Notes under the pieces: generated by a model | What the model was told of the DNA's origin: nothing | What the model saw: only the letters and a program-made list of their open reading frames with translations | The model's database searches: none | DNA from: Heterostelium pallidum | Lineage: Eukaryota | Direction: 5' to 3' | NCBI RefSeq assembly: GCF_000004825.1 | Contig: NW_008805103.1 | Span: 119,941-183,940, forward strand | Length of the DNA stretch: 64,000 bases | Made by a program: the position numbers and the translations under genes | Part shown: piece by piece, positions 1 to 64,000 of the stretch | How the letters are laid out: every line of letters starts with the position of its first letter | How positions within the stretch are numbered: position 1 is the first letter of the stretch

Positions 1-1
1 T

Positions 2-1552
2 AGAGATTGTTCTGAATTGACATATCTACCAGCATCAAATTCTATTACATTCCAAGTTTTGAATGGATATACCGTTATTGATTGTCAAGGAAACAAATTC
101 TTATCTCTATCAATGAACAATTATACCGATATCACATTTTCAAATATTGGATTCGCCAATTCAAATGCTAGAGGACAAGCCAATCAATATGGTTTGTTTG
201 AGTTGAGCCATCCCAAAGCCGAAGCCAGTCCAACTATTAGTTTTATTAATGCCAATGTCAGTAATATTAAGAGTGTAAACAGTGGTGGATTCCTCAGAGT
301 CTCCAATCTGGATGTCAATATAGTTGGTTCAAACTTTACAAATTGCTACAGTGCTATGGATGGTGGAGTTGTCAAGTCAAACGAGTTCTCTGACAACAGT
401 GTGTACATTCAAAACTCAATATTCACATCGAACGGTGCCTATCAATTTGGTGGTTCAGTTGCCGCTCCAAATGTCTATGTTACAAACTCACAATTCACTA
501 AAAACTCTGTTATCAGCTTTGGTGGTGCAATTTATACTACCAATATGTTTGAATCTTCATATTCCTCATACATCTCTAATCAAGCTGCTAATGGAGGTAG
601 TGTTTACGCACAGATTTCCGTAATTGACAATTCAGTGTTTAATTACTCATCTGTATCAAACGATGGTGGTGCCCTATATACTTTCAACTCGACCATTACC
701 AACAGTATATTCTCTGGAAACTACGCAAAGAATGGTGGTGGATCTATTTTGGCTTACTACAATATCAGTATGGAGAGTACCACTGTTTTGAACTCAACCG
801 CTGGAATATCAGGAGGTGCTTTAATGGCTAACAGTGGAATCAATATTGTCTATTGTGATTTCGATTATAACACCGGAGGTTATGGTGGTGCCATCTATGT
901 AGTCAATGCTTATACAGATGCCAACATTCTTAATGCCAGATTTAGAGGAAATACCGGTGACTATGGAGGTGCAATAGTAAGTAGCATACATCGACAATAT
1001 TTTCATGATAATAATAATAACAATACTAATTTTAATGCAAAAATGATTTATATTTTTAGTATGGAGTTGGATATTCATTCTCTTTTATGTTAACTGAATT
1101 CAATAATAACATTGCTCACTACAGTGCTGGTGCAGTTTACTTTTACTTTACACCAGCCAATTTTGACGGTGGATACTATATCAATTCAACATCTGCCGCT
1201 AACTCTACTGTTGACCAAACATTCAATGATGAAATTCTAGCTGGTAACCATGTCTATGTACCAAACAATATATTTACAAATGGAATCGAATATTATACAC
1301 CATTAGTACAAGATAGAAGTAGTAAATATGTATGTGTTAACATTACTAAAATATTTAATCTTTAATTATACCTTACTAACTATTGTAAATATTATATTAT
1401 AGGCTATGGCATATGGAATCACTGGTCAATGTGTAAATGGTATTGCCGAGATTAATGTAGCTGGTGTTGTTGCACAATGCCAATGTTTCAAAGGATACAA
1501 AGGTCCTGCTTGCAATCAACGTTCTAGCTTCAAACTATCATTAGATAACTAA
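2..1552 (+). CDS. Secreted parallel beta-helix repeat protein (GGxxY / PMP-like, pectin-lyase-fold repeats) with C-terminal EGF-like domain; 5' end truncated by window edge; exons <2..976, 1060..1329, 1403..1552
   Basis: The frame is open from the window start. Repeats of the form GGAIY / NGGSVY / DGGALY are typical of right-handed beta-helix proteins. Intron 977–1059 starts GTAAGT and ends TTTTTAG. Intron 1330–1402 starts GTATGT and ends TATAG. The last exon encodes CVNG...CQCFKGYKGPAC, an EGF-like Cys pattern, and ends with TAA at 1550–1552. Paralogs are at 21590–23420 and 25893–27728. Confidence 0.6.
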
Positions 1553-1692
1553 CTAATTAAAATAAATATTTAAAAAATCAAACAATATTAAGTTTCAACC
1601 AAATTTACAAATTTTTGTTTTTTATAACTACTTTAGAAAAAATCTAAATATACTATTAGCTCATTGAATGAAAAGCATATAAAAAGATGTAT

Positions 1693-1865
1693 AATCACTA
1701 GACGAATCTAATGATATCAAAATTATCAAAAAATAATGAGAATCTATATTTAATTCTATTTTTCTAAAAAATAGTTTGATATCTTTTTGAAACAAAGATA
1801 TAAATAAATAAAATAAATATTTATTTATAGACAATCACTAGACGAGTCTATTAATATCGAAATTG
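1693..1865. promoter_or_regulatory. Two copies of a ~32-nt direct repeat (aatcactagacgaRtctaWtRatatcRaaatt) 140 bp apart in the intergenic region upstream of the 2338 gene
   Basis: Copies are at 1693–1725 and 1833–1865, with 4 mismatches over 32 nt, embedded in otherwise simple AT-rich DNA. Confidence 0.3.
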
Positions 1866-2337
1866 AAGATTAAAAATAACACTATCGATGTAATCATAAG
1901 ATTTTATTATTCTTAGCTCCAACGACAATAATTTTTCTAGACTTTTGTTTCAAACATATTTGTATATATGAGTGTGGTTTGATTTAGTTTATTGTTATTG
2001 TTGTTGATCGTTAATGATTTATATTGCTATTAATTCGACCAATGATTAAAACAACTCTTTCCTCTTATAAATATTATTATTATTTAAATTCATCCATAAA
2101 AACTGAACATCAACAAGATCTTGTCTAAATTAATAAAAAGTGATAATATGAAAAGTTGTTATTCTGAATATGGTTAGATCTTAAAATAAAACAAACCTTT
2201 TTGTTCATTTTCATTAAAACTAAATAAAATCATCATTTTTTTTAAAAAAAAAAAGTAAAATTAATTTGGTGTGATCGATTAGTTGGTTGATTCTCTCTGA
2301 TTTAGATCGTCAATAAATATATATCAATATCTGTTTT

Positions 2338-3741
2338 ATGTTGTTATCATATCAAATCTATAAATATATATTAGAGTTATTATGGAATGATTATGCGAAA
2401 TTGAAAAGTAAAAATTGGAAGTGTTTTCTGTCATTCGATTTAGTATGTTGGAACTTTCATAAGATAATCAGTTCGCTAAACAGAACCTTGAATATCGTTG
2501 AAGGGAAATCATTTGATAGATTCCTAGATCATTACAATGGAAGATGCGCACCACTTTTTCAAATACATACACTACACATCCCCAAAAACAAAGATGATAA
2601 ATACAAATTCGAGAAGGAATCGATACCACTAGAGAATCTAAGACATTTAACACAGTCGTTGGAGACTCTACATGCTCCTTTGAGTTCATTGATGTTTACC
2701 AATCATATACCAACACTAAAACAACTAAATATCATTCATTGTGTCGAGGGAAAGGAATCATTGAAATTGGATAAACGATTGAAATCTGCACTCTACCCAA
2801 AAGATAAACAACAACAACAACAAAATTGTCAATCCCAACAACAACTACAAAATATAAAACATTTATCTTTACATTTCGATTATTATTCAGAATTCAAGAT
2901 ATCAAAGTCATCGATAAAGAAATGGATAGAGAATATATTTCTATCGGATGCGCTTGGAGGTGTGCCATCGATTGAGGTGTCAGACCGCTACTTTGGTGTG
3001 ATACTTAACTTTCCGGAATACTTTTTTGGTGCATTGAAGAAAAGAAAACAGCAGTTGTTACATCTCTCGATCACTCATCCCAATCTACTGCAAGACAATC
3101 GTTTCTTTGATGAATTGCTCCGATATCTCTCTGCTATGACCACCAAAGACGGCAACTGCTGCTGCTTGACATCGTTCAAGTACAACAAAGAGTTACTCAC
3201 CGATTCGATTGTCCAGTATCTCCTGACTGAATGTCCGATTCCACAGGTCGATGTTATTATACCCGCCAAAATGATTATGTACCCACTGCAGCGGAGATTC
3301 GACAAGCTAACACTCTCGCTCAGTCTCTATCGATTCCAAATACCGTACGAACCACCGCTGAACATCGACAACAGCGACATCTTCCAATCGTTGAACCAAG
3401 TCAACCGTCTCTACGTGGTGATCGATCGCTACGGCTACGAATACAACTCAAAGATCAATACGATTCTCGCCAGCCTATTCGAGAGTAACACCCAATCGAG
3501 CTTGATAAACACAGAGTTATTCTTAGATGAAGCACCACTCTACGATCATCTCTTTGACCGACTACTCAAAGCGATCGAGAGTAACCATCACCTCAAACAA
3601 GTAGAACTCCTGATAAAATCCGTTAGCATTCCTATGCACCATTCACTGCCGAAACTATCTAGACTGATCTCATGTATAAACAATCATCCAACAATAACAA
3701 ACAAGAGTCAATCAATAAAGATAATACCAGGTAATTACTAA
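2338..3741 (+). CDS. Hypothetical protein, 467 aa, single long ORF with Leu-rich segments (possible LRR/F-box-like); no confident family assignment
   Basis: A continuous 1.4-kb ORF in AT-rich surroundings with codon bias like neighbouring genes. It has a poly-Q tract (QQQQQNCQSQQQ). Confidence 0.45.
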   Translation: MLLSYQIYKYILELLWNDYAKLKSKNWKCFLSFDLVCWNFHKIISSLNRTLNIVEGKSFDRFLDHYNGRCAPLFQIHTLHIPKNKDDKYKFEKESIPLENLRHLTQSLETLHAPLSSLMFTNHIPTLKQLNIIHCVEGKESLKLDKRLKSALYPKDKQQQQQNCQSQQQLQNIKHLSLHFDYYSEFKISKSSIKKWIENIFLSDALGGVPSIEVSDRYFGVILNFPEYFFGALKKRKQQLLHLSITHPNLLQDNRFFDELLRYLSAMTTKDGNCCCLTSFKYNKELLTDSIVQYLLTECPIPQVDVIIPAKMIMYPLQRRFDKLTLSLSLYRFQIPYEPPLNIDNSDIFQSLNQVNRLYVVIDRYGYEYNSKINTILASLFESNTQSSLINTELFLDEAPLYDHLFDRLLKAIESNHHLKQVELLIKSVSIPMHHSLPKLSRLISCINNHPTITNKSQSIKIIPGNY

Positions 3742-3908
3742 ACTACATATGTGATCAAAATAACAACATAGCAATCCAAATTAAATAGATCTGTATACTA
3801 GTCAAACAAACAAGAAATAAAGAAAAGAAGTACTACTACTGTATATTGTTTTTTATGTAATATTTTGTTTAAAAGCCCATCGATAATGATTTATTGTCTA
3901 ACTAACAT

Positions 3909-4658
3909 TTACTTGGAACCCTTCTTTTCCTTTTGTTGCTTCTTGTAGACGAGCTTGGCAGTCTTTTGTTCTTCAATCAAGAAAGCACGGATGATTCTGT
4001 TATTATTGAAATGGTAGTTAAGATTGATATGTTAACAAACCTATTCTTCAACCAAATTTCGTTTGTTTGTTTTTGTTAATAGTTTGATACATACCTGGTA
4101 CGGACGCACTTGTGGCACTTTGAGGAACCATAGGCTCTAGCGGTGGTTCTTTGGCATCTTGGGGCATTCTTCAATTCGATTGGTCTCATAGCTTTGATCT
4201 AAATTATGAGAAAATGAATATGATAAGTCAAATTTGAACGAAAACATAGATAAAGTAACTATTTGACGATATTTACACCAGCGATTTCAACACCACATTC
4301 ACCACACTTTGGGATTTGACCTCTCTTACCAACATATTGGTAAACCAACTTTCCACCTAAATAATAATAATAATAATAATGAAAAACAAGTATCAGCACT
4401 AATCTATTCTATATCACTTTCAATCTTTTCTAATCTGTTAAAGTATTTACCTGGGGTCTTGACACTATAAAGTAGTAAAAAGAAAGATAGATTAGTTTCA
4501 ACAACTTCTTTACCTCCTAAACGCTAAATTCTAACTAATAGTAGAGATATATAGAGAGTAGAGTATAGGTGGTGTAGTTTAGTTGATACATACATTCTGA
4601 CCTTGTTGGATTCAGTACGGTATGAGAGTCTTCTTCTGTATGTAAGACGTTGAGCCAT
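3909..4658 (-). CDS. rpl34: 60S ribosomal protein L34 (eL34); 5 exons: 4658..4594, 4458..4445 (14-nt micro-exon), 4356..4277, 4198..4095, 3996..3909
   Basis: The spliced translation is [116 protein letters not shown]. It is collinear with human RPL34 ([39 protein letters not shown]...[19 protein letters not shown]). All introns have GTATGT/GTAAAT donors and AG acceptors. The total is 351 nt, or 116 aa. Confidence 0.85.
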
Positions 4659-5253
4659 TATCGTTGTTATGAAATAGGATGGGCAAGAACAAACGGATTC
4701 ACTAATATCAAAAACCCTTCACTATAGGTTTCTCGTTCACGCATTCCACTGTCCAGCAAGCAGCTCCCACACTCACCAGAACCCACTCAAAAAAAAAATT
4801 CGAAATTAAATTAAATAAAATTTCATTTTTTTAACACAAAAACTTTTTTCATTCCAAAACAAAATAAATGCCCTGTGGTCCACAGACCAAACACTTAATA
4901 CTAAAACAAGATCTATCAACATCATTATATTCATATGACAATAATAATGATATGTTTAAATTATGAAGTAAAAATAGAGATAAAACAATGATTAATTTGA
5001 AGGTTTAGTTTTTTTTTTTTTTTAAAGATAAATAATCAAGAACAGTCTTAAGAAAACAAGAGATAAATAAAAAAGTACAAGTTAATTTGATTGATGGTTG
5101 AATCGAGTATATTAAAGTTTAATCTAATTCTACCTAAATAAATGATTTCATTTTTTATATATTTTCGATTCATTTTTTTGTTGGATAAAATAGTGTTGTG
5201 TAAAATGGTTGGTGGTGTAGTTCGAACTGTTATATATATATTATATGTTGCTG

Positions 5254-6915
5254 TTATTGAATATTTTCTGTATCTTTTGAAATTTGAAGTTGTTGATCTG
5301 TATCAATTTGATTGTCAACTGCTAAATAATCTGTTGTTGTAAGTGGTTCTATTGGAATTGATTCGATTGTGTTGCTGGATTTCTTCGATCTGGGTCTAAG
5401 TTTCAGTCTAAAGTACGAGGTTTCCTTACAACATAGCGGTATGATTACTTTGATCTTTATGATATCGTACACACCAAACATAAACAACACGATATAAAGC
5501 ATTGAGATAATGAAGATAACCAGTACGGCAATGTCATTGACAACGAAAAACTCGTCGGCAAATACATAGTCCTTGATGATCTGTGGCATGCTATCGATGC
5601 TGCCCGACGTGGCAAGCGATGCCGACGAAGGTTGGTAATTCGAGTGCTTCGCATTGATACGCTCCTGTCTGACACGGTCGCAAACACGACACTCTGCGAG
5701 AAATACACAGTTATTGTAATGACGTTCGAAGCTGCGTTTCAACGGTGCTTCCTTCCACTTAAAGTAGCTGTTATACAATGTCTCGTTGGCCGCCACCAAC
5801 TTTAGGTAATCCGCCAGTAGTTTCGGCGACTTGAAATCGTTAACATTGATCAACGACTTACTTCCAGGTGTCCAATCTTCCACATTATCGGCACCCATAT
5901 AGACTGGAAGTGATCCACTCAAATAAGTATGTGGAAGTTTCTCACTACATCAATATTCATATTAGATATATTGGTTGATTGTTGTGCACATCATAATATA
6001 TATATATAGTAATGTAGATACATACGTAACATAATCGGTAACATTATTATTCTCAAATGCCAGAACGAATTTATACTTCTTAAAGAGATCCATCTTGGCT
6101 TGGAATCTGTCTCTGGCGGTGTTACGATTCAGTGCTTCTTTGTCTTGATTCTGCAGACACAGTCCGTAGGAATCGACTTTGATGTGTTTCATGAGTTCGC
6201 GTACATACTCGGCACGCTTGTCAGCGCCACCCGCCTTGCAGTTACTGGCGACGAAAGCAATGAGGTTCGGTCGCTCTTTGAATCCCGGTTGTCGGTCTTG
6301 GTATGCCGCTATACCATTGGAGTGTCCCCAGCTACACACGAAGCTGACCTGCACTGTAGAGTCGGCATTGTAACTCAGCTTCCAATCCATGTGCGAGAGA
6401 TACTGCTTGTTCTTCTGTATGGGAAAGTAGGTATCGGTCTCGTAGGTGAACATCATATACTTCTGACCGCAGATCTTCTCGTCCGGATACTTGCTGCCAC
6501 GCTTACCGAATGGCTGTGGTTCAAAGATGACGACGTCGGCCGACTTGTACAGTGCTTGATCTCCCGTAAACATACAGTTTGCCCGACACTTCAGTGCATC
6601 GGGATCGAGATAGCCCGCCCAGTAAATCTCACCAACTCTGCCCCATCCCGTCCAATGATTCAGTGATTCCCATGTCAAAACAAGTACATTGTCATCTGGT
6701 GAACTGTTATCATATTATATCAATATGTTAATCAATATTATAAATCTAAAGTAATAATGCTCACTAAATAAACACATAACATACCTATCTACTAATATAT
6801 TATTACTATATGTACAGTGATTCTTCTTTACATTGAAATAAGTACTAATCGAAATGGTAGTGATATACGCAATCAACATAGTAAGGAAGAAGTATTTATG
6901 TTGTGCTTTCACCAT
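5254..6915 (-). CDS. Alpha-1,3-fucosyltransferase (glycosyltransferase family 10), type II membrane protein; exons 6915..6785, 6703..6026, 5944..5254
   Basis: Exon 1 encodes an N-terminal TM anchor (FFLTMLIAYITTISISTYF). The FucT motif FVLAFENNNVTDYVT|EK is split by the intron at 6025–5945. A C-terminal CxxC (AECRVCDRV) is typical of GT10. Intron donors are GTATGT. Confidence 0.7.
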
Positions 6916-7459
6916 TCTTTTTTGTTTTTTATTTACTTTATTTTATTATATACAGATTTGTTATTTGTTTGTTTTTAAATTAAATAAGAATATTAATATT
7001 TTGATTATATATCTAAAAATATATATCTATATATATATAAGCAATAATAAGATATTACAACAGCATTACTATTTATTGTTATTGTATATGTAACTAGATA
7101 TTTATGTTCTTATGAATATAACGCTAAAATAATCATTGGAATTTTAAAAGGAAATGTAAAAAAACTTTTAAACTTTTTAGTTTTTTTAAACGAGTTCATG
7201 GGGAACAACAATTTAAATTTTAAGAAAAAAAAATCTGGCTTGTATTCTATTTTCTCTGAACTAGAACAAACTAACTTTCACCTTCATCCGATGAAATAAA
7301 TTAATTAATTACTTTAGTTTGACATTAATAAGGAATAAAAAAGACGAAAAATAAGAAAAAAGGAAAAAAAAGTAAAAAGATTGTTTTGGTAAAGAAAAAT
7401 AAATAAATAATAGATTTGATTATCTCATTTCTATTATTGTTTTTATATATATATATATA

Positions 7460-9888
7460 TTAATGTTTATTATAGATTAATATGGTTCCAGTGGTATCGG
7501 TGGAAATTAAATATTTTCCAATGTTGTTTTCGATTATGGATGGCGCAAATATGGTAGAGGTGAGTGGTTTGTTGAGAGCAGTAAGGAATTCACAGCACTC
7601 GATGGTCAGTTTGCTTGGCTTCGCTTCTTCATTGTAAGAGGGATGCTCGGTAATGTTGTTCCAGATGTAGATATGAGAATCTTCACTGCCAATGATGATA
7701 TACTTGCGGTCTGGTGAGATCACAGGTTTCACTTGATAGTTCTCCAAGTGCATACCTTTATACTTGCATATTCTTTTGAAATCTTTCAATGAATATTGTC
7801 TAATACAAGAGTCATTCGAACTAATTAAAAGCTATTTAATTTAAAAATAATAAAGATAAAAGATAAAGATTAGTAATCTTTTTTGTTGATGAATTCTTGT
7901 TTTTAAAATAAACTTACACAATCTTCATGGATAGGACTCGTAATAAGAGTAACACCAGTAATTTTGGGACCTTTTCCTTTTTTGCCAGTGTGATTCTCAC
8001 TGACGTTGAATCTGTGAATCATTTCGAGGTTGGCTGGACTGTAGATCAAGATATTGCCGAGATGCGAGGTGACGATGAGATAGTGGGGTGTAATAGATAG
8101 AGAAATGGTTGTTATAAATTCACCGACTTCAGTTTGAACGATAGGTTGATCATCATTATTATTGATTGACCATTTTCTAATGAATCCATCCAAAGTTGAT
8201 GAGTAAAACATTGATTGTGACTATAATAACAAAGAGGGAAGCAATCATGTTAATGAATGAAATTTACTGATGTAATTGATAACTTGTTAACTTACAATGT
8301 CTAGACTTATTGAAACTACAATATCATTGTGCTCGAAAGTCCTAATACATTCGTTTGATTTTACATCCCAGAGTTTGACGTTGGTGTCGATCGATGCTGT
8401 CAGGAGTCTTGTGTCACTCATCCATTTGATATCCAGAATATGTCCGGTGTGTCCAGTGAATTGGGCAATCGGCTCGCTTTTGAAGTAGTCGTGTTCATTC
8501 AGGTCCGGTGAGACTTGGTTGATCACTTTCCATACACGTACAACACCATCGGAGCCACCGGTTGCCATTAGAGTGCCGCTGAGGTTAAAGTCGACAGCCC
8601 ATATCGATCCATTGTGTCCTTTCACAGTTTGAACCAGACTAAAATCGGTACACAAGTCTTTTGATTTCTTTTTCAAATTGTTTGGAACACTATTGCTATT
8701 GCTATTGTTGCTGTGATGATGGTGAAGGTTTTTCAACCATCTTGAAACTCTTCTCTCTTTTTCATTATTATTACTATTACTGTTGTTGTTATTATTATTT
8801 ATATTATTTGGACTATTATTATTATTCATTTGTATATTTGGCATACCATTACTTGTATTTAACATGTTTGGTTCACAAACATTATTCTCAGCTTGTGAAT
8901 ATCGTTTAATTAATTTTCTTAATCTACCGCCACTTTCTTGTGGAGGTGGTTGAGTTAATAAAGATGGAGTTGAATGATGATGTGGGACATGTGATGCTTG
9001 ATGATCTTTGTAGTCAATTGAAGATTCAGATTGAGTCAATTCTGCTCTATCTTTGTTGTGACTGCTGCTATTATTGCTGCTACTAAACAAGTTGTGTAAT
9101 TCCTCACGTTTTGTCTTGATGATATTTAATACTTTAGAGTTTCTCTTTGATTTAACAGTGTTATTGTTGCTATTGTTATTTGCTTGTTGTGATGCTGCTG
9201 AGGAAGAAGTGCTTGAATGTGAGGATGATGGGTGGTAGTGTAGTGCACTCATCGAAGGAGAGGAAGACGGTGAAATATTTGGTGAAGTGGAAGGGGAAGA
9301 ACTGGTGGATTGTGTTGGAGAATCTTTGGACAATGTAGACAATGCAGATTGTGGTGAGATTGACATTGTTTTATTTGTACTGTTGTTTGTGGATGTTGTC
9401 GATATTGATGATGAAGTGGAAGTAGAAGACATTATTGTTGTAGTTGTTGATAGTAATGATGATGACGATGTTGATGTTATTGTAGCAGTTGTTGTGGTGT
9501 GTAACAATGAAGGTGCGGATTGAATGGGCGACGGCAGTGGTGTGGTTGATGGTGGAAGTGGAGAGAGTTTCTCGACTCCGATTGCAGCACCACTGCTTCT
9601 GAGCATGTTGTTGTAGCTATGGAAACCAGCACCTCGAGGTGTCAAATTACTTGGAGTCAGCGATGAAGTCCATGAAGGATTGGTTTCCAAGCAGTCGTAG
9701 AACATGTCGTCGTCATCTTCATTGTCGTCCTTTGAATAGAGACTGCCTGTACTATGATTATCGGTGTTTTTGTAGAAGCTAGAATGTAGATGCTGTACCA
9801 ACGTATCACGTGATCCACTTGTATTCAAAGTTGTCGTCGGTACACCACCACTTGAGAATGATAGTGTGGTGGCAGTTGCCATCATCAT
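7460..9888 (-). CDS. WD40-repeat protein, WDR44 / Rab11-binding-protein-like, with long Ser/Thr/Asn-rich N-terminal region; exons 9888..8296, 8220..7918, 7831..7460
   Basis: The C-terminal WD repeats align with human WDR44: FCKYKGH ~ FTGHTGHILDIKW, GRNKVGRKITGIE ~ GKKGKGPKITGV, ILVTSNDSRIRLYDL ~ LLISSNDSCIRQYSL, YLVSGSEDKYVYIWS ~ YIIIGSEDSHIYIWN, and AIFAP ~ TIFAP. Donors are GTAAGT and acceptors are TAG. Confidence 0.7.
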
Positions 9889-10695
9889 AGTTTTTTGATT
9901 TTTATCCGATTATTATTATTTAGAAAGAAAAAAAGAGAAAGTAAACTTTGTTGTTTTTGTTGTTGCTGTTACTGTTGTTTATGTATATAAATAAATAAAT
10001 ACAAATTCGAATTATTATTTGGTTGTTATTATTATTATTTGATAACTATTTGGTTTGTGAATATAATATGTTTTCTAACTACTATTTATATAATCTAGAT
10101 TTTGTTTTAAATGAAATTCATTTAGATATGTTAATACAATGGTAATGCAATGAGATAAATAGCTATTGTTGTTGATTGATTGACTGACTTATTAAAATAG
10201 ATGAAAGAAAACTAAAGATTTAGAAATATATATATATAAATACACTGTTTAATTTATTTAAATTAAGCAAACAAAATGAAGTTTAGGAAACAGACAATAT
10301 ACAATAGAGAGCTTGTTATTATATTTGTTTAATAAATGTAATTTAATAAAGTAACATGGGTGTGTTGTAAGTGTATGCCAATTGTTTAAACAATCCTGGT
10401 TGAAGCGGTGGCATTTTTAATTAATATAATAATGCTATGTGTTTTATGTATATACTCTATTCTATTAGTAGTGTTTGGTTTAGATTTGTTTGGATTTGCA
10501 ACAATTAATATAATCAACAACAACAACAAGAGTGTTAACACTTTGTCGATTGATTAGTAATGTGTTCATTGAATTGGTTACTATTGTCAATGATTGTTTA
10601 AGTGATGTTTATCATAATATAAATGATGACAATGACGATGGGGAATGAGTATTAATTTTAGTGGAAGAGAGTGCAGGTGTATTGTTGTAAGTAGG

Positions 10696-10743
10696 AGTGA
10701 GTTAGTGAGTGAATGAGTGAGTGAATGAGTGAATGAGTGAGAG
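10696..10743. repeat. Microsatellite (GAGTGAAT)n / GT-rich simple repeat
   Basis: Tandem gagtgaat units are read directly in the sequence. Confidence 0.6.
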
Positions 10744-11725
10744 TTGTATCTTTATCTGTATCTGTGTGTTAAACTAGTTTATTTATATATACATATTATA
10801 TGTGTATGAGTGTATTTAGTGTGTATTTAGTGTGTAGTGTTTATTGTTTATTGTTATTAATTTTATTGATTACTCAATTTTTCACACAAACACACACACT
10901 ATTAAACACCATACTAAAATATTTTAAAAAGAAAAACATTAAAAATAGATCGTTTTTGTTTTGTTTACCTTAATTAATTAGTTTATGCAATGATGTGCAA
11001 TGCAATAACAATGACATAGTATTTTAATAAATTTTATTATTTATTTAATTATTTATTCCTCCTTTTCTTTCAAAGGTTAGAATAAACAAAAAAATAAACA
11101 ATAAAATAAATTAATTTATTAAAAAAAAAAAAAGGAAGAAAAAGTTATAAATAAAAATTGATAAATTTATATATATAATTATGTTTGTTTCAATGAAAGA
11201 AATACTAAAAGATTTAAGCAAATTCTTTTTCTCTCTCTAGTACTTCTTTTGGAATAAAAAAATAATGATAAACAAATAAAAAAAAATCAAATTAATCCAT
11301 TGTTTTTTTTTTTAGATGTGACTTCAATGTTTTTCCACCCAGGTACATTAATTTGCAAACAACAATAAAATCTAAAAACTTTCAAAAAAACACACCATGC
11401 ATGATGTTATACAATGCGACATGGTGTGATAATGAGTTAAACAAAAAATAAAAAACACACATTATCTCTTAAAAGTAATTTAAATTTGCAAGATATTTTA
11501 TTTTGTTGAAAAGAATAAACATAAACATATAATTAAAGAAATAAACAGTGTTTCTACTCACCAATTTTAAATTCAAAGTATAACTTTTTTGTAAGATGCT
11601 CGTGTAATATTTGCAAAGTAGTACTTTACTATTTTAAGAAACTTTTTTATATTTATTAAACTTTATAAATATATATATATATATGGATAATTATTATGAA
11701 ATTACAATATTATAAATTATAGGTG

Positions 11726-11744
11726 TAGTAGTAGTAGTAGTAGT
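11726..11744. repeat. (TAG)6 trinucleotide microsatellite
   Basis: tagtagtagtagtagtag seen in the sequence. Confidence 0.6.
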
Positions 11745-12359
11745 CTACAATTTTTTTTATTATTAATTAAATCTAATTATAATCTTTATATGAAATAAAT
11801 ATTGAACTTTTGTTTTTTTAAAAAAATAAGAAAATAAATAGTTTTAATTATTTATTTGATCTTGCAATTTTATTTGTAAACAATAGATGTTTTTTTTTTT
11901 ATGTTTACTTTTTAATTTAGTTATTTTTATTTTATTGTTTAATAATAAATAATACGAAAATGTGCCTCATTTTGATTGATTAACTATTAATATAATTTAA
12001 ATATAAAATTAAAATTAGATTTTAATCTTTTTTATATTGGTAATGGTGTGTAATGTTGTTGCAAGGTTTTTGTATCAAACCCCCAATTTACGCAATCATT
12101 TCTCGCTTTTTCAAAACATCATGATGCTTTGGTTATTGGCATTCGCACACAAAAACCTTATAATTTTGTTTAATTTTTATTTTTTTATATAACGATCTGC
12201 ACTAATTTAGTATATTTTTTTTTTTACATGACACCAAGTGATCAACTATGATGTTTTATTTTGTTTTCTTTAGTTTTGTCATCTAGATACTGTATATAGA
12301 CACATTCGTTGAAAGATATCTTTGGCAAACAAACATTAGATCAAATTTACTAGCACTAA

Positions 12360-12423
12360 TGACCAATCGTTAATATTATATTAAAGTCAATCGATTGACC
12401 AATATAATATTAACGATTGGTCA
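12360..12423. repeat. 64-bp near-perfect palindrome (23-bp perfect inverted arms around a palindromic GTCAATCGATTGAC core)
   Basis: tgaccaatcgttaatattatatt | aaagtcaatcgattgacc | aatataatattaacgattggtca. The right arm is the exact reverse complement of the left. It lies about 310 bp upstream of the ATG at 12732. Confidence 0.8.
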
Positions 12424-12731
12424 ACCAATCATTCAATTAAATTGAGTATAATCAAATCATAGATATTCAAAAATAGAATTTCAATTTGATATTAAATAAT
12501 ATATATTATAATGATAATTAAAAAATAATAAAAATGATATTTAATTATTTTTTGGGTGTGTGTGTGGTTGGAATGAAACAAATAATGGAGAAATTTCTAT
12601 CTATAAATAAAGACATAATAACACAATCGCAAATTGAAGCAATGAAATTAAAAAAAAAGGATATTTATTAATAATATAAATATGTATTGATTATTATTAT
12701 TATTATTATTTTTATTTAATAAACAATTCAG

Positions 12732-14144
12732 ATGATATCTTCATACTCTATCTTCATTGCTTTTTTTTTAATACTTTTAGTCAATCAGAATAAAATAAAA
12801 TTAGTAAATGCTCAATGTATATATTGTTTGAAAATAGGTGATCAATGTGATCTCGGTAGTTCCTCTAGAGATCTTCCAATGGGTTCTGTTCAGTTGGCAT
12901 GTCCATCAAACGCAAGGTAATCAATAAAAAAGTATAGTTGATTATTTATATTTCTAAATACCTACGAAACAATATCAATTTTTAGATGCTATCAAGATCC
13001 AACACTACTTAAACCACCAACTTGTGTTAGAGCACTTAATGAAGGTGATCAATGTACTGGTAACGTTTGTGGACAATTCTTAAAGTGCTTCAATGGTACA
13101 TGCAAATCATATGGTTATAAAGGGTAAGAGCTTGTTAAGAATATCTTTTAGCTTTTCTTTTATTCTTTTTAAAATTGTTAACGAATGAATATTAATAATC
13201 ATTTTCTTCAAGGATTGGAGAGAGTTGTCAAGGTAATTTTGAATGTATGTCTAGTCAGTTGGTTTGTGGTGGTAAAGGTACATGTATCAATCCGAGATAC
13301 CCAATTTGCGATACAACTACTGGTTGTTTGAATGGCGAGCGTTGTGTAGATGGTCTGTGTAAAAAGGTTGTCGATAATTGGCAACCTTGTAACGCCTCTA
13401 CACAATGTAGATATCTCAGTGTTTGTCAAACACCTCGAAATCTCTTACCAACCTCTGAATTCGATATCTACCAAACTCAAAAAGTATGCCTGCCACCGTT
13501 CAGCCTGGAGGAAGGTGATCCATGTGACGTAACCGAAGCATCCGGTTGTAATATAGATAATGATTTAACTGTAACTATTATCATTACCTTAACTTATACA
13601 AGTGAAGTAATATTAACCAATCGATCGATCGTCAATAACAAAGTGTTATAATATGAGATGTGCAAAGACACATCATGGAGAATCAAAGAATTGTAATAAC
13701 GCCAGGAGTCCAATGGACAAGTGTACTGTGAACAATGTTTGTAGGTGTATGCAAAAGTTGGTGATTTCTGATGAACCAAACTATGGGTTGTGTAGACAGT
13801 TGCTACCGAATGCCACTTCGATACCTGCCATTGCATTAGCATTTCAGGACTGTTTCTACTCGAGTGGATGTCCGAGTGCATTTCCACCGAAAAACAAATC
13901 GTGTGTCACCCAGAAGTGTGGAGTTTCTACCGTTCACTATCTGATAAGCTCGAGTAATCCACCTTGTGGTCCGGATAACCATACTCCCATCGATCAAACA
14001 ACAACAACTCCCACAGAGACAGCACCACTACTCACTTTTACACCCATCCCAAATATTACCATACCCAATGATTCCGCATCGATCGATCAACCGATTATCA
14101 TCTATCGACTTGCTCTAATAATTATCATTGCACTGTTAACATGA
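12732..14144 (+). CDS. Secreted Cys-rich (EGF-like) protein with N-terminal signal peptide and C-terminal hydrophobic GPI-anchor-like tail; proposed exons 12732..12916, 12986..13123, 13213..13528, 13644..14144
   Basis: Signal peptide MISSYSIFIAFFLILLV. There are many spaced Cys (CxxGxxCxxGxC patterns) and a Thr-rich stalk. The C-terminus is IIIYRLALIIIIALLT. The first two introns are clear (GTAATC...TTTTAG and GTAAGA...TCAAG). The last intron (13529–13643) is inferred from frame and Cys content and is less certain. Confidence 0.5.
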
Positions 14145-14167
14145 TCACCTAATAAGTTAACATTGCT

Positions 14168-14526
14168 TTATTTATTGTTGCCGTTGTTGTTGTTGTTTTC
14201 ACAGATTTTTCTATTCGGTAGATCTTCAATTACAAGTTCTCTTTGTTCTGGAGTCATCATTCCCCAACCACCAATCTCTTTTCTTGTTCTTGAGCATCCC
14301 CAACACAAATCTGTAGTTGCATCCATCTTACATATATCGATGCATGGCGTTCTAATACCATTTCTAATTATAATAAGTTAATATTGCAAAATATCTGCTA
14401 TATATATATATATATATATTTATCAACAATAATCATATTTATTAATAAATATATATGTATTGATATTTACCTTTCTCTAATATGTACTTTTGAAATATCA
14501 ATTACTTCACCTTTTTTATTTTGCAT
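14168..14526 (-). CDS. Small DUF1289 / Oxidored-like Cys-cluster protein (~83 aa), 2 exons: 14526..14471, 14361..14168; absent from the ORF track
   Basis: The spliced translation is MQNKKGEVIDISKVHIRE|RNGIRTPCIDICKMDATTDLCWGCSRTRKEIGGWGMMTPEQRELVIEDLPNRKICENNNNNGNNK. The motif C..C....C.GC.RT..EI..W..M...E...V..L..R matches the DUF1289/Oxidored-like signature. The intron is GTAAAT...ATTAG. Confidence 0.6.
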
Positions 14527-15486
14527 TATTATACTTATTGGTTGTTTCTTTGATGTTGTATTTGTAGAGTAATATCTAACTCTACCTGTGAATAATGTGT
14601 CTAATAACTTTATCTTTAAATATTTATTTATAACATTCATATGAAATCAAACAAAAAAACAGTTTTATTAAAATTTGTTAAATCTTTACGTTTTTTTTTT
14701 TTTTTTGTGCGCCTCCATTGCTTAAGCTAGAGATCATCATTTGACTTTCTCTTCTTGGTGACAATATCACAACTTTAATTTTTTGTTTTAAATGTTAGAT
14801 GGTTTAAGTTAAAAAAAAAAAAGTTCTACTGGACCAACTACTGTTGTATCAGTCAAAGAAACTAAAACTTGTCAATATACAATCACAATAAACAGTACAT
14901 TTGCAACTCTATACTCTATCTCTTTTAGCAGATGTAGATTGGTTTTGGTCGTTGTATTTGTGTTTGTTTCTTTACATTATTTTTCACTCAAAACAAGTGC
15001 TGTACGATCTAGAAAGATCGTACTTTAGGTGAAATGGGTCGATACTCTAAAGAAACTATAGAAAGCGATGTTACTAATTCACTACAATAAACGCTATGAA
15101 ATAAATCAACCATAACAAAAATATCAGCATTAGTACTTAACATACAACATAGAATCACTACCTCATTTGATTTATGTACCAAAGTAAAGAAAGTTGTGAT
15201 CTTCCTTGGTTGCCACCAATCTGTTTCTTTATTATATTTAGTGACACTAGATGATCAACAAACAACAATCACAATTCAATAAGGTGAAGTTTATAGTTTA
15301 CAATCATTCTTTTCAAAGAGAGTATACCATCGTTCGTTCGGCTTGGATATTTAAAATCAGCACAACAACTAGAAAGCAATAGGTTGACAATCACATCCAA
15401 AGATTATTCCAAATCATATTTTTGGTAAACAATAAAAAACTTGAAAATAATTTTAAATTTTATTTTTAAAAAGTTTAGATTTTGTT

Positions 15487-17542
15487 TTAATAACCTATTG
15501 CAATACCATCGGATCTGTTATCTGATCCAGCAATTAAAACTGTTTGATTCTGATTGTTTTTTTTGACAACAATTATCTGACCCCAGCCAAAGTGAATTCT
15601 TGCTTCTAAGATCGATCCTATATTATGACCTCTCTCTTTCATAGATTTAAATGTATTTTCAAAATCCGATTCATAATCAATCAAGCCATATCTTGGAGAA
15701 TTTTCAATTCTGAATCTTGGGAAATTTAAAATAGTTTGTGGATCCATCTTATGATCAATTAGATTAACAATTGCTTGTACATTGGCAACAGGTTGAATTA
15801 TACCTCCAATTATTCCTATCGATGCATAGAATTCACCGTCTTTATCGAGAATCATTGTTGGCATCACAGTGTGATAAGGACGTTTTCCAGGTTGTAAACA
15901 ATTTGGATGGTTCCGATCCAAATTGAACCAACAACCTCTATTTTGAAGAGCAAATCCACATCCTTTTGGAATAATACCACTACCAAATTCCTTAATAAAA
16001 GTAAGTTTTGTATTTAATTCAATATTTTTACAATTATTAATAGTATTTTACTTACCATGAATATAGAGTTAAATAAACAACAAACATTTCCATCTTTATC
16101 AACGACTGATGCACAAACAGTGTTGCTGCTGTTGAGAGGGTATCCATTTTGAATGTTATCATTTGCTTTGTATTCATTGATTAATGATCTTCTTGAAGCA
16201 GCATAGTCTTTCGAAAGTAATTCATCAATTGGAATTGTTGCAAATTCAGGATCCGATACAAAAGAAAATGCATCTGCATAGCTTAATCTCATTGATTCAA
16301 TCAAAAGATGAGTATGTTGATCCGATATTGGTTCATATTTATTCATTTCAAATCCTTCTAAAATCTAAATTGTTGAATTAATATAATTGTGTCTAAATTA
16401 TATGATTATATTAAAACATACATTCAGTGCCATGAGGGAGGTTATACCTTGACTAGTTGGTGGTAATTCATAGATTTGATATCCACGATAGTTTATAGAG
16501 ATTGGTTTATCATATGTTGATTTATGACTCTCAAGATCAGCGTGTGTCATTAATCCACCATGATCTTGAATGGCTTTAATGATTGAATCAGCAACTTCTC
16601 CTTTATAGAATCCATCTTTTCCATGTTTTGCAATTAACTTTAGACAATTTGATAATGGAACATTCGTCAGAGTATCACCAATCTCTGGTTTTTTACCATC
16701 ACACAATAATTCATTTGCATTATCTGGTTTTAATCTAGATGAACTATACATATTTCTCTTCTATTAGCAAATATTTATTTTCTATTTTTTTTGTTTTTTT
16801 TAGTATAATAATACTTACTATTTCCAATTGTAAGAAGTTTTAACTTGTATTGGAACACCTTGTTCACAATAATCGATTGTAGGCTGAAATATTTGAGATA
16901 ATGTTAGATCTCCACTCCCATATTGCTTGATTGTGTCACACCATGCAGCGGCAGCACCAGGCACTGTAACAGCATGAACACTCTTTGTATGAAATTGATC
17001 ACCGAATTTATCTTTACTTTCCAAACTATCAATGGTAAGATTCATTGGTGATCTTCCACTATTGTTTTTAATAAATTAATATTATTTGTAAATATAAAAA
17101 AATCTATTTTTATTTTTATTCTTCTTCCTACTTACATTCCATTGATTGAAGATATCTCTTTTGTTTTGTTATTCCAAAACATTACGACACAATCACCTCC
17201 CAAACCTGTTGAACTAGTTTAAATAAAATAAATAATCAATTAAATATATATTTTTCACTTCTTTAGACTTACAATGGTTCAGTTAAACTCAAAGTTGCAG
17301 CCATTGCAATAGCAGCGTCAGCAGCATTTCCACCTGATTTAAGAATATCAATTCCAACTTGTGATGCCAATGGTTGACTTGTTGCACATATTCCTAATTT
17401 AAAAAAGTAAAGTAGATGATTAAAAATAATTTGTAAATTAATTTAATTAAATAAATTTAGTAATTATAGAAAGAGAAGAATAAGAATTACCATTTATCGC
17501 TACAATTGGTGATCTTTGATCATAGTCTCTAAGAATATTCAT
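15487..17542 (-). CDS. Gamma-glutamyltranspeptidase (GGT, Ntn-hydrolase family), copy 1; at least 7 exons
   Basis: Exon ORFs at 16818–17045, 16398–16751, 16014–16346 and 15487–15921 carry GGT-family segments ([52 protein letters not shown]). The ATG is at 17542 ([18 protein letters not shown] followed by GTAATT). Confidence 0.8.
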
Positions 17543-18510
17543 TTTCGTTAACAAAATAAAATAAAAAGAATAATGTGTAACTTTCTAATGCCATTTTTTA
17601 AAACATACAAATATGTTAACTTAAAAATTAATTAATAGTTTAATTCCATGGAAGAACAGAAGAAAATTAAAAAAAATTGAGTGGTTGACCTAAATTTTAA
17701 TATTTTTCCACCTGTCATTTAAATGGAATTCAACAATTAATATTTACTAGCAAACATTAACAATTGTTATAAACTATCTGATTGTTTTTAAACACATAAC
17801 AACAAACTGTTCGTAATTGTTAAAAAAATACTAAATGTGAATTGAAATAACACAAATCTGTTGTTTTTAACATGTTACCCACTTAAAATAAAATGTTCTT
17901 AGAAATAAAATAAATTAGTAGTTGAACATTCAAAAAAATAGATGATAAATGTTACTTTATTATTATTATTATTTTTTAAAAAGAAATAATTTAATTAGGT
18001 GTTTAAAGTTATAGATTATCTAATTTTTTTGATTTTACAAACTAAATATAGATTGTCAGATAGAGATCAAAAGATAAGAGTATAACTAAAACAATATCGT
18101 GGTACCTCAAGAAGATTAAAAAGTGTATTAATTGATCTGTAGTGACAAAATTTATGATTAAATACGTTTTCTTAGAAGAGAAAAGAGTAAGATATTTACG
18201 AATATTGCAACCCCAATTGGTTTAGAGAGACAGCAAGCTGAGATCAACCAAATAAAAATATAAGTTAAAAAGAACATATACTTAAACAACAAAGAGTGAT
18301 CTATACTGAATTGGAATATGTTGTCATCAGAGTTTGGTAGAGGTGATTTAACAGATTTTTCTATAAATAAATTTATTAACAACAAATATTGTTTTAGATG
18401 TTAAAGACAATTGTCTAATTAAAGATATGAGTTAAATTAAAAAAATTAAAAATGGATACATATTGAAAAACAAAGATTATAAATTATCCTGATGTTGAAA
18501 CAATTTTTAT

Positions 18511-20563
18511 TTAGTAACCTATTACAATCCCATCAGATCTGTTATCTGATCCAGCAATTAAAACTGTTTGATTCTGATTGTTTTTCTTTGCCACAAATAT
18601 CTGACCCAAGCCAAAGGTATATCTTGTTTCTACGTTTTTATCTCCTACATTCTGACCTCTTTCTTTCATAGATTTAAATGTATTTTCTAAAGCTGGTTCA
18701 TAAATAATAACACCGTTTTTTTCAATTCTGAATCTTGGGAAATTTAAAACAGTTTGTGGATCCATCTTATGATCTATTAAATTGACGATTGCTTGAACAT
18801 TGGCAACAGGTTGGACCACACCTCCGATTATTCCTATCGATGCATAAAAATTCACCGTCTTTATCGAGAATCATTGTTGGCATCACAGTGTGATAAGGAC
18901 GTTTTCCAGGTTGTAAACAATTTGGATGGTTCCGATCCAGATTGAACCAGCAACCTCTATTTTGAAGAGCAAATCCACATCCTTTTGGAATAATACCACT
19001 ACCAAATTCCTTAATTAAAAGTTAGTTTCTTCTTTGTTTGAATAACATACTAATTATTACATACACTAAATACAGAGTTGAATAAACAGCATACATTTCC
19101 ATCTTTATCAACGACTGATGCACAAACAGTGTTGCTGCTGTTGAGAGGGTATCCATTTTGAATGTTATCATTTGCTTTGTATTCATTGATTAATGATCTT
19201 CTTGAAGCAGCATAGTCTTTCGAAAGTAATTCATCAATTGGAATTGTTGAGAATTCAGTATCCGATACAAAAGAAAATGCATCTGCAAAACTTAATCTCA
19301 TTGATTCAATTAAAAGATGAGTATATTGATCCGATATTGGTTCATATTTATTCATTTCAAATCCTTCTAAAATCTAAATTGTTGAATTAATATAATTGTG
19401 TCTAAATTATATGATTATATTAAAACATACATTCAGTGCCATGAGGGAGGTTATGCCTTGACTAGTTGGTGGTAATTCATAGATTTGATATCCACGATAG
19501 TTTATAGAGATTGGTTTATCATATGTTGATTTATGACTCTCAAGATCAGCGTGTGTCATTAATCCACCATGATCTTGAATGGCTTTAATGATTGAATCAG
19601 CAACTTCTCCTTTATAGAATCCATCTTTTCCATGTTTTGCAATTAACTTTAGACAATTTGATAATGGAACATTCGTCAGAGTATCACCAATCTCTGGTTT
19701 TTTACCATCACACAATAATTCATTTGCATTATCTGGTTTTAATCTAGATGAACTATATTTATATTTCTTTTTTATTAGCAAAATGTATAAACTATCATTT
19801 TTTGTTTGTAATTACTTAAAATTTTGGTAATACTTACAATCTCCACAAGAAAGATGTTTTAACTTGTATTGGAACACCTTGTTCACAATAATCGATTGTA
19901 GGTTGAAATATTTGAGATAATTTCAAATTTCCACTGCCATATTGCTTGATTGTGTCACACCATGCAGCGGCAGCACCAGGCACTGTAACAGCATGAACAC
20001 TCCTCGTATGAAATTGATCACCGCATCTATCTTTACTTTCCAAACTATCAAGAGTTAGATTCATTGGTGATCTTCCACTAGAGTTGGTTTTTATGAATAT
20101 TTTTATAATTTGTAAAGAATTACCCATATACTTTTGAAAAGAATTCACTAATTTCTACTTACATTCCATTGATTGAAGATATCTCTTTTGTTTTGTTATT
20201 CCAAAACATTACGACACAATCACCTCCCAAACCTGTTGAACTTGTTTTATTTAAATAAAGTTCAATAAGCAATCGATCAACCGATTTATATTCTTATACA
20301 CTATATTGTCTTCAAAGATACTTACTATGGTTCAGTTAAACTCAAAGTTGCAGCCATTGCAATAGCAGCGTCAGCAGCATTTCCACCTGATTTAAGAATA
20401 TCAATTCCTACTTGTGATGCCAATGGTTGACTTGTTGCACATATTCCTAAATCAAAGAAAAATATCATAATTAGTAAATTAATAAGCTTGAATTAGAAGA
20501 ATAAGAATTACCATTTATCGCTACAATTGGTGATCTTTGATCATAGTCTCTAAGAATATTCAT
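18511..20563 (-). pseudogene. Gamma-glutamyltranspeptidase paralog, copy 2 (tandem duplicate ~3 kb from copy 1); last exon carries a +1 frameshift in an A-run and a diverged C-terminal segment; possible pseudogene or sequence error
   Basis: This copy is exon-for-exon similar to copy 1 (ORFs 19834–20148, 19407–19781, 19050–19355). At about 18846–18850 copy 2 reads gatgcataaaaattcacc where copy 1 reads gatgcatagaattcacc. The reading frame jumps from ...DKDGEF to [11 protein letters not shown]. Confidence 0.55.
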
Positions 20564-21195
20564 TTTCGTTAACAAAATAAAATAAAAAGAATAATATGTT
20601 ACTTTCTGATGCCATTTTATAGTAAATGTTTAATTAATGAACAAATAAAAAAAAGTAAAATAATGAATTTGAACAAATGACATAAAAAATTCATTATCTA
20701 TTCATATATATTCGTTCGTAATAAATGATTAATTAGACATCTATCTACATAAAATATCAAGTTGTTGTTTATTGGAATAATAGGGTTATAGTTATAAAAA
20801 TATTATCTAACAGCTAATAACTATAGTCATATCAGTCAATGAGATCATTCGGTAAGAATATACCTAAAACAATAACAGGTTATAATGAAAATAAGATTCA
20901 ATAATGTACTTGTGGTTATTTAGAGTGGAAAGTGCATTCAAAGTGTACAAAAAAGGTAGCACTTCCTGATTTAGATAAGTAATTAAGAATAGTAATATTT
21001 AAATATATAATTCAATATCTTTTCAGTCGGTTCAAAACAATTCAATATGTTGCACGGATATAAATATTTGAAGTTCAAATAAACGTATTTAAATAGTTAA
21101 GTTAACAAGAAAATTTTACTTTACTAATAACCTTTAAAACATCTATTGTTGATTTTAGTTTAGTTTTGGTAAAAATATGTATGTATTGCAATTAT

Positions 21196-21380
21196 AAGGA
21201 AAAAAAAAAGATGATTCTATTTAAATAATTAGAAATTAAATTTATAGAATAAACATACAATTTTAATTGGTATTTGTTTTTTGTTTTAATACTTTCTGAT
21301 TGCAGTGGCGAATGCAACAATAAATGATACAATAGAAACTACACCAATTACTGTAGCGGTAATAATGAATGCAGCTGTGT
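21196..21380 (-). pseudogene. Relic fragment of a third beta-helix-protein gene copy (3' UTR plus last ~30 codons including TM helix), truncated
   Basis: 21196–21380 aligns with 21506–21690 and 25800–25985, the 3' ends of copies A and B. Similarity is lost at gtgagtacaaag (21381). Confidence 0.55.
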
Positions 21381-21589
21381 GGTGAGTACAAAGCTAAAGA
21401 AAAAAACTGTGCCTCATAATTTCTTTAAATCTTTCTCTATTCGATATATTAAACATTTATTTATTCATAGATTAAATAGATAAAGTTAAGAATAGTGAAT
21501 ATAACAAGGAAATAAAAAGATGATTCTATTTAAATAATTAGAAATTAAATAAAGAGAATAAATTTACAATTTTAATTAGTTTTTGATTT

Positions 21590-23420
21590 TTAATCGTATC
21601 TGATTCCATTAGCGATGGCAATAATAAATGATACAATAGAAACTACACCAATTACTGAGGCAGTAATAATGAATGCAGTTGTATGGTGACGATCATTATG
21701 ATTGTCATCACTGCTGTAGTTTGGAGCTGGATAATAGTCGATTGACATGCAAGTTGTTGATCCACTATTTTGTTCGATAGTTTGGTAGCTGGAATCACAT
21801 TCATAACCATTATAATCATAATAGTTGGCCATATCCAAGACATATTTTGGGAATCCTGGGTATTGCGAATATGAACTGTTATTTATAAAGTTAAAATTAA
21901 TAATTAATAATTATTTGTTTACAAATTATTATTACTTACTATGGGTTTGAAGATGTTGAATTGATAAAGGTACCACCAACTAAAGTGAGTCTTTGTTTGT
22001 AGAAATAGATATCAGCTGCACCATATGCAACATTGTTTTGGAAAATCGATCCAGTTAGGTAATGATATCCTTGAGTTGAAAGATACTAAAAGATTGTTTA
22101 TGTTTGTTTAATTAGTATTTTTAAATTTCAATCCTATTTAAAAATAAATCGATATTTACCAATGTGCCAGTATCTGAGGCAACGTTGTTTGTAAAGTTAT
22201 TGTTGGTGAAAAAATAGCTGTAGTATGAGTAAGAGTTTGAAGTAGAATACTTTAAAAAAAGAAGTCAAAAATGTTAATAAGTTTAAAAGATTCTGTTTTT
22301 TTTTGTTATCTAACTTACAATAGCAGATCCATATTGACCGATATTGTTATCAAAAACATTGGAATCAAAGTTAATAGAATAAGAATTAACATTAAAACAA
22401 CTTCCATATTTAGCAATGTTGTTTGTGAATTTGCTTGATTGGACAATAACTGAGCCACCACTAGCAGATGCATAGATGAAATTTGATTCAGCTATGTTTC
22501 CATCAAAGAGAGAGTTGTAGATATTGAAATTGGTTCCACTAAAACTGATACCATAATTACCAGTAGAACTATTTGAATAGGTAATGGTTGAGTTATTAAT
22601 TGATAGACTGGTGGAATAGATTTTCATTACGGAAGCTTTATAATGGAGTGAGATTGAATAAAAAATTAATAATTACAATTCAATAGGTTTAACTTATTAA
22701 ATTAAATAATACCTACCGGAAGAGTAATATCCAGTTGATTTGGAGTTGGTAATGGTACAACCGTTCATTACTAAATTGATAGAATTAAGGGTGATTGAAC
22801 CGGCTTCATATGCTCCATATTTTGGAATTGAATGAGCATTGTTGATCAGAACATTGTTCAAAGTTAATAGGTTGTTATTTGGGTATGAATAGGATGTCGT
22901 TTGAATATAAATTAAACTTCCACGATTCTCAGCGGTTTCAGTGGCTTCAATGACAATATTTGAAATATTAATTGTGAAAACGAATGAAGTTTGCAATCTC
23001 AAGAATGATGTTCGACCCTAAAATAATAGATCATAGAAAAAAAATCAATATTTTTTTTAATACATTTTTCGTTAAGAGAATAAATAATTATTTGATTTTA
23101 AATATTTTTAAACTTACTGGACAGAAAAATGTTGGAGTTGATGATTGACCTTCTGGCTGAATATCGATATGTAAATTGAAATTAAGTGTATGAGTTTCAG
23201 TTTGATTGCAATAGTAATCACCATCTGGGACAGTAATGACGATATTGGCATAATATTTCGCATACTCTTGGATACAATCGACAATCGATGGACAAGCACC
23301 GTTTTGACATTGTGTTAAACTGCTTGATAATGAACAAGTTGTTGTACTTGCGGGGTTTCTTGCACTCGATAGTACTACTACCAACGCTAAGATTGATAGA
23401 ATCAATCTAATATTAAACAT
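21590..23420 (-). CDS. Secreted/membrane parallel beta-helix repeat protein, copy A (signal peptide, Asn/Ser-rich beta-helix repeats, C-terminal TM helix); about 6 exons
   Basis: Exon ORFs at 23088–23420 (MFNIRLILSILALVVVLSSA signal peptide), 22697–23002, 22310–22627 (repeats NNIAKYGSCF, DGNIAESNFIYASASGGSVIV) and 21590–21838 (AFIITASVIGVVSIVSFIIAIA TM). Introns begin GTAAGT. Confidence 0.65.
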
Positions 23421-24383
23421 TGCTATTATTATTTATTTATTTATTTTATCTTTTAAATTCGGAGTTTCTTTAATTAAATATTATTGATGGACCAACAAAA
23501 TTAATATTTGCTTTTTTGATCAAAAAAAAACAAAACACGTAGTCAAATTTAATTTTTATTTAATTTTTTAAACTATCTTTAAGATCGAGGAATTGTAATC
23601 TTAAATTTTTTTGGCTCACACCAGGTTTTTTTTGTTGCAATAAATCAATTTAATGATTCTAGAACATTTTGATCAATATTAGAACTAAACTTTAAAAAAT
23701 TTTGCTTGAGTGATCTGTATGGAATTCTGTAAAGTCTACATGTAATTGTAAGATGTAATTGTTAAATAAAAAGATGATTCTAAAAAGTTTTATAGATATT
23801 TGTCTCTAATGTGTGTGTGTGTTGATCAATTAAGTTATCATGATTGAACAGACAGGAATTGTGAATAAAAAAATCATGAGGGTTATTTATAGTTTATTTT
23901 TAGTTGTGGTGCTAATAATTGTAAGAGGTGTTGGTACTGTTGGTTTGATATCGGTACTCTATTGCAATGACAAGCTATAGTGATTGTAATATCCTAATCA
24001 ATGTAGATTTGGGAGGTTGCCGAGGAAATCATTGATATCTATCAGTTATGTCATAGCTGCATCAAAAAAAGTTTACTGTGGAGGCTCTCTTCTTCACGTG
24101 ATCATGCTCTCTTACAGACAGATTCAACTCGTTCTAGAGTTTTGTAGGGTGCATAGTACTAACCACCAATTCTATTGAATGCAGCTGGCTCACTCACCAT
24201 ACTTTAGTACAAGAGATGTATCAACGATTCGTTGTTCTGAGGCTAGCTCGTGGTATAACTCCAACTTTGAAACTAAAAGAAGGTTCTTTCTTTATGCTTA
24301 ATCTTACTGAACTACATTGTACAATGTACTTGGAGACTATCTCTATATTTATAAAAAGGATAGATTAGTCTACCAATTACTAA

Positions 24384-25085
24384 TTAATTAGTAATAGATC
24401 TATTGTTACTGACCTTCTTCTTTGTATTGAATACAGCTTTATCTAGATCGATCGGTCTAAGTGGGTTTCTCGCCCTTTTGATTTTATTATCCATTTGTCG
24501 TTTGCAGCCCTCACATAAGATTTCGTCTATTTTTAAAGTCATGTTCATTCCCCAACAGTGATGATTAGTTTTGAGATGCTTGGCATAGTTTGACGTAGCC
24601 ACTTTCACTTTACATCCAATATGACAACACTGCTTCAAATTTGGATCTGCATTCTCTTGTTGTTGTTGTTGTTGTTGATCGTAACGTGACTTGTTGGTTT
24701 GATGCTTTTCTTTCATGTGCCTCTTGAGTTTGGTCAATTCATCATAAGAATATGCGCAAAACTCACACCTGAATGCAACAATATCTCTATGGTATGAATT
24801 TATTATTGAAAGTAAACTACTATTACTCTTACTCTTGTTATTACTATTACTTGCACTATTACTACTTTTGCTACTACTACTACTACTACTCCTATTATTT
24901 TCATTCTCAATCACTTTAGACAATATATCTAAGTGATTTTTAACGGAAACTTGACTTTCATCTATAATTACTTCAATTTCCTCATCGCGTACCACTGCTC
25001 TACATTTGTTTCTATAAGTTTCTTTGGGAGTTTCCTTTGACTCTGATCGATTTACCTTAAACTTAAACATACAGTTTTGCATCAT
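24384..25085 (-). CDS. C2H2-type zinc-finger protein (233 aa) with Ser-rich and poly-Q tracts
   Basis: FRCEFCAYSYDELTKLKRHMKEKH has C-x2-C-x12-H-x4-H spacing. A second, atypical finger is CCHIGCKVKVATSNYAKHLKTNHH. It is a single ORF in A-rich start context. Confidence 0.55.
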   Translation of the reverse strand: MMQNCMFKFKVNRSESKETPKETYRNKCRAVVRDEEIEVIIDESQVSVKNHLDILSKVIENENNRSSSSSSSKSSNSASNSNNKSKSNSSLLSIINSYHRDIVAFRCEFCAYSYDELTKLKRHMKEKHQTNKSRYDQQQQQQQENADPNLKQCCHIGCKVKVATSNYAKHLKTNHHCWGMNMTLKIDEILCEGCKRQMDNKIKRARNPLRPIDLDKAVFNTKKKVSNNRSITN

Positions 25086-25892
25086 AGTTGTTTGTTATGT
25101 GTTTGTATTAGTACGAAAATATCCTTTTTATAATTAGTATGCTCAGGATAATAATACAACGACAAACAATTCTATGAATTTAAAAAAAAAAAAATTCCTT
25201 TTTTGTTTATGTAGATTTGTCCAAATTTAGGTTTTTGAGCTAAGTCATCATAGCTACAACAACAATACTCTTAGGTTATGTTTTTTAAATAATTGTTATT
25301 GATTTCATGATCCTAAGAGTTGAATTCGTATCTCAAATAGTAGTACTTTTTAAAAAATAAAAAAATAAGAATTTCAGTTGGATAGGTCGACATACAAAAA
25401 TTGTAGGTTCTTGTAACCATGTCAGAAAAAATTGGTAAAATTAATAAAACCTCTATAGTGTTTTTTTGAGGAAATTTTTGGTATCAATGGACTCATCTGA
25501 TGATTGTCTATTAATATATCTTTGATTTATTTATTTATATATTCATTTAAAAATTATAAGTCTGGTCATTAACTTTAAAACTAGTCGCTTTTGTTCAAAA
25601 AAAACAAATTTTGGAAAAAAACCAAATCCTTAATTAGAAATAATATTTAAATGAACAAAAAATATGAAAGGATTCTTTATTATTTTGCTTTGGTAAAGTT
25701 CAAAAATAAAATAAAATAAAGTCAAAGTTTTATCAAATTAATCTTGATACTATAAAAAATTAAGTTTAGTTAGGTGGATATACGTATTATATAACGATCG
25801 TAAGGAATAAAAAAGATGATTCTATTTAAATAATTAGAAATTAAATAAAGAGAATAAATACAATTTTAATTAGTTTTTTGTTTTTGATTTTT

Positions 25893-27728
25893 TTAATCCT
25901 TTCTGATTGCAATAGCGATGGCAACAATAAATGATACAATAGAAACTACACCAATTACTGAGGCAGTAATAATGAATGCAACTGTGTGGTGACGATCATA
26001 ATGATTGTCATCACTGCTGTAGTTTGGAGCTGGATAATAGTCGATTGACATGCAAGTTGTTGATCCACTATTTTGTTCGATAGTTGGGTAGCTGGAATCA
26101 CATTCATAACCATTATAATCATAATAGTTGGCCATATCCAAGACATATTTTGGGAATCCTGGGTATTGCGAATATGAACTATAATTTATAAAGTTAAAAT
26201 TAATAATTAATAATTATTTTTTTTACAAATTATTATTACTTACTATGGGTTTGAAGATGTTGAATTGATAAAGGTACCACCAACTAAAGTGAGTCTTTGT
26301 TTGTAGAAATAGATATCAGCTGCACCATATGCAACATTGTTTTGGAAAATCGATCCAGTTAGGTAATGATATCCTTGAGTTGAAAGATACTAAAAGATTG
26401 TTTATGTTTGTTTAATTAGTATTTTTAAATTTCAATCCTATTTAAAAATTAATCGATATTTACCAATGTACCAGTATCTGAGGCAACGTTGTTTGTAAAG
26501 TTATTGTTGGTGAAAAAATAGCTGTAGTAGGAGTTATAGCTTGAAGTAGAATACTTTAAAAAAGAAGTCAAAAATGTTAATAAGTTTAAAAGATTCTGTT
26601 TTTTTTTTTTGTTATCTAACTTACAATAGCAGATCCATATTGACCGATATTGTTATCAAAAACATTGGAATCAAAGTTAATAGAATAAGAATTAACATTA
26701 AAACAACTTCCATATTTAGCAATGTTGTTTGTGAATTTGCTTGATTGGACAATAACTGAGCCACTACTAGCAGATGCATAGATGAAATTTGATTCAGCTA
26801 TGTTTCCATCAAAGAGAGAGTTGTAGATATTGAAATTGGTTCCACTAAAACTGATACCATAATTACCAGTAGAACTATTTGAATAGGTAATGGTTGAGTT
26901 ATTAATTGATAGACTGGTGGAATAGATTCTCATTACAGAAGCTTTATAATGGAGTGAGATTGAATAAAAAATTAATAATTACAATTCAATAGGTTTAACT
27001 TATTAAAATTAAATAATACCTACCGGAAGAGTAATATCCAGTTGATTTGGAGTTGGTAATGGTACAACCGTTCAATATTAAACTGATAGAATTAAGGGTG
27101 ATTGAACCGGCTTCATATGCTCCATATTTTGGAATTGAATGAGCATTGTTGATCAGAACATTGTTCAAAGTTAATAGGTTGTTATTTGGGTATGAATAGG
27201 ATGTCGTTTGAATATAAATTAAACTTCCACGATTCTCAGCGGTTTCAGTGGCTTCAATGACAATATTTGAAATATTAATTGTGAAAACGAATGAAGTTTG
27301 CAATCTCAAGAATGATGTTCGACCCTAAAATAATAGATCATAGAAAAAAATCAATATTTTTTTTTTAATACATTTTTCGTTAAGAGAATAAATAATTATT
27401 TGATTTTAAATATTTTTAAACTTACTGGACAGAAAAATGTTGGAGTTGATGATTGACCTTCTGGCTGAATATCGATATGTAAATTGAAATTAAGTGTATG
27501 AGTTTCAGTTTGATTGCAATAGTGATCACCATCTGGGACAGTAATGACGATATTGGCATATGATTTCGCATACTCTTGGATACAAGCGACAATCGATGGA
27601 CAAGCACCGTTTTGACATTGTGTTAAACTGTTTGATAATGAACAAGTTGTTGTACTTGCGGGGTTTCTTGCACTCGATAGTACTACAACCAATGCCAAGA
27701 TTGATAGAATCAATCTAATATTTAACAT
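25893..27728 (-). CDS. Secreted/membrane parallel beta-helix repeat protein, copy B (near-identical paralog of copy A)
   Basis: ORFs at 27396–27728, 26995–27309, 26616–26933 and 25893–26141 are about 95% identical to the copy A exons. Intron positions are the same. Confidence 0.65.
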
Positions 27729-28314
27729 TATTATTTTTCTTTAAAATCTGAGTTTTTAATTAATTATTTTTTTTTCTGTTTGCTTCTGATCAGTTTTATT
27801 TAATTCCCAATTTTTTTTCTTCCCAACTAATTACAAAAAAAATTAAATTAAAATTAAATTGTTTTCAAAAAAACTCGATCAAATTAAATTTATTTTGTTT
27901 GCAAGTCTCAAACTTCAGGGAACCTGATCTTTGATCTTTGAGAGTGCAAGGTATCACTCTTGTCAAAACAAAAAAAAAAAATTCAAAAAGTCATTGTTTT
28001 GGAGAAAGCACAACAAAAAGAAAAAAAAAAGCCAGCAACGCAGTTTGCTCTAAAATAAGCTTTAGAATTATGCGTGTAACCTTTAATTTTCAAGAGTTTT
28101 TTTGAAACAATTACACAAATGCTGCAAAGAATATAATCAAATTAAATGATTACTTGTGGTTAACTGTAAGTTCAATTTGGTTGTTTAAATCCATTAAATT
28201 GTAATAATTGAATCTTACATATTATATGAATTGTAATGGAAACTCTTTAAATTTGGAGTAATATATTTGAATATTTATTTTATTTTATTTTTTGTTGATG
28301 ATCTTTTGAACTTT

Positions 28315-31300
28315 TTATTTTTGTGGATGGTAGTTCAAGAAATAAAGGTTACCATTGCTATCACCAGTGCAGATTCTATGTTCTCTGCAATCCATTGAGA
28401 TGATTGGTGAGTTGTGAATGAATTCATTCTCGACGAATCCAGATTCCGATTTTGAAACATTCCAAACAATGAGACTACGATCCTTTGAGGCACTGACCAA
28501 GTGGTTGTTGTCGATGTATTTGAGTCCGGTGATGGCACCGGTCTGCTTGGTGAAAACCGATGTGAAGAGTTGACTCTTCATGTCGAGCAACTGAATGTCA
28601 CCACTGAAACAACCGATTGCCAGTGTATTGAAGTCGGGTGAGAAGGCGAGCGAAGTGACATATTTGACGTCGAAGGGAATTGGCAAAACGGTTGTGAATG
28701 AGCTGGTCTTTGAGGTTGCTGCCATCTTTTGATCGATGAGGTAGATGCTGTTTTGACGACCGGCAACCACGACGAAATCAGGTGACAAAGCGATACACTC
28801 GATCCAATCGTTGACTTGGGTGAGAGTGGCACCGGCTCCCTTGTACCAAGCGTAGACACGACGATCCCATCCGACCGAGAAGAACATGTCGTCTACCTCG
28901 AGAGCAACCAACGCGGTGATTTGAGATTGATGAACGTAGTCGACAACGGTTGCATTCGCTTCAGCGGCGGCACTGCTAATGTTTTCGTAGATGACAACTC
29001 CACCGGTTTGATTACCGACAACCAACTTACCGGTGTTTGTGAATACAACAGCAGTTGGGATTTCCGCCAATTGGATGGTCTTGGTGTTGACACCGGATCT
29101 GACATCCCAGATCTTGAGAGTTTTATCCTCAGAGATGGTGGCGAGCAACTTACCGTCTTGAGAGTAGGCACACGAGGAGATCGATGTTTGATGTGCACTC
29201 GAGAGTGAGGTTTGATCGCTAAACTCCCAGATCTTGACGGTGGCGTCATCTGAGGTGGAGGCAATTGTCTTTTTGAAGGCGGTAGAGGATGACGATGATG
29301 AGAACGATCCAAATCCAGAGGTTTCAGCTTGTGGCATGAATTGAGCTTGTTTGACACTACTTGAATGTCCGGTAAGTGTTGCCACACATTGTCCGGCAAT
29401 TGGATTCCAACATTTGATTTCACCGTCGTCGGAGCATGAGAAGATCGATTGTTTGCCATTGCTAATGACATCGCTGATACGCGATTGATGAGAGAGCGAT
29501 GTGATTTCCGAACCAACCTCTGGATCCCAAACTTTAATTGTACCGTCGAATGAACAAGTTATAATATAACGAGAGTCTGGGGTGAAGAAACCTCTTTCCA
29601 CTGAACCGGTGTGACCTTTCAGTGTACGAAGTTCTTTCTTGCTGTTCATCGACCAAATCTTGACGTTGAAATCCCAACCACCAGAGATAAGACGTTTCGA
29701 ATCCGGTGAGAAAGTGACAAAGTTGATCCAATCAGTGTGTCCTGTCATCTTGCAAATCATTTTGTATCCAGAGGTGTAGTAGATGGTTATGGAGCAATCA
29801 CGAGATACCGTTGCAATGTAAGCACCGTTCGGTGAGAATACCGCTTGCTTGACAGTGTTGGTGTTGTTCGAGAGAGTGGCAACCAGCTTGCCGAAGCTCC
29901 AAACCTTGCATGAAAAGTCGTCGGATGCTGTGATCAACAAGCCCGGGGTGGTTGGCGAGAACTGAACGGAATTGATCGTTTCGATGTGTGCATTCGGGAT
30001 TTCGTATTCCAACTTGCCAGTGTCGATGTTGGCGACACGCACAGTACGATCCTCGGAAGTCGAAGCTACAAACTTGCCGTCGTTGGAGAAGGAGACACTG
30101 AGAATAGCTCTGGTATGTCCGGCTATTTCACGGAGCAGTTTGATACCAGTGGATTTTCCACTCGGTGGTGAAACCGAGTAGATTCTAACGACACAATCCG
30201 AACAACCTGCAGCCATAGTATCGGCGTTTGGCGAGTATGCCAAGCAATTGGCCCAACCCTCTTGGAATTTCAAGCTGTCCAATTGAGCACCTAGAGTCGG
30301 TGTCCAAATCTTCATTGTAGAGTCATCGGATGAAGTGACAAAGTGCGATCCATCCTGTGAGAACGAACAGTAGTTGACGGATTTGTTGTGTTTTCCGATG
30401 ATGGAAACGAGTTTGCTTGCTTGGATATCAAAGAGGAGAACAGAGGAATCCATAGCGGTGGCAATGATTTGTTTGGAGTTTGGTGAGAACTCACAGCACT
30501 TGAGCGATCCACGAACTGTTGCAGAGACATCGATCGTTTGGAGTAGACGTTTGTTGTAGAGAGAGTCTGATGGATTCCAAACACGCACTGTTCCGTCCCA
30601 TGAGCAAGAAACGAGTTGTCCACCTTCCTTTGACCAGGCGATATGGTTCACTGGCTTGGTGTGTCCTCTGAGAGTACGGAAGATAGAACGATCATGTACA
30701 TTCCAAACGATGATAGTTGAATCCCAACCTGCTGTAGCAATGTATTGTGAGTCGGTTGAGAAACGAGCACAGTTAACAGCACGACTGTGTCCGTTGAAAC
30801 GATGGACAACGGCACCAATCACCACATCCCAGAGAATGACACTGTTGTCCCAGGAGGTCGATACCAAGAGTTTACTGTCACCAGAGAAGGACAGTGAGGA
30901 AACCCAGTTGGTGTGAGACTCGAGTGTGCAGAGTTCTGCCATGTTGGTGGTGTTGTAGATGTGGATGATGCAGTCACGTGCAGCCACGGCCATGAGCGCG
31001 CCATTTGGCGAATAGGCAACTGCGGTTGTACCCTCTGGATAGCCTGCCAGCGTTTGCTTGCAGCTGTCTCTTGTCTCTGGTTTGTTGGTCCATTCAATCC
31101 AAGACTGACGGTAGCCAGCTGCCAGTTGTCTGGCGACCTTCGATGGATAGGAGTTCGACGGTTGATTGGCAGCCTGCTGATAGATCAAGTGTGGAGATCT
31201 CGAAAGGATATGCGAACAACTGGAGATCAAACGATAGAAATCACGAAGATTATCATTGATTTGCTTGGCTTTCTGTTTGGCAGAGGAGAGCGAAGATGTC

Positions 31301-34300
31301 ACTGTCTTTTCTTGAAGATCATCTCCGAGAGCATCGATGTAATCGCCAATCAAATGGTATGTCAATCCCAATTCACATTTACGCTTGATAAACTCGAGAT
31401 TACAAAGAACGTTTTCCAATTGATTGAAATTCTTTGCCTTGGCGAGATGATATGGCAACTCGGTGATCGACTTGGCGTCACCTTGGTATGTGTTGGACTT
31501 GTCTGGATCGGCACGAATCAAGTAGTGATTTGCCAACATCGTATGGACACGAGAGTTGGCATCGGAGAGAGTCAAGTAACGCTTCTGAACGGCAAGTGTC
31601 ATTTGGTGGTGGAAAAAGTCGAAAGTTCCATCTGGATTCTGGAGCAAGAATGGCAAGATTCCACGGAGTACACGTGACCAAATACCGATTGGGAGTTGCT
31701 GTTCGTTCAACTCCTTACGTGCGAGCAGAGTGATAAGATCGTCTTCCGACAGACCAACTCGCGAACAAGCGATTGCACCCAGTGCATTTTGTACCAAGAT
31801 CTTACCGTGGTCGGTTTCTAGACGGTTGAGAATATCGTCAAACAATCTTGGAAGAGTTGGCGAGAGTTGTCTGATCTTCTCGTTCAACTCCTCAAAGTTA
31901 CCGAATACACGTAGTTCCTCGCAGGCAAGAACCAAGTATAGTGGATGGACTGCATCGGTCTTGGAAAGCAATGTTCGCAGCTGGTTGTTGGCTGGCGAAT
32001 CGTCGAGACGCTTACGATAGTCGGCGAGCTTGGTTTGCACAAGGGTGGAGCTATCGCGTTGATCCATTGGGTCGAGAAGAACCTCGAGTGGTTGTGGCTT
32101 ACGACGACGAAGCACAGAGAGAGTGTGATCTCCCTCCATTGTACTCAAGACGATCTTTACTGGCGAGCTCAATGGAAGCCAGTCCAAACTGAGTGCAGAG
32201 TTCTTGGCGGCCAACTGGTCGATTCCATCGATGAACAGGAAAATCTTGGCACGAAGTGAAGCCTTCTTTAGGAGCACTGGGAAGTACATCTTCAACTGCT
32301 TGTAATCAGTTGGAATCGTTTCATTGATGTTCAGTTTGTGCACGATTTGATAGCAGATACGATGGATCAGCGCAGAGATGTCAGTGGACGAGGTTGTGGC
32401 ACCGACAAAGTGACTGAGAATCAGTGCTGGCAATGCATTCTTGAATTTCTGGTGATTGTCTTTACGGTGCTGGTTGTATTGCTGAATGAAATTGGCGAGC
32501 AACGCTGACTTACCGGAACCTGCACGACCACTGACAACCAAGATATTCGACTTGTTGGCCGAGACTGCCAGCTTGGAGACTTTGTTGGAGTTACCGAATG
32601 GTCTGAGGACATCGGCAAACTTGAAGAGACAATTGATGTCGTCCTTACGTCCAACGAAACGAGCAGCCTTCATCTCACTGTAGACTTCGTGTTCATGGTT
32701 CTCTGTTGCCATGATATCGATGGATTCGTCGGTTTCCATGTCGGCTGGATACTCTGCCTGGATGCTATGCCAGAGATCCTCCAGGATTCGCTGGTGGAGA
32801 GCATCCAAATTGGTAGCGGATGGACGTCCATCTACCAAACCACCATAGTTTGCAGAGTAAGTGTAGAACTGGCAATTGGTACGAATCTGTTGTTTGAGTT
32901 GTTCGAGTCGGTGAGCGGACTCCTTGTCTTCCGATTCGAATTGCGAACGATACTCCTTTGGCACCTCTGCGATAAGCGATGGCTCACGAATATAGAACAG
33001 CGATTTGCCAGAGGATTGCGAGTTGTTCATGGCGTGAACCATTTCCAGCTCGGTGATCGAACGATTCTTTGGATAGGTTTTCAACCAGTCGAACTTTGGC
33101 TCGTCGCTAGTCTTGTAGTGGGGTGGAATCCAACCGTAACGCTGTCCGAGCAGACCTACAAAGAATGGACTGCAACGATCTACCTCGCCAAGACACAGCT
33201 CGACGGAACGGTTCTTTAAGCTCTCCTCTTCGGTGATACCCCAACGCAGGTCGACTTCGGTGACATGGATCTTTCGCTTGGCGCAACGCTCCCTCAACTC
33301 TGGGAATACGTATTTCACGAGCATATCACGCTCACCATGCATATCCAAGAACGTGGATGAGATGAAAATTCTTACGTTCTTCCATGGACGTGCTTGAGTT
33401 CTTCCCAAGATTTTCTGGAGTTCTTGGTTCTGTGCCTTGAGATTGGCAGCAGCGGCCTGAGCGGAAGTGGCAGCTTGGGTAGTGGCGACAGAAGATGACA
33501 CTGCTTGCTTCAAGAGTGGCAGCTTCTTGATCTGGTCGATCTTCTCGATGTATTGGAGTTGTTGGTCGGCTCCACCACGCTCAGCAATGAACTTCAAGAT
33601 GGAATCACTGAAACCGGCAATGTGGACATTGTTTGGATGTTCGGCGTTGTTGTCGTGGACGGCACCACCACCCGACAAGTTGATATTGACGTACAACAAG
33701 TCTGGATTGATCTCCTGACGATACTTGGTGAGGATGTTACGCTTGTAGAGATCCATTTCCATGGAGACGGTGGTGTGATTCAACAAGACGACATTGTCAA
33801 CTCTCTTCTTATCGAGAATCATCTTGACAAAGTAGTCGGTTGGGAAGTACTTGTAGGTTTCCTCGACGTTGAAATGAGTGTCCACCAAACTCTTTACCGA
33901 CTGCATGTTGTCGAGGATCGAATCGGAAGCGACCGATTCCACCTTGTGGAGAACGAGACTGCTCGACTTGGAACCGACGAGAACCAACTCGCACTCCTCA
34001 GAGACAAACTTGCACATCAGTCCCAGAAGGATGGCCGACTCCAGTAGTGAATACTTTCCTGCTGTGTTGGACTTGCAGGTGTTGCTGCTGCCCTCACCGA
34101 CGTAGATGAAAACGTAGGTGGTTCCTCTGATTGGCTTGACGTTGTGAGTGGTAGCCAACTTGACAGAGGTGTCGAGCGCATCACGATACTGCTCGAACAA
34201 GTCCTTCGATGGATGATAGCCAATCTTTATAGATTTCTCAGCGGCCCACAGCTTCATCTGTTCGATATCCTTTGGGATCGAGTCGAACGCAGCGAGGAAA

Positions 34301-35688
34301 CGCAGTGGGAATTGCTTGGAGTGAGCAATGGTTTGTTCGTTGGTCAGCTTCTTGATGATCCATTGGTGATAGGTCGGTTGGACACCACAGATAATCATGT
34401 TACGAAGATTACGCAACATTGCCATGAACGGCAGTTTGTTGTGGTCGATCAACTCCTCCCAGGTGGCGGCACGATTACCCTTTTCAGAGAGGAGCGTCTC
34501 CCATGTTTCTGGAACCGGCAACTTCATACGTTTGTTGGCACGTTCCGGTTCGAATTCACCTGGCAGATTCAACTTTTTGAACTCCTCATAGGTAGCTGGA
34601 TACTTCTTACCCAAGATCGACATAACATGATTGTTTGGCTTGGAAATATGTAGAGCACGGATCAACTGTTTCAAAGAAGTTGTTTGATTGTCTTTGAATT
34701 CCTTTTCCAATCTCTCCTTTTCTTCTGGATTCTTCTTGATCAATTTCTAGAAAATATTATTAATATTTAATTAGTAAACAAATACAAATCAATAAGTTAT
34801 CTGTTTTTCTGAAAACATTGTACATACCTTTAACTTCTTTCTCTTTCTCTTGATCTTACTTTCAGTATTATATTTACCGAGTTGATAGGCATCGAAACTT
34901 GGGAACTTTTCAACCATTACATTTCTTAATGATTTTGGAATGGATGTTGAACTAGAAATTATGATGTTTACAAAACAAGTTTGTTTTTTGGTTAATATTT
35001 TGAGTATGGATTTTTAAAAGATTGATTTTATAACTTACTCTGTTAATTTTGAAACAATGTTTGGTAATTCTAACCAATCGGATGGAATCTTGATGGATTC
35101 GTTAAAGTAACGCTTCAAGTAGGGTTGACACGATGGAATGACCGATGCCAAACAGAGTAGATAGTTGGAGACGGTACGGATTCCAAGTTCGTCACGAGCA
35201 TACAAACCGAGTTTCAGAATGAATTCTGGATCGTACTGGGAGATCTCGTAGACCGAGGTGATGATTGCCTCGAGTGTCGGTGTCATCTGGTTGATACGCG
35301 GCTCCTTGATGAGCGACGCCGAGATGATGTTGACCAGCTTCAACTTGAGCTGTACCAAGTCGTTTGGATCCAACGGTTTCATTGGCATCGATTGTAGATC
35401 CTTAAAGAATTCCGATTGTTTCTTGGTGATAAACGATGATGATTCATTGTTGTCATATGTTTTTCTTTGGAAATTGTTACCGATACGATTTGCTGCGGAG
35501 CCACTTGAGGATTGCGAGTTGTTAGCCATACGAGCACCACGACCGCCACGCGATCCACCACGAACGCCACCACGACTCATACTTGTTGGTTGACGTTCAC
35601 CTTGTGCTGCGGTGGGAGCAGCAAAACCGCCACGAGCACCACCACGACTAAAACCTCCTCTGCCTCTAACAATAGCACCACGAACCAT
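28315..35688 (-). CDS. tep1: TEP1-like protein (telomerase-associated protein 1 / vault component): RGG-rich N-terminus, TROVE domain, DUF4062, NACHT P-loop NTPase, about 20 WD40 repeats; about 2401 aa; exons 35688..35039, 34951..34828, 34746..28315
   Basis: Exon 1 ends ...KLTE with donor ACAGA|GTAAGT, which reads as a stop in the ORF track. An 87-nt intron ends TTTCTAG. A 124-nt exon 2 follows, then an 81-nt GTATGT...TTTCTAG intron, then the 6.4-kb exon. All are in frame. TROVE motifs include LGLYARDELGIRTV and LPFMAMLRNLRNM. DUF4062 reads RIFISSTFLDMHGERDMLV. The Walker A is GRAGSGKSALL. After that, WD repeats with GH...WD signatures run to the C-terminus. Confidence 0.8.
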
Positions 35689-36236
35689 ATTGTTTTACTT
35701 TACAAAAAAAAAAACTAGACAAACACTTGATAATAATAAATTACACTGTTGAAAAAATAAAAAAAAAACTAAACTAAATCTTTAATTTAGTCTTTTTCTA
35801 TCTATCTATTCGATTTTATTGATTTAATTAAAGATTTTGATTAATTAAACAAATAAATAAAATAATAATAATCAAATATGTTATCTTATAAATAAAATAC
35901 AAATATTAAAAATGGAAAGTCAAGGATCGATCTTTAACTTTTTTTAAATTGTTGAAGTTTGGTGGAAAAAAAAAAAAAAAGTTAATTAAAAATTTTTTTG
36001 TTAAAAAGTGGGTTTCAATGAAAAAACTGAGAATCACAAATAGAAAATATCTAGAATTATTTTTGATTGACGAAGTTTTGATCCAAATTTTCTAAATTTA
36101 TAAAAAATTATTATTTATTTTCTTCAACTAGTTGGAATAAAGTTTTTTTTTTTAATTAAAATTTCAACAAATTTGGTTTTTTCGGATGAATATAGATATA
36201 TTTTAGATATATATATATATATATTATAATTTATTT

Positions 36237-37532
36237 TCAAATTAGGTAGTTTTTTTTTTGTTTTGTTGTTTTTTTTTTCTTTAAATCCGATGCATATGGG
36301 TCATAGATTGGAACATATGGAGCACCACAGACCAAAGTAGTAGAAGTAGTTACCGAGGTAATTGGGCTTTTTCTTAGATTATTCCAAAGTCCAATGGTCA
36401 TGAGCTTTTGACCGTCGACATTTGGATGGAAACAATCGATTGGTGACAAAGCAGTTGGTGGGAATACGGTATTAGTCAAAAATGGAAGATAGTTCAATCC
36501 AATGGTTGATGTCGATGGATCGGAATCAAAACTCCAATTGATAATGGAATTTCTAATACCAGTATTGGCAGCACTGATAACTTGATCTAGAACGGATGTG
36601 CTCTGGCTCCATAAACATGGACAAGTGTATTGTAATTGGTTATAGGTTGAACATGTAGATGGAGTTGTTGATTTAACTAGTATTTAATAAAAGAGTTGAG
36701 TGAAAGTATTAATGAGGAATTATGTTAGTTCACCATCCATTATTTACTAAATATTATTAGCGTTATGTTTTCCAATTTTCTGGAAAAAAACTTTACTTAC
36801 ATTGTGAAATTTTAGGCAATCCAACGAAATTAATAATGGTCTTTGAAGGGAACTTCTCCAATACATTATTTAAAATGTCAGTGAATAATGAAGCCCAATA
36901 AACGGAGTTGGTTTGTACACCAAAGTCTACAGTTCGGCAGATGGTACATGCTTTGAACAATCCAAGGTAGACGGTAACCATCTTCCATTCATTATCGAAA
37001 TAGGTTTGTCCATGCTTTCCGACTGCTTGGCTTACGACAAAGTTTAATGGTGAGGTAATTGGATTACCGGTGGTGTTGGTAGCTCCGTTGAATCCGTCGT
37101 ACAATGGATAGAAGGTGTTGACTGGACGAATTCCATTGAGTAAATTGGCAGATCCACCAGAGATAGAAGGGGCAGTTTGGGCTAAAAAGTTATTGAGTGT
37201 CCAGGCATCAGTTTCATTACCTGTAACAAAAGAAAATCCTCTATATTCATTTACAGAGCTTGAAGACAAGTCATTTGCCAAGAAACCAGCAGAAATAGTG
37301 TCACCAATAGAAAAAATCATTTTCATATCCTAAACGTTGGTATTTATTTGTTAATATCTACTTATTAAATTATATTTGATTGGAAATTAAAACTTACACT
37401 TAAATATGCATTTTCTGCTAGTGCTGGATCATTAATAGAGGAACCTGATGAACAAGAGGGAAGAACTGCATTGGTAACAACCAATAAGAGTGAATTAATA
37501 AATATCACAATAATAAATTTAGAGATATTCAT
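36237..37532 (-). CDS. Secreted SGNH/GDSL-family hydrolase (lipase/esterase-like); exons 37532..37398, 37329..36801, 36676..36237
   Basis: Signal peptide MNISKFIIVIFINSLLLVVTNA. A GDSL-like block SIGDTISAG sits near the start of the mature protein. Donors are GTAAGT (both) and acceptors are TTTAG/ACTAG. Frames were checked (phases 0, 1). Confidence 0.6.
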
Positions 37533-39004
37533 TTTATAGAATATGTGTGAACAATAGAGATATTTAAAGATATTTAAAAAATAAATATACTTGTGGGTAT
37601 TTATAAATATGAAGAGTTTGTTGAGAATTTGAAAATTGAAGGAGTATTTATATTTTCGTCAGGAAACATAATAAATGAGGAGAATGATTATTATCCTCAA
37701 AATTTTGTAGATTAAAGATCACATGATTCATAGAAGTAGTACAAATCATTGCTGTTTTAATAATTATGATTATTGGGTAAGTACATTCCCAATATTTCCA
37801 AATCTCAATAAACAGATTTAATTATTTATTTGAAAGAACAACATAAAAAGAATTTTTGGCCTACAACTTTCTATTTTTATTGTTAAAATTGATAGGTATA
37901 TTGATATTTAATATCGGTTGGTATTTCCACGAGAATGATTGGAGAAAGTTGGTAGTTGTAGGATCTTAAACCTGAAAGATCAATATTTTAAGTATATTAT
38001 AGTAAAATTAAAATTTGATGATTTTGATTTGGTTGAGAATCGATCTTTAGTATAGTATTTGAAATTTTTTATTATTTCACGTATGCTTTTTTTCAAGCAA
38101 ATCTACTTTTTTTCAATACAATATCAAGTTGTTAATAATATCCAGGTACCTATTCAACTATGATAGAAAGAAATTAACTACTACGTAGTCAAGTAATTCA
38201 AAGTTCAAGTCTTGCAAAGGGGTATCGATTTTAAAGTTAAAAATAATGACTACGTGTATATCTCCATTTTCTGATAATATAATATTAAAAGTTGTCTCCC
38301 TCAACTTAAAAGCCATCAAATTGGAGTAAATCATTTCGATCATGGATGTTGATATTTCAATTTTTTAAAAAAGTTTAAGGTGATGTATTAATGGGTTGTT
38401 TTTGTTGTCTTCTAGATTCACTAGGCTCGATTATGTTTTTACAACCAGTGGGTATCATATTCATACCCAAAACATCAAATCCAAAATTGAAAAAAAAAAA
38501 TTAAAACAGTTTGAAGTGCCCAATAATATTTTTGTGATCAGTCTTGACTTGATTGAAAAAAAAATAGATATTTATTCGATCGAACTAACTAATAACTACC
38601 ACTTTCCTATTTTGAAATGGTCTCTGATGAGGCAAAATAAACACACTCCACCTTTTCTGAACTTTGTGTTAAAAAATGTATATATATATTTATATTACTT
38701 TTTGTAAGGAATATTGTTTTTATCCAATTTTGTAATTGGATATTGCACTCCAATTTTATTTTATTTTTAAAAAAAAAAGAAGATATTGATTTCCTCAAAA
38801 AAATGAGACATCTAAAATATAATGGAAGACAAGAAACAGAGAAATTCATGAAAAACAATTAATACAAATTTTTGAAAAAATTGTTTATTTTTAACGAATC
38901 TAAAAAGTTTTTAGTGTTTGATGTTGGATATGCATGTTTTTTGTTCAAGATATAGATTAGATTAGATTGATTAGATTTTATATATATATATATATAGAAA
39001 AGAA

Positions 39005-41586
39005 ATGGGAAATGTAGATATTGAAATGAAAGATGATAAATCACCAACAGAAACAACAACAACAGAGACATCTACAACCAATAATAATAATAATAATAAT
39101 TTAGACGAAGAAATGAATGTTACTGAAACAACAGAAACAGAAACACCGACATCGACATCACCAACAACATCATCACCACCAACCTCTAGTAGCAATACAC
39201 ATACACCATCGATTGGTGGTGGTAGTGGTGGTGGTATTACAAACGAAGAGGATGATGAAGAAGAAGATTATATTGTAACGGAGGTACCTGTCTATCTCTC
39301 ACAGACACTGGCAGACAACTTGTTCCTCTTTCAATATCCACTGCGACAACCTTGGAGACCTTACGATATGAATCGACTCGAAGAACTTAGAATCAAGCCG
39401 AAACAACAGAAGGTAGAGATCGATCTTTCAATCGATATTGAATCCGACAATTTCAACGATCAATCAGATATCAAAACTGAAAAGAATACACTATCATCTA
39501 CATCCGTTGCACACAGAACAAACTATGCCGTTGGTATACTTAGAAATGGTAATATATATATAAGCAAATAATTAAACTATAATCTTAATCAAACTAAATT
39601 AACAACAAATCTATATATATAGATGAATTTCATTTAACACCTTTACAATCGATTATACAGTTAAGACCACATTTCAATGTTGTCGACGAGAAATATGAAG
39701 AGGAAAAGAAAGAGAAGAAAAGAGAGATCTTGGAGAGTGGTGAAGTTGACGAAGATGAAGATGATAAACCTCAACAAGTTGTATGTATATATTAGTTATA
39801 ACTATAAACAACATTCTATTTTATAATGTAATGTAAAACTAACATGTTTGATATGATAGTCATATAGAAAACCAAATGCAAAACAGGTGGCAGCGAATCA
39901 GCCGTTGAATGCGATCAAGAAGATGGAGGATGAAGAGAAGTGGATCAAACTGACGTTGGTTGACGATCGGCTGGATATCAATCTCGATGAACAATTCAAT
40001 AAGTTGATAGCACCCGTACAGGATAATATACATTTCGATTTGAATCCGATGCAGTATCTCGATTTGCTGTGTCCAAAGATACCCGAGGAATGGGTACCGA
40101 AGGAATCGCATGCACAAGAAACAACATCGCTCGAGGCAATCCATCAGATGCCATGGCAAAAGCAAATCCGACACATTCTCATGAACGGAAACGTTCTACC
40201 ATTCTCAAAGATCTACCAGCTGCTCTCTGACCACTCCATACCCGACTACGAAGTAGCTGCTGAACTTGAAAACATTGCATATCTACTTAAAGGTAGATGG
40301 GTAATTAAAAGGTAACTAATTAGTTATATAGAATATATACACAACAAATATATATACATTATAATGTTTAACGTTACTAACAAACTAACTAATTAATCTG
40401 TTAATATATATATATAAATTGTGTTTACAGTGATATTGTATATAAAGAATCGAGTCATATTATTGCAAGAGATTATTTGTTACAGTTGTATCTGGATAAT
40501 GATTCGGTTTGTAGAAAAGAGTTTGCAGAGAAAACGCTACTGAGTTCGGATTTCGCAAGAGATATGCTGGCAAAGATTGCCAATGTCGACTTGGTATCGA
40601 GAAGATGGTATCTGAAGCAACACGAAGACGAAGAATTCCTAACGAGATTCCCAATATTGGCAGAGAAACAAACTAAACTATTGAGAGATCAATATGATAG
40701 GTAAGTTTGCTAAGCTATTAATTGATTGATTGATTGATTCGTTGTCAACCAACCAACCAACTAACAACTAATTCTTTTCTTTAATTGGTTATTATTAGTG
40801 TTATACAATCATTGGAGAATCTATCGGATCCATCTTCGAATCCAATATTCGATATTATATCGAGAGGTATCGGTAAGGAACAACTTGGTCAACCATCAAA
40901 GACGGTTACTGCCACCGGTGGTAAAGACAAACAACAAGCCGGTGAAGCAAACGCTGCACCACAACAAGTCATTCCAGAGGATTTCACAGTGGGAACAACC
41001 ATCGAACAACAATTACTATTCTTTATTATCAATCTATTGAAAAATCATGGTGTTTGTTCAAATCTTTTCATCAAACAAAGTATTTCACAACAATCTGATA
41101 ATCGTAAGTTTTAACTTTTACATATATAATATCATACCTATTATTATTATAAACTAATTATTATACTACAATTAATTAGAAATGGCAAACAATCTATTGA
41201 GAGATCTTACAGATGATACTTTGGTAACTAGTACTTTGAATCTTGTTTGTGATAGAGCACATCATGCATATGTATTAAAGTCATCCGGTAATCCCAGTAT
41301 GGATAAAGTAAGTAAACAAAACAAAACATAAAAAACAAATGATTATCATCATCATCATCATCAAACTAAAAACGTAATCAATCAATAACTAATCATCAAA
41401 TTATAACAGTATCGTAGAGTTGTTATAGATCTATTTAAAAAGAAGATGATTCTTAAAAAGTCGGATGTTACCGATGCTTGTTTGAAGATTCTTGGTGAAG
41501 ACATTCCAGCAGGTATGAAAACAACGATCATGCATGAATTTGCATATCAAAAAGGAACGGCATGGGTATTTAAAGCTGGTAAATAA
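39005..41586 (+). CDS. rpc5: DNA-directed RNA polymerase III subunit RPC5 (POLR3E/C37 homolog); 7 exons: 39005..39548, 39623..39780, 39887..40311, 40431..40700, 40799..41103, 41180..41307, 41410..41586
   Basis: N-terminal VPVYLSQTLADNLFLFQYPLRQP and IKPKQQKVEIDLSID match human POLR3E (IDVYLAKSLAEKLYLFQYPVRP, IKPKQQKVELEMAID). Exon 2 begins DEFHLTPLQSIIQLRPHF, matching human GELHLTPLHGILQLRPSF. WVIKSDIVYKESS matches human WVVKSDILYPKDSS. Confidence 0.75.
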
Positions 41587-41668
41587 ATAATGAATGAATA
41601 ATTTCAAAATATTATTGCAATTCTCGAGTATTATAATGATCAAAAATACTACTACACACTTTATACAT

Positions 41669-43159
41669 TTATTTTATTTTATATTTAAATACTAAACATC
41701 TTATAATTCTACCTAAATCTTTTCCTTGACACTTCAATTCGAAACCATTGGATTCCATTATCTTTATGATATCATTCTCTTGGTTCATACCTATTTCAAA
41801 AACAACAAGACCATTGTCTCTATCCAATATATCTTTATCTACGATTGACTTGGCAATGATCTCATAATCTTTTAATCCATTGTTATCTGCAACCAATGCT
41901 GTCTTTGGTTCGAATCTATTAAAATAGCATATTTGTTAACAAATTATATAATCAATCATACATTTTAAATATAACAAACTTAACGTTAGTTATTATTTAC
42001 TTACAATTTAACAGTTGGATTTAAATTTATATAATCACTATGTGAAATATATGGTGGATTTGAAATGATAAGTTGATATTTCTTGTTATTAGATAATGAA
42101 GATAACCAATTTGATTGTATAAATTCGACTCTATTATTAATTATATTATTACTACTATTGTTATCACTACTATTCTGTTTATCAATTGATATACTATTAT
42201 ATTTTGCAATTTCAAGTGCATCCAATGATTGATCTACACCTACACCAGTTGCATTGGGGAATTCATTGAGTAACGATAATAGTAGACAACCGGTGCCAGT
42301 ACCCAAATCCAATATGTTGGTGGGTGAGAAGTTCTCATATTCTCTGAGCATCACGATTTGATCGATCAGTGTTTCACTATCGGGTCTAGGTATCAAAGTG
42401 GATCGATCACATCTAAATTGATGTTTCCAAAAGTATCTATAACCAACTATATATGCAATAGGTTCATCTTTGAATCTTCTACTTATTAATCTATTAGGTA
42501 GTAATGTAAAGTAAATTAATTAATTATTTGAAAATAAAATAAAAGTACAAGATATTTTCTACTACTACCACTACTCACTCTGAGAATTGTTGGTATTGTG
42601 AATCTGTTAGGTTTAATGTCGGTGGAATACGAGCGTTTGGTTTGAGTTGTAGTACATGTTCAATGAGTATTCGAGAATCTAGTATTGCACTCTCTTTGAT
42701 ATCATTGTTGGTCGACGACTTTAGAAACTTTCTTGAACTATCTAATAATTGCTTAGCATTAAAGTTATTACTATTATTATTATTATTATTAATGAATTTA
42801 GTAAATAATGACGAATTGTCGGCAGCAGCTGAGATACTACTTGTTGTTGTTGTTGTTGTTATTCCATTATCGTTATTATTGGAGTTGTTATTGGTATTTT
42901 CATTGTTACCAAAACTTTTCTTTGTGCTACAATAACAATTCTTTCTATAAAAATAGTTATTAATGATGCTAATGTTATAGTTGTTGTTTGAATTGATGTT
43001 ATTATTGATGCTAATGTTAATGTTGTTGCTATTGTTGATTTTTGGCAATGATAATAATCTACTATTTCCAAGGAAGTATTTATATCGATGATGAGACGAC
43101 AATAATGATGGTGTCAAGTCATGTTGAAGTTGAACTAACACCAATAAATGTTTATTCAT
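41669..43159 (-). CDS. HemK/PrmC-family protein-(glutamine-N5) methyltransferase (release-factor methyltransferase, MTQ1-like, probable mitochondrial presequence and Asn-rich insert); exons 43159..42579, 42490..42005, 41915..41669
   Basis: The NPPY motif (LIISNPPYISHSD) and the SAM-binding motif (ILDLGTGTGCLLLS) are present. EPIAYIVGYRYFW and LIPRPDSE are HemK signatures. Donors are GTGAGT and GTAAAT. Phases were checked. Confidence 0.7.
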
Positions 43160-44616
43160 TGTAGTGTGTGTTGTTTGCTAATGAAAAACAAAAAAACCGT
43201 TTAGTGTTGTTGTTTTTAGTAATGCCAATGACACAAAACTGTTTTAGTGATTCACCAACATATCTGGAGATTTTGATTTTACACTTTTTTTCTGATTTCT
43301 CAGTAAGTAAATCAAACAAAATATCAATTTGAAATTTCATTTGCAAATTAATTAATTCTAAACGAGGAAAGGGCAATGATAATAAACTATTAGTAATCAG
43401 AATCGCAGCATTTTTGGGAAATCCGACACATTTTTGTATTTCAATTTATTTGTTAAAAAAAAAGGTTAGGTTTACAGTACAGTTCTTCAATCCATGGTAT
43501 CGGCTCTTTTCAAAAACATGCATGAATCATTATTTTTTTTTTATTGATTTTTTTTTTTGTATCACTTTTTATTGTTTTTATTGTTTTTATTGTAACACAA
43601 TAATTTGGGAACTCTGAGTTGTTTTAGTTGTCAGACAACAAACAATTTTTTTTTCAAAAAAAAAAAACAAAAAACTAGCCCATGATGATGTAAGATAGCG
43701 TTACAACAATCTTAAATTTTAAAATAAAAAAAATAAATTGTTGTTTTATTGACTTTTGAATGACTGAATGTTACCTGATTGATTTTTTTTTGGTTTCTAT
43801 TTTTTGATTATTTAATATATATATATTTTTCTCATTAATTTTAGTAGTTATAATTTAATCACAATCAATCAAACAATCATTCATAATCAGTTAATTTAAA
43901 TATTGAATCGTGTTTAATATTCCTCAAAAAATTTAAACATTATAATTTCGTATTTTATTGTTTTGTGTGTGTGTTTGTGGTTATTCATATTAATATTAAT
44001 TAATAGTGTTTGTTTATTTTGTGGTTAATATTATTTAATTAAATAATAATAATAATTTGCAACATCAACAACAACAACAACACTCTTCTACTCACTATTT
44101 CTCTTCACTAAAGTCAAATAAACAATAATAATAACAACTAATAATAATAATAATAATCTATTACGAATCACACAATAATAAAAAAAATATTTGAAATTGA
44201 CTTTAGACTACACACATATAAAAATAAATACTAGTAAAATAAATATATTTATTATTTTTAATTATTACAAGAAGTGTCGTGTTTATCCATATGTGTGAAA
44301 GAGAAAATAAATAATATCAAAATTATTTTATTTTATTATAATTAAAAATAAATATAAATATATATCATTGTTATTTGAATTGATATTGATATTTGATTGA
44401 TAATATTTAAATTAATATCAATCAAATCAAATCAATTTAATCTTTATCTCTATCCATTTATTTTTATCATTATATCTTTTAGATTTAATTTTATTTATTA
44501 TAATTCCTACTGCTACTTTTTCAATTAACAGCTTTAAGTATTTAGTATTAGTATAAGTATAAGTATTGGTGTGGTGTTTAGTCTAAAAGTGAAATAATAT
44601 TATAATACTGCAGTAA

Positions 44617-45864
44617 ATGTCATCATTTGGATTTTGTGTGAATGGAAGTTCACCGGATACCTCTACGGAATACAATGATATATTGGTGCATATGAATGGA
44701 TTGAGTATAGCACTGGGAGTGGGATTAATCATAGGTGGTGTCATATCAACATTACCACAACACTACAAGATCTTGAAATCTAAATCTGCATCCGGTCTAA
44801 GTTATTTATGGCTGTTCCTTGGAAATGTCAATCAATTTTCTGCATGTGTAAATGCATGTATGTAATTATTCAATCGTTCATTCACAAACATAACATTCAT
44901 ACTCTAAATCCAAATTTAAAACTAATACTCTGTTAAATTAATTACTCAATTTTAGTTATGCTTAAATATCCACAAATAGATGCATGTACAAAATTAGGAT
45001 TTATGAAATGTGGACCATCTATGTTAGCACTCATTCAATTAGTTGCACTTTGGATGTTTACTTTTCCAATGTAATTAATATATACTTTGATAGATATAGA
45101 TATAGAATGGAATTGTGTTTTACTAATATATTAAATCTTTAGATATATTTTGTATATAATTTTCACACCGAATGATTTAAAGAGGATAAATGCAACAGGT
45201 GGAGATATAGTTTGGGCAAGAAGAGAATATAGATTTGGTAAAATATTTTTCGGATTGTTGATAATATTCTTAATGGTGATACCTGCAACGATGGCGGGTC
45301 TGTTGTATCAATACGGTCCATGTAAACATCCATCCTACATCTTTGGCTATACAATGGGTATCGTCTCAACCATAGTTACATTCATTCAATGGTCACCACA
45401 AATCTATAAAACATGGAGACAAAAGGTAAATAATTAACACTTATTATTATTATTATATTCTTTTACTTTTAATTTTACTTACTTTACTTTACTTTACTTT
45501 ACTTTACACACTTGTTTATTGGTATTGGTATTAGTCTGGTGGTACATTATCTATTACTATGTTATGGATTCAAGGTCCTGGTACTGTTATCACTATCTAC
45601 TTTTTGGTGTTTGTTTCACAGGAGAGCGTGTCGACATGGTTGTCCTATGTCAGTGCAGCACTACAGATTTTCATTCTATTGATCATGTTGATTTACTACA
45701 AGCACAAGAACAGAGATAATCAAGAGATCGTTACAATCGTCAACGAACCCAACGATCTTATCGACGAAGACCCATCTGCTTCAAGTGCTTCATTCACCAA
45801 CTACATAGCTGCTCACGAAGATTCACAACCTCTATTAAAGAAGAAACAAGTTACATATGGTTAA
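44617..45864 (+). CDS. PQ-loop repeat membrane protein (cystinosin / PQLC-family transporter-like), 4 exons: 44617..44857, 44956..45070, 45143..45425, 45535..45864
   Basis: There are two PQ-loop motifs (ISTLPQHYKILKSKSASGLS and IQWSPQIYKTWRQK) and several TM segments. Donors are GTATGT/GTAATT/GTAAAT and acceptors are TTTAG/TTAG. Confidence 0.7.
45477..45506. repeat. (TACTTT)5 microsatellite inside intron 3 of the PQ-loop gene
   Basis: ctttactttactttactttactttac seen in the sequence. Confidence 0.6.
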
Positions 45865-46535
45865 ATGCACTCTCTTTTCAACCTTATATAACTATATAAA
45901 ATATATAATTTAGATAATAGATATACATAGATACATAAATAGATATACATATATATTAAAAAAAACAAACAAAACGCATTATATATAACAAAGGCAATAG
46001 CAATAGCAACTAACAATAGCAACAACAACAATAATAATAATAATAACAATATATATAATAGAAGGAAAGAGAAATGTATAGACAAAATAGAAATATCCGA
46101 TTTTTTTAAATAGTAGCATTTAAATATCAATTATTACAACTTAACACAATCAAATCAATCAAATCATCTCGAAACACATGCTTGCTAGCATCCAATTAAC
46201 TAATCTTGTACAAACAAAATATCAATTTTTTTTTTTCTTTATTATTATCAAAAAAAAATATCATTAAAATTATTTTTTTTATAATAATTAGAAAAGTATT
46301 ATTCAAAACACAACAATGATTAGAAGTAGATTTCAAGACAATCTAACTTCTTTTTATAATTATCCGAATCTTATTTTTTAATAAAACTTACTTTAAATGT
46401 CAAACCAAATTATTGTAATTTTAAATTATTATGTTTTTTGACAATGATTTTGAAGATCGCATTCCGAAAAATAATTGTTAAACCCCAAAATATATTAAAC
46501 CGTATTCTGAAATGATTTATCATTATTAACAACAA

Positions 46536-46566
<31 letters not shown>

Positions 46567-46604
46567 CAAATAAGATATAATATTCAAAGTAAATATATTA
46601 AACT

Positions 46605-49106
46605 ATGAGATTAGTAGGATTAATTAGCGGTGGTAAAGATTCCATCTATAATCTATTGGAATGCGTTAGAAATGGACATACTATAGTTGCTTTAGCTCAT
46701 TTAGTTCCTCCTGTATCTGATCATGGTAAGTAAATATTGCTATAACTATTATTAATATATGTGTATTAATAGTTAATGAATCTACTACTATTATAATACA
46801 TAAAAATAAATAATTATACTATACAGAGGAAATAGATAGTTATATGTATCAAACAGTTGGTTTCAATGTAATTGAAGCTATTGCCGATGCATTGCAATTG
46901 CCATTGACACAAAGAACTATTGTTGGTAAACCAAAGTCACAAGATGAAATCTATAGAATTACAGATAACGACGAGGTAGAGGATCTCTACCAATTGTTGG
47001 CCGACGTAAAATCTAAACATCCAGATGTTCAAGGTGTTGCAAGTGGTGCTATTCTATCGACCTATCAAAGAATTAGAGTTGAAAATGTGTAAGTTAAAAC
47101 AATAACAATAACAATATTGTTGATACTAATACAGTAAAAACTAATCTCAAACATTAATGTTTACTATAATGCAGTTCATCTAGATTAGGATTAACAAGTT
47201 ATTGTTATCTCTGGAAGAGAGATCAAGATGAGCTACTTGGTGATATGATAGAGAGTAAGATGAATGCAATTCTAATCAAGGTTGCATCGATGGGACTCGA
47301 GCCAAAGAAACATCTATTGAAAACGATCGAAGAGTTGTATCCCGCTCTGAGGAAATTGAATCAACTCTACGGTGTCAATATCTGTGGTGAAGGTGGTGAA
47401 TATGAGTCATTGGTATTGGATTGTCCACTATTTAAAAAGAGAATACAATTGTAATTATCTATATATATATCTTGTGCAATTAATAATAATCATATTAATT
47501 TCGTTATTATTATTATTATTATTATTGTTATACATAAATTTAGAGATGAAACCAATATGAAAATACATGCAGACGATGCATTTGCACAGGTTGCTTTCAT
47601 TTCAATCGTAAAGTTTTCATTGGTGGAAAAGTCACCGGAGGAGTTGGAGGAGCAGAAACAATATCTACTTCCATTGAACGATGCTACTTCATTGAGAAAC
47701 AGATGGTCATATTTATTCGCTGAAATCGATACAACTTCAACAAAAGATCTATTACCATATGTACCAAGTTCTGCAACCTGTAAATTGCAAGAAGATTCAA
47801 ATACAACGGCTGGCAGCGGTTCTTCAGAGAATGTTTATAACACATTACAGCTAATTGAATCGAAATCAACTGGATTCTTTGTGATTCCTTCTTATTCGCC
47901 AGTCAGTAGTTCCGAGCTACCAAAGTCACCATCCGTATGTTTGGATATCATGTTACACCAACTCACCACATTGTTGGCACAGAACAGCTTGGATATGGAG
48001 AGTTTGCTCTATGTTAATCTGCATGTCAGTGACCTGGCCAATGAATTTGGAAATATCAACAAAGTGTACTACAAGTATTTCAAAGAGAATCCAGCTGCTC
48101 GTGCTTGTTTGCAAACCACTCTACCAAAAGGTCAATCAGTGATGTTTGATATCATCGGTTGTAGACAGCCAAAGAAAAACCTACATGTCCAATCGATCTC
48201 GAATTGGGCACCTGCTTGTATCGGTCCGTATTCACAGGCAACGTTTGTCAATGGTTTGGTTTTCATGGCTGGTCAAATCGGTTTGATTCCAGGTACTTTG
48301 ACTATGGTTCCCAGTGGTGTAGAGTCGGAACTCCAACAGATCCTAGTTAATCTCGTTAGTGTTTTCGATTCGGTTCCATCATCGCTGGAAAACACTCTAC
48401 ATGTAACCATCTTCCTCAAGGATATCAAACATTCCAACTTGGTAAGCCACTATCTAAAACAAGTGTTCAAACGCAACAAAGTCATGCCATTGTTTTTAAT
48501 GGTGGAAGCCGAAGCAATGCCAAGAGATGCACATATCGAGTTGTTGTTACTCAATGAAATGAAACCTGGTGATGATGATGAAGAAGAACAACAACAGAAT
48601 CAATTGAATCATTTCACAACTGACAAACACTTCCACGATACACAAAGAGGAATATTGACAGGCTATAACTCCTTGGTTACAACAAGCGTTGGACATTCGA
48701 CATTATTAAACTTCTTCCTCTCACTTGAAGATCTCAATCATCAAGACAACTTGTTTACACCACAGTTCCTTGCTGACTACTATTGTTCTTCTCTATCGGA
48801 TGTTTTAATCTCAACCATCTCAAAAATGAGACCATCCAATATTATCTATCTAAAGATCTATCATATCAGTTCACTTTCTTCAATTCAAAAAGGTAAGTAG
48901 TAATAATAATTATAAAATTCGAAAATTGGTTATGAAAAGAAAAACGACTAATTATTATAATTTTATTATTTTTAGATATTAAAGATAAATTATGTAAATC
49001 ACTTGGAAATATTCCAATTAGTTTTGTAATGGTTAATCGTTTATATGTTGAAGAGAATCCACATAATATCATTATAAACACAGAGATTATGGTATCAAAT
49101 AAATAA
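46605..49106 (+). CDS. dph6: Diphthine–ammonia ligase (DPH6/ATPBD4): N-terminal PP-loop ATP-binding domain plus two YjgF/RidA-like domains; 5 exons: 46605..46725, 46827..47088, 47175..47450, 47544..48892, 48976..49106
   Basis: MRLVGLISGGKDSIYNLLEC...IVALAHL matches human MRVAALISGGKDSCYNMMQC...IVALANL. EIDSYMYQTVG, ILSTYQRIRVENV and CGEGGEYESLVLDCPLFKKRI match the human protein almost residue for residue. The RidA-like block is YSQATFVNGLVFMAGQIGLIPGT. Confidence 0.8.
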
Positions 49107-49175
49107 TAAAATGTGGAAGAAAGTTAACTATTTTATAGATATATATTGATTTTATTTATAATGTTAATATATGAA

Positions 49176-50516
49176 TTATAATAAAATGAATGATAAGACT
49201 GAAATCAACAAGATTGTCAATTTCATGAATGGTGTGGTAATCGATGAGAATGATCCTGAATCAGAACCTGAACCGGTTGTAGAGGTGGTAGTGTTTGGAC
49301 CTGTTGTGGTACTGGTGGTTGGATCTGGGAAACAAGTTGGAGCAGCATTGTTGGTGTTTGGATTGAATTTGGTTGCTGGAATATTACCGTTCTCTCTTAG
49401 ACCAATGACACAGGTTGCCATGATAGAACCATCGTAGGTTGGGCTGGTAGTGTATGGCTTCGATCTAATGACGATGGAACGACCAAGAAGGTTTGGAATA
49501 CTGTCAAAGTATCCGATGTATGGTGTTGTCCAGTTGTAATAGGCAACATCGTTGTAATAAACACAGATGTTTCCGAGATCACCATAAAGACGAGTATTAT
49601 TGGTTGGAAGACCGTGAGTCTGATTGGAAAGTCCCCAAACTCCACCAGTTGAGCTTCCATCGGCAGTCAAACTGTCACCGAATTGGTTGATCGAAATACC
49701 TATTTGACCATCGGTTCCATTTACCATGGCAATGATATTAAGTCCCATTGGTTGGTTCGATCCAATAATGATATTCTTGATTTCAGTGATGAGAACGGTA
49801 CCGTTTACCAATGGATAGGCAGCAGTTGGTTGGAGGTAACAAACAGCACCATTTTGGATACCATTGTTTGGGATTTCACTGATGGCAGCATAGTTGGTTG
49901 ATTCATTCAACGAAGCCATTGGGGAAGTTGAAGGAATGAATTGTGGATTACCAATTCCCAAAACACATTGTGCAATAATATAGTTGCTATCGAATGGAGA
50001 TGTCGAAAGGGAAAATATTCTACCGACAACAGATTTTAATCCTGGACTCAAATTAAACATTGGAGTGGTGAAGGTTTGAGTCCAATTCATAGAGGTGGTT
50101 GTAAAAGTGGTTGAGCCAAGACATCCTGGAACTGTGCAATTATATTCATCATTGGGATTGTAACCGAAAACTGGGTTATTGGTATTCAACAAATTACCAT
50201 ATTGTCTGACTGTGGCATAAACGGTAGAAGAAACATTTTGGAATCCAGATGCAACAACTTGAACAGTATATTTTTCAGAAGAAGCTCCTGACTATAATTT
50301 AATAATAAGATATAAATTAAAATTTAAGCAGAATTTTACTATTGGTTTTTTAATACTTACATAATTTGAGATTAAAACATATCCATTAATATTGTTAGAA
50401 CCAACCGATTGAAGTTGACAGGAGGAATATTCAATTGGCTGTTGACATTGTCCCAGATTGACAAAAATAATATTGATAACAATGAATAGTAAGAGTGAAG
50501 ATGAAATAATTTTCAT
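49176..50516 (-). CDS. Secreted Cu/Zn-superoxide-dismutase-like beta-barrel domain protein lacking the metal-ligand histidines, with Ser/Thr-rich stalk and C-terminal hydrophobic (GPI-like) tail; exons 50516..50362, 50291..49176
   Basis: Signal peptide MKIISSSLLLFIVINIIFVNLGQC. ISINQFGDSLTADGSSTGGVWGLSNQTHGL...LYGDLGNICVYYND...GRSIVIRS resembles the SOD1 core ([21 protein letters not shown]...GDLGNV...GRTLVVHE). Only one His is retained. The C-terminus is MKLTILLISVLSFILL. The paralog at 51320–52681 is about 65% identical. Confidence 0.55.
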
Positions 50517-51319
50517 TTTTTGATTTTTGTTTTGGTTTCTGATTTGAAATGATGAATATCACAAGCAAATTCAAGTGTATTTATAGGTTTTAGTAAAGAT
50601 AACTTTTTTTTTAAAAAAATCAGAAAGTGATTTAAAAAAAAAAAAAAAAGATTTTTAATCTTTGGTTGGTATTCAAAAAAATCTGGCCTTGACCCCAGAA
50701 TATTTAGTTTAATTTTTAAATTCGTGAGACATAACGAAACTGCTAAATTAAAAACAATAGTTTTTTTTTTTTTTGATGTCTTGTCTTTCTGAAAAACTAA
50801 AAAATATAAATTTTATTATTAAATATCAAAAGGGTTATATATTGAATCTCTTTTTGGTCTTTTTCATTATTTGATTTCAAGTCTTTGGCTAATTTAGCTA
50901 TAATTTGCGATATAGAAATAACAATTGTTACCAAGATAAAAATAACAAAAAATTTGAGTTTAAAAAAAAAAATCTTCATCTTCAGGTGGATACAAGATTC
51001 TTTTATATGATTATTTTAACAAAATAAACTCGAAAAAAAAAAATATAACTAGAGCAAATATCACTTTTTTGATTTTGTTAAAAAATAATCTTTAATGGGT
51101 TTTATCCTTTTTTTTTGGGGAGGAGATACTTTGAAATAATCCTGGTAATCAAAAAAAACTAATAAAAATAAAATAAATAATAAAAAATAAAAATAATTAA
51201 AAATGTGTTATTTCATTTTATAGGTTTGTTTATTTATGCAATATTTTTGCAAAATGAACATAAAAGCGATGCAAAATTTTTTCATTTTTTGGGGGGAGGG
51301 ATAAAATGAAACACAAATA

Positions 51320-52681
51320 TTAGAATAAAATAATAGATAAAACCGAAAGAATAACAGTTATCTTGATTATTGGAGTTGTGATTGATGAGAATGATCCTGA
51401 GTCATGACTAGAGGTAGAGTTGTTGTCACCACTTGATGTTGTATTGGTATCTGGAGTTGGTAAGCAAGTTGGTGGAGCATTGTAAATGTTTACTTGTAAG
51501 TTGGTTGAAGGAATGGCTGTACCTTCTCTCAATCCAATGATACAAGTTGCCATGATGGATCCAGAGTAGGTTGGATTGGCAGTGTATAGTTGTGATCTGA
51601 CGACGATCGAACGACCAAGAAGATTTGGAATAGTGTCAAAGTAACCGATGTATGGTGTTGTCCAATTGTAAGTTGCGACATCGTTGTAGTACATACAGAT
51701 ATTTCCAATGTCACCGTAGAGACGAGTGTTATTAGAGGCAAGACCGTGAGTTTGGTTGGCAAGTCCCCAAATATCACCACAAGAACTTCCGTCGTCGGTC
51801 ATTGCATCACCGAATTGGTTGATTGAAATTCCTAGAGCTGGTTTAGTATTTGGTGCTCCATTTACCCATGCAATGATATTGATTCCATTTCCTCTTTTCG
51901 ATCCTTCTTTGGCACTCTTGACTTCAGTGATGAGAATACTTCCATTAACAGTTGGGAAGTCTTTGGTTGGTTGGAGGTAACAGACTGCACCATTCTCAAT
52001 AGCATTTCCTTCGATGTCACTGATGGCAGCTTGGTTAGTGGCATCCTTTACCGCAATCAAAGGGGAGTCAGCTGGAATGAATTTTGGATTACCAATTCCC
52101 AAAACACATTGAGCAATAATGTCTTTAGGATCGGATTCCGAAGTGGAAATAGCGAAGGTTCTTCCAATGATTGACTTTAAACCTGGGCTCAAATTGAAGA
52201 GACCATTGGTAAAGTCGGCAGTCCAATCGATTTCAGAGGCTTTAACATCAGCAGAACCAATACAACCTGGTGCGGTGGCACAATCGTATGGATTTTTACC
52301 GTCAAAACCGAAAACTGGATTCGCAGTGTTTTGTAGATCACCATACTGTCTAACGGTAGCAAATACACTAGTGGCCTGAGCATCCAATCCAGATGCAACC
52401 AAATAAACATTGTATAGCTTTGTAGAAGTTCCAGACTAAAGACAGAAAATAAATTAATATTATTATTTATTCTTTATTGTTGTTTATTTATTTTTTATTT
52501 TTATTTTAATAATAATACTTACATAGTCTGAGAATAAAACATAACCATTAATTTTGTTTGTACCGATTGATTGGAGTTGACATGATGCATACTCAATTTT
52601 ATCAGGTACTTGACCTTGTACAATACCAAGTATAATAAGGTTGATTAAAAAGATAAGAGATAAAATATGTGTGATATTCAT
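51320..52681 (-). CDS. Secreted Cu/Zn-SOD-like domain protein paralog 2 (same architecture; His ligands absent); exons 52681..52524, 52435..51320
   Basis: Signal peptide MNITHILSLIFLINLIILGIVQG. The core is ISINQFGDAMTDDGSSCGDIWGLANQTHGL...LYGDIGNICMYYND...GRSIVVRS. The C-terminus is IKITVILSVLSIILF. The intron position is the same as in paralog 1 (GTAAGT...TTTAG). Confidence 0.55.
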
Positions 52682-53883
52682 TGTTTGTTTGAATTAAAAA
52701 TGAATAATAGGAACTATCCTTATTCATTTATATAGTGGTAAATAATGTGGTCATTGAATTATTATAATATATTAAAAATTAAATAAAATAAAAAAACTAG
52801 ACTAAAAGTGTCAACATTATTTATATATTTAATATAAGATTTGATGTGATTGAAAACCGAAATCAGAAACAGATCTGTAAAAAAATCGAAAAATCGGAAA
52901 AACTTTAATTTAAAATTTGGTTTGATCTCAGTTTTAATATAAATACCGTTGAAAAAAATGCTAAAACCTTGCGGGTTATTCAAATCCAGTTTTTCGTTTT
53001 CAAGGTAGATCCCAATGGAAATCTTATTTAGACGGTCCACATAATTTTATAATAACTATATACCAAAATTGGTAATCTTGTGATTGTGAGAAATATTTTG
53101 ATTTTCGAAATCCCAAACTATTATTATTAATAATATTTTCCCCATTTTTTTTTGAAATCATGATTTCAAAGGCAAATCAATACTAAATAGACTAAACCTG
53201 TTTCATTATATTTAAATAATCTTTATAATAAAATAAATATAAATATTGAAATGAATTATAAATATTTGAAAAAATAAATAATAAAATAAAAATTAAAAAT
53301 AAAAATATTTAAATCCCAAACATACCTTTGATTTTCGAGCTTACAAGTTTCCACAGTTTTAAAATATTATTAAAAATAAAATATTTTTTTTAATTTAAAA
53401 ATCTTGGTTCTGAATTTTTTAATTATTTTATTAACTTAATAATAAAATGTCGTAAAAAATCTAGATGATCTGGATTTTTTATTTTTGTTTGCTATTTTTT
53501 TGTGGTTTTTGCAGAGATGAGGTGTGCGCATTATTAAAAATTAATAAAATTTATTAAAGACTCAATAATTTGATTTAATAAAAAGTATCTTTAAAACACA
53601 CACTAACCAACAACAACTTGTCGATTTAGATTAATGTGTTTTCAGATACGAAAATATCATCTACCCAACCATCAACCATCCATCAATCAACCAACCATCA
53701 ACACTATAGTTGCGGTTGCTGCTGCAGTTGTTGTTTGTTGTTGAAGTTGTGTTGACTCGTTAAAGTAATAAACTAATAACTATAATTATAATTATAACTT
53801 TATTATATATATATATAAATTTTATATTTTGTTTTTCAATTAAATTTTTTATTATTTTTTAATATTATAATATAAATCTTATC

Positions 53884-56800
53884 ATGAGTTCATTAGATGT
53901 CATTGATATAGATTACGATCAAGACAACTCATTGATTGCACTCAATCTACTACATACAATCAAATCACATAATCAGAGCAACTACAACAACAACAACACC
54001 AGCAATAACATTGTACATAATAATCATAGTGGTGAAGATGAAGATAAAAGTTATTTAACTATTTTCCTATCGAAAAGAAAATGTAAACAATCAAAAGATA
54101 TCTCTGGTTTAATTACAATATTAAAGGTAATAATAAAAACAATAACGTTAACAATGATAATCTCAAATGACTAATAATAATAATAATTAAAAAAAATAGA
54201 ATCAATTGGTTGAGACTGTTGAAGAATTAAACAAATTCCTTGATACTCATGAAAACGATTCACAACAACTACAGGCCAAACATTACCAACAATGGGTTGA
54301 TATTCACGATAAAATATCAAAAGATCAATTGTCAAATTCTATTTATTTGACAATACCAAATTTATTGAACAACAACCACAATAAAACTAATAACAACAAC
54401 AATAATAATAATAACCACACTAAGACAACTAATAGCAATAGCAATAGTAAAATCAACAATCCTATTCATGTAAATATTAAAATAGAACAAAAAGAACAAA
54501 CAATACTTCATCAAAAACAAGAAAAAGAAGAAGAAGAAGAACAAGAACAGCAACAACAAAAAGTAGAGGAACAACAGCAGAAAGAAGAAAAAGAGAATAA
54601 TCATTATATAAAAGAAAATAGTAATGAGAATAATAAAGATAATAATAATAATGTAAATGATATTAAAACAACATGTATATCACCTGATATTTCAAATAGC
54701 GATAATAGTAGTAGTAATCTAAAGGAAAAAGAGAAAGAGAAAGAGATACTGGAGTCAAAAGATTCAATTAAATATCAATTACAACAGCAACAACAACAAC
54801 AACAATTACAAAGGAAAGATCAAACAAAATCAGCTATTTGGACATCAACTAAACCTGTAGATAAGAAATCATCTGTATTCTTTAGAAATAATAGATACAG
54901 TGAATCTGTAAATCCAAAATTGATACCAACAAATAACAATAACAATAGCAACAACAACCATAATAATAATAATATTATTAGTGGTAGTTTAATAGTTGGA
55001 TCATTATCAATGAATCATGATAAAGTAAATTTGAACGCAAATTCAATTTCAAATTCTTATACTCCAAAAACAATTGGATCACCCATTACCAAGAGAAAAG
55101 TATTGAAATCGTTCATCTACAACAAGTTGGACTACGATCATTGCGAATCGAAATACGATGATTCTTCGGAGGAATCAGAGATACCCTATATGGAAACGAA
55201 CTGGGATACATCGGTGGTTGTTCTGCTGCCTTGTAGACATTCAATCAAAGTGCCATCCTCCGCCAACTCGACGATAGAGTCGATACTGCGACTGACCTAC
55301 GCCAGTGCCAAGATGCAAGGTCATCGCATCATCTCTGACTTTGATGCGTACATCTTTCAGCTGGACAACCAATACGAATTGATTCTCGATAAGGATACAC
55401 AGTTGCGCTCACTTGTGCAATCGCAGCGACTGACACAGGTGCGTCTCGAGCTCATAGAGAAGGATCACCAGTGTAAGGAGCGGCTGGTCGATTTGGATCC
55501 GACGGCAATCTCGATCAACGGACGTCCTACGCTGTGGAAATCACACATCGAGGAAGTACTCCGTTTCAACACGAAACTGAGGAAGCTCGCCAAACTCTGT
55601 GGCGACGCCAACTCTACTTCGGCGGTGGCGGACTGCGCGCGTCTCACTCCATATCCACCACCTCAAACTATACCGGAGAACTTTATCATTAAGGTACACC
55701 TTCCCAATCAAACAAAGACACTCCGCTGCAGTAGGAATCACACTGCTCAGACGCTAATGTCGATAGTCTCTGAGAAGGTAAAGACTGCCGCTATCAATCC
55801 TCAACGCTGGCGTTTCCTTCTCACTGGAATCAACCAGTATATTAGTCCAGACGTGCCGTTGTTGTCGGTGGAGTACGTCGTGGAGCGAATCAAGAGAACC
55901 GGTGAGATTGAACTGACGATGAAAGAGATTGAGACTGCCAACATTAGGAAATCCGATATCTTTAGACGCAACAACTATCACGATAAACCATCGCAGATCC
56001 TCTCGGTCATTTTGAAACCAAACAAATGCCAACCCGCTAAAATAAGAAGGATTACCAATGTCGGATCCTCTCCGACAGGCGTCAATCATCCGAGTGCCAG
56101 AATCGCCGATAATCTGATGTTGTCGGATTGCGAATCCGACTCTGACACTGTCTCTGCCTACGATGTCAAGGAGCACTTTAAGGTGAGGATTCTCCATGCG
56201 CACGACATTGACCCGTCGATTGCGAAATCACACTTTGGAACCGACCAGAACATTCAGGTGTACATTGAAGTCGGAATCTACTTTGGCGGTGAGTTGATCG
56301 CACCGCTTGGAACATCGAGTGGCGTCAACTACCAGGAGACAGTGGTCTGGAACGATTGGATCACCATCCCCATCCCAATATCGTCGATTCCAAAGGGATC
56401 GCGTGTTTGCTTCGGTCTGAACACACGATACAAAGACAGTCATTTCAACATTGGTTGGGTCGGTCATCGACTCTACGATTCACTGGACATCTTCAACACC
56501 TCGACGCCCTACTCGCTGCTGATGTGGCCTGGAAAAGTCAATCCAATCGGAACGTGCGTCGATAATATCCAATCAAAGAAACAGACAATCATTCTTGCAT
56601 TCGAATTCCACGACTATGTTTCACCGCTGAACATTCACTATCCCGATATTCTCACCAATCTCAAAACGAAAGACGACGATGCCATTCTCTCGATAACCAT
56701 TGACGACCAAGAAAAAGTAAACTATATCAACAAACAAGATCCGCTCTATACTCTGTCGGACGAGGAGAAAGCGCTGGTTTGGCGGTGTCGATACTACTGC

Positions 56801-58598
56801 CAGACCGTGCCAACCACGCTGCCAAAGCTGTTACAATCACTCCAATGGACCAATCCCGAGCATCTCAGTGAGATGTTTAGATTCCTCAAGAACTGGCCAA
56901 TCATCGAACCGATCGAATCGCTGGAGCTGCTCGATCCAAAGTTTGCCGACTGCGTAGAGATTCGTGAGTACGTAGTGAAGTGTCTGGATGCCATGACAGA
57001 CTATGAACTTGAACTCTATATGCTCCAACTGGTACAGGCTCTCAAGCACGATATATTTCACGGATCGGTACTCAGTCTCTTCCTGCTCGGTAGAGTCTTC
57101 CAGAATCCTGCGGTATTGGCCCACCCATTCTTTTGGCATCTCCGCGCAGACATTGACAACCAAGAGGTGAGCGAAAAATTCCGACTGCTCATTGTTGCAC
57201 TCCTCAGATTCAACACTCACCTCGCTGAAACATTCTCCAAGGAAATACAATCACTCAAGGTATTGGAGAATCTTTCCAGGCTGATAAAAGATATTCCATT
57301 TGAGAAACGTAGAACATTTATTGAAGAACATCTACGTGATATTAAAGGAGCAAATAACTTTAGAATTCCATTTGACCCAAGGTATGAATATACTACAACT
57401 ATTTTCTTTGAAAATTATTGATTGATTTTCAGAAAAACAATTAACTAACTAGTTATTTTATCCATTGTTGTTTAAACAGTATTTATGTAACAGACATAAT
57501 TCCAGAGAAATGTAAAGCAATGGATTCAGCAAAAGCACCACTTTGGATTGTATATAAGAATAGAGATTTGAATGCCAATCATTTCCAAATGATAGTAAAG
57601 ACGGGAGATGATCTAAGACAAGATATTTTAACACTTCAACTGTTAAAGCTGATGGATCACATGTGGAAGTCTGAAGGTTTAGATCTCCACATGACTATAT
57701 ACCGTTGTCTAGCAACTGGACTTGGTACAGGATTAATTGAAGTTGTAAACAATTCAGAAACAGCTGCAAGAATTCAATCTGTAAATATTATAATATCAAC
57801 ATGTTAACAACACAACTCTATTTTATAAACTCATTCATTAATATTATTTATTATACCTTTTTTTTTTTTTTCTAGGCTGCTGGTGGTATGACAGGAGTAT
57901 TCAAACAAACACCGATTGCAAATTGGTTGAAGAATCAAAACATTACAGAGAATACATATCGAGCTGCTGTCACTAAATTTACACTGTCATGTGCTGGCTA
58001 CTGTGTTGCCACCTATGTTTTGGGTATTGGTGATAGACACAACGATAACATAATGATTGATAAATTTGGACATCTCTTCCATATTGACTTTGGTCATTTC
58101 CTTGGAAATTTCAAGACGTTTGCAGGATTCCAACGTGAGAAAGCACCATTTGTTCTTACACCCGACTTTGTCTTTGTCATTGGTAAAGATTCTCCTAACT
58201 TTGATTTCTTTGTAGAGACATGTTGTAAAGCTTACAATATCCTCAGAAAGAATTCACATATTTTCTTTAATATGTTTGAATTGGTAAGTTTTGGTGCTGC
58301 TTTTTCTATTCATTAATATTTATAGATCGATATTAATTATTAATTATTATTATATCTGTATTATTTATAGATGTTATCAACAGGTATTCCAGAATTAAGA
58401 AGTGAAAGTGATATTCTTTATTTAAGAGATAAGTTTAGAACGGATTTAACGGATGAAGAAGCATCGGAAAGATTCATAAAACTCATTCACGAGAGTATCA
58501 ACACTCTGACGACACAAATCAATTTTGCAATACATATAATGGCACATAGAAAAGCAATAGCGATCGATAAGAAAACCGGTGACTCATCAAGAGAATAA
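53884..58598 (+). CDS. Class I phosphatidylinositol 3-kinase catalytic subunit (p110-like; Ras-binding, C2, helical and kinase domains) with long low-complexity N-terminal extension; 5 exons: 53884..54126, 54200..57381, 57480..57780, 57876..58283, 58371..58598
   Basis: Kinase motifs are KTGDDLRQDILTLQ, GIGDRHNDNIMI and HIDFGHFLGNFK. The C-terminal LSTGIPELRSESDILYLRDKF matches p110 (LGSGMPELQSFDDIAYIRK). MDSAKAPLWIVYKN matches p110 (MDSKMKPLWL). All splice phases were checked. Confidence 0.8.
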
Positions 58599-58762
58599 AT
58601 CATACTCTTCTAGATGAAACATCAGGGTTCATACAGCTAACTACTCAACTCCCACTCCCAACGATAAACTTGTTCAAAAAGGATCAATGTAAATATGATC
58701 ATTACTGATTGATTTTAATAAACTATCAATCATACCTAGATTGATAATATTTTATTTATTAT

Positions 58763-59302
58763 TTATTCACCATGAACGAACTTTTGCATTCCAGTAAAGA
58801 ATTGTTCTTTTCCTGCCTCTGGATTTACATGAATTGATTTAAGATCTAAATTTAATTTATAATAAATATTATTATATGAATGTAATTAATAAATATATTT
58901 TTTGATATACAAATTAAAATATTGTAAATAATACATACTTGGATCTTGTTGTTGTTGCTGTTGTTGTTTGTTCTTCTTGTTCTTCTTTTTATTCTTCTTC
59001 TTTCCTTCATTATTTTTATTCTCAAGATTATCTTCTTTCATGTCCAACTCCTCTTTTTCTTTTAACATTTCATCCTTCAAGATACAATCATCCTTTGACT
59101 CCATCTTTTGATCATTGTCTTTCTCTAAATCCACCTTTGTGTTCTTGCAATCCTTCAAGTCCTTACAATCCTTTTGATTCACAACTTTTCCATCTTTGAA
59201 AACATAGGTAGTAGTCTCCTCCGATGAAAATGTATAAACATCTACTCCATTCTCACAAGAACGTTGTTGAGGTTTCAATAACTTTGTTTCATTTGAACTC
59301 AT
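58763..59302 (-). CDS. Small acidic/Lys-rich hypothetical protein (~148 aa), 2 exons: 59302..58939, 58845..58763
   Basis: The ORF at 58886–59302 ends at a GTATGT donor. The downstream exon completes ...QQQQQQQDPNLKSIHVNPEAGKEQFFTGMQKFVHGE. No family was recognised. Confidence 0.4.
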
Positions 59303-59779
59303 TGTTGTTTCTAAAAAAATAATAAAAACATAAAAATATTTAATATAATTAATATTAATATCTTTTAATAATTAAATAATAATTAAATGTTTAGTAAACT
59401 TACTTTGTAAATTAATTTTTCAAAAATATAAATAAAAATAAATAATTGTTGTTTTTTTTTTTTGTTTAAAGATAATAATTACTAATATTATTTGTTATTA
59501 CTATTCTATTTGGTCTGAAAAAAATAAAGTCTTTATAAAAAATATTCTTTAAACTATAAAACACCAATATATTATTATTTTAATTTTTGTAGATCTAAAA
59601 AAGAGTATTTGGACATTAATGATTACCACTTTTAGTAAATATTAATTTTTCATATACTTTTTAAAGAAAAAATTACCACACTTTTTTTAAAAATGTTTAC
59701 TTTTTTTTAAAATATAAAATATAATAATAAATAATAAATTCATTTAATTAAAAAAATATTAATTTTAACTTATTTATTC

Positions 59780-60955
59780 TCAAACCTTATTTAAATAAGC
59801 TAAGAGATGGTCTGTGAAAGTACGAGCATGTTGAACATGAGCAAAATGACCACCAGGAATTAATTCTACAAGATGTTTTGGAAAGTAATTCGAAATGGTA
59901 GTATTGTGTGGTTCTTTTAGGTAGTGGCTATCTTGACCACCTATAAACAATACATCTTTCTCAAATTTGGGTGTTGTTGGTAGTAGCATCGATGTTGCCA
60001 TTCCAGCTACATCAACACCACCACCACAATGCTCATCTAACAATAAATTATAATTATATTTCTCTGCAATCTTTTTATCTGTTGGGAATCCTAACATTTC
60101 ATCTTGATTCTCGTATAATGTCTAGATTTTGATATAGTTGAATTAGTTAGTTAGATAGATCTATCTAAATATATATATTGTTGTCCACAATTATAAACAA
60201 CTTACTTTTAAATTAACTCTCCACTTAAATTTGCTGTTTTCTGGTTCTTTATTCTCTATTAAATTATTTAATAGATATAATCTGTTACCTTTATCCAAGT
60301 TGTATGACTCCAATACTTGTTCGATCTTTGATTTTGTTGTGTCGCTTTTGTTGAATATCTCGGTTGCTTGGAGCATCGCCTCAAACTTTGAATTGTGATT
60401 GTGTATTCCAACGTAGGAAGTGGGTGCAACGTCTACACAAACCAAACCATCGACATCGTTCTTGTGTCTCAGACTGTAGAGCATAGAAACCTTACCACCG
60501 AGCGAATGACCAACCAACACCAACGATGCATTCTCATTGTATTTTCTCTTCAATATATCGTTCTCCCGAAGAAAAACTGTTAGATCATCAACTAAATCGT
60601 CTAACTTCATCGTAGACGCATGCATAGAGTTTCCATGATTTCTTAAATCTAATGAATATAACTTTGTTGTAATAAAATAATAATAATAATAATAGTTAGA
60701 ACTGATTTTGTCTTTTTATTATCAAGAAGAATAAAACCTATATATACATACCTCTAAGTTATTATATTTCGATTCTTTTGCACGTGACTCTAATAAACGA
60801 TTTGATATCCTCCAATTCTCGTTTGAACCAAACAGACCGTGTAGAAATAAAACTATTTGTGTATTTGATGCATTGCTTCTAGAATTGTTACCATAAGGAC
60901 TTGCACTAATAAAACTACTATTTGTTTGAATAGATCTCCTAACAAAGTTCATCAT
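59780..60955 (-). CDS. Alpha/beta-hydrolase fold protein, ABHD11-like; exons 60955..~60753, ~60689..60219, 60122..59780
   Basis: The HGLFGS oxyanion region, the nucleophile elbow GHSLGG (GxSxG) and a C-terminal His region (HFAHVQH) are present. Donors are GTATGT and GTAAGT. Confidence 0.65.
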
Positions 60956-62789
60956 ATTAAAGCTATAACAACAAGTAATATATTACATAAAGTAAATCAA
61001 ATGATTGCAATTTTGAAAAAACTCATTACAAAAAAAAAAAATAATAATAATAATTTAAAAAAATGTTTATTAATAGATTGTCATATGACTAATTATAAAA
61101 TTATAATAAAATATAATTAATATCAAAAACTTAATAAAAGTAACAATTAAAAGTGTTTAAGAATATTAAAGTAAAAAAAAATAAAACAAAATAAAATAAC
61201 CTCATATGATCTTTCAGTTTTAAACAAAATAAGTTATTTCTATTTTCTTAAAATAAATAAAAGAATTCAATTGTGATTGTCTATCAAATCATTAATAACT
61301 TTTTTTAAAAAAATATCATTTATAATTTAATTTAATACATTCAGAAGATTTTATTTTTTTATTATACTATTTAATAAGAATTTTCTTACTCCGAAACTCC
61401 TATGAAAAATATTATGGCACGAGATTTGACCAGAAACGAGAAAATTAAAAATAAAATATTTAAAAAAATATAAAATCTCTGGTTACAGGGTGAGATAGAA
61501 ATGCTTAGACGGAAAATTCGTGTACGCAATGTTATAACATTTTCAAGATATTTAATACCAGTTATAAAAAGTGTGGTGCAGATGTGGTTTTTTTATTATC
61601 ATAAATAGTGTTGGTACAAATTTAATATCCTATAGTAATGTTTACAAAAATTAATTTAATAATAATAGTAATTTTGTAAAATTTTAGTTGATTGTAAAAA
61701 ATAGATGGTGGTCTTATTGTTCGACATTAATTTCCTTTTTAGTTGATTTTTCGGGAAGCAATTTTTAGTTTTGATGAACTGATAATAATGAAATAAAATA
61801 GAATTGCCAAACTTTGTTTGTAAAGTTCATTCCCTCATCAATAATAAAAAATACTATTAACTATTCTATCATGATATTACCTAAATAAGGAGGAGAACCA
61901 ATTATTACATTCTTCAAGTATTTATCTTATTCGAAGCGTTTTGTTAAAGATGAATGGACCAATTAATAATTGATTTTGATGAAATATCGATGTGAGGAGC
62001 GAATCTCTGTCTGTAAGCTTGTTTTGCCCAATAATGGTCTTGCTGATATCATCAACAAAATGCCTGAAAACACAACATTTAGTGGTGATCCCCTCACAGT
62101 TTTGCTATTGTGAAATTGAAAAAAAATACAAATTGTTTTCATTGATGAGCTTCACCCACTTTGCAGCACCCCAAAAATTCGAGATATTATACTTGAAAGA
62201 AAGATCAAAACACTAAATTTGCTTCATTCCATCCTGCCAAGCCATTGAAAAACAAAAACAAAAAAAAAACACAAAAAAACAAAAAAAAACAATCTTTTTT
62301 TTTTTGACAATTCATATTAATTTTTTCATTTTTTCTCATATTTCACACTCTGTTGTCGAATTGGTTTGGATTTGTTTACGGTTGATGGTGAGGGAGGGTT
62401 AATAGGAAAACAAAAAAAAAAATTATCAAAATTTTTATTAAAAAAATAAAAAAATGTTTATAAAAACAAACACAATTTCTCATATTTCTATTTATTTTGT
62501 TTTTCATTCTTATCAAATAATAATAGTTAGTTTTATTATATCTTTATATAGTAATAATAAATAATAATAGTAGTAATAGTAATAAAATTGTGTTAACAAT
62601 TTAAAATAAAATATCAGATATTTATTTTTTTTTGCAAAAAATCTTATTTTTTATTTTATTTTTAGATTCTTATTTTTTTCATTCTTTTTCTTGTATTATC
62701 AAGTCTTAACTAGATTTTATTGTTTTATTAGAGATTCTTTCTTTTTAAATATTAGTTGATTGAGTGGAGTAGTAGCTTTGTGCGTGGAA

Positions 62790-63966
62790 ATGAGAATTCA
62801 ATTAACTTTATTGTTGGTGTCACTCGTTTTGACAGCCGTTCATTCATATACCGACAATGATCCTGTATTCTGTCAGCAGGCTCATTATCGTGAGGATTGT
62901 CCAACCAATCCAGGACCATTCGATCCAGTAAACGAAGGTAAATAACAATATCATAATCACATCATCATCATCATCAATTTATACTGATTTTTATGTTAAC
63001 ATAAATCATATCAAATCTATTCCTTTTATTACGACAGACGATATTATCGATGTTTATTACATGCAAGCACCAATCTTTGAGAGTGTTTATGGAGATATTT
63101 TCGGAAAGTTAGGAGGTTATCACTCTGCTTTGGGATTCTTCAATTTGAATACCAAGATCAACTACACTGCAGAGTATGATGCTTTCTTTGAGGTTGCCAA
63201 CGGAACATTCCCAAATGTCGTTGACAATAACAACGGTACCAAGGATTTGGTATGGTGTAACGCAGGTATCACCTGTGCATTCCCAGCCATCAACACCACC
63301 TATTGGGATCCAAAGTTCTTCTCTACCGCTTCGATGACCTTTATGACTTCAATCAATGGTTCTGTATTCAACAAATTCAGTCCATGGATGTTGAGTTATA
63401 ATAATACCAACCCAAGTATGTAATTATAACTATTATCATTATTATCATTAATTAAAAGCATCCCTACTAATTATACATCTTTTTCTATTTCTACTTTTCG
63501 TCATTCATCATAGTTTACCAAACCTGGGATGTCTGGAACCAATTTGGTGATAATTTGTTCATTCAATCAAATACATGTGATGACTTTGTTATCAATGGTT
63601 TGAATTTCCTTGCTTGTAAGTTATTAGTTATAATATATATATATATATATATTTGTGATTCTTGTTTTGATCAATTTATTAATATAAATTTCAATTTTAA
63701 TTTTATTTTAATAATATAGCTCAAGGTGCTTATTTCGATTGTGACACCCAAATTTTGAAGAGAGATTATGTAAATATCTACTCAGAGAAGCCAGTTCCAG
63801 TCGACTATGAAACTGAAAAGGAAGACATTGTTAAATATTACTCTGCATTCTCTATCCATAAGGGTGAATCAATCTTGGATATCATTAAGAATATCTTCTC
63901 TGTCATTGGTTTGAAGAAATACATCTACATTGAGCAAAACTACTACAGATTAGAATTGAACTTCCC
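62790..63966 (+). CDS. cln5: CLN5 (ceroid-lipofuscinosis neuronal protein 5) homolog, 3'-partial (continues beyond window); exons 62790..62937, 63038..63415, 63514..63615, 63720..63966...
   Basis: Signal peptide MRIQLTLLLVSLVLTAVHS. FCQQAHYREDCPTNPGPFDPVNEGDDIIDVYYMQAPIFESVYGDIFGKL is collinear with human CLN5 [60 protein letters not shown]...NGTFPNV...VWCNAGITCAFPAI matches GFRSTLTGKNYTMEW...NCTFPHL...FWCNQGAACFFEGI. YQTWDVWNQ...NTCDDFVINGLNFLA matches YYETWNVK...YDCSKFVLRTFNKLA. The human sequence is recalled from memory. Confidence 0.6.
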
Positions 63967-64000
63967 GTAAGTAAACAGGATCATCCAATCAATCAATCAA

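Follow-up and report, generated by a model that had tools for sequence, protein, structure and literature searches.

Adjacent Heterostelium album genes for two-barrel SOD-fold proteins without metal sites, probable non-enzymatic members of the SodC family

Structure of the PPL_11797 and PPL_11798 genes and proteins

Two genes in tandem, both on the reverse strand and referred to here as A and B, encode similar proteins with the fold of a superoxide dismutase (SOD). A search of the window, meaning the whole 64 kb stretch of DNA that was analysed, found no SOD-like genes beyond these two. Their features are as follows:

49176..50516, reverse strand: gene A, PPL_11797, 423 aa; exon 1 50516-50361, intron 50360-50292, exon 2 50291-49176 including the stop codon (splice model from sequence)
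50445..50516, reverse strand: gene A, signal peptide, approximately aa 1-24 (hydrophobic N terminus, mean Kyte-Doolittle value of 2.06 over residues 2-20; a helix outside the barrels in the structural model; cleavage site approximate)
49938..50435, reverse strand: gene A, N-terminal degenerate SOD-like barrel, approximately aa 28-170, with the intron inside (hhalign, AF2, Foldseek)
49392..49850, reverse strand: gene A, C-terminal SOD barrel, metal sites lost, aa 200-352 (Pfam Sod_Cu, 58.3 bits)
49179..49391, reverse strand: gene A, Ser/Thr/Pro-rich stalk and predicted GPI-attachment signal, aa 353-423 (composition, hydrophobic tail)
51320..52681, reverse strand: gene B, PPL_11798, 424 aa; exon 1 52681-52523, intron 52522-52436, exon 2 52435-51320 including the stop codon (splice model)
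52079..52597, reverse strand: gene B, N-terminal degenerate SOD-like barrel, approximately aa 29-172, with the intron inside (single-domain SOD HMM at residues 32-148; second Pfam Sod_Cu stretch)
51524..51991, reverse strand: gene B, C-terminal SOD barrel, metal sites lost, aa 202-357 (Pfam Sod_Cu, 60.4 bits)
51323..51523, reverse strand: gene B, stalk and predicted GPI-attachment signal, aa 358-424 (hydrophobic tail)

The extent of 49176-52681 originally given for the pair in a sequence-only reading of this DNA is correct, both spliced models reproducing the NCBI proteins: the translations match EFA74765.1 (PPL_11797) and EFA74766.1 (PPL_11798), each annotated as a hypothetical protein of Heterostelium album PN500, at 100%. 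The splice sites are canonical in both genes, that of gene A being GTAAGT...TAG, and the intron is in phase 0 and at the same position in each; it is also found at the equivalent place in Acytostelium 090860, the sole relative checked for this. The two proteins are 60% identical (259/430 columns of a global alignment), and neither PPL_11797 nor PPL_11798 was mentioned in any paper found in a search of the literature.

Composition and hydropathy reveal, in both proteins, the signal-peptide-like N terminus, Ser/Thr-rich stalk and hydrophobic C-terminal tail that the sequence-only reading had described. Ser, Thr, Pro, Gly and Asn together account for a fraction of 0.77 of residues 353-405 in A, and 0.62 in B, and the two proteins have 12 and 9 N-glycosylation sequons. 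A conserved DSGSFSSITTP motif, corresponding to the omega region, precedes the hydrophobic tail, which ends ...DSGSFSSITTPFMKLTILLISVLSFILL in A (mean Kyte-Doolittle value of 2.47 over the last 15 residues) and ...HDSGSFSSITTPIIKITVILSVLSIILF in B (2.59 over the same length). The features of a GPI signal are therefore a small-residue omega region (DSGS), a spacer of approximately eight residues and the hydrophobic tail. Taken with the homology to SodC described below, they suggest that both proteins are probably secreted, and anchored at the cell surface through GPI.

The SOD fold itself had been recognised from the sequence, and it emerges clearly from database and structural comparisons. The Pfam family Sod_Cu (PF00080) matches A at 58.3 bits and B at 60.4 bits, well over the gathering score of 28.9; the best PDB sequence match in phmmer is the Cu/Zn SOD 7b4o (E=4e-13), and structure prediction gives the Greek-key beta-barrel of the SOD fold. 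The AF2 model of the gene A protein, computed from an alignment of 106 sequences, has a pLDDT of 84.3 and a pTM of 0.84, with pLDDT mostly between 75 and 96 across the N-terminal barrel. However, where a single barrel per protein had been assumed, there are two. Profiles of the N- and C-terminal halves align to one another in hhalign with a probability of 99.2% (E=2.7e-19, 131 columns), and the top Foldseek match is 6dtk, a tethered single-chain SOD1-SOD1 dimer (E=1.5e-13, 355 columns, target-normalised TM 0.77); against single-domain Cu/Zn SODs the target-normalised TM is 0.8-0.88. Each protein is thus composed of two tandem SOD-fold barrels, neither of which has a metal site, and the two are predicted to pack against one another like the subunits of a SOD1 dimer.

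Metal ligands and membership of the SodC family

With human SOD1 used as the ruler for residue numbering, the C-terminal barrel of A has S252 at the position of H46, N254 at H48, V270 at H63, L287 at H80, R328 at H120, Y332 at D124 and I342 at R143, while H71 and D83 are represented by H278 and D290. The pattern in B is the same (S257, N259, I275, H283, L292, D295, R333, Y337 and I347), with Ile at the H63 position. None of the four Cu ligands (His46, His48, His63 and His120) is present in the C-terminal domain of either protein, nor are there any in the N-terminal domain, where the alignment for A, read by eye, has no His at the ligand positions (Thr at H46, Arg at H48). As for the Zn ligands (His63, His71, His80 and Asp83), just the equivalents of His71 (H278/H283) and Asp83 (D290/D295) are left, in a Zn loop of unchanged length. 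The catalytic Arg143 and the second-sphere Asp124, both conserved in the relatives, are replaced by Ile and Tyr. Protein A has one histidine in all 423 residues, and B has three, the signal peptide and the stalk accounting for one each.

The disappearance of the metal-binding histidines, the central claim of the sequence-only reading, therefore holds when the proteins are aligned to a solved Cu/Zn SOD: solely H71 is kept among the SOD1 histidine ligands, along with D83. Because the four Cu ligands are all gone, along with half of the four Zn ligands, Arg143 and Asp124, superoxide dismutase activity appears very unlikely for either protein, as that reading had also anticipated.

The relatives of the pair were collected through an exhaustive HMMER search of 1.84 billion representatives of 50% identity clusters, of which the best 150 matches were examined and their species looked up. 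The closest among these 150 are dictyostelid two-domain proteins, including SodC of Dictyostelium discoideum, and the C-terminal domain of the relatives has the ligand pattern HH.HH[H/E]DH.DR. Among related SOD domains the four Cu histidines are all kept in 332 of 385, and 145 of the 153 related proteins contain one or more intact domains, so the ligand loss in A and B is no chance pattern; just the two H. album proteins, among the best 150 representatives, have zero histidines at the Cu positions in every domain. Throughout the SodC family the N-terminal barrel is degenerate and the C-terminal barrel normally has an intact Cu/Zn site. Whether other dictyostelids share the loss had been left as a question by the earlier reading, and the answer is that they do not: SodC-family relatives in Acytostelium, Synstelium, Cavenderia, Tieghemostelium, Polysphondylium and Dictyostelium keep the Cu histidines of the C-terminal domain, with two proteins, Synstelium P0025 and T. 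lacteum P0083, being without the H120 equivalent alone.

In a neighbour-joining tree A and B pair with 100% bootstrap support on a long stem, adjoining a clade of Acytostelium and Synstelium proteins, a placement with 31% bootstrap support. Comparison of the gene neighbourhood with that of the Acytostelium tandem pair found no match within 10 kb on either side except the SOD genes themselves. To judge from these alignments, A and B are members of the dictyostelid SodC family by descent, yet not functional equivalents of SodC.

Two other assignments were considered. The proteins are not CCS copper chaperones, as neither the ATX1-like MxCxxC domain I nor the C-terminal CXC domain III was found in them by Pfam or by eye. 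They are also not of the opisthokont Cu-only SOD/CSRP type, as their relatives keep the Zn ligands H63, H71, H/E80 and D83 and the family is amoebozoan. Approximately 18 residues separate the H120 and C146 equivalents, as read from the sequences, and loop VII is therefore just moderately shortened. The role in metal chaperoning suggested from the sequence likewise finds little support, because mature A has a single histidine, Sod_Cu is the only Pfam domain, and inspection by eye revealed neither an ATX1-like nor a CXC motif.

The best 150 representatives, a set in which a paralogue at least 50% identical to an Acytostelium or Synstelium protein could hide inside a cluster, contained no intact SodC-type protein of H. 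album. It is unlikely that the species is without any catalytically competent SodC-type surface SOD, with the two dead copies under selection as its sole SodC-family genes. Were this so, the SodC double barrel would serve a conserved purpose at the surface of the amoeba that does not depend on catalysis, for instance as a binding partner within the signalling to which SodC contributes in D. discoideum, and the removal of superoxide at the membrane would be either dispensable or done by another enzyme.

Selection on the pair and its possible functions

Both open reading frames are intact over approximately 1270 nt, and the cysteine positions, signal peptide, splice sites and GPI-signal motif are conserved between the two copies. 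The segments that once formed the active site are nearly identical (GISINQFGD, QTHGL, NNTRLYGD and NLLGRSIV). Between A and B, dN/dS is 0.28 overall, 0.21 in the N-terminal domain and 0.25 in the C-terminal domain, at a dS of approximately 0.8-1.35; in the linker and the stalk it is 0.67 and 0.38 respectively. This indicates purifying selection on both copies since their duplication (dN/dS of approximately 0.25), which argues for a retained, non-enzymatic use. Since the same substitutions are common to both copies, the ligand loss is older than the tandem duplication.

We consider it likely, with a probability of roughly 0.7, that the tandem genes PPL_11797 and PPL_11798 encode SodC-family proteins that have lost catalysis, which would function as non-enzymatic surface glycoproteins with a double barrel serving for binding or as a scaffold. 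Each protein has, in order, a predicted signal peptide, a degenerate N-terminal barrel, a C-terminal barrel whose counterpart in the other dictyostelids examined is an intact Cu/Zn enzyme, a Ser/Thr-rich stalk open to glycosylation and a predicted GPI-type signal. In the Heterostelium lineage the C-terminal barrel would have shed the four Cu histidines and half of the four Zn ligands, together with Asp124 and Arg143; tandem duplication would have followed this loss, after which both copies would have been maintained by purifying selection. The stable double barrel could act as a module for recognition, adhesion or contacts with other surface proteins. Such a binding or scaffold role is the most likely one by analogy with oyster dominin and the Cu-less CSRPs, an analogy that points to no particular ligand.

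A more doubtful possibility is that the dead barrels are partners or regulators that bind a catalytically active Cu/Zn SOD, either SodC-type or secreted, and influence how stable, metallated or active it is, in the manner of CCS domain II or the poxvirus SOD-like decoys. The retention of the SOD fold, and of a surface that packs like that of a SOD1 dimer, would fit such a function, as would the frequency with which dead N-terminal repeats lie beside active ones in the SodC family and in CSRPs, for which a chaperone role has been proposed (PMC13017621). However, the canonical dimer interface seems to be filled intramolecularly by the second barrel, and the best 150 representatives include no intact SodC-type protein of H. 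album as a possible client, although one could still exist. The presence of Sod_Cu as the sole Pfam domain, with no ATX1-like or CXC motif by eye, also speaks against it.

It is less probable still that the site has been remodelled, such that His278 and Asp290, together with the new Ser, Asn, Tyr and Arg residues, bind a metal or small ligand for metal buffering or an altered catalysis. The strict retention of the H71 and D83 equivalents in both copies, in a Zn loop of the same length, is what would be expected of such a site and could allow weak binding of a metal, and metal binding by oyster dominin, a SOD homologue without a Cu site, is reported (PMC6530089). Two ligands are nevertheless insufficient to hold Zn or Cu stably; the four Cu histidines are all missing, Arg occupies the H120 position, hydrophobic residues are found at H63, H80 and R143, and mature A has only the one histidine.

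We give very little credence to neutral drift of functionless duplicates after loss of the active site, for although the pair sits on a long stem branch, the linker and stalk evolve faster than the barrels (dN/dS of 0.67 and 0.38) and transcript evidence is absent from the sequence sources, both frames have stayed whole despite a dS of around 1, the barrels have a dN/dS of 0.21-0.25, splice sites, signal peptide, cysteines and GPI-signal motif are alike in both copies, and the former active-site segments are almost the same.

Comparison with other SOD-fold proteins

SodC of D. discoideum (Q54RQ1, 'Extracellular superoxide dismutase [Cu-Zn] 3') regulates basal Ras activity, linking superoxide at the surface to Ras/PI3K signalling and chemotaxis, and it is to our knowledge the sole characterised GPI-anchored SOD among social amoebae. 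A SodC mutated in its catalytic site reportedly does not rescue sodC- cells. The description of SodC as GPI-anchored is given in PMC13081876, which cites Veeranki 2008. The protein (P0154 in our set, scoring 161 bits in the profile search) resembles A and B in having a signal peptide, a degenerate N-terminal barrel, a C-terminal barrel, a stalk and a hydrophobic GPI-type tail, within a length of approximately 410-425 aa. In contrast to A and B, which retain the H71 and D83 equivalents alone, it has the full set of Cu and Zn ligands (H245, H247, H263, H271, H280, the Asp and H320) as well as R143 and D124, and its identity to them is merely 22-25% or thereabouts. The nearest relatives are instead the group-2 SodC-like genes of Acytostelium subglobosum (090860, 090870 and 111890) and Synstelium polycarpum (P012643 and P007401), which also encode two domains, at 31-36% identity; in Acytostelium, as in H. 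album, a tandem pair is present. The C-terminal domains of these group-2 proteins read HH.HHEDH.DR (Cu site complete, Glu in place of H80), whereas those of H. album read SN.[VI]HLDR.YI.

The oyster protein dominin, or cavortin, is an extracellular SOD-fold protein without a Cu site or SOD activity, for which a role in recognition or binding has been proposed (PMC13017621; PMC6530089). Unlike A and B it is an animal plasma protein, its loss being independent, and the likeness is an analogy drawn from descriptions rather than orthology. The Cu-less CSRPs of arthropods and tardigrades have tandem SOD folds and are extracellular or GPI-anchored; none of their repeats has Cu ligands, although the proteins are expressed and a normal fold is predicted for them, and in CSRPs generally Cu has been lost from the N-terminal repeats (PMC13017621). 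These proteins differ from the SodC family, which is of the Cu/Zn type with two repeats, in being of the opisthokont Cu-only type, with no Zn site, a truncated loop VII and 4-12 repeats. Domain II of CCS is a SOD1-like barrel which has lost the Cu site and docks non-catalytically to SOD1 (PMC13017621); CCS is, however, intracellular, and its barrel is flanked by an ATX1-like domain I and a CXC domain III, whereas A and B give Sod_Cu alone in Pfam.

Balamuthia has a protein similar to A and B, which is labelled 'SOD-1'. In annotation, neither this protein nor the H. album pair should be counted among the antioxidant enzymes.

The existence of extracellular SOD-fold proteins that have no metal site is already established, dominin and the Cu-less CSRPs being found with CCS domain II among the SOD-like pseudo-enzymes. 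The H. album pair would widen the list of extracellular examples from animals to Amoebozoa, and, as a natural separation-of-function variant of SodC, could reveal the role of the double-barrel scaffold apart from catalysis.

Gene models and domain architecture

The two SOD-like genes, A and B, each contain a single short, AT-rich intron of the kind typical for dictyostelids.

Gene A, minus strand: exon 1, 50516-50361; intron, 50360-50292 (GTAAGT...TAG, phase 0); exon 2, 50291-49176
Gene B, minus strand: exon 1, 52681-52523; intron, 52522-52436; exon 2, 52435-51320

The spliced products, 423 aa and 424 aa long respectively, correspond exactly to PPL_11797 (EFA74765.1) and PPL_11798 (EFA74766.1), annotated as hypothetical proteins in Heterostelium album PN500 (formerly Polysphondylium pallidum) and both named 'Superoxide dismutase copper/zinc binding domain-containing protein' in UniRef. 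They are 60% identical in a global alignment, and no further SOD-like gene was found within the 64 kb window. The signal peptide, Ser/Thr-rich stalk and GPI-like tail proposed by the sequence-only reading agree with the composition of both proteins: each has a hydrophobic N-terminus, a stalk rich in Ser, Thr, Pro, Gly and Asn, and a hydrophobic C-terminal tail, ahead of which lies the shared motif DSGSFSSITTP. There are 12 N-glycosylation sequons in A and nine in B.

The Pfam Sod_Cu HMM (PF00080), the search by which that reading was to be checked, matched A at 58.3 bits and B at 60.4 bits (gathering score 28.9), and the best sequence match among solved structures was 7b4o, a Bacteroidetes Cu/Zn SOD (E=4e-13). 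Hence the suggested SOD fold was upheld, but the single barrel was not, as a second SOD-like domain makes up the N-terminal half (around residues 28-170). Family profiles of the two halves match each other with 99.2% probability (E=2.7e-19, 131 columns), and the single-domain HMM directly detects the N-terminal domain in B and many relatives. An AlphaFold2 model of A from a five-sequence alignment was poor (pLDDT 51); with a 106-sequence family alignment, pLDDT reached 84.3 and pTM 0.84. The top Foldseek match of this model in the PDB was 6dtk, an engineered single-chain SOD1-SOD1 dimer (355 columns, target-normalised TM 0.77, E=1.5e-13), followed by single Cu/Zn SODs (TM 0.8-0.88); hence the predicted packing of the two barrels is that of an intramolecular pseudo-dimer, like the subunits of the SOD1 dimer.

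Several other genes lie nearby.

39005-39571, plus strand: ORF with an RPC5 domain (RNA polymerase III subunit 5; PF04801, 115.7 bits)
47557-48900, plus strand: gene convergent with A, with two Endoribonuclease L-PSP/RidA-type stretches (PF01042, 89.8 bits)
54206-57421, plus strand: long class I PI3-kinase-like ORF with Pfam PI3K_rbd (Ras-binding), PI3K_C2 and PI3Ka domains

The RidA-type gene probably extends beyond an intron to about 49106, its stop, read by eye, being only about 70 nt from that of A. The PI3-kinase-like ORF begins about 1.5 kb past gene B and, since it stops at 57421, the kinase domain is presumably in a following exon. Its position is curious because D. discoideum sodC emerged from a screen for high constitutive PI3K/Ras activity (PMC13081876), although the adjacency is probably a coincidence.

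The metal site

The roles of the Cu/Zn ligands and Arg143 in Cu/Zn SODs are well established. Their equivalents in the C-terminal barrel were read from the 7b4o alignment and the single-domain HMM, using human SOD1 as the ruler.

Equivalents of SOD1 active-site residues in the C-terminal barrels
H46, Cu ligand: S252 in A, S257 in B
H48, Cu ligand: N254 in A, N259 in B
H63, Cu/Zn bridging ligand: V270 in A, I275 in B
H71, Zn ligand: H278 in A, H283 in B (kept)
H80, Zn ligand: L287 in A, L292 in B
D83, Zn ligand: D290 in A, D295 in B (kept)
H120, Cu ligand: R328 in A, R333 in B
D124, second sphere: Y332 in A, Y337 in B
R143, catalytic: I342 in A, I347 in B

The single ligand histidine noticed at the outset is thus the H71 equivalent, and D83 is retained beside it. 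It is the only histidine in the whole of protein A, whilst B has three (in the signal peptide, at the H71 equivalent and in the stalk); in contrast, histidines 245, 247, 263, 271, 280 and 320 of D. discoideum SodC form the exact ligand set. The ligand residues are also absent from the N-terminal barrel. Neither protein has any Cu ligand or Arg143, and each has only half of the Zn site; superoxide dismutation would therefore not be credible, bearing out the initial suspicion that catalysis was unlikely.

The C-terminal domain does not retain the canonical C57-C146 disulfide of SOD1, the C57 column of the family alignment being Gly. Two other cysteine pairs, each with one member near the start of a barrel and the other near its end, tend to occur together: Cys203 and Cys346 (A numbering) are both present in 64 sequences, singly in only six and absent from 36, and Cys33 and Cys161 are both present in 44, singly in 17 and absent from 45. 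This co-occurrence suggests a disulfide joining the first and last strands of each barrel. B has an extra cysteine, Cys272 (DGSSCGDIWG, window about 51779-51781), placed by eye at the SOD1 Cys57 equivalent, giving mature B an odd cysteine count; this position is Thr in A and mostly Gly, Thr or Val in other family members.

Family context and maintenance of the pair

When 1.84 billion cluster representatives were searched exhaustively with HMMER, 4075 matched at E<=1e-3, 164 of them at E<=1e-30. Among the best 150, the nearest matches of similar length, about 300-450 aa, come from other dictyostelids and have two domains.

Synstelium polycarpum
Acytostelium subglobosum: three genes, 090860 and 090870 being adjacent
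Tieghemostelium lacteum: six genes
Cavenderia fasciculata
Polysphondylium violaceum
Dictyostelium purpureum
D. discoideum: including SodC (Q54RQ1, 'Extracellular superoxide dismutase [Cu-Zn] 3')

According to Veeranki et al. 2008, as cited in PMC13081876, SodC is a GPI-anchored SOD without which basal Ras activity and chemotaxis are not normal. All these relatives have a degenerate N-terminal barrel. Whether dictyostelid orthologues also lack the histidines had been posed as a check, and these relatives do not: their C-terminal barrels retain H46, H48, H63, H71, His or Glu at 80, D83 and D124, with H120 and R143 kept in most, though not all. Among the matches listed, all four Cu histidines are present in 332 of the 385 domains covering these positions and none in 13; apart from those of A and B, the latter are N-terminal barrels or odd repeats in long multi-repeat proteins. 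At least one intact Cu site occurs in 145 of the 153 proteins listed, and A and B alone are devoid of Cu-position histidines in all their domains.

Next in degeneracy is a two-domain SOD-like protein of Balamuthia mandrillaris (P0094; KAL6047842.1, 430 aa), with 0/4 and 1/4 Cu histidines per domain and Pro at the R143 equivalent. This looks like an independent instance of the same loss, and its annotation as 'SOD-1 superoxide dismutase (Cu-Zn)' is probably erroneous. Thirteen further representatives among the best matches (P0007-P0012, P0014-P0016, P0019, P0034-P0036) span 720-2165 aa and carry 4-12 SOD domains in tandem; in some, every repeat has the complete Cu/Zn ligand set (HH.HHHDH), and others (HH.H..E..H) have no Zn ligands and resemble Cu-only SOD repeat proteins.

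In a neighbour-joining tree of C-terminal domains, A and B join on a long stem with 100% bootstrap support, adjoining the Acytostelium and Synstelium clade with weak support (31%); this placement agrees with the dictyostelid species tree. Their phase 0 intron is at a position equivalent to that of 090860, and their flanking genes are not syntenic with the Acytostelium locus. As A and B share every ligand substitution, the metal site was lost once, before the tandem duplication. Since that duplication, synonymous divergence has come to about 0.8-1.35, with dN/dS 0.28 overall (0.21 in the N-terminal barrel, 0.25 in the C-terminal); ORFs, splice sites, signal peptide, cysteine positions and GPI-signal motif are intact in both, and the former active-site segments are almost the same. 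Together these features mark A and B as genes that are non-catalytic but maintained, and not as pseudogenes in decay.

In Acytostelium, 090860 and 090870 form a head-to-tail tandem pair (locus L001, 10001-13386; DF837593.1), both with intact Cu-ligand histidines. Tandem duplication could be either ancestral to the group comprising the Acytostelium and Synstelium genes or recurrent. The tree, in which 090870 falls outside the 090860/111890 pair within a purely Acytostelium clade and A and B join each other, favours independent duplications.

Possible roles and known systems

We conclude with high confidence that A and B are catalytically dead, conserved, SodC-derived proteins. Their architecture and homology to SodC lead us to expect secretion, N-glycosylation and GPI anchoring, and we have moderate confidence in a cell surface location, where a rigid double barrel would be displayed on the Ser/Thr-rich stalk. 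On these grounds we read them as surface pseudo-enzymes whose SOD scaffold would be put to binding or structural use; confidence in any specific binding role is low.

They may possibly be partners or regulators of an active SOD, in the manner of CCS domain II, but the SOD dimer interface appears to be used internally in the model, and no intact H. album SodC-type protein was present among the best 150 representatives (clustered at 50% identity); the word-indexed homologue search had low recall. If H. album truly has no intact SodC, its whole SodC family would be non-catalytic yet conserved, which would add to the interest of the pair. A metal- or ligand-binding site remodelled around H278 and D290 is a weakly supported alternative, and neutral decay is contradicted by dN/dS.

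No paper naming PPL_11797 or PPL_11798 was found in a literature search. SOD-fold proteins without metal sites are an established theme (PMC13017621 and PMC6530089). CCS domain II is a known case of metal-site loss, CSRPs (Cu-only SOD repeat proteins) have Cu-less N-terminal repeats, and there are entirely Cu-less CSRPs in arthropods and tardigrades (PMC13017621, a review mentioning neither Dictyostelium nor Amoebozoa). In oysters, the extracellular Cu/Zn-SOD homologue dominin has neither Cu site nor activity, and has been linked to pathogen recognition and metal binding (both sources). A and B cannot be counted as Cu-only SODs or CSRPs, since Zn ligands are retained in their family, which is amoebozoan, nor as CCS, as they have no chaperone domains. 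They belong to the SodC family by descent, but not by catalysis, and are classed with the already known extracellular SOD-fold pseudo-enzymes.
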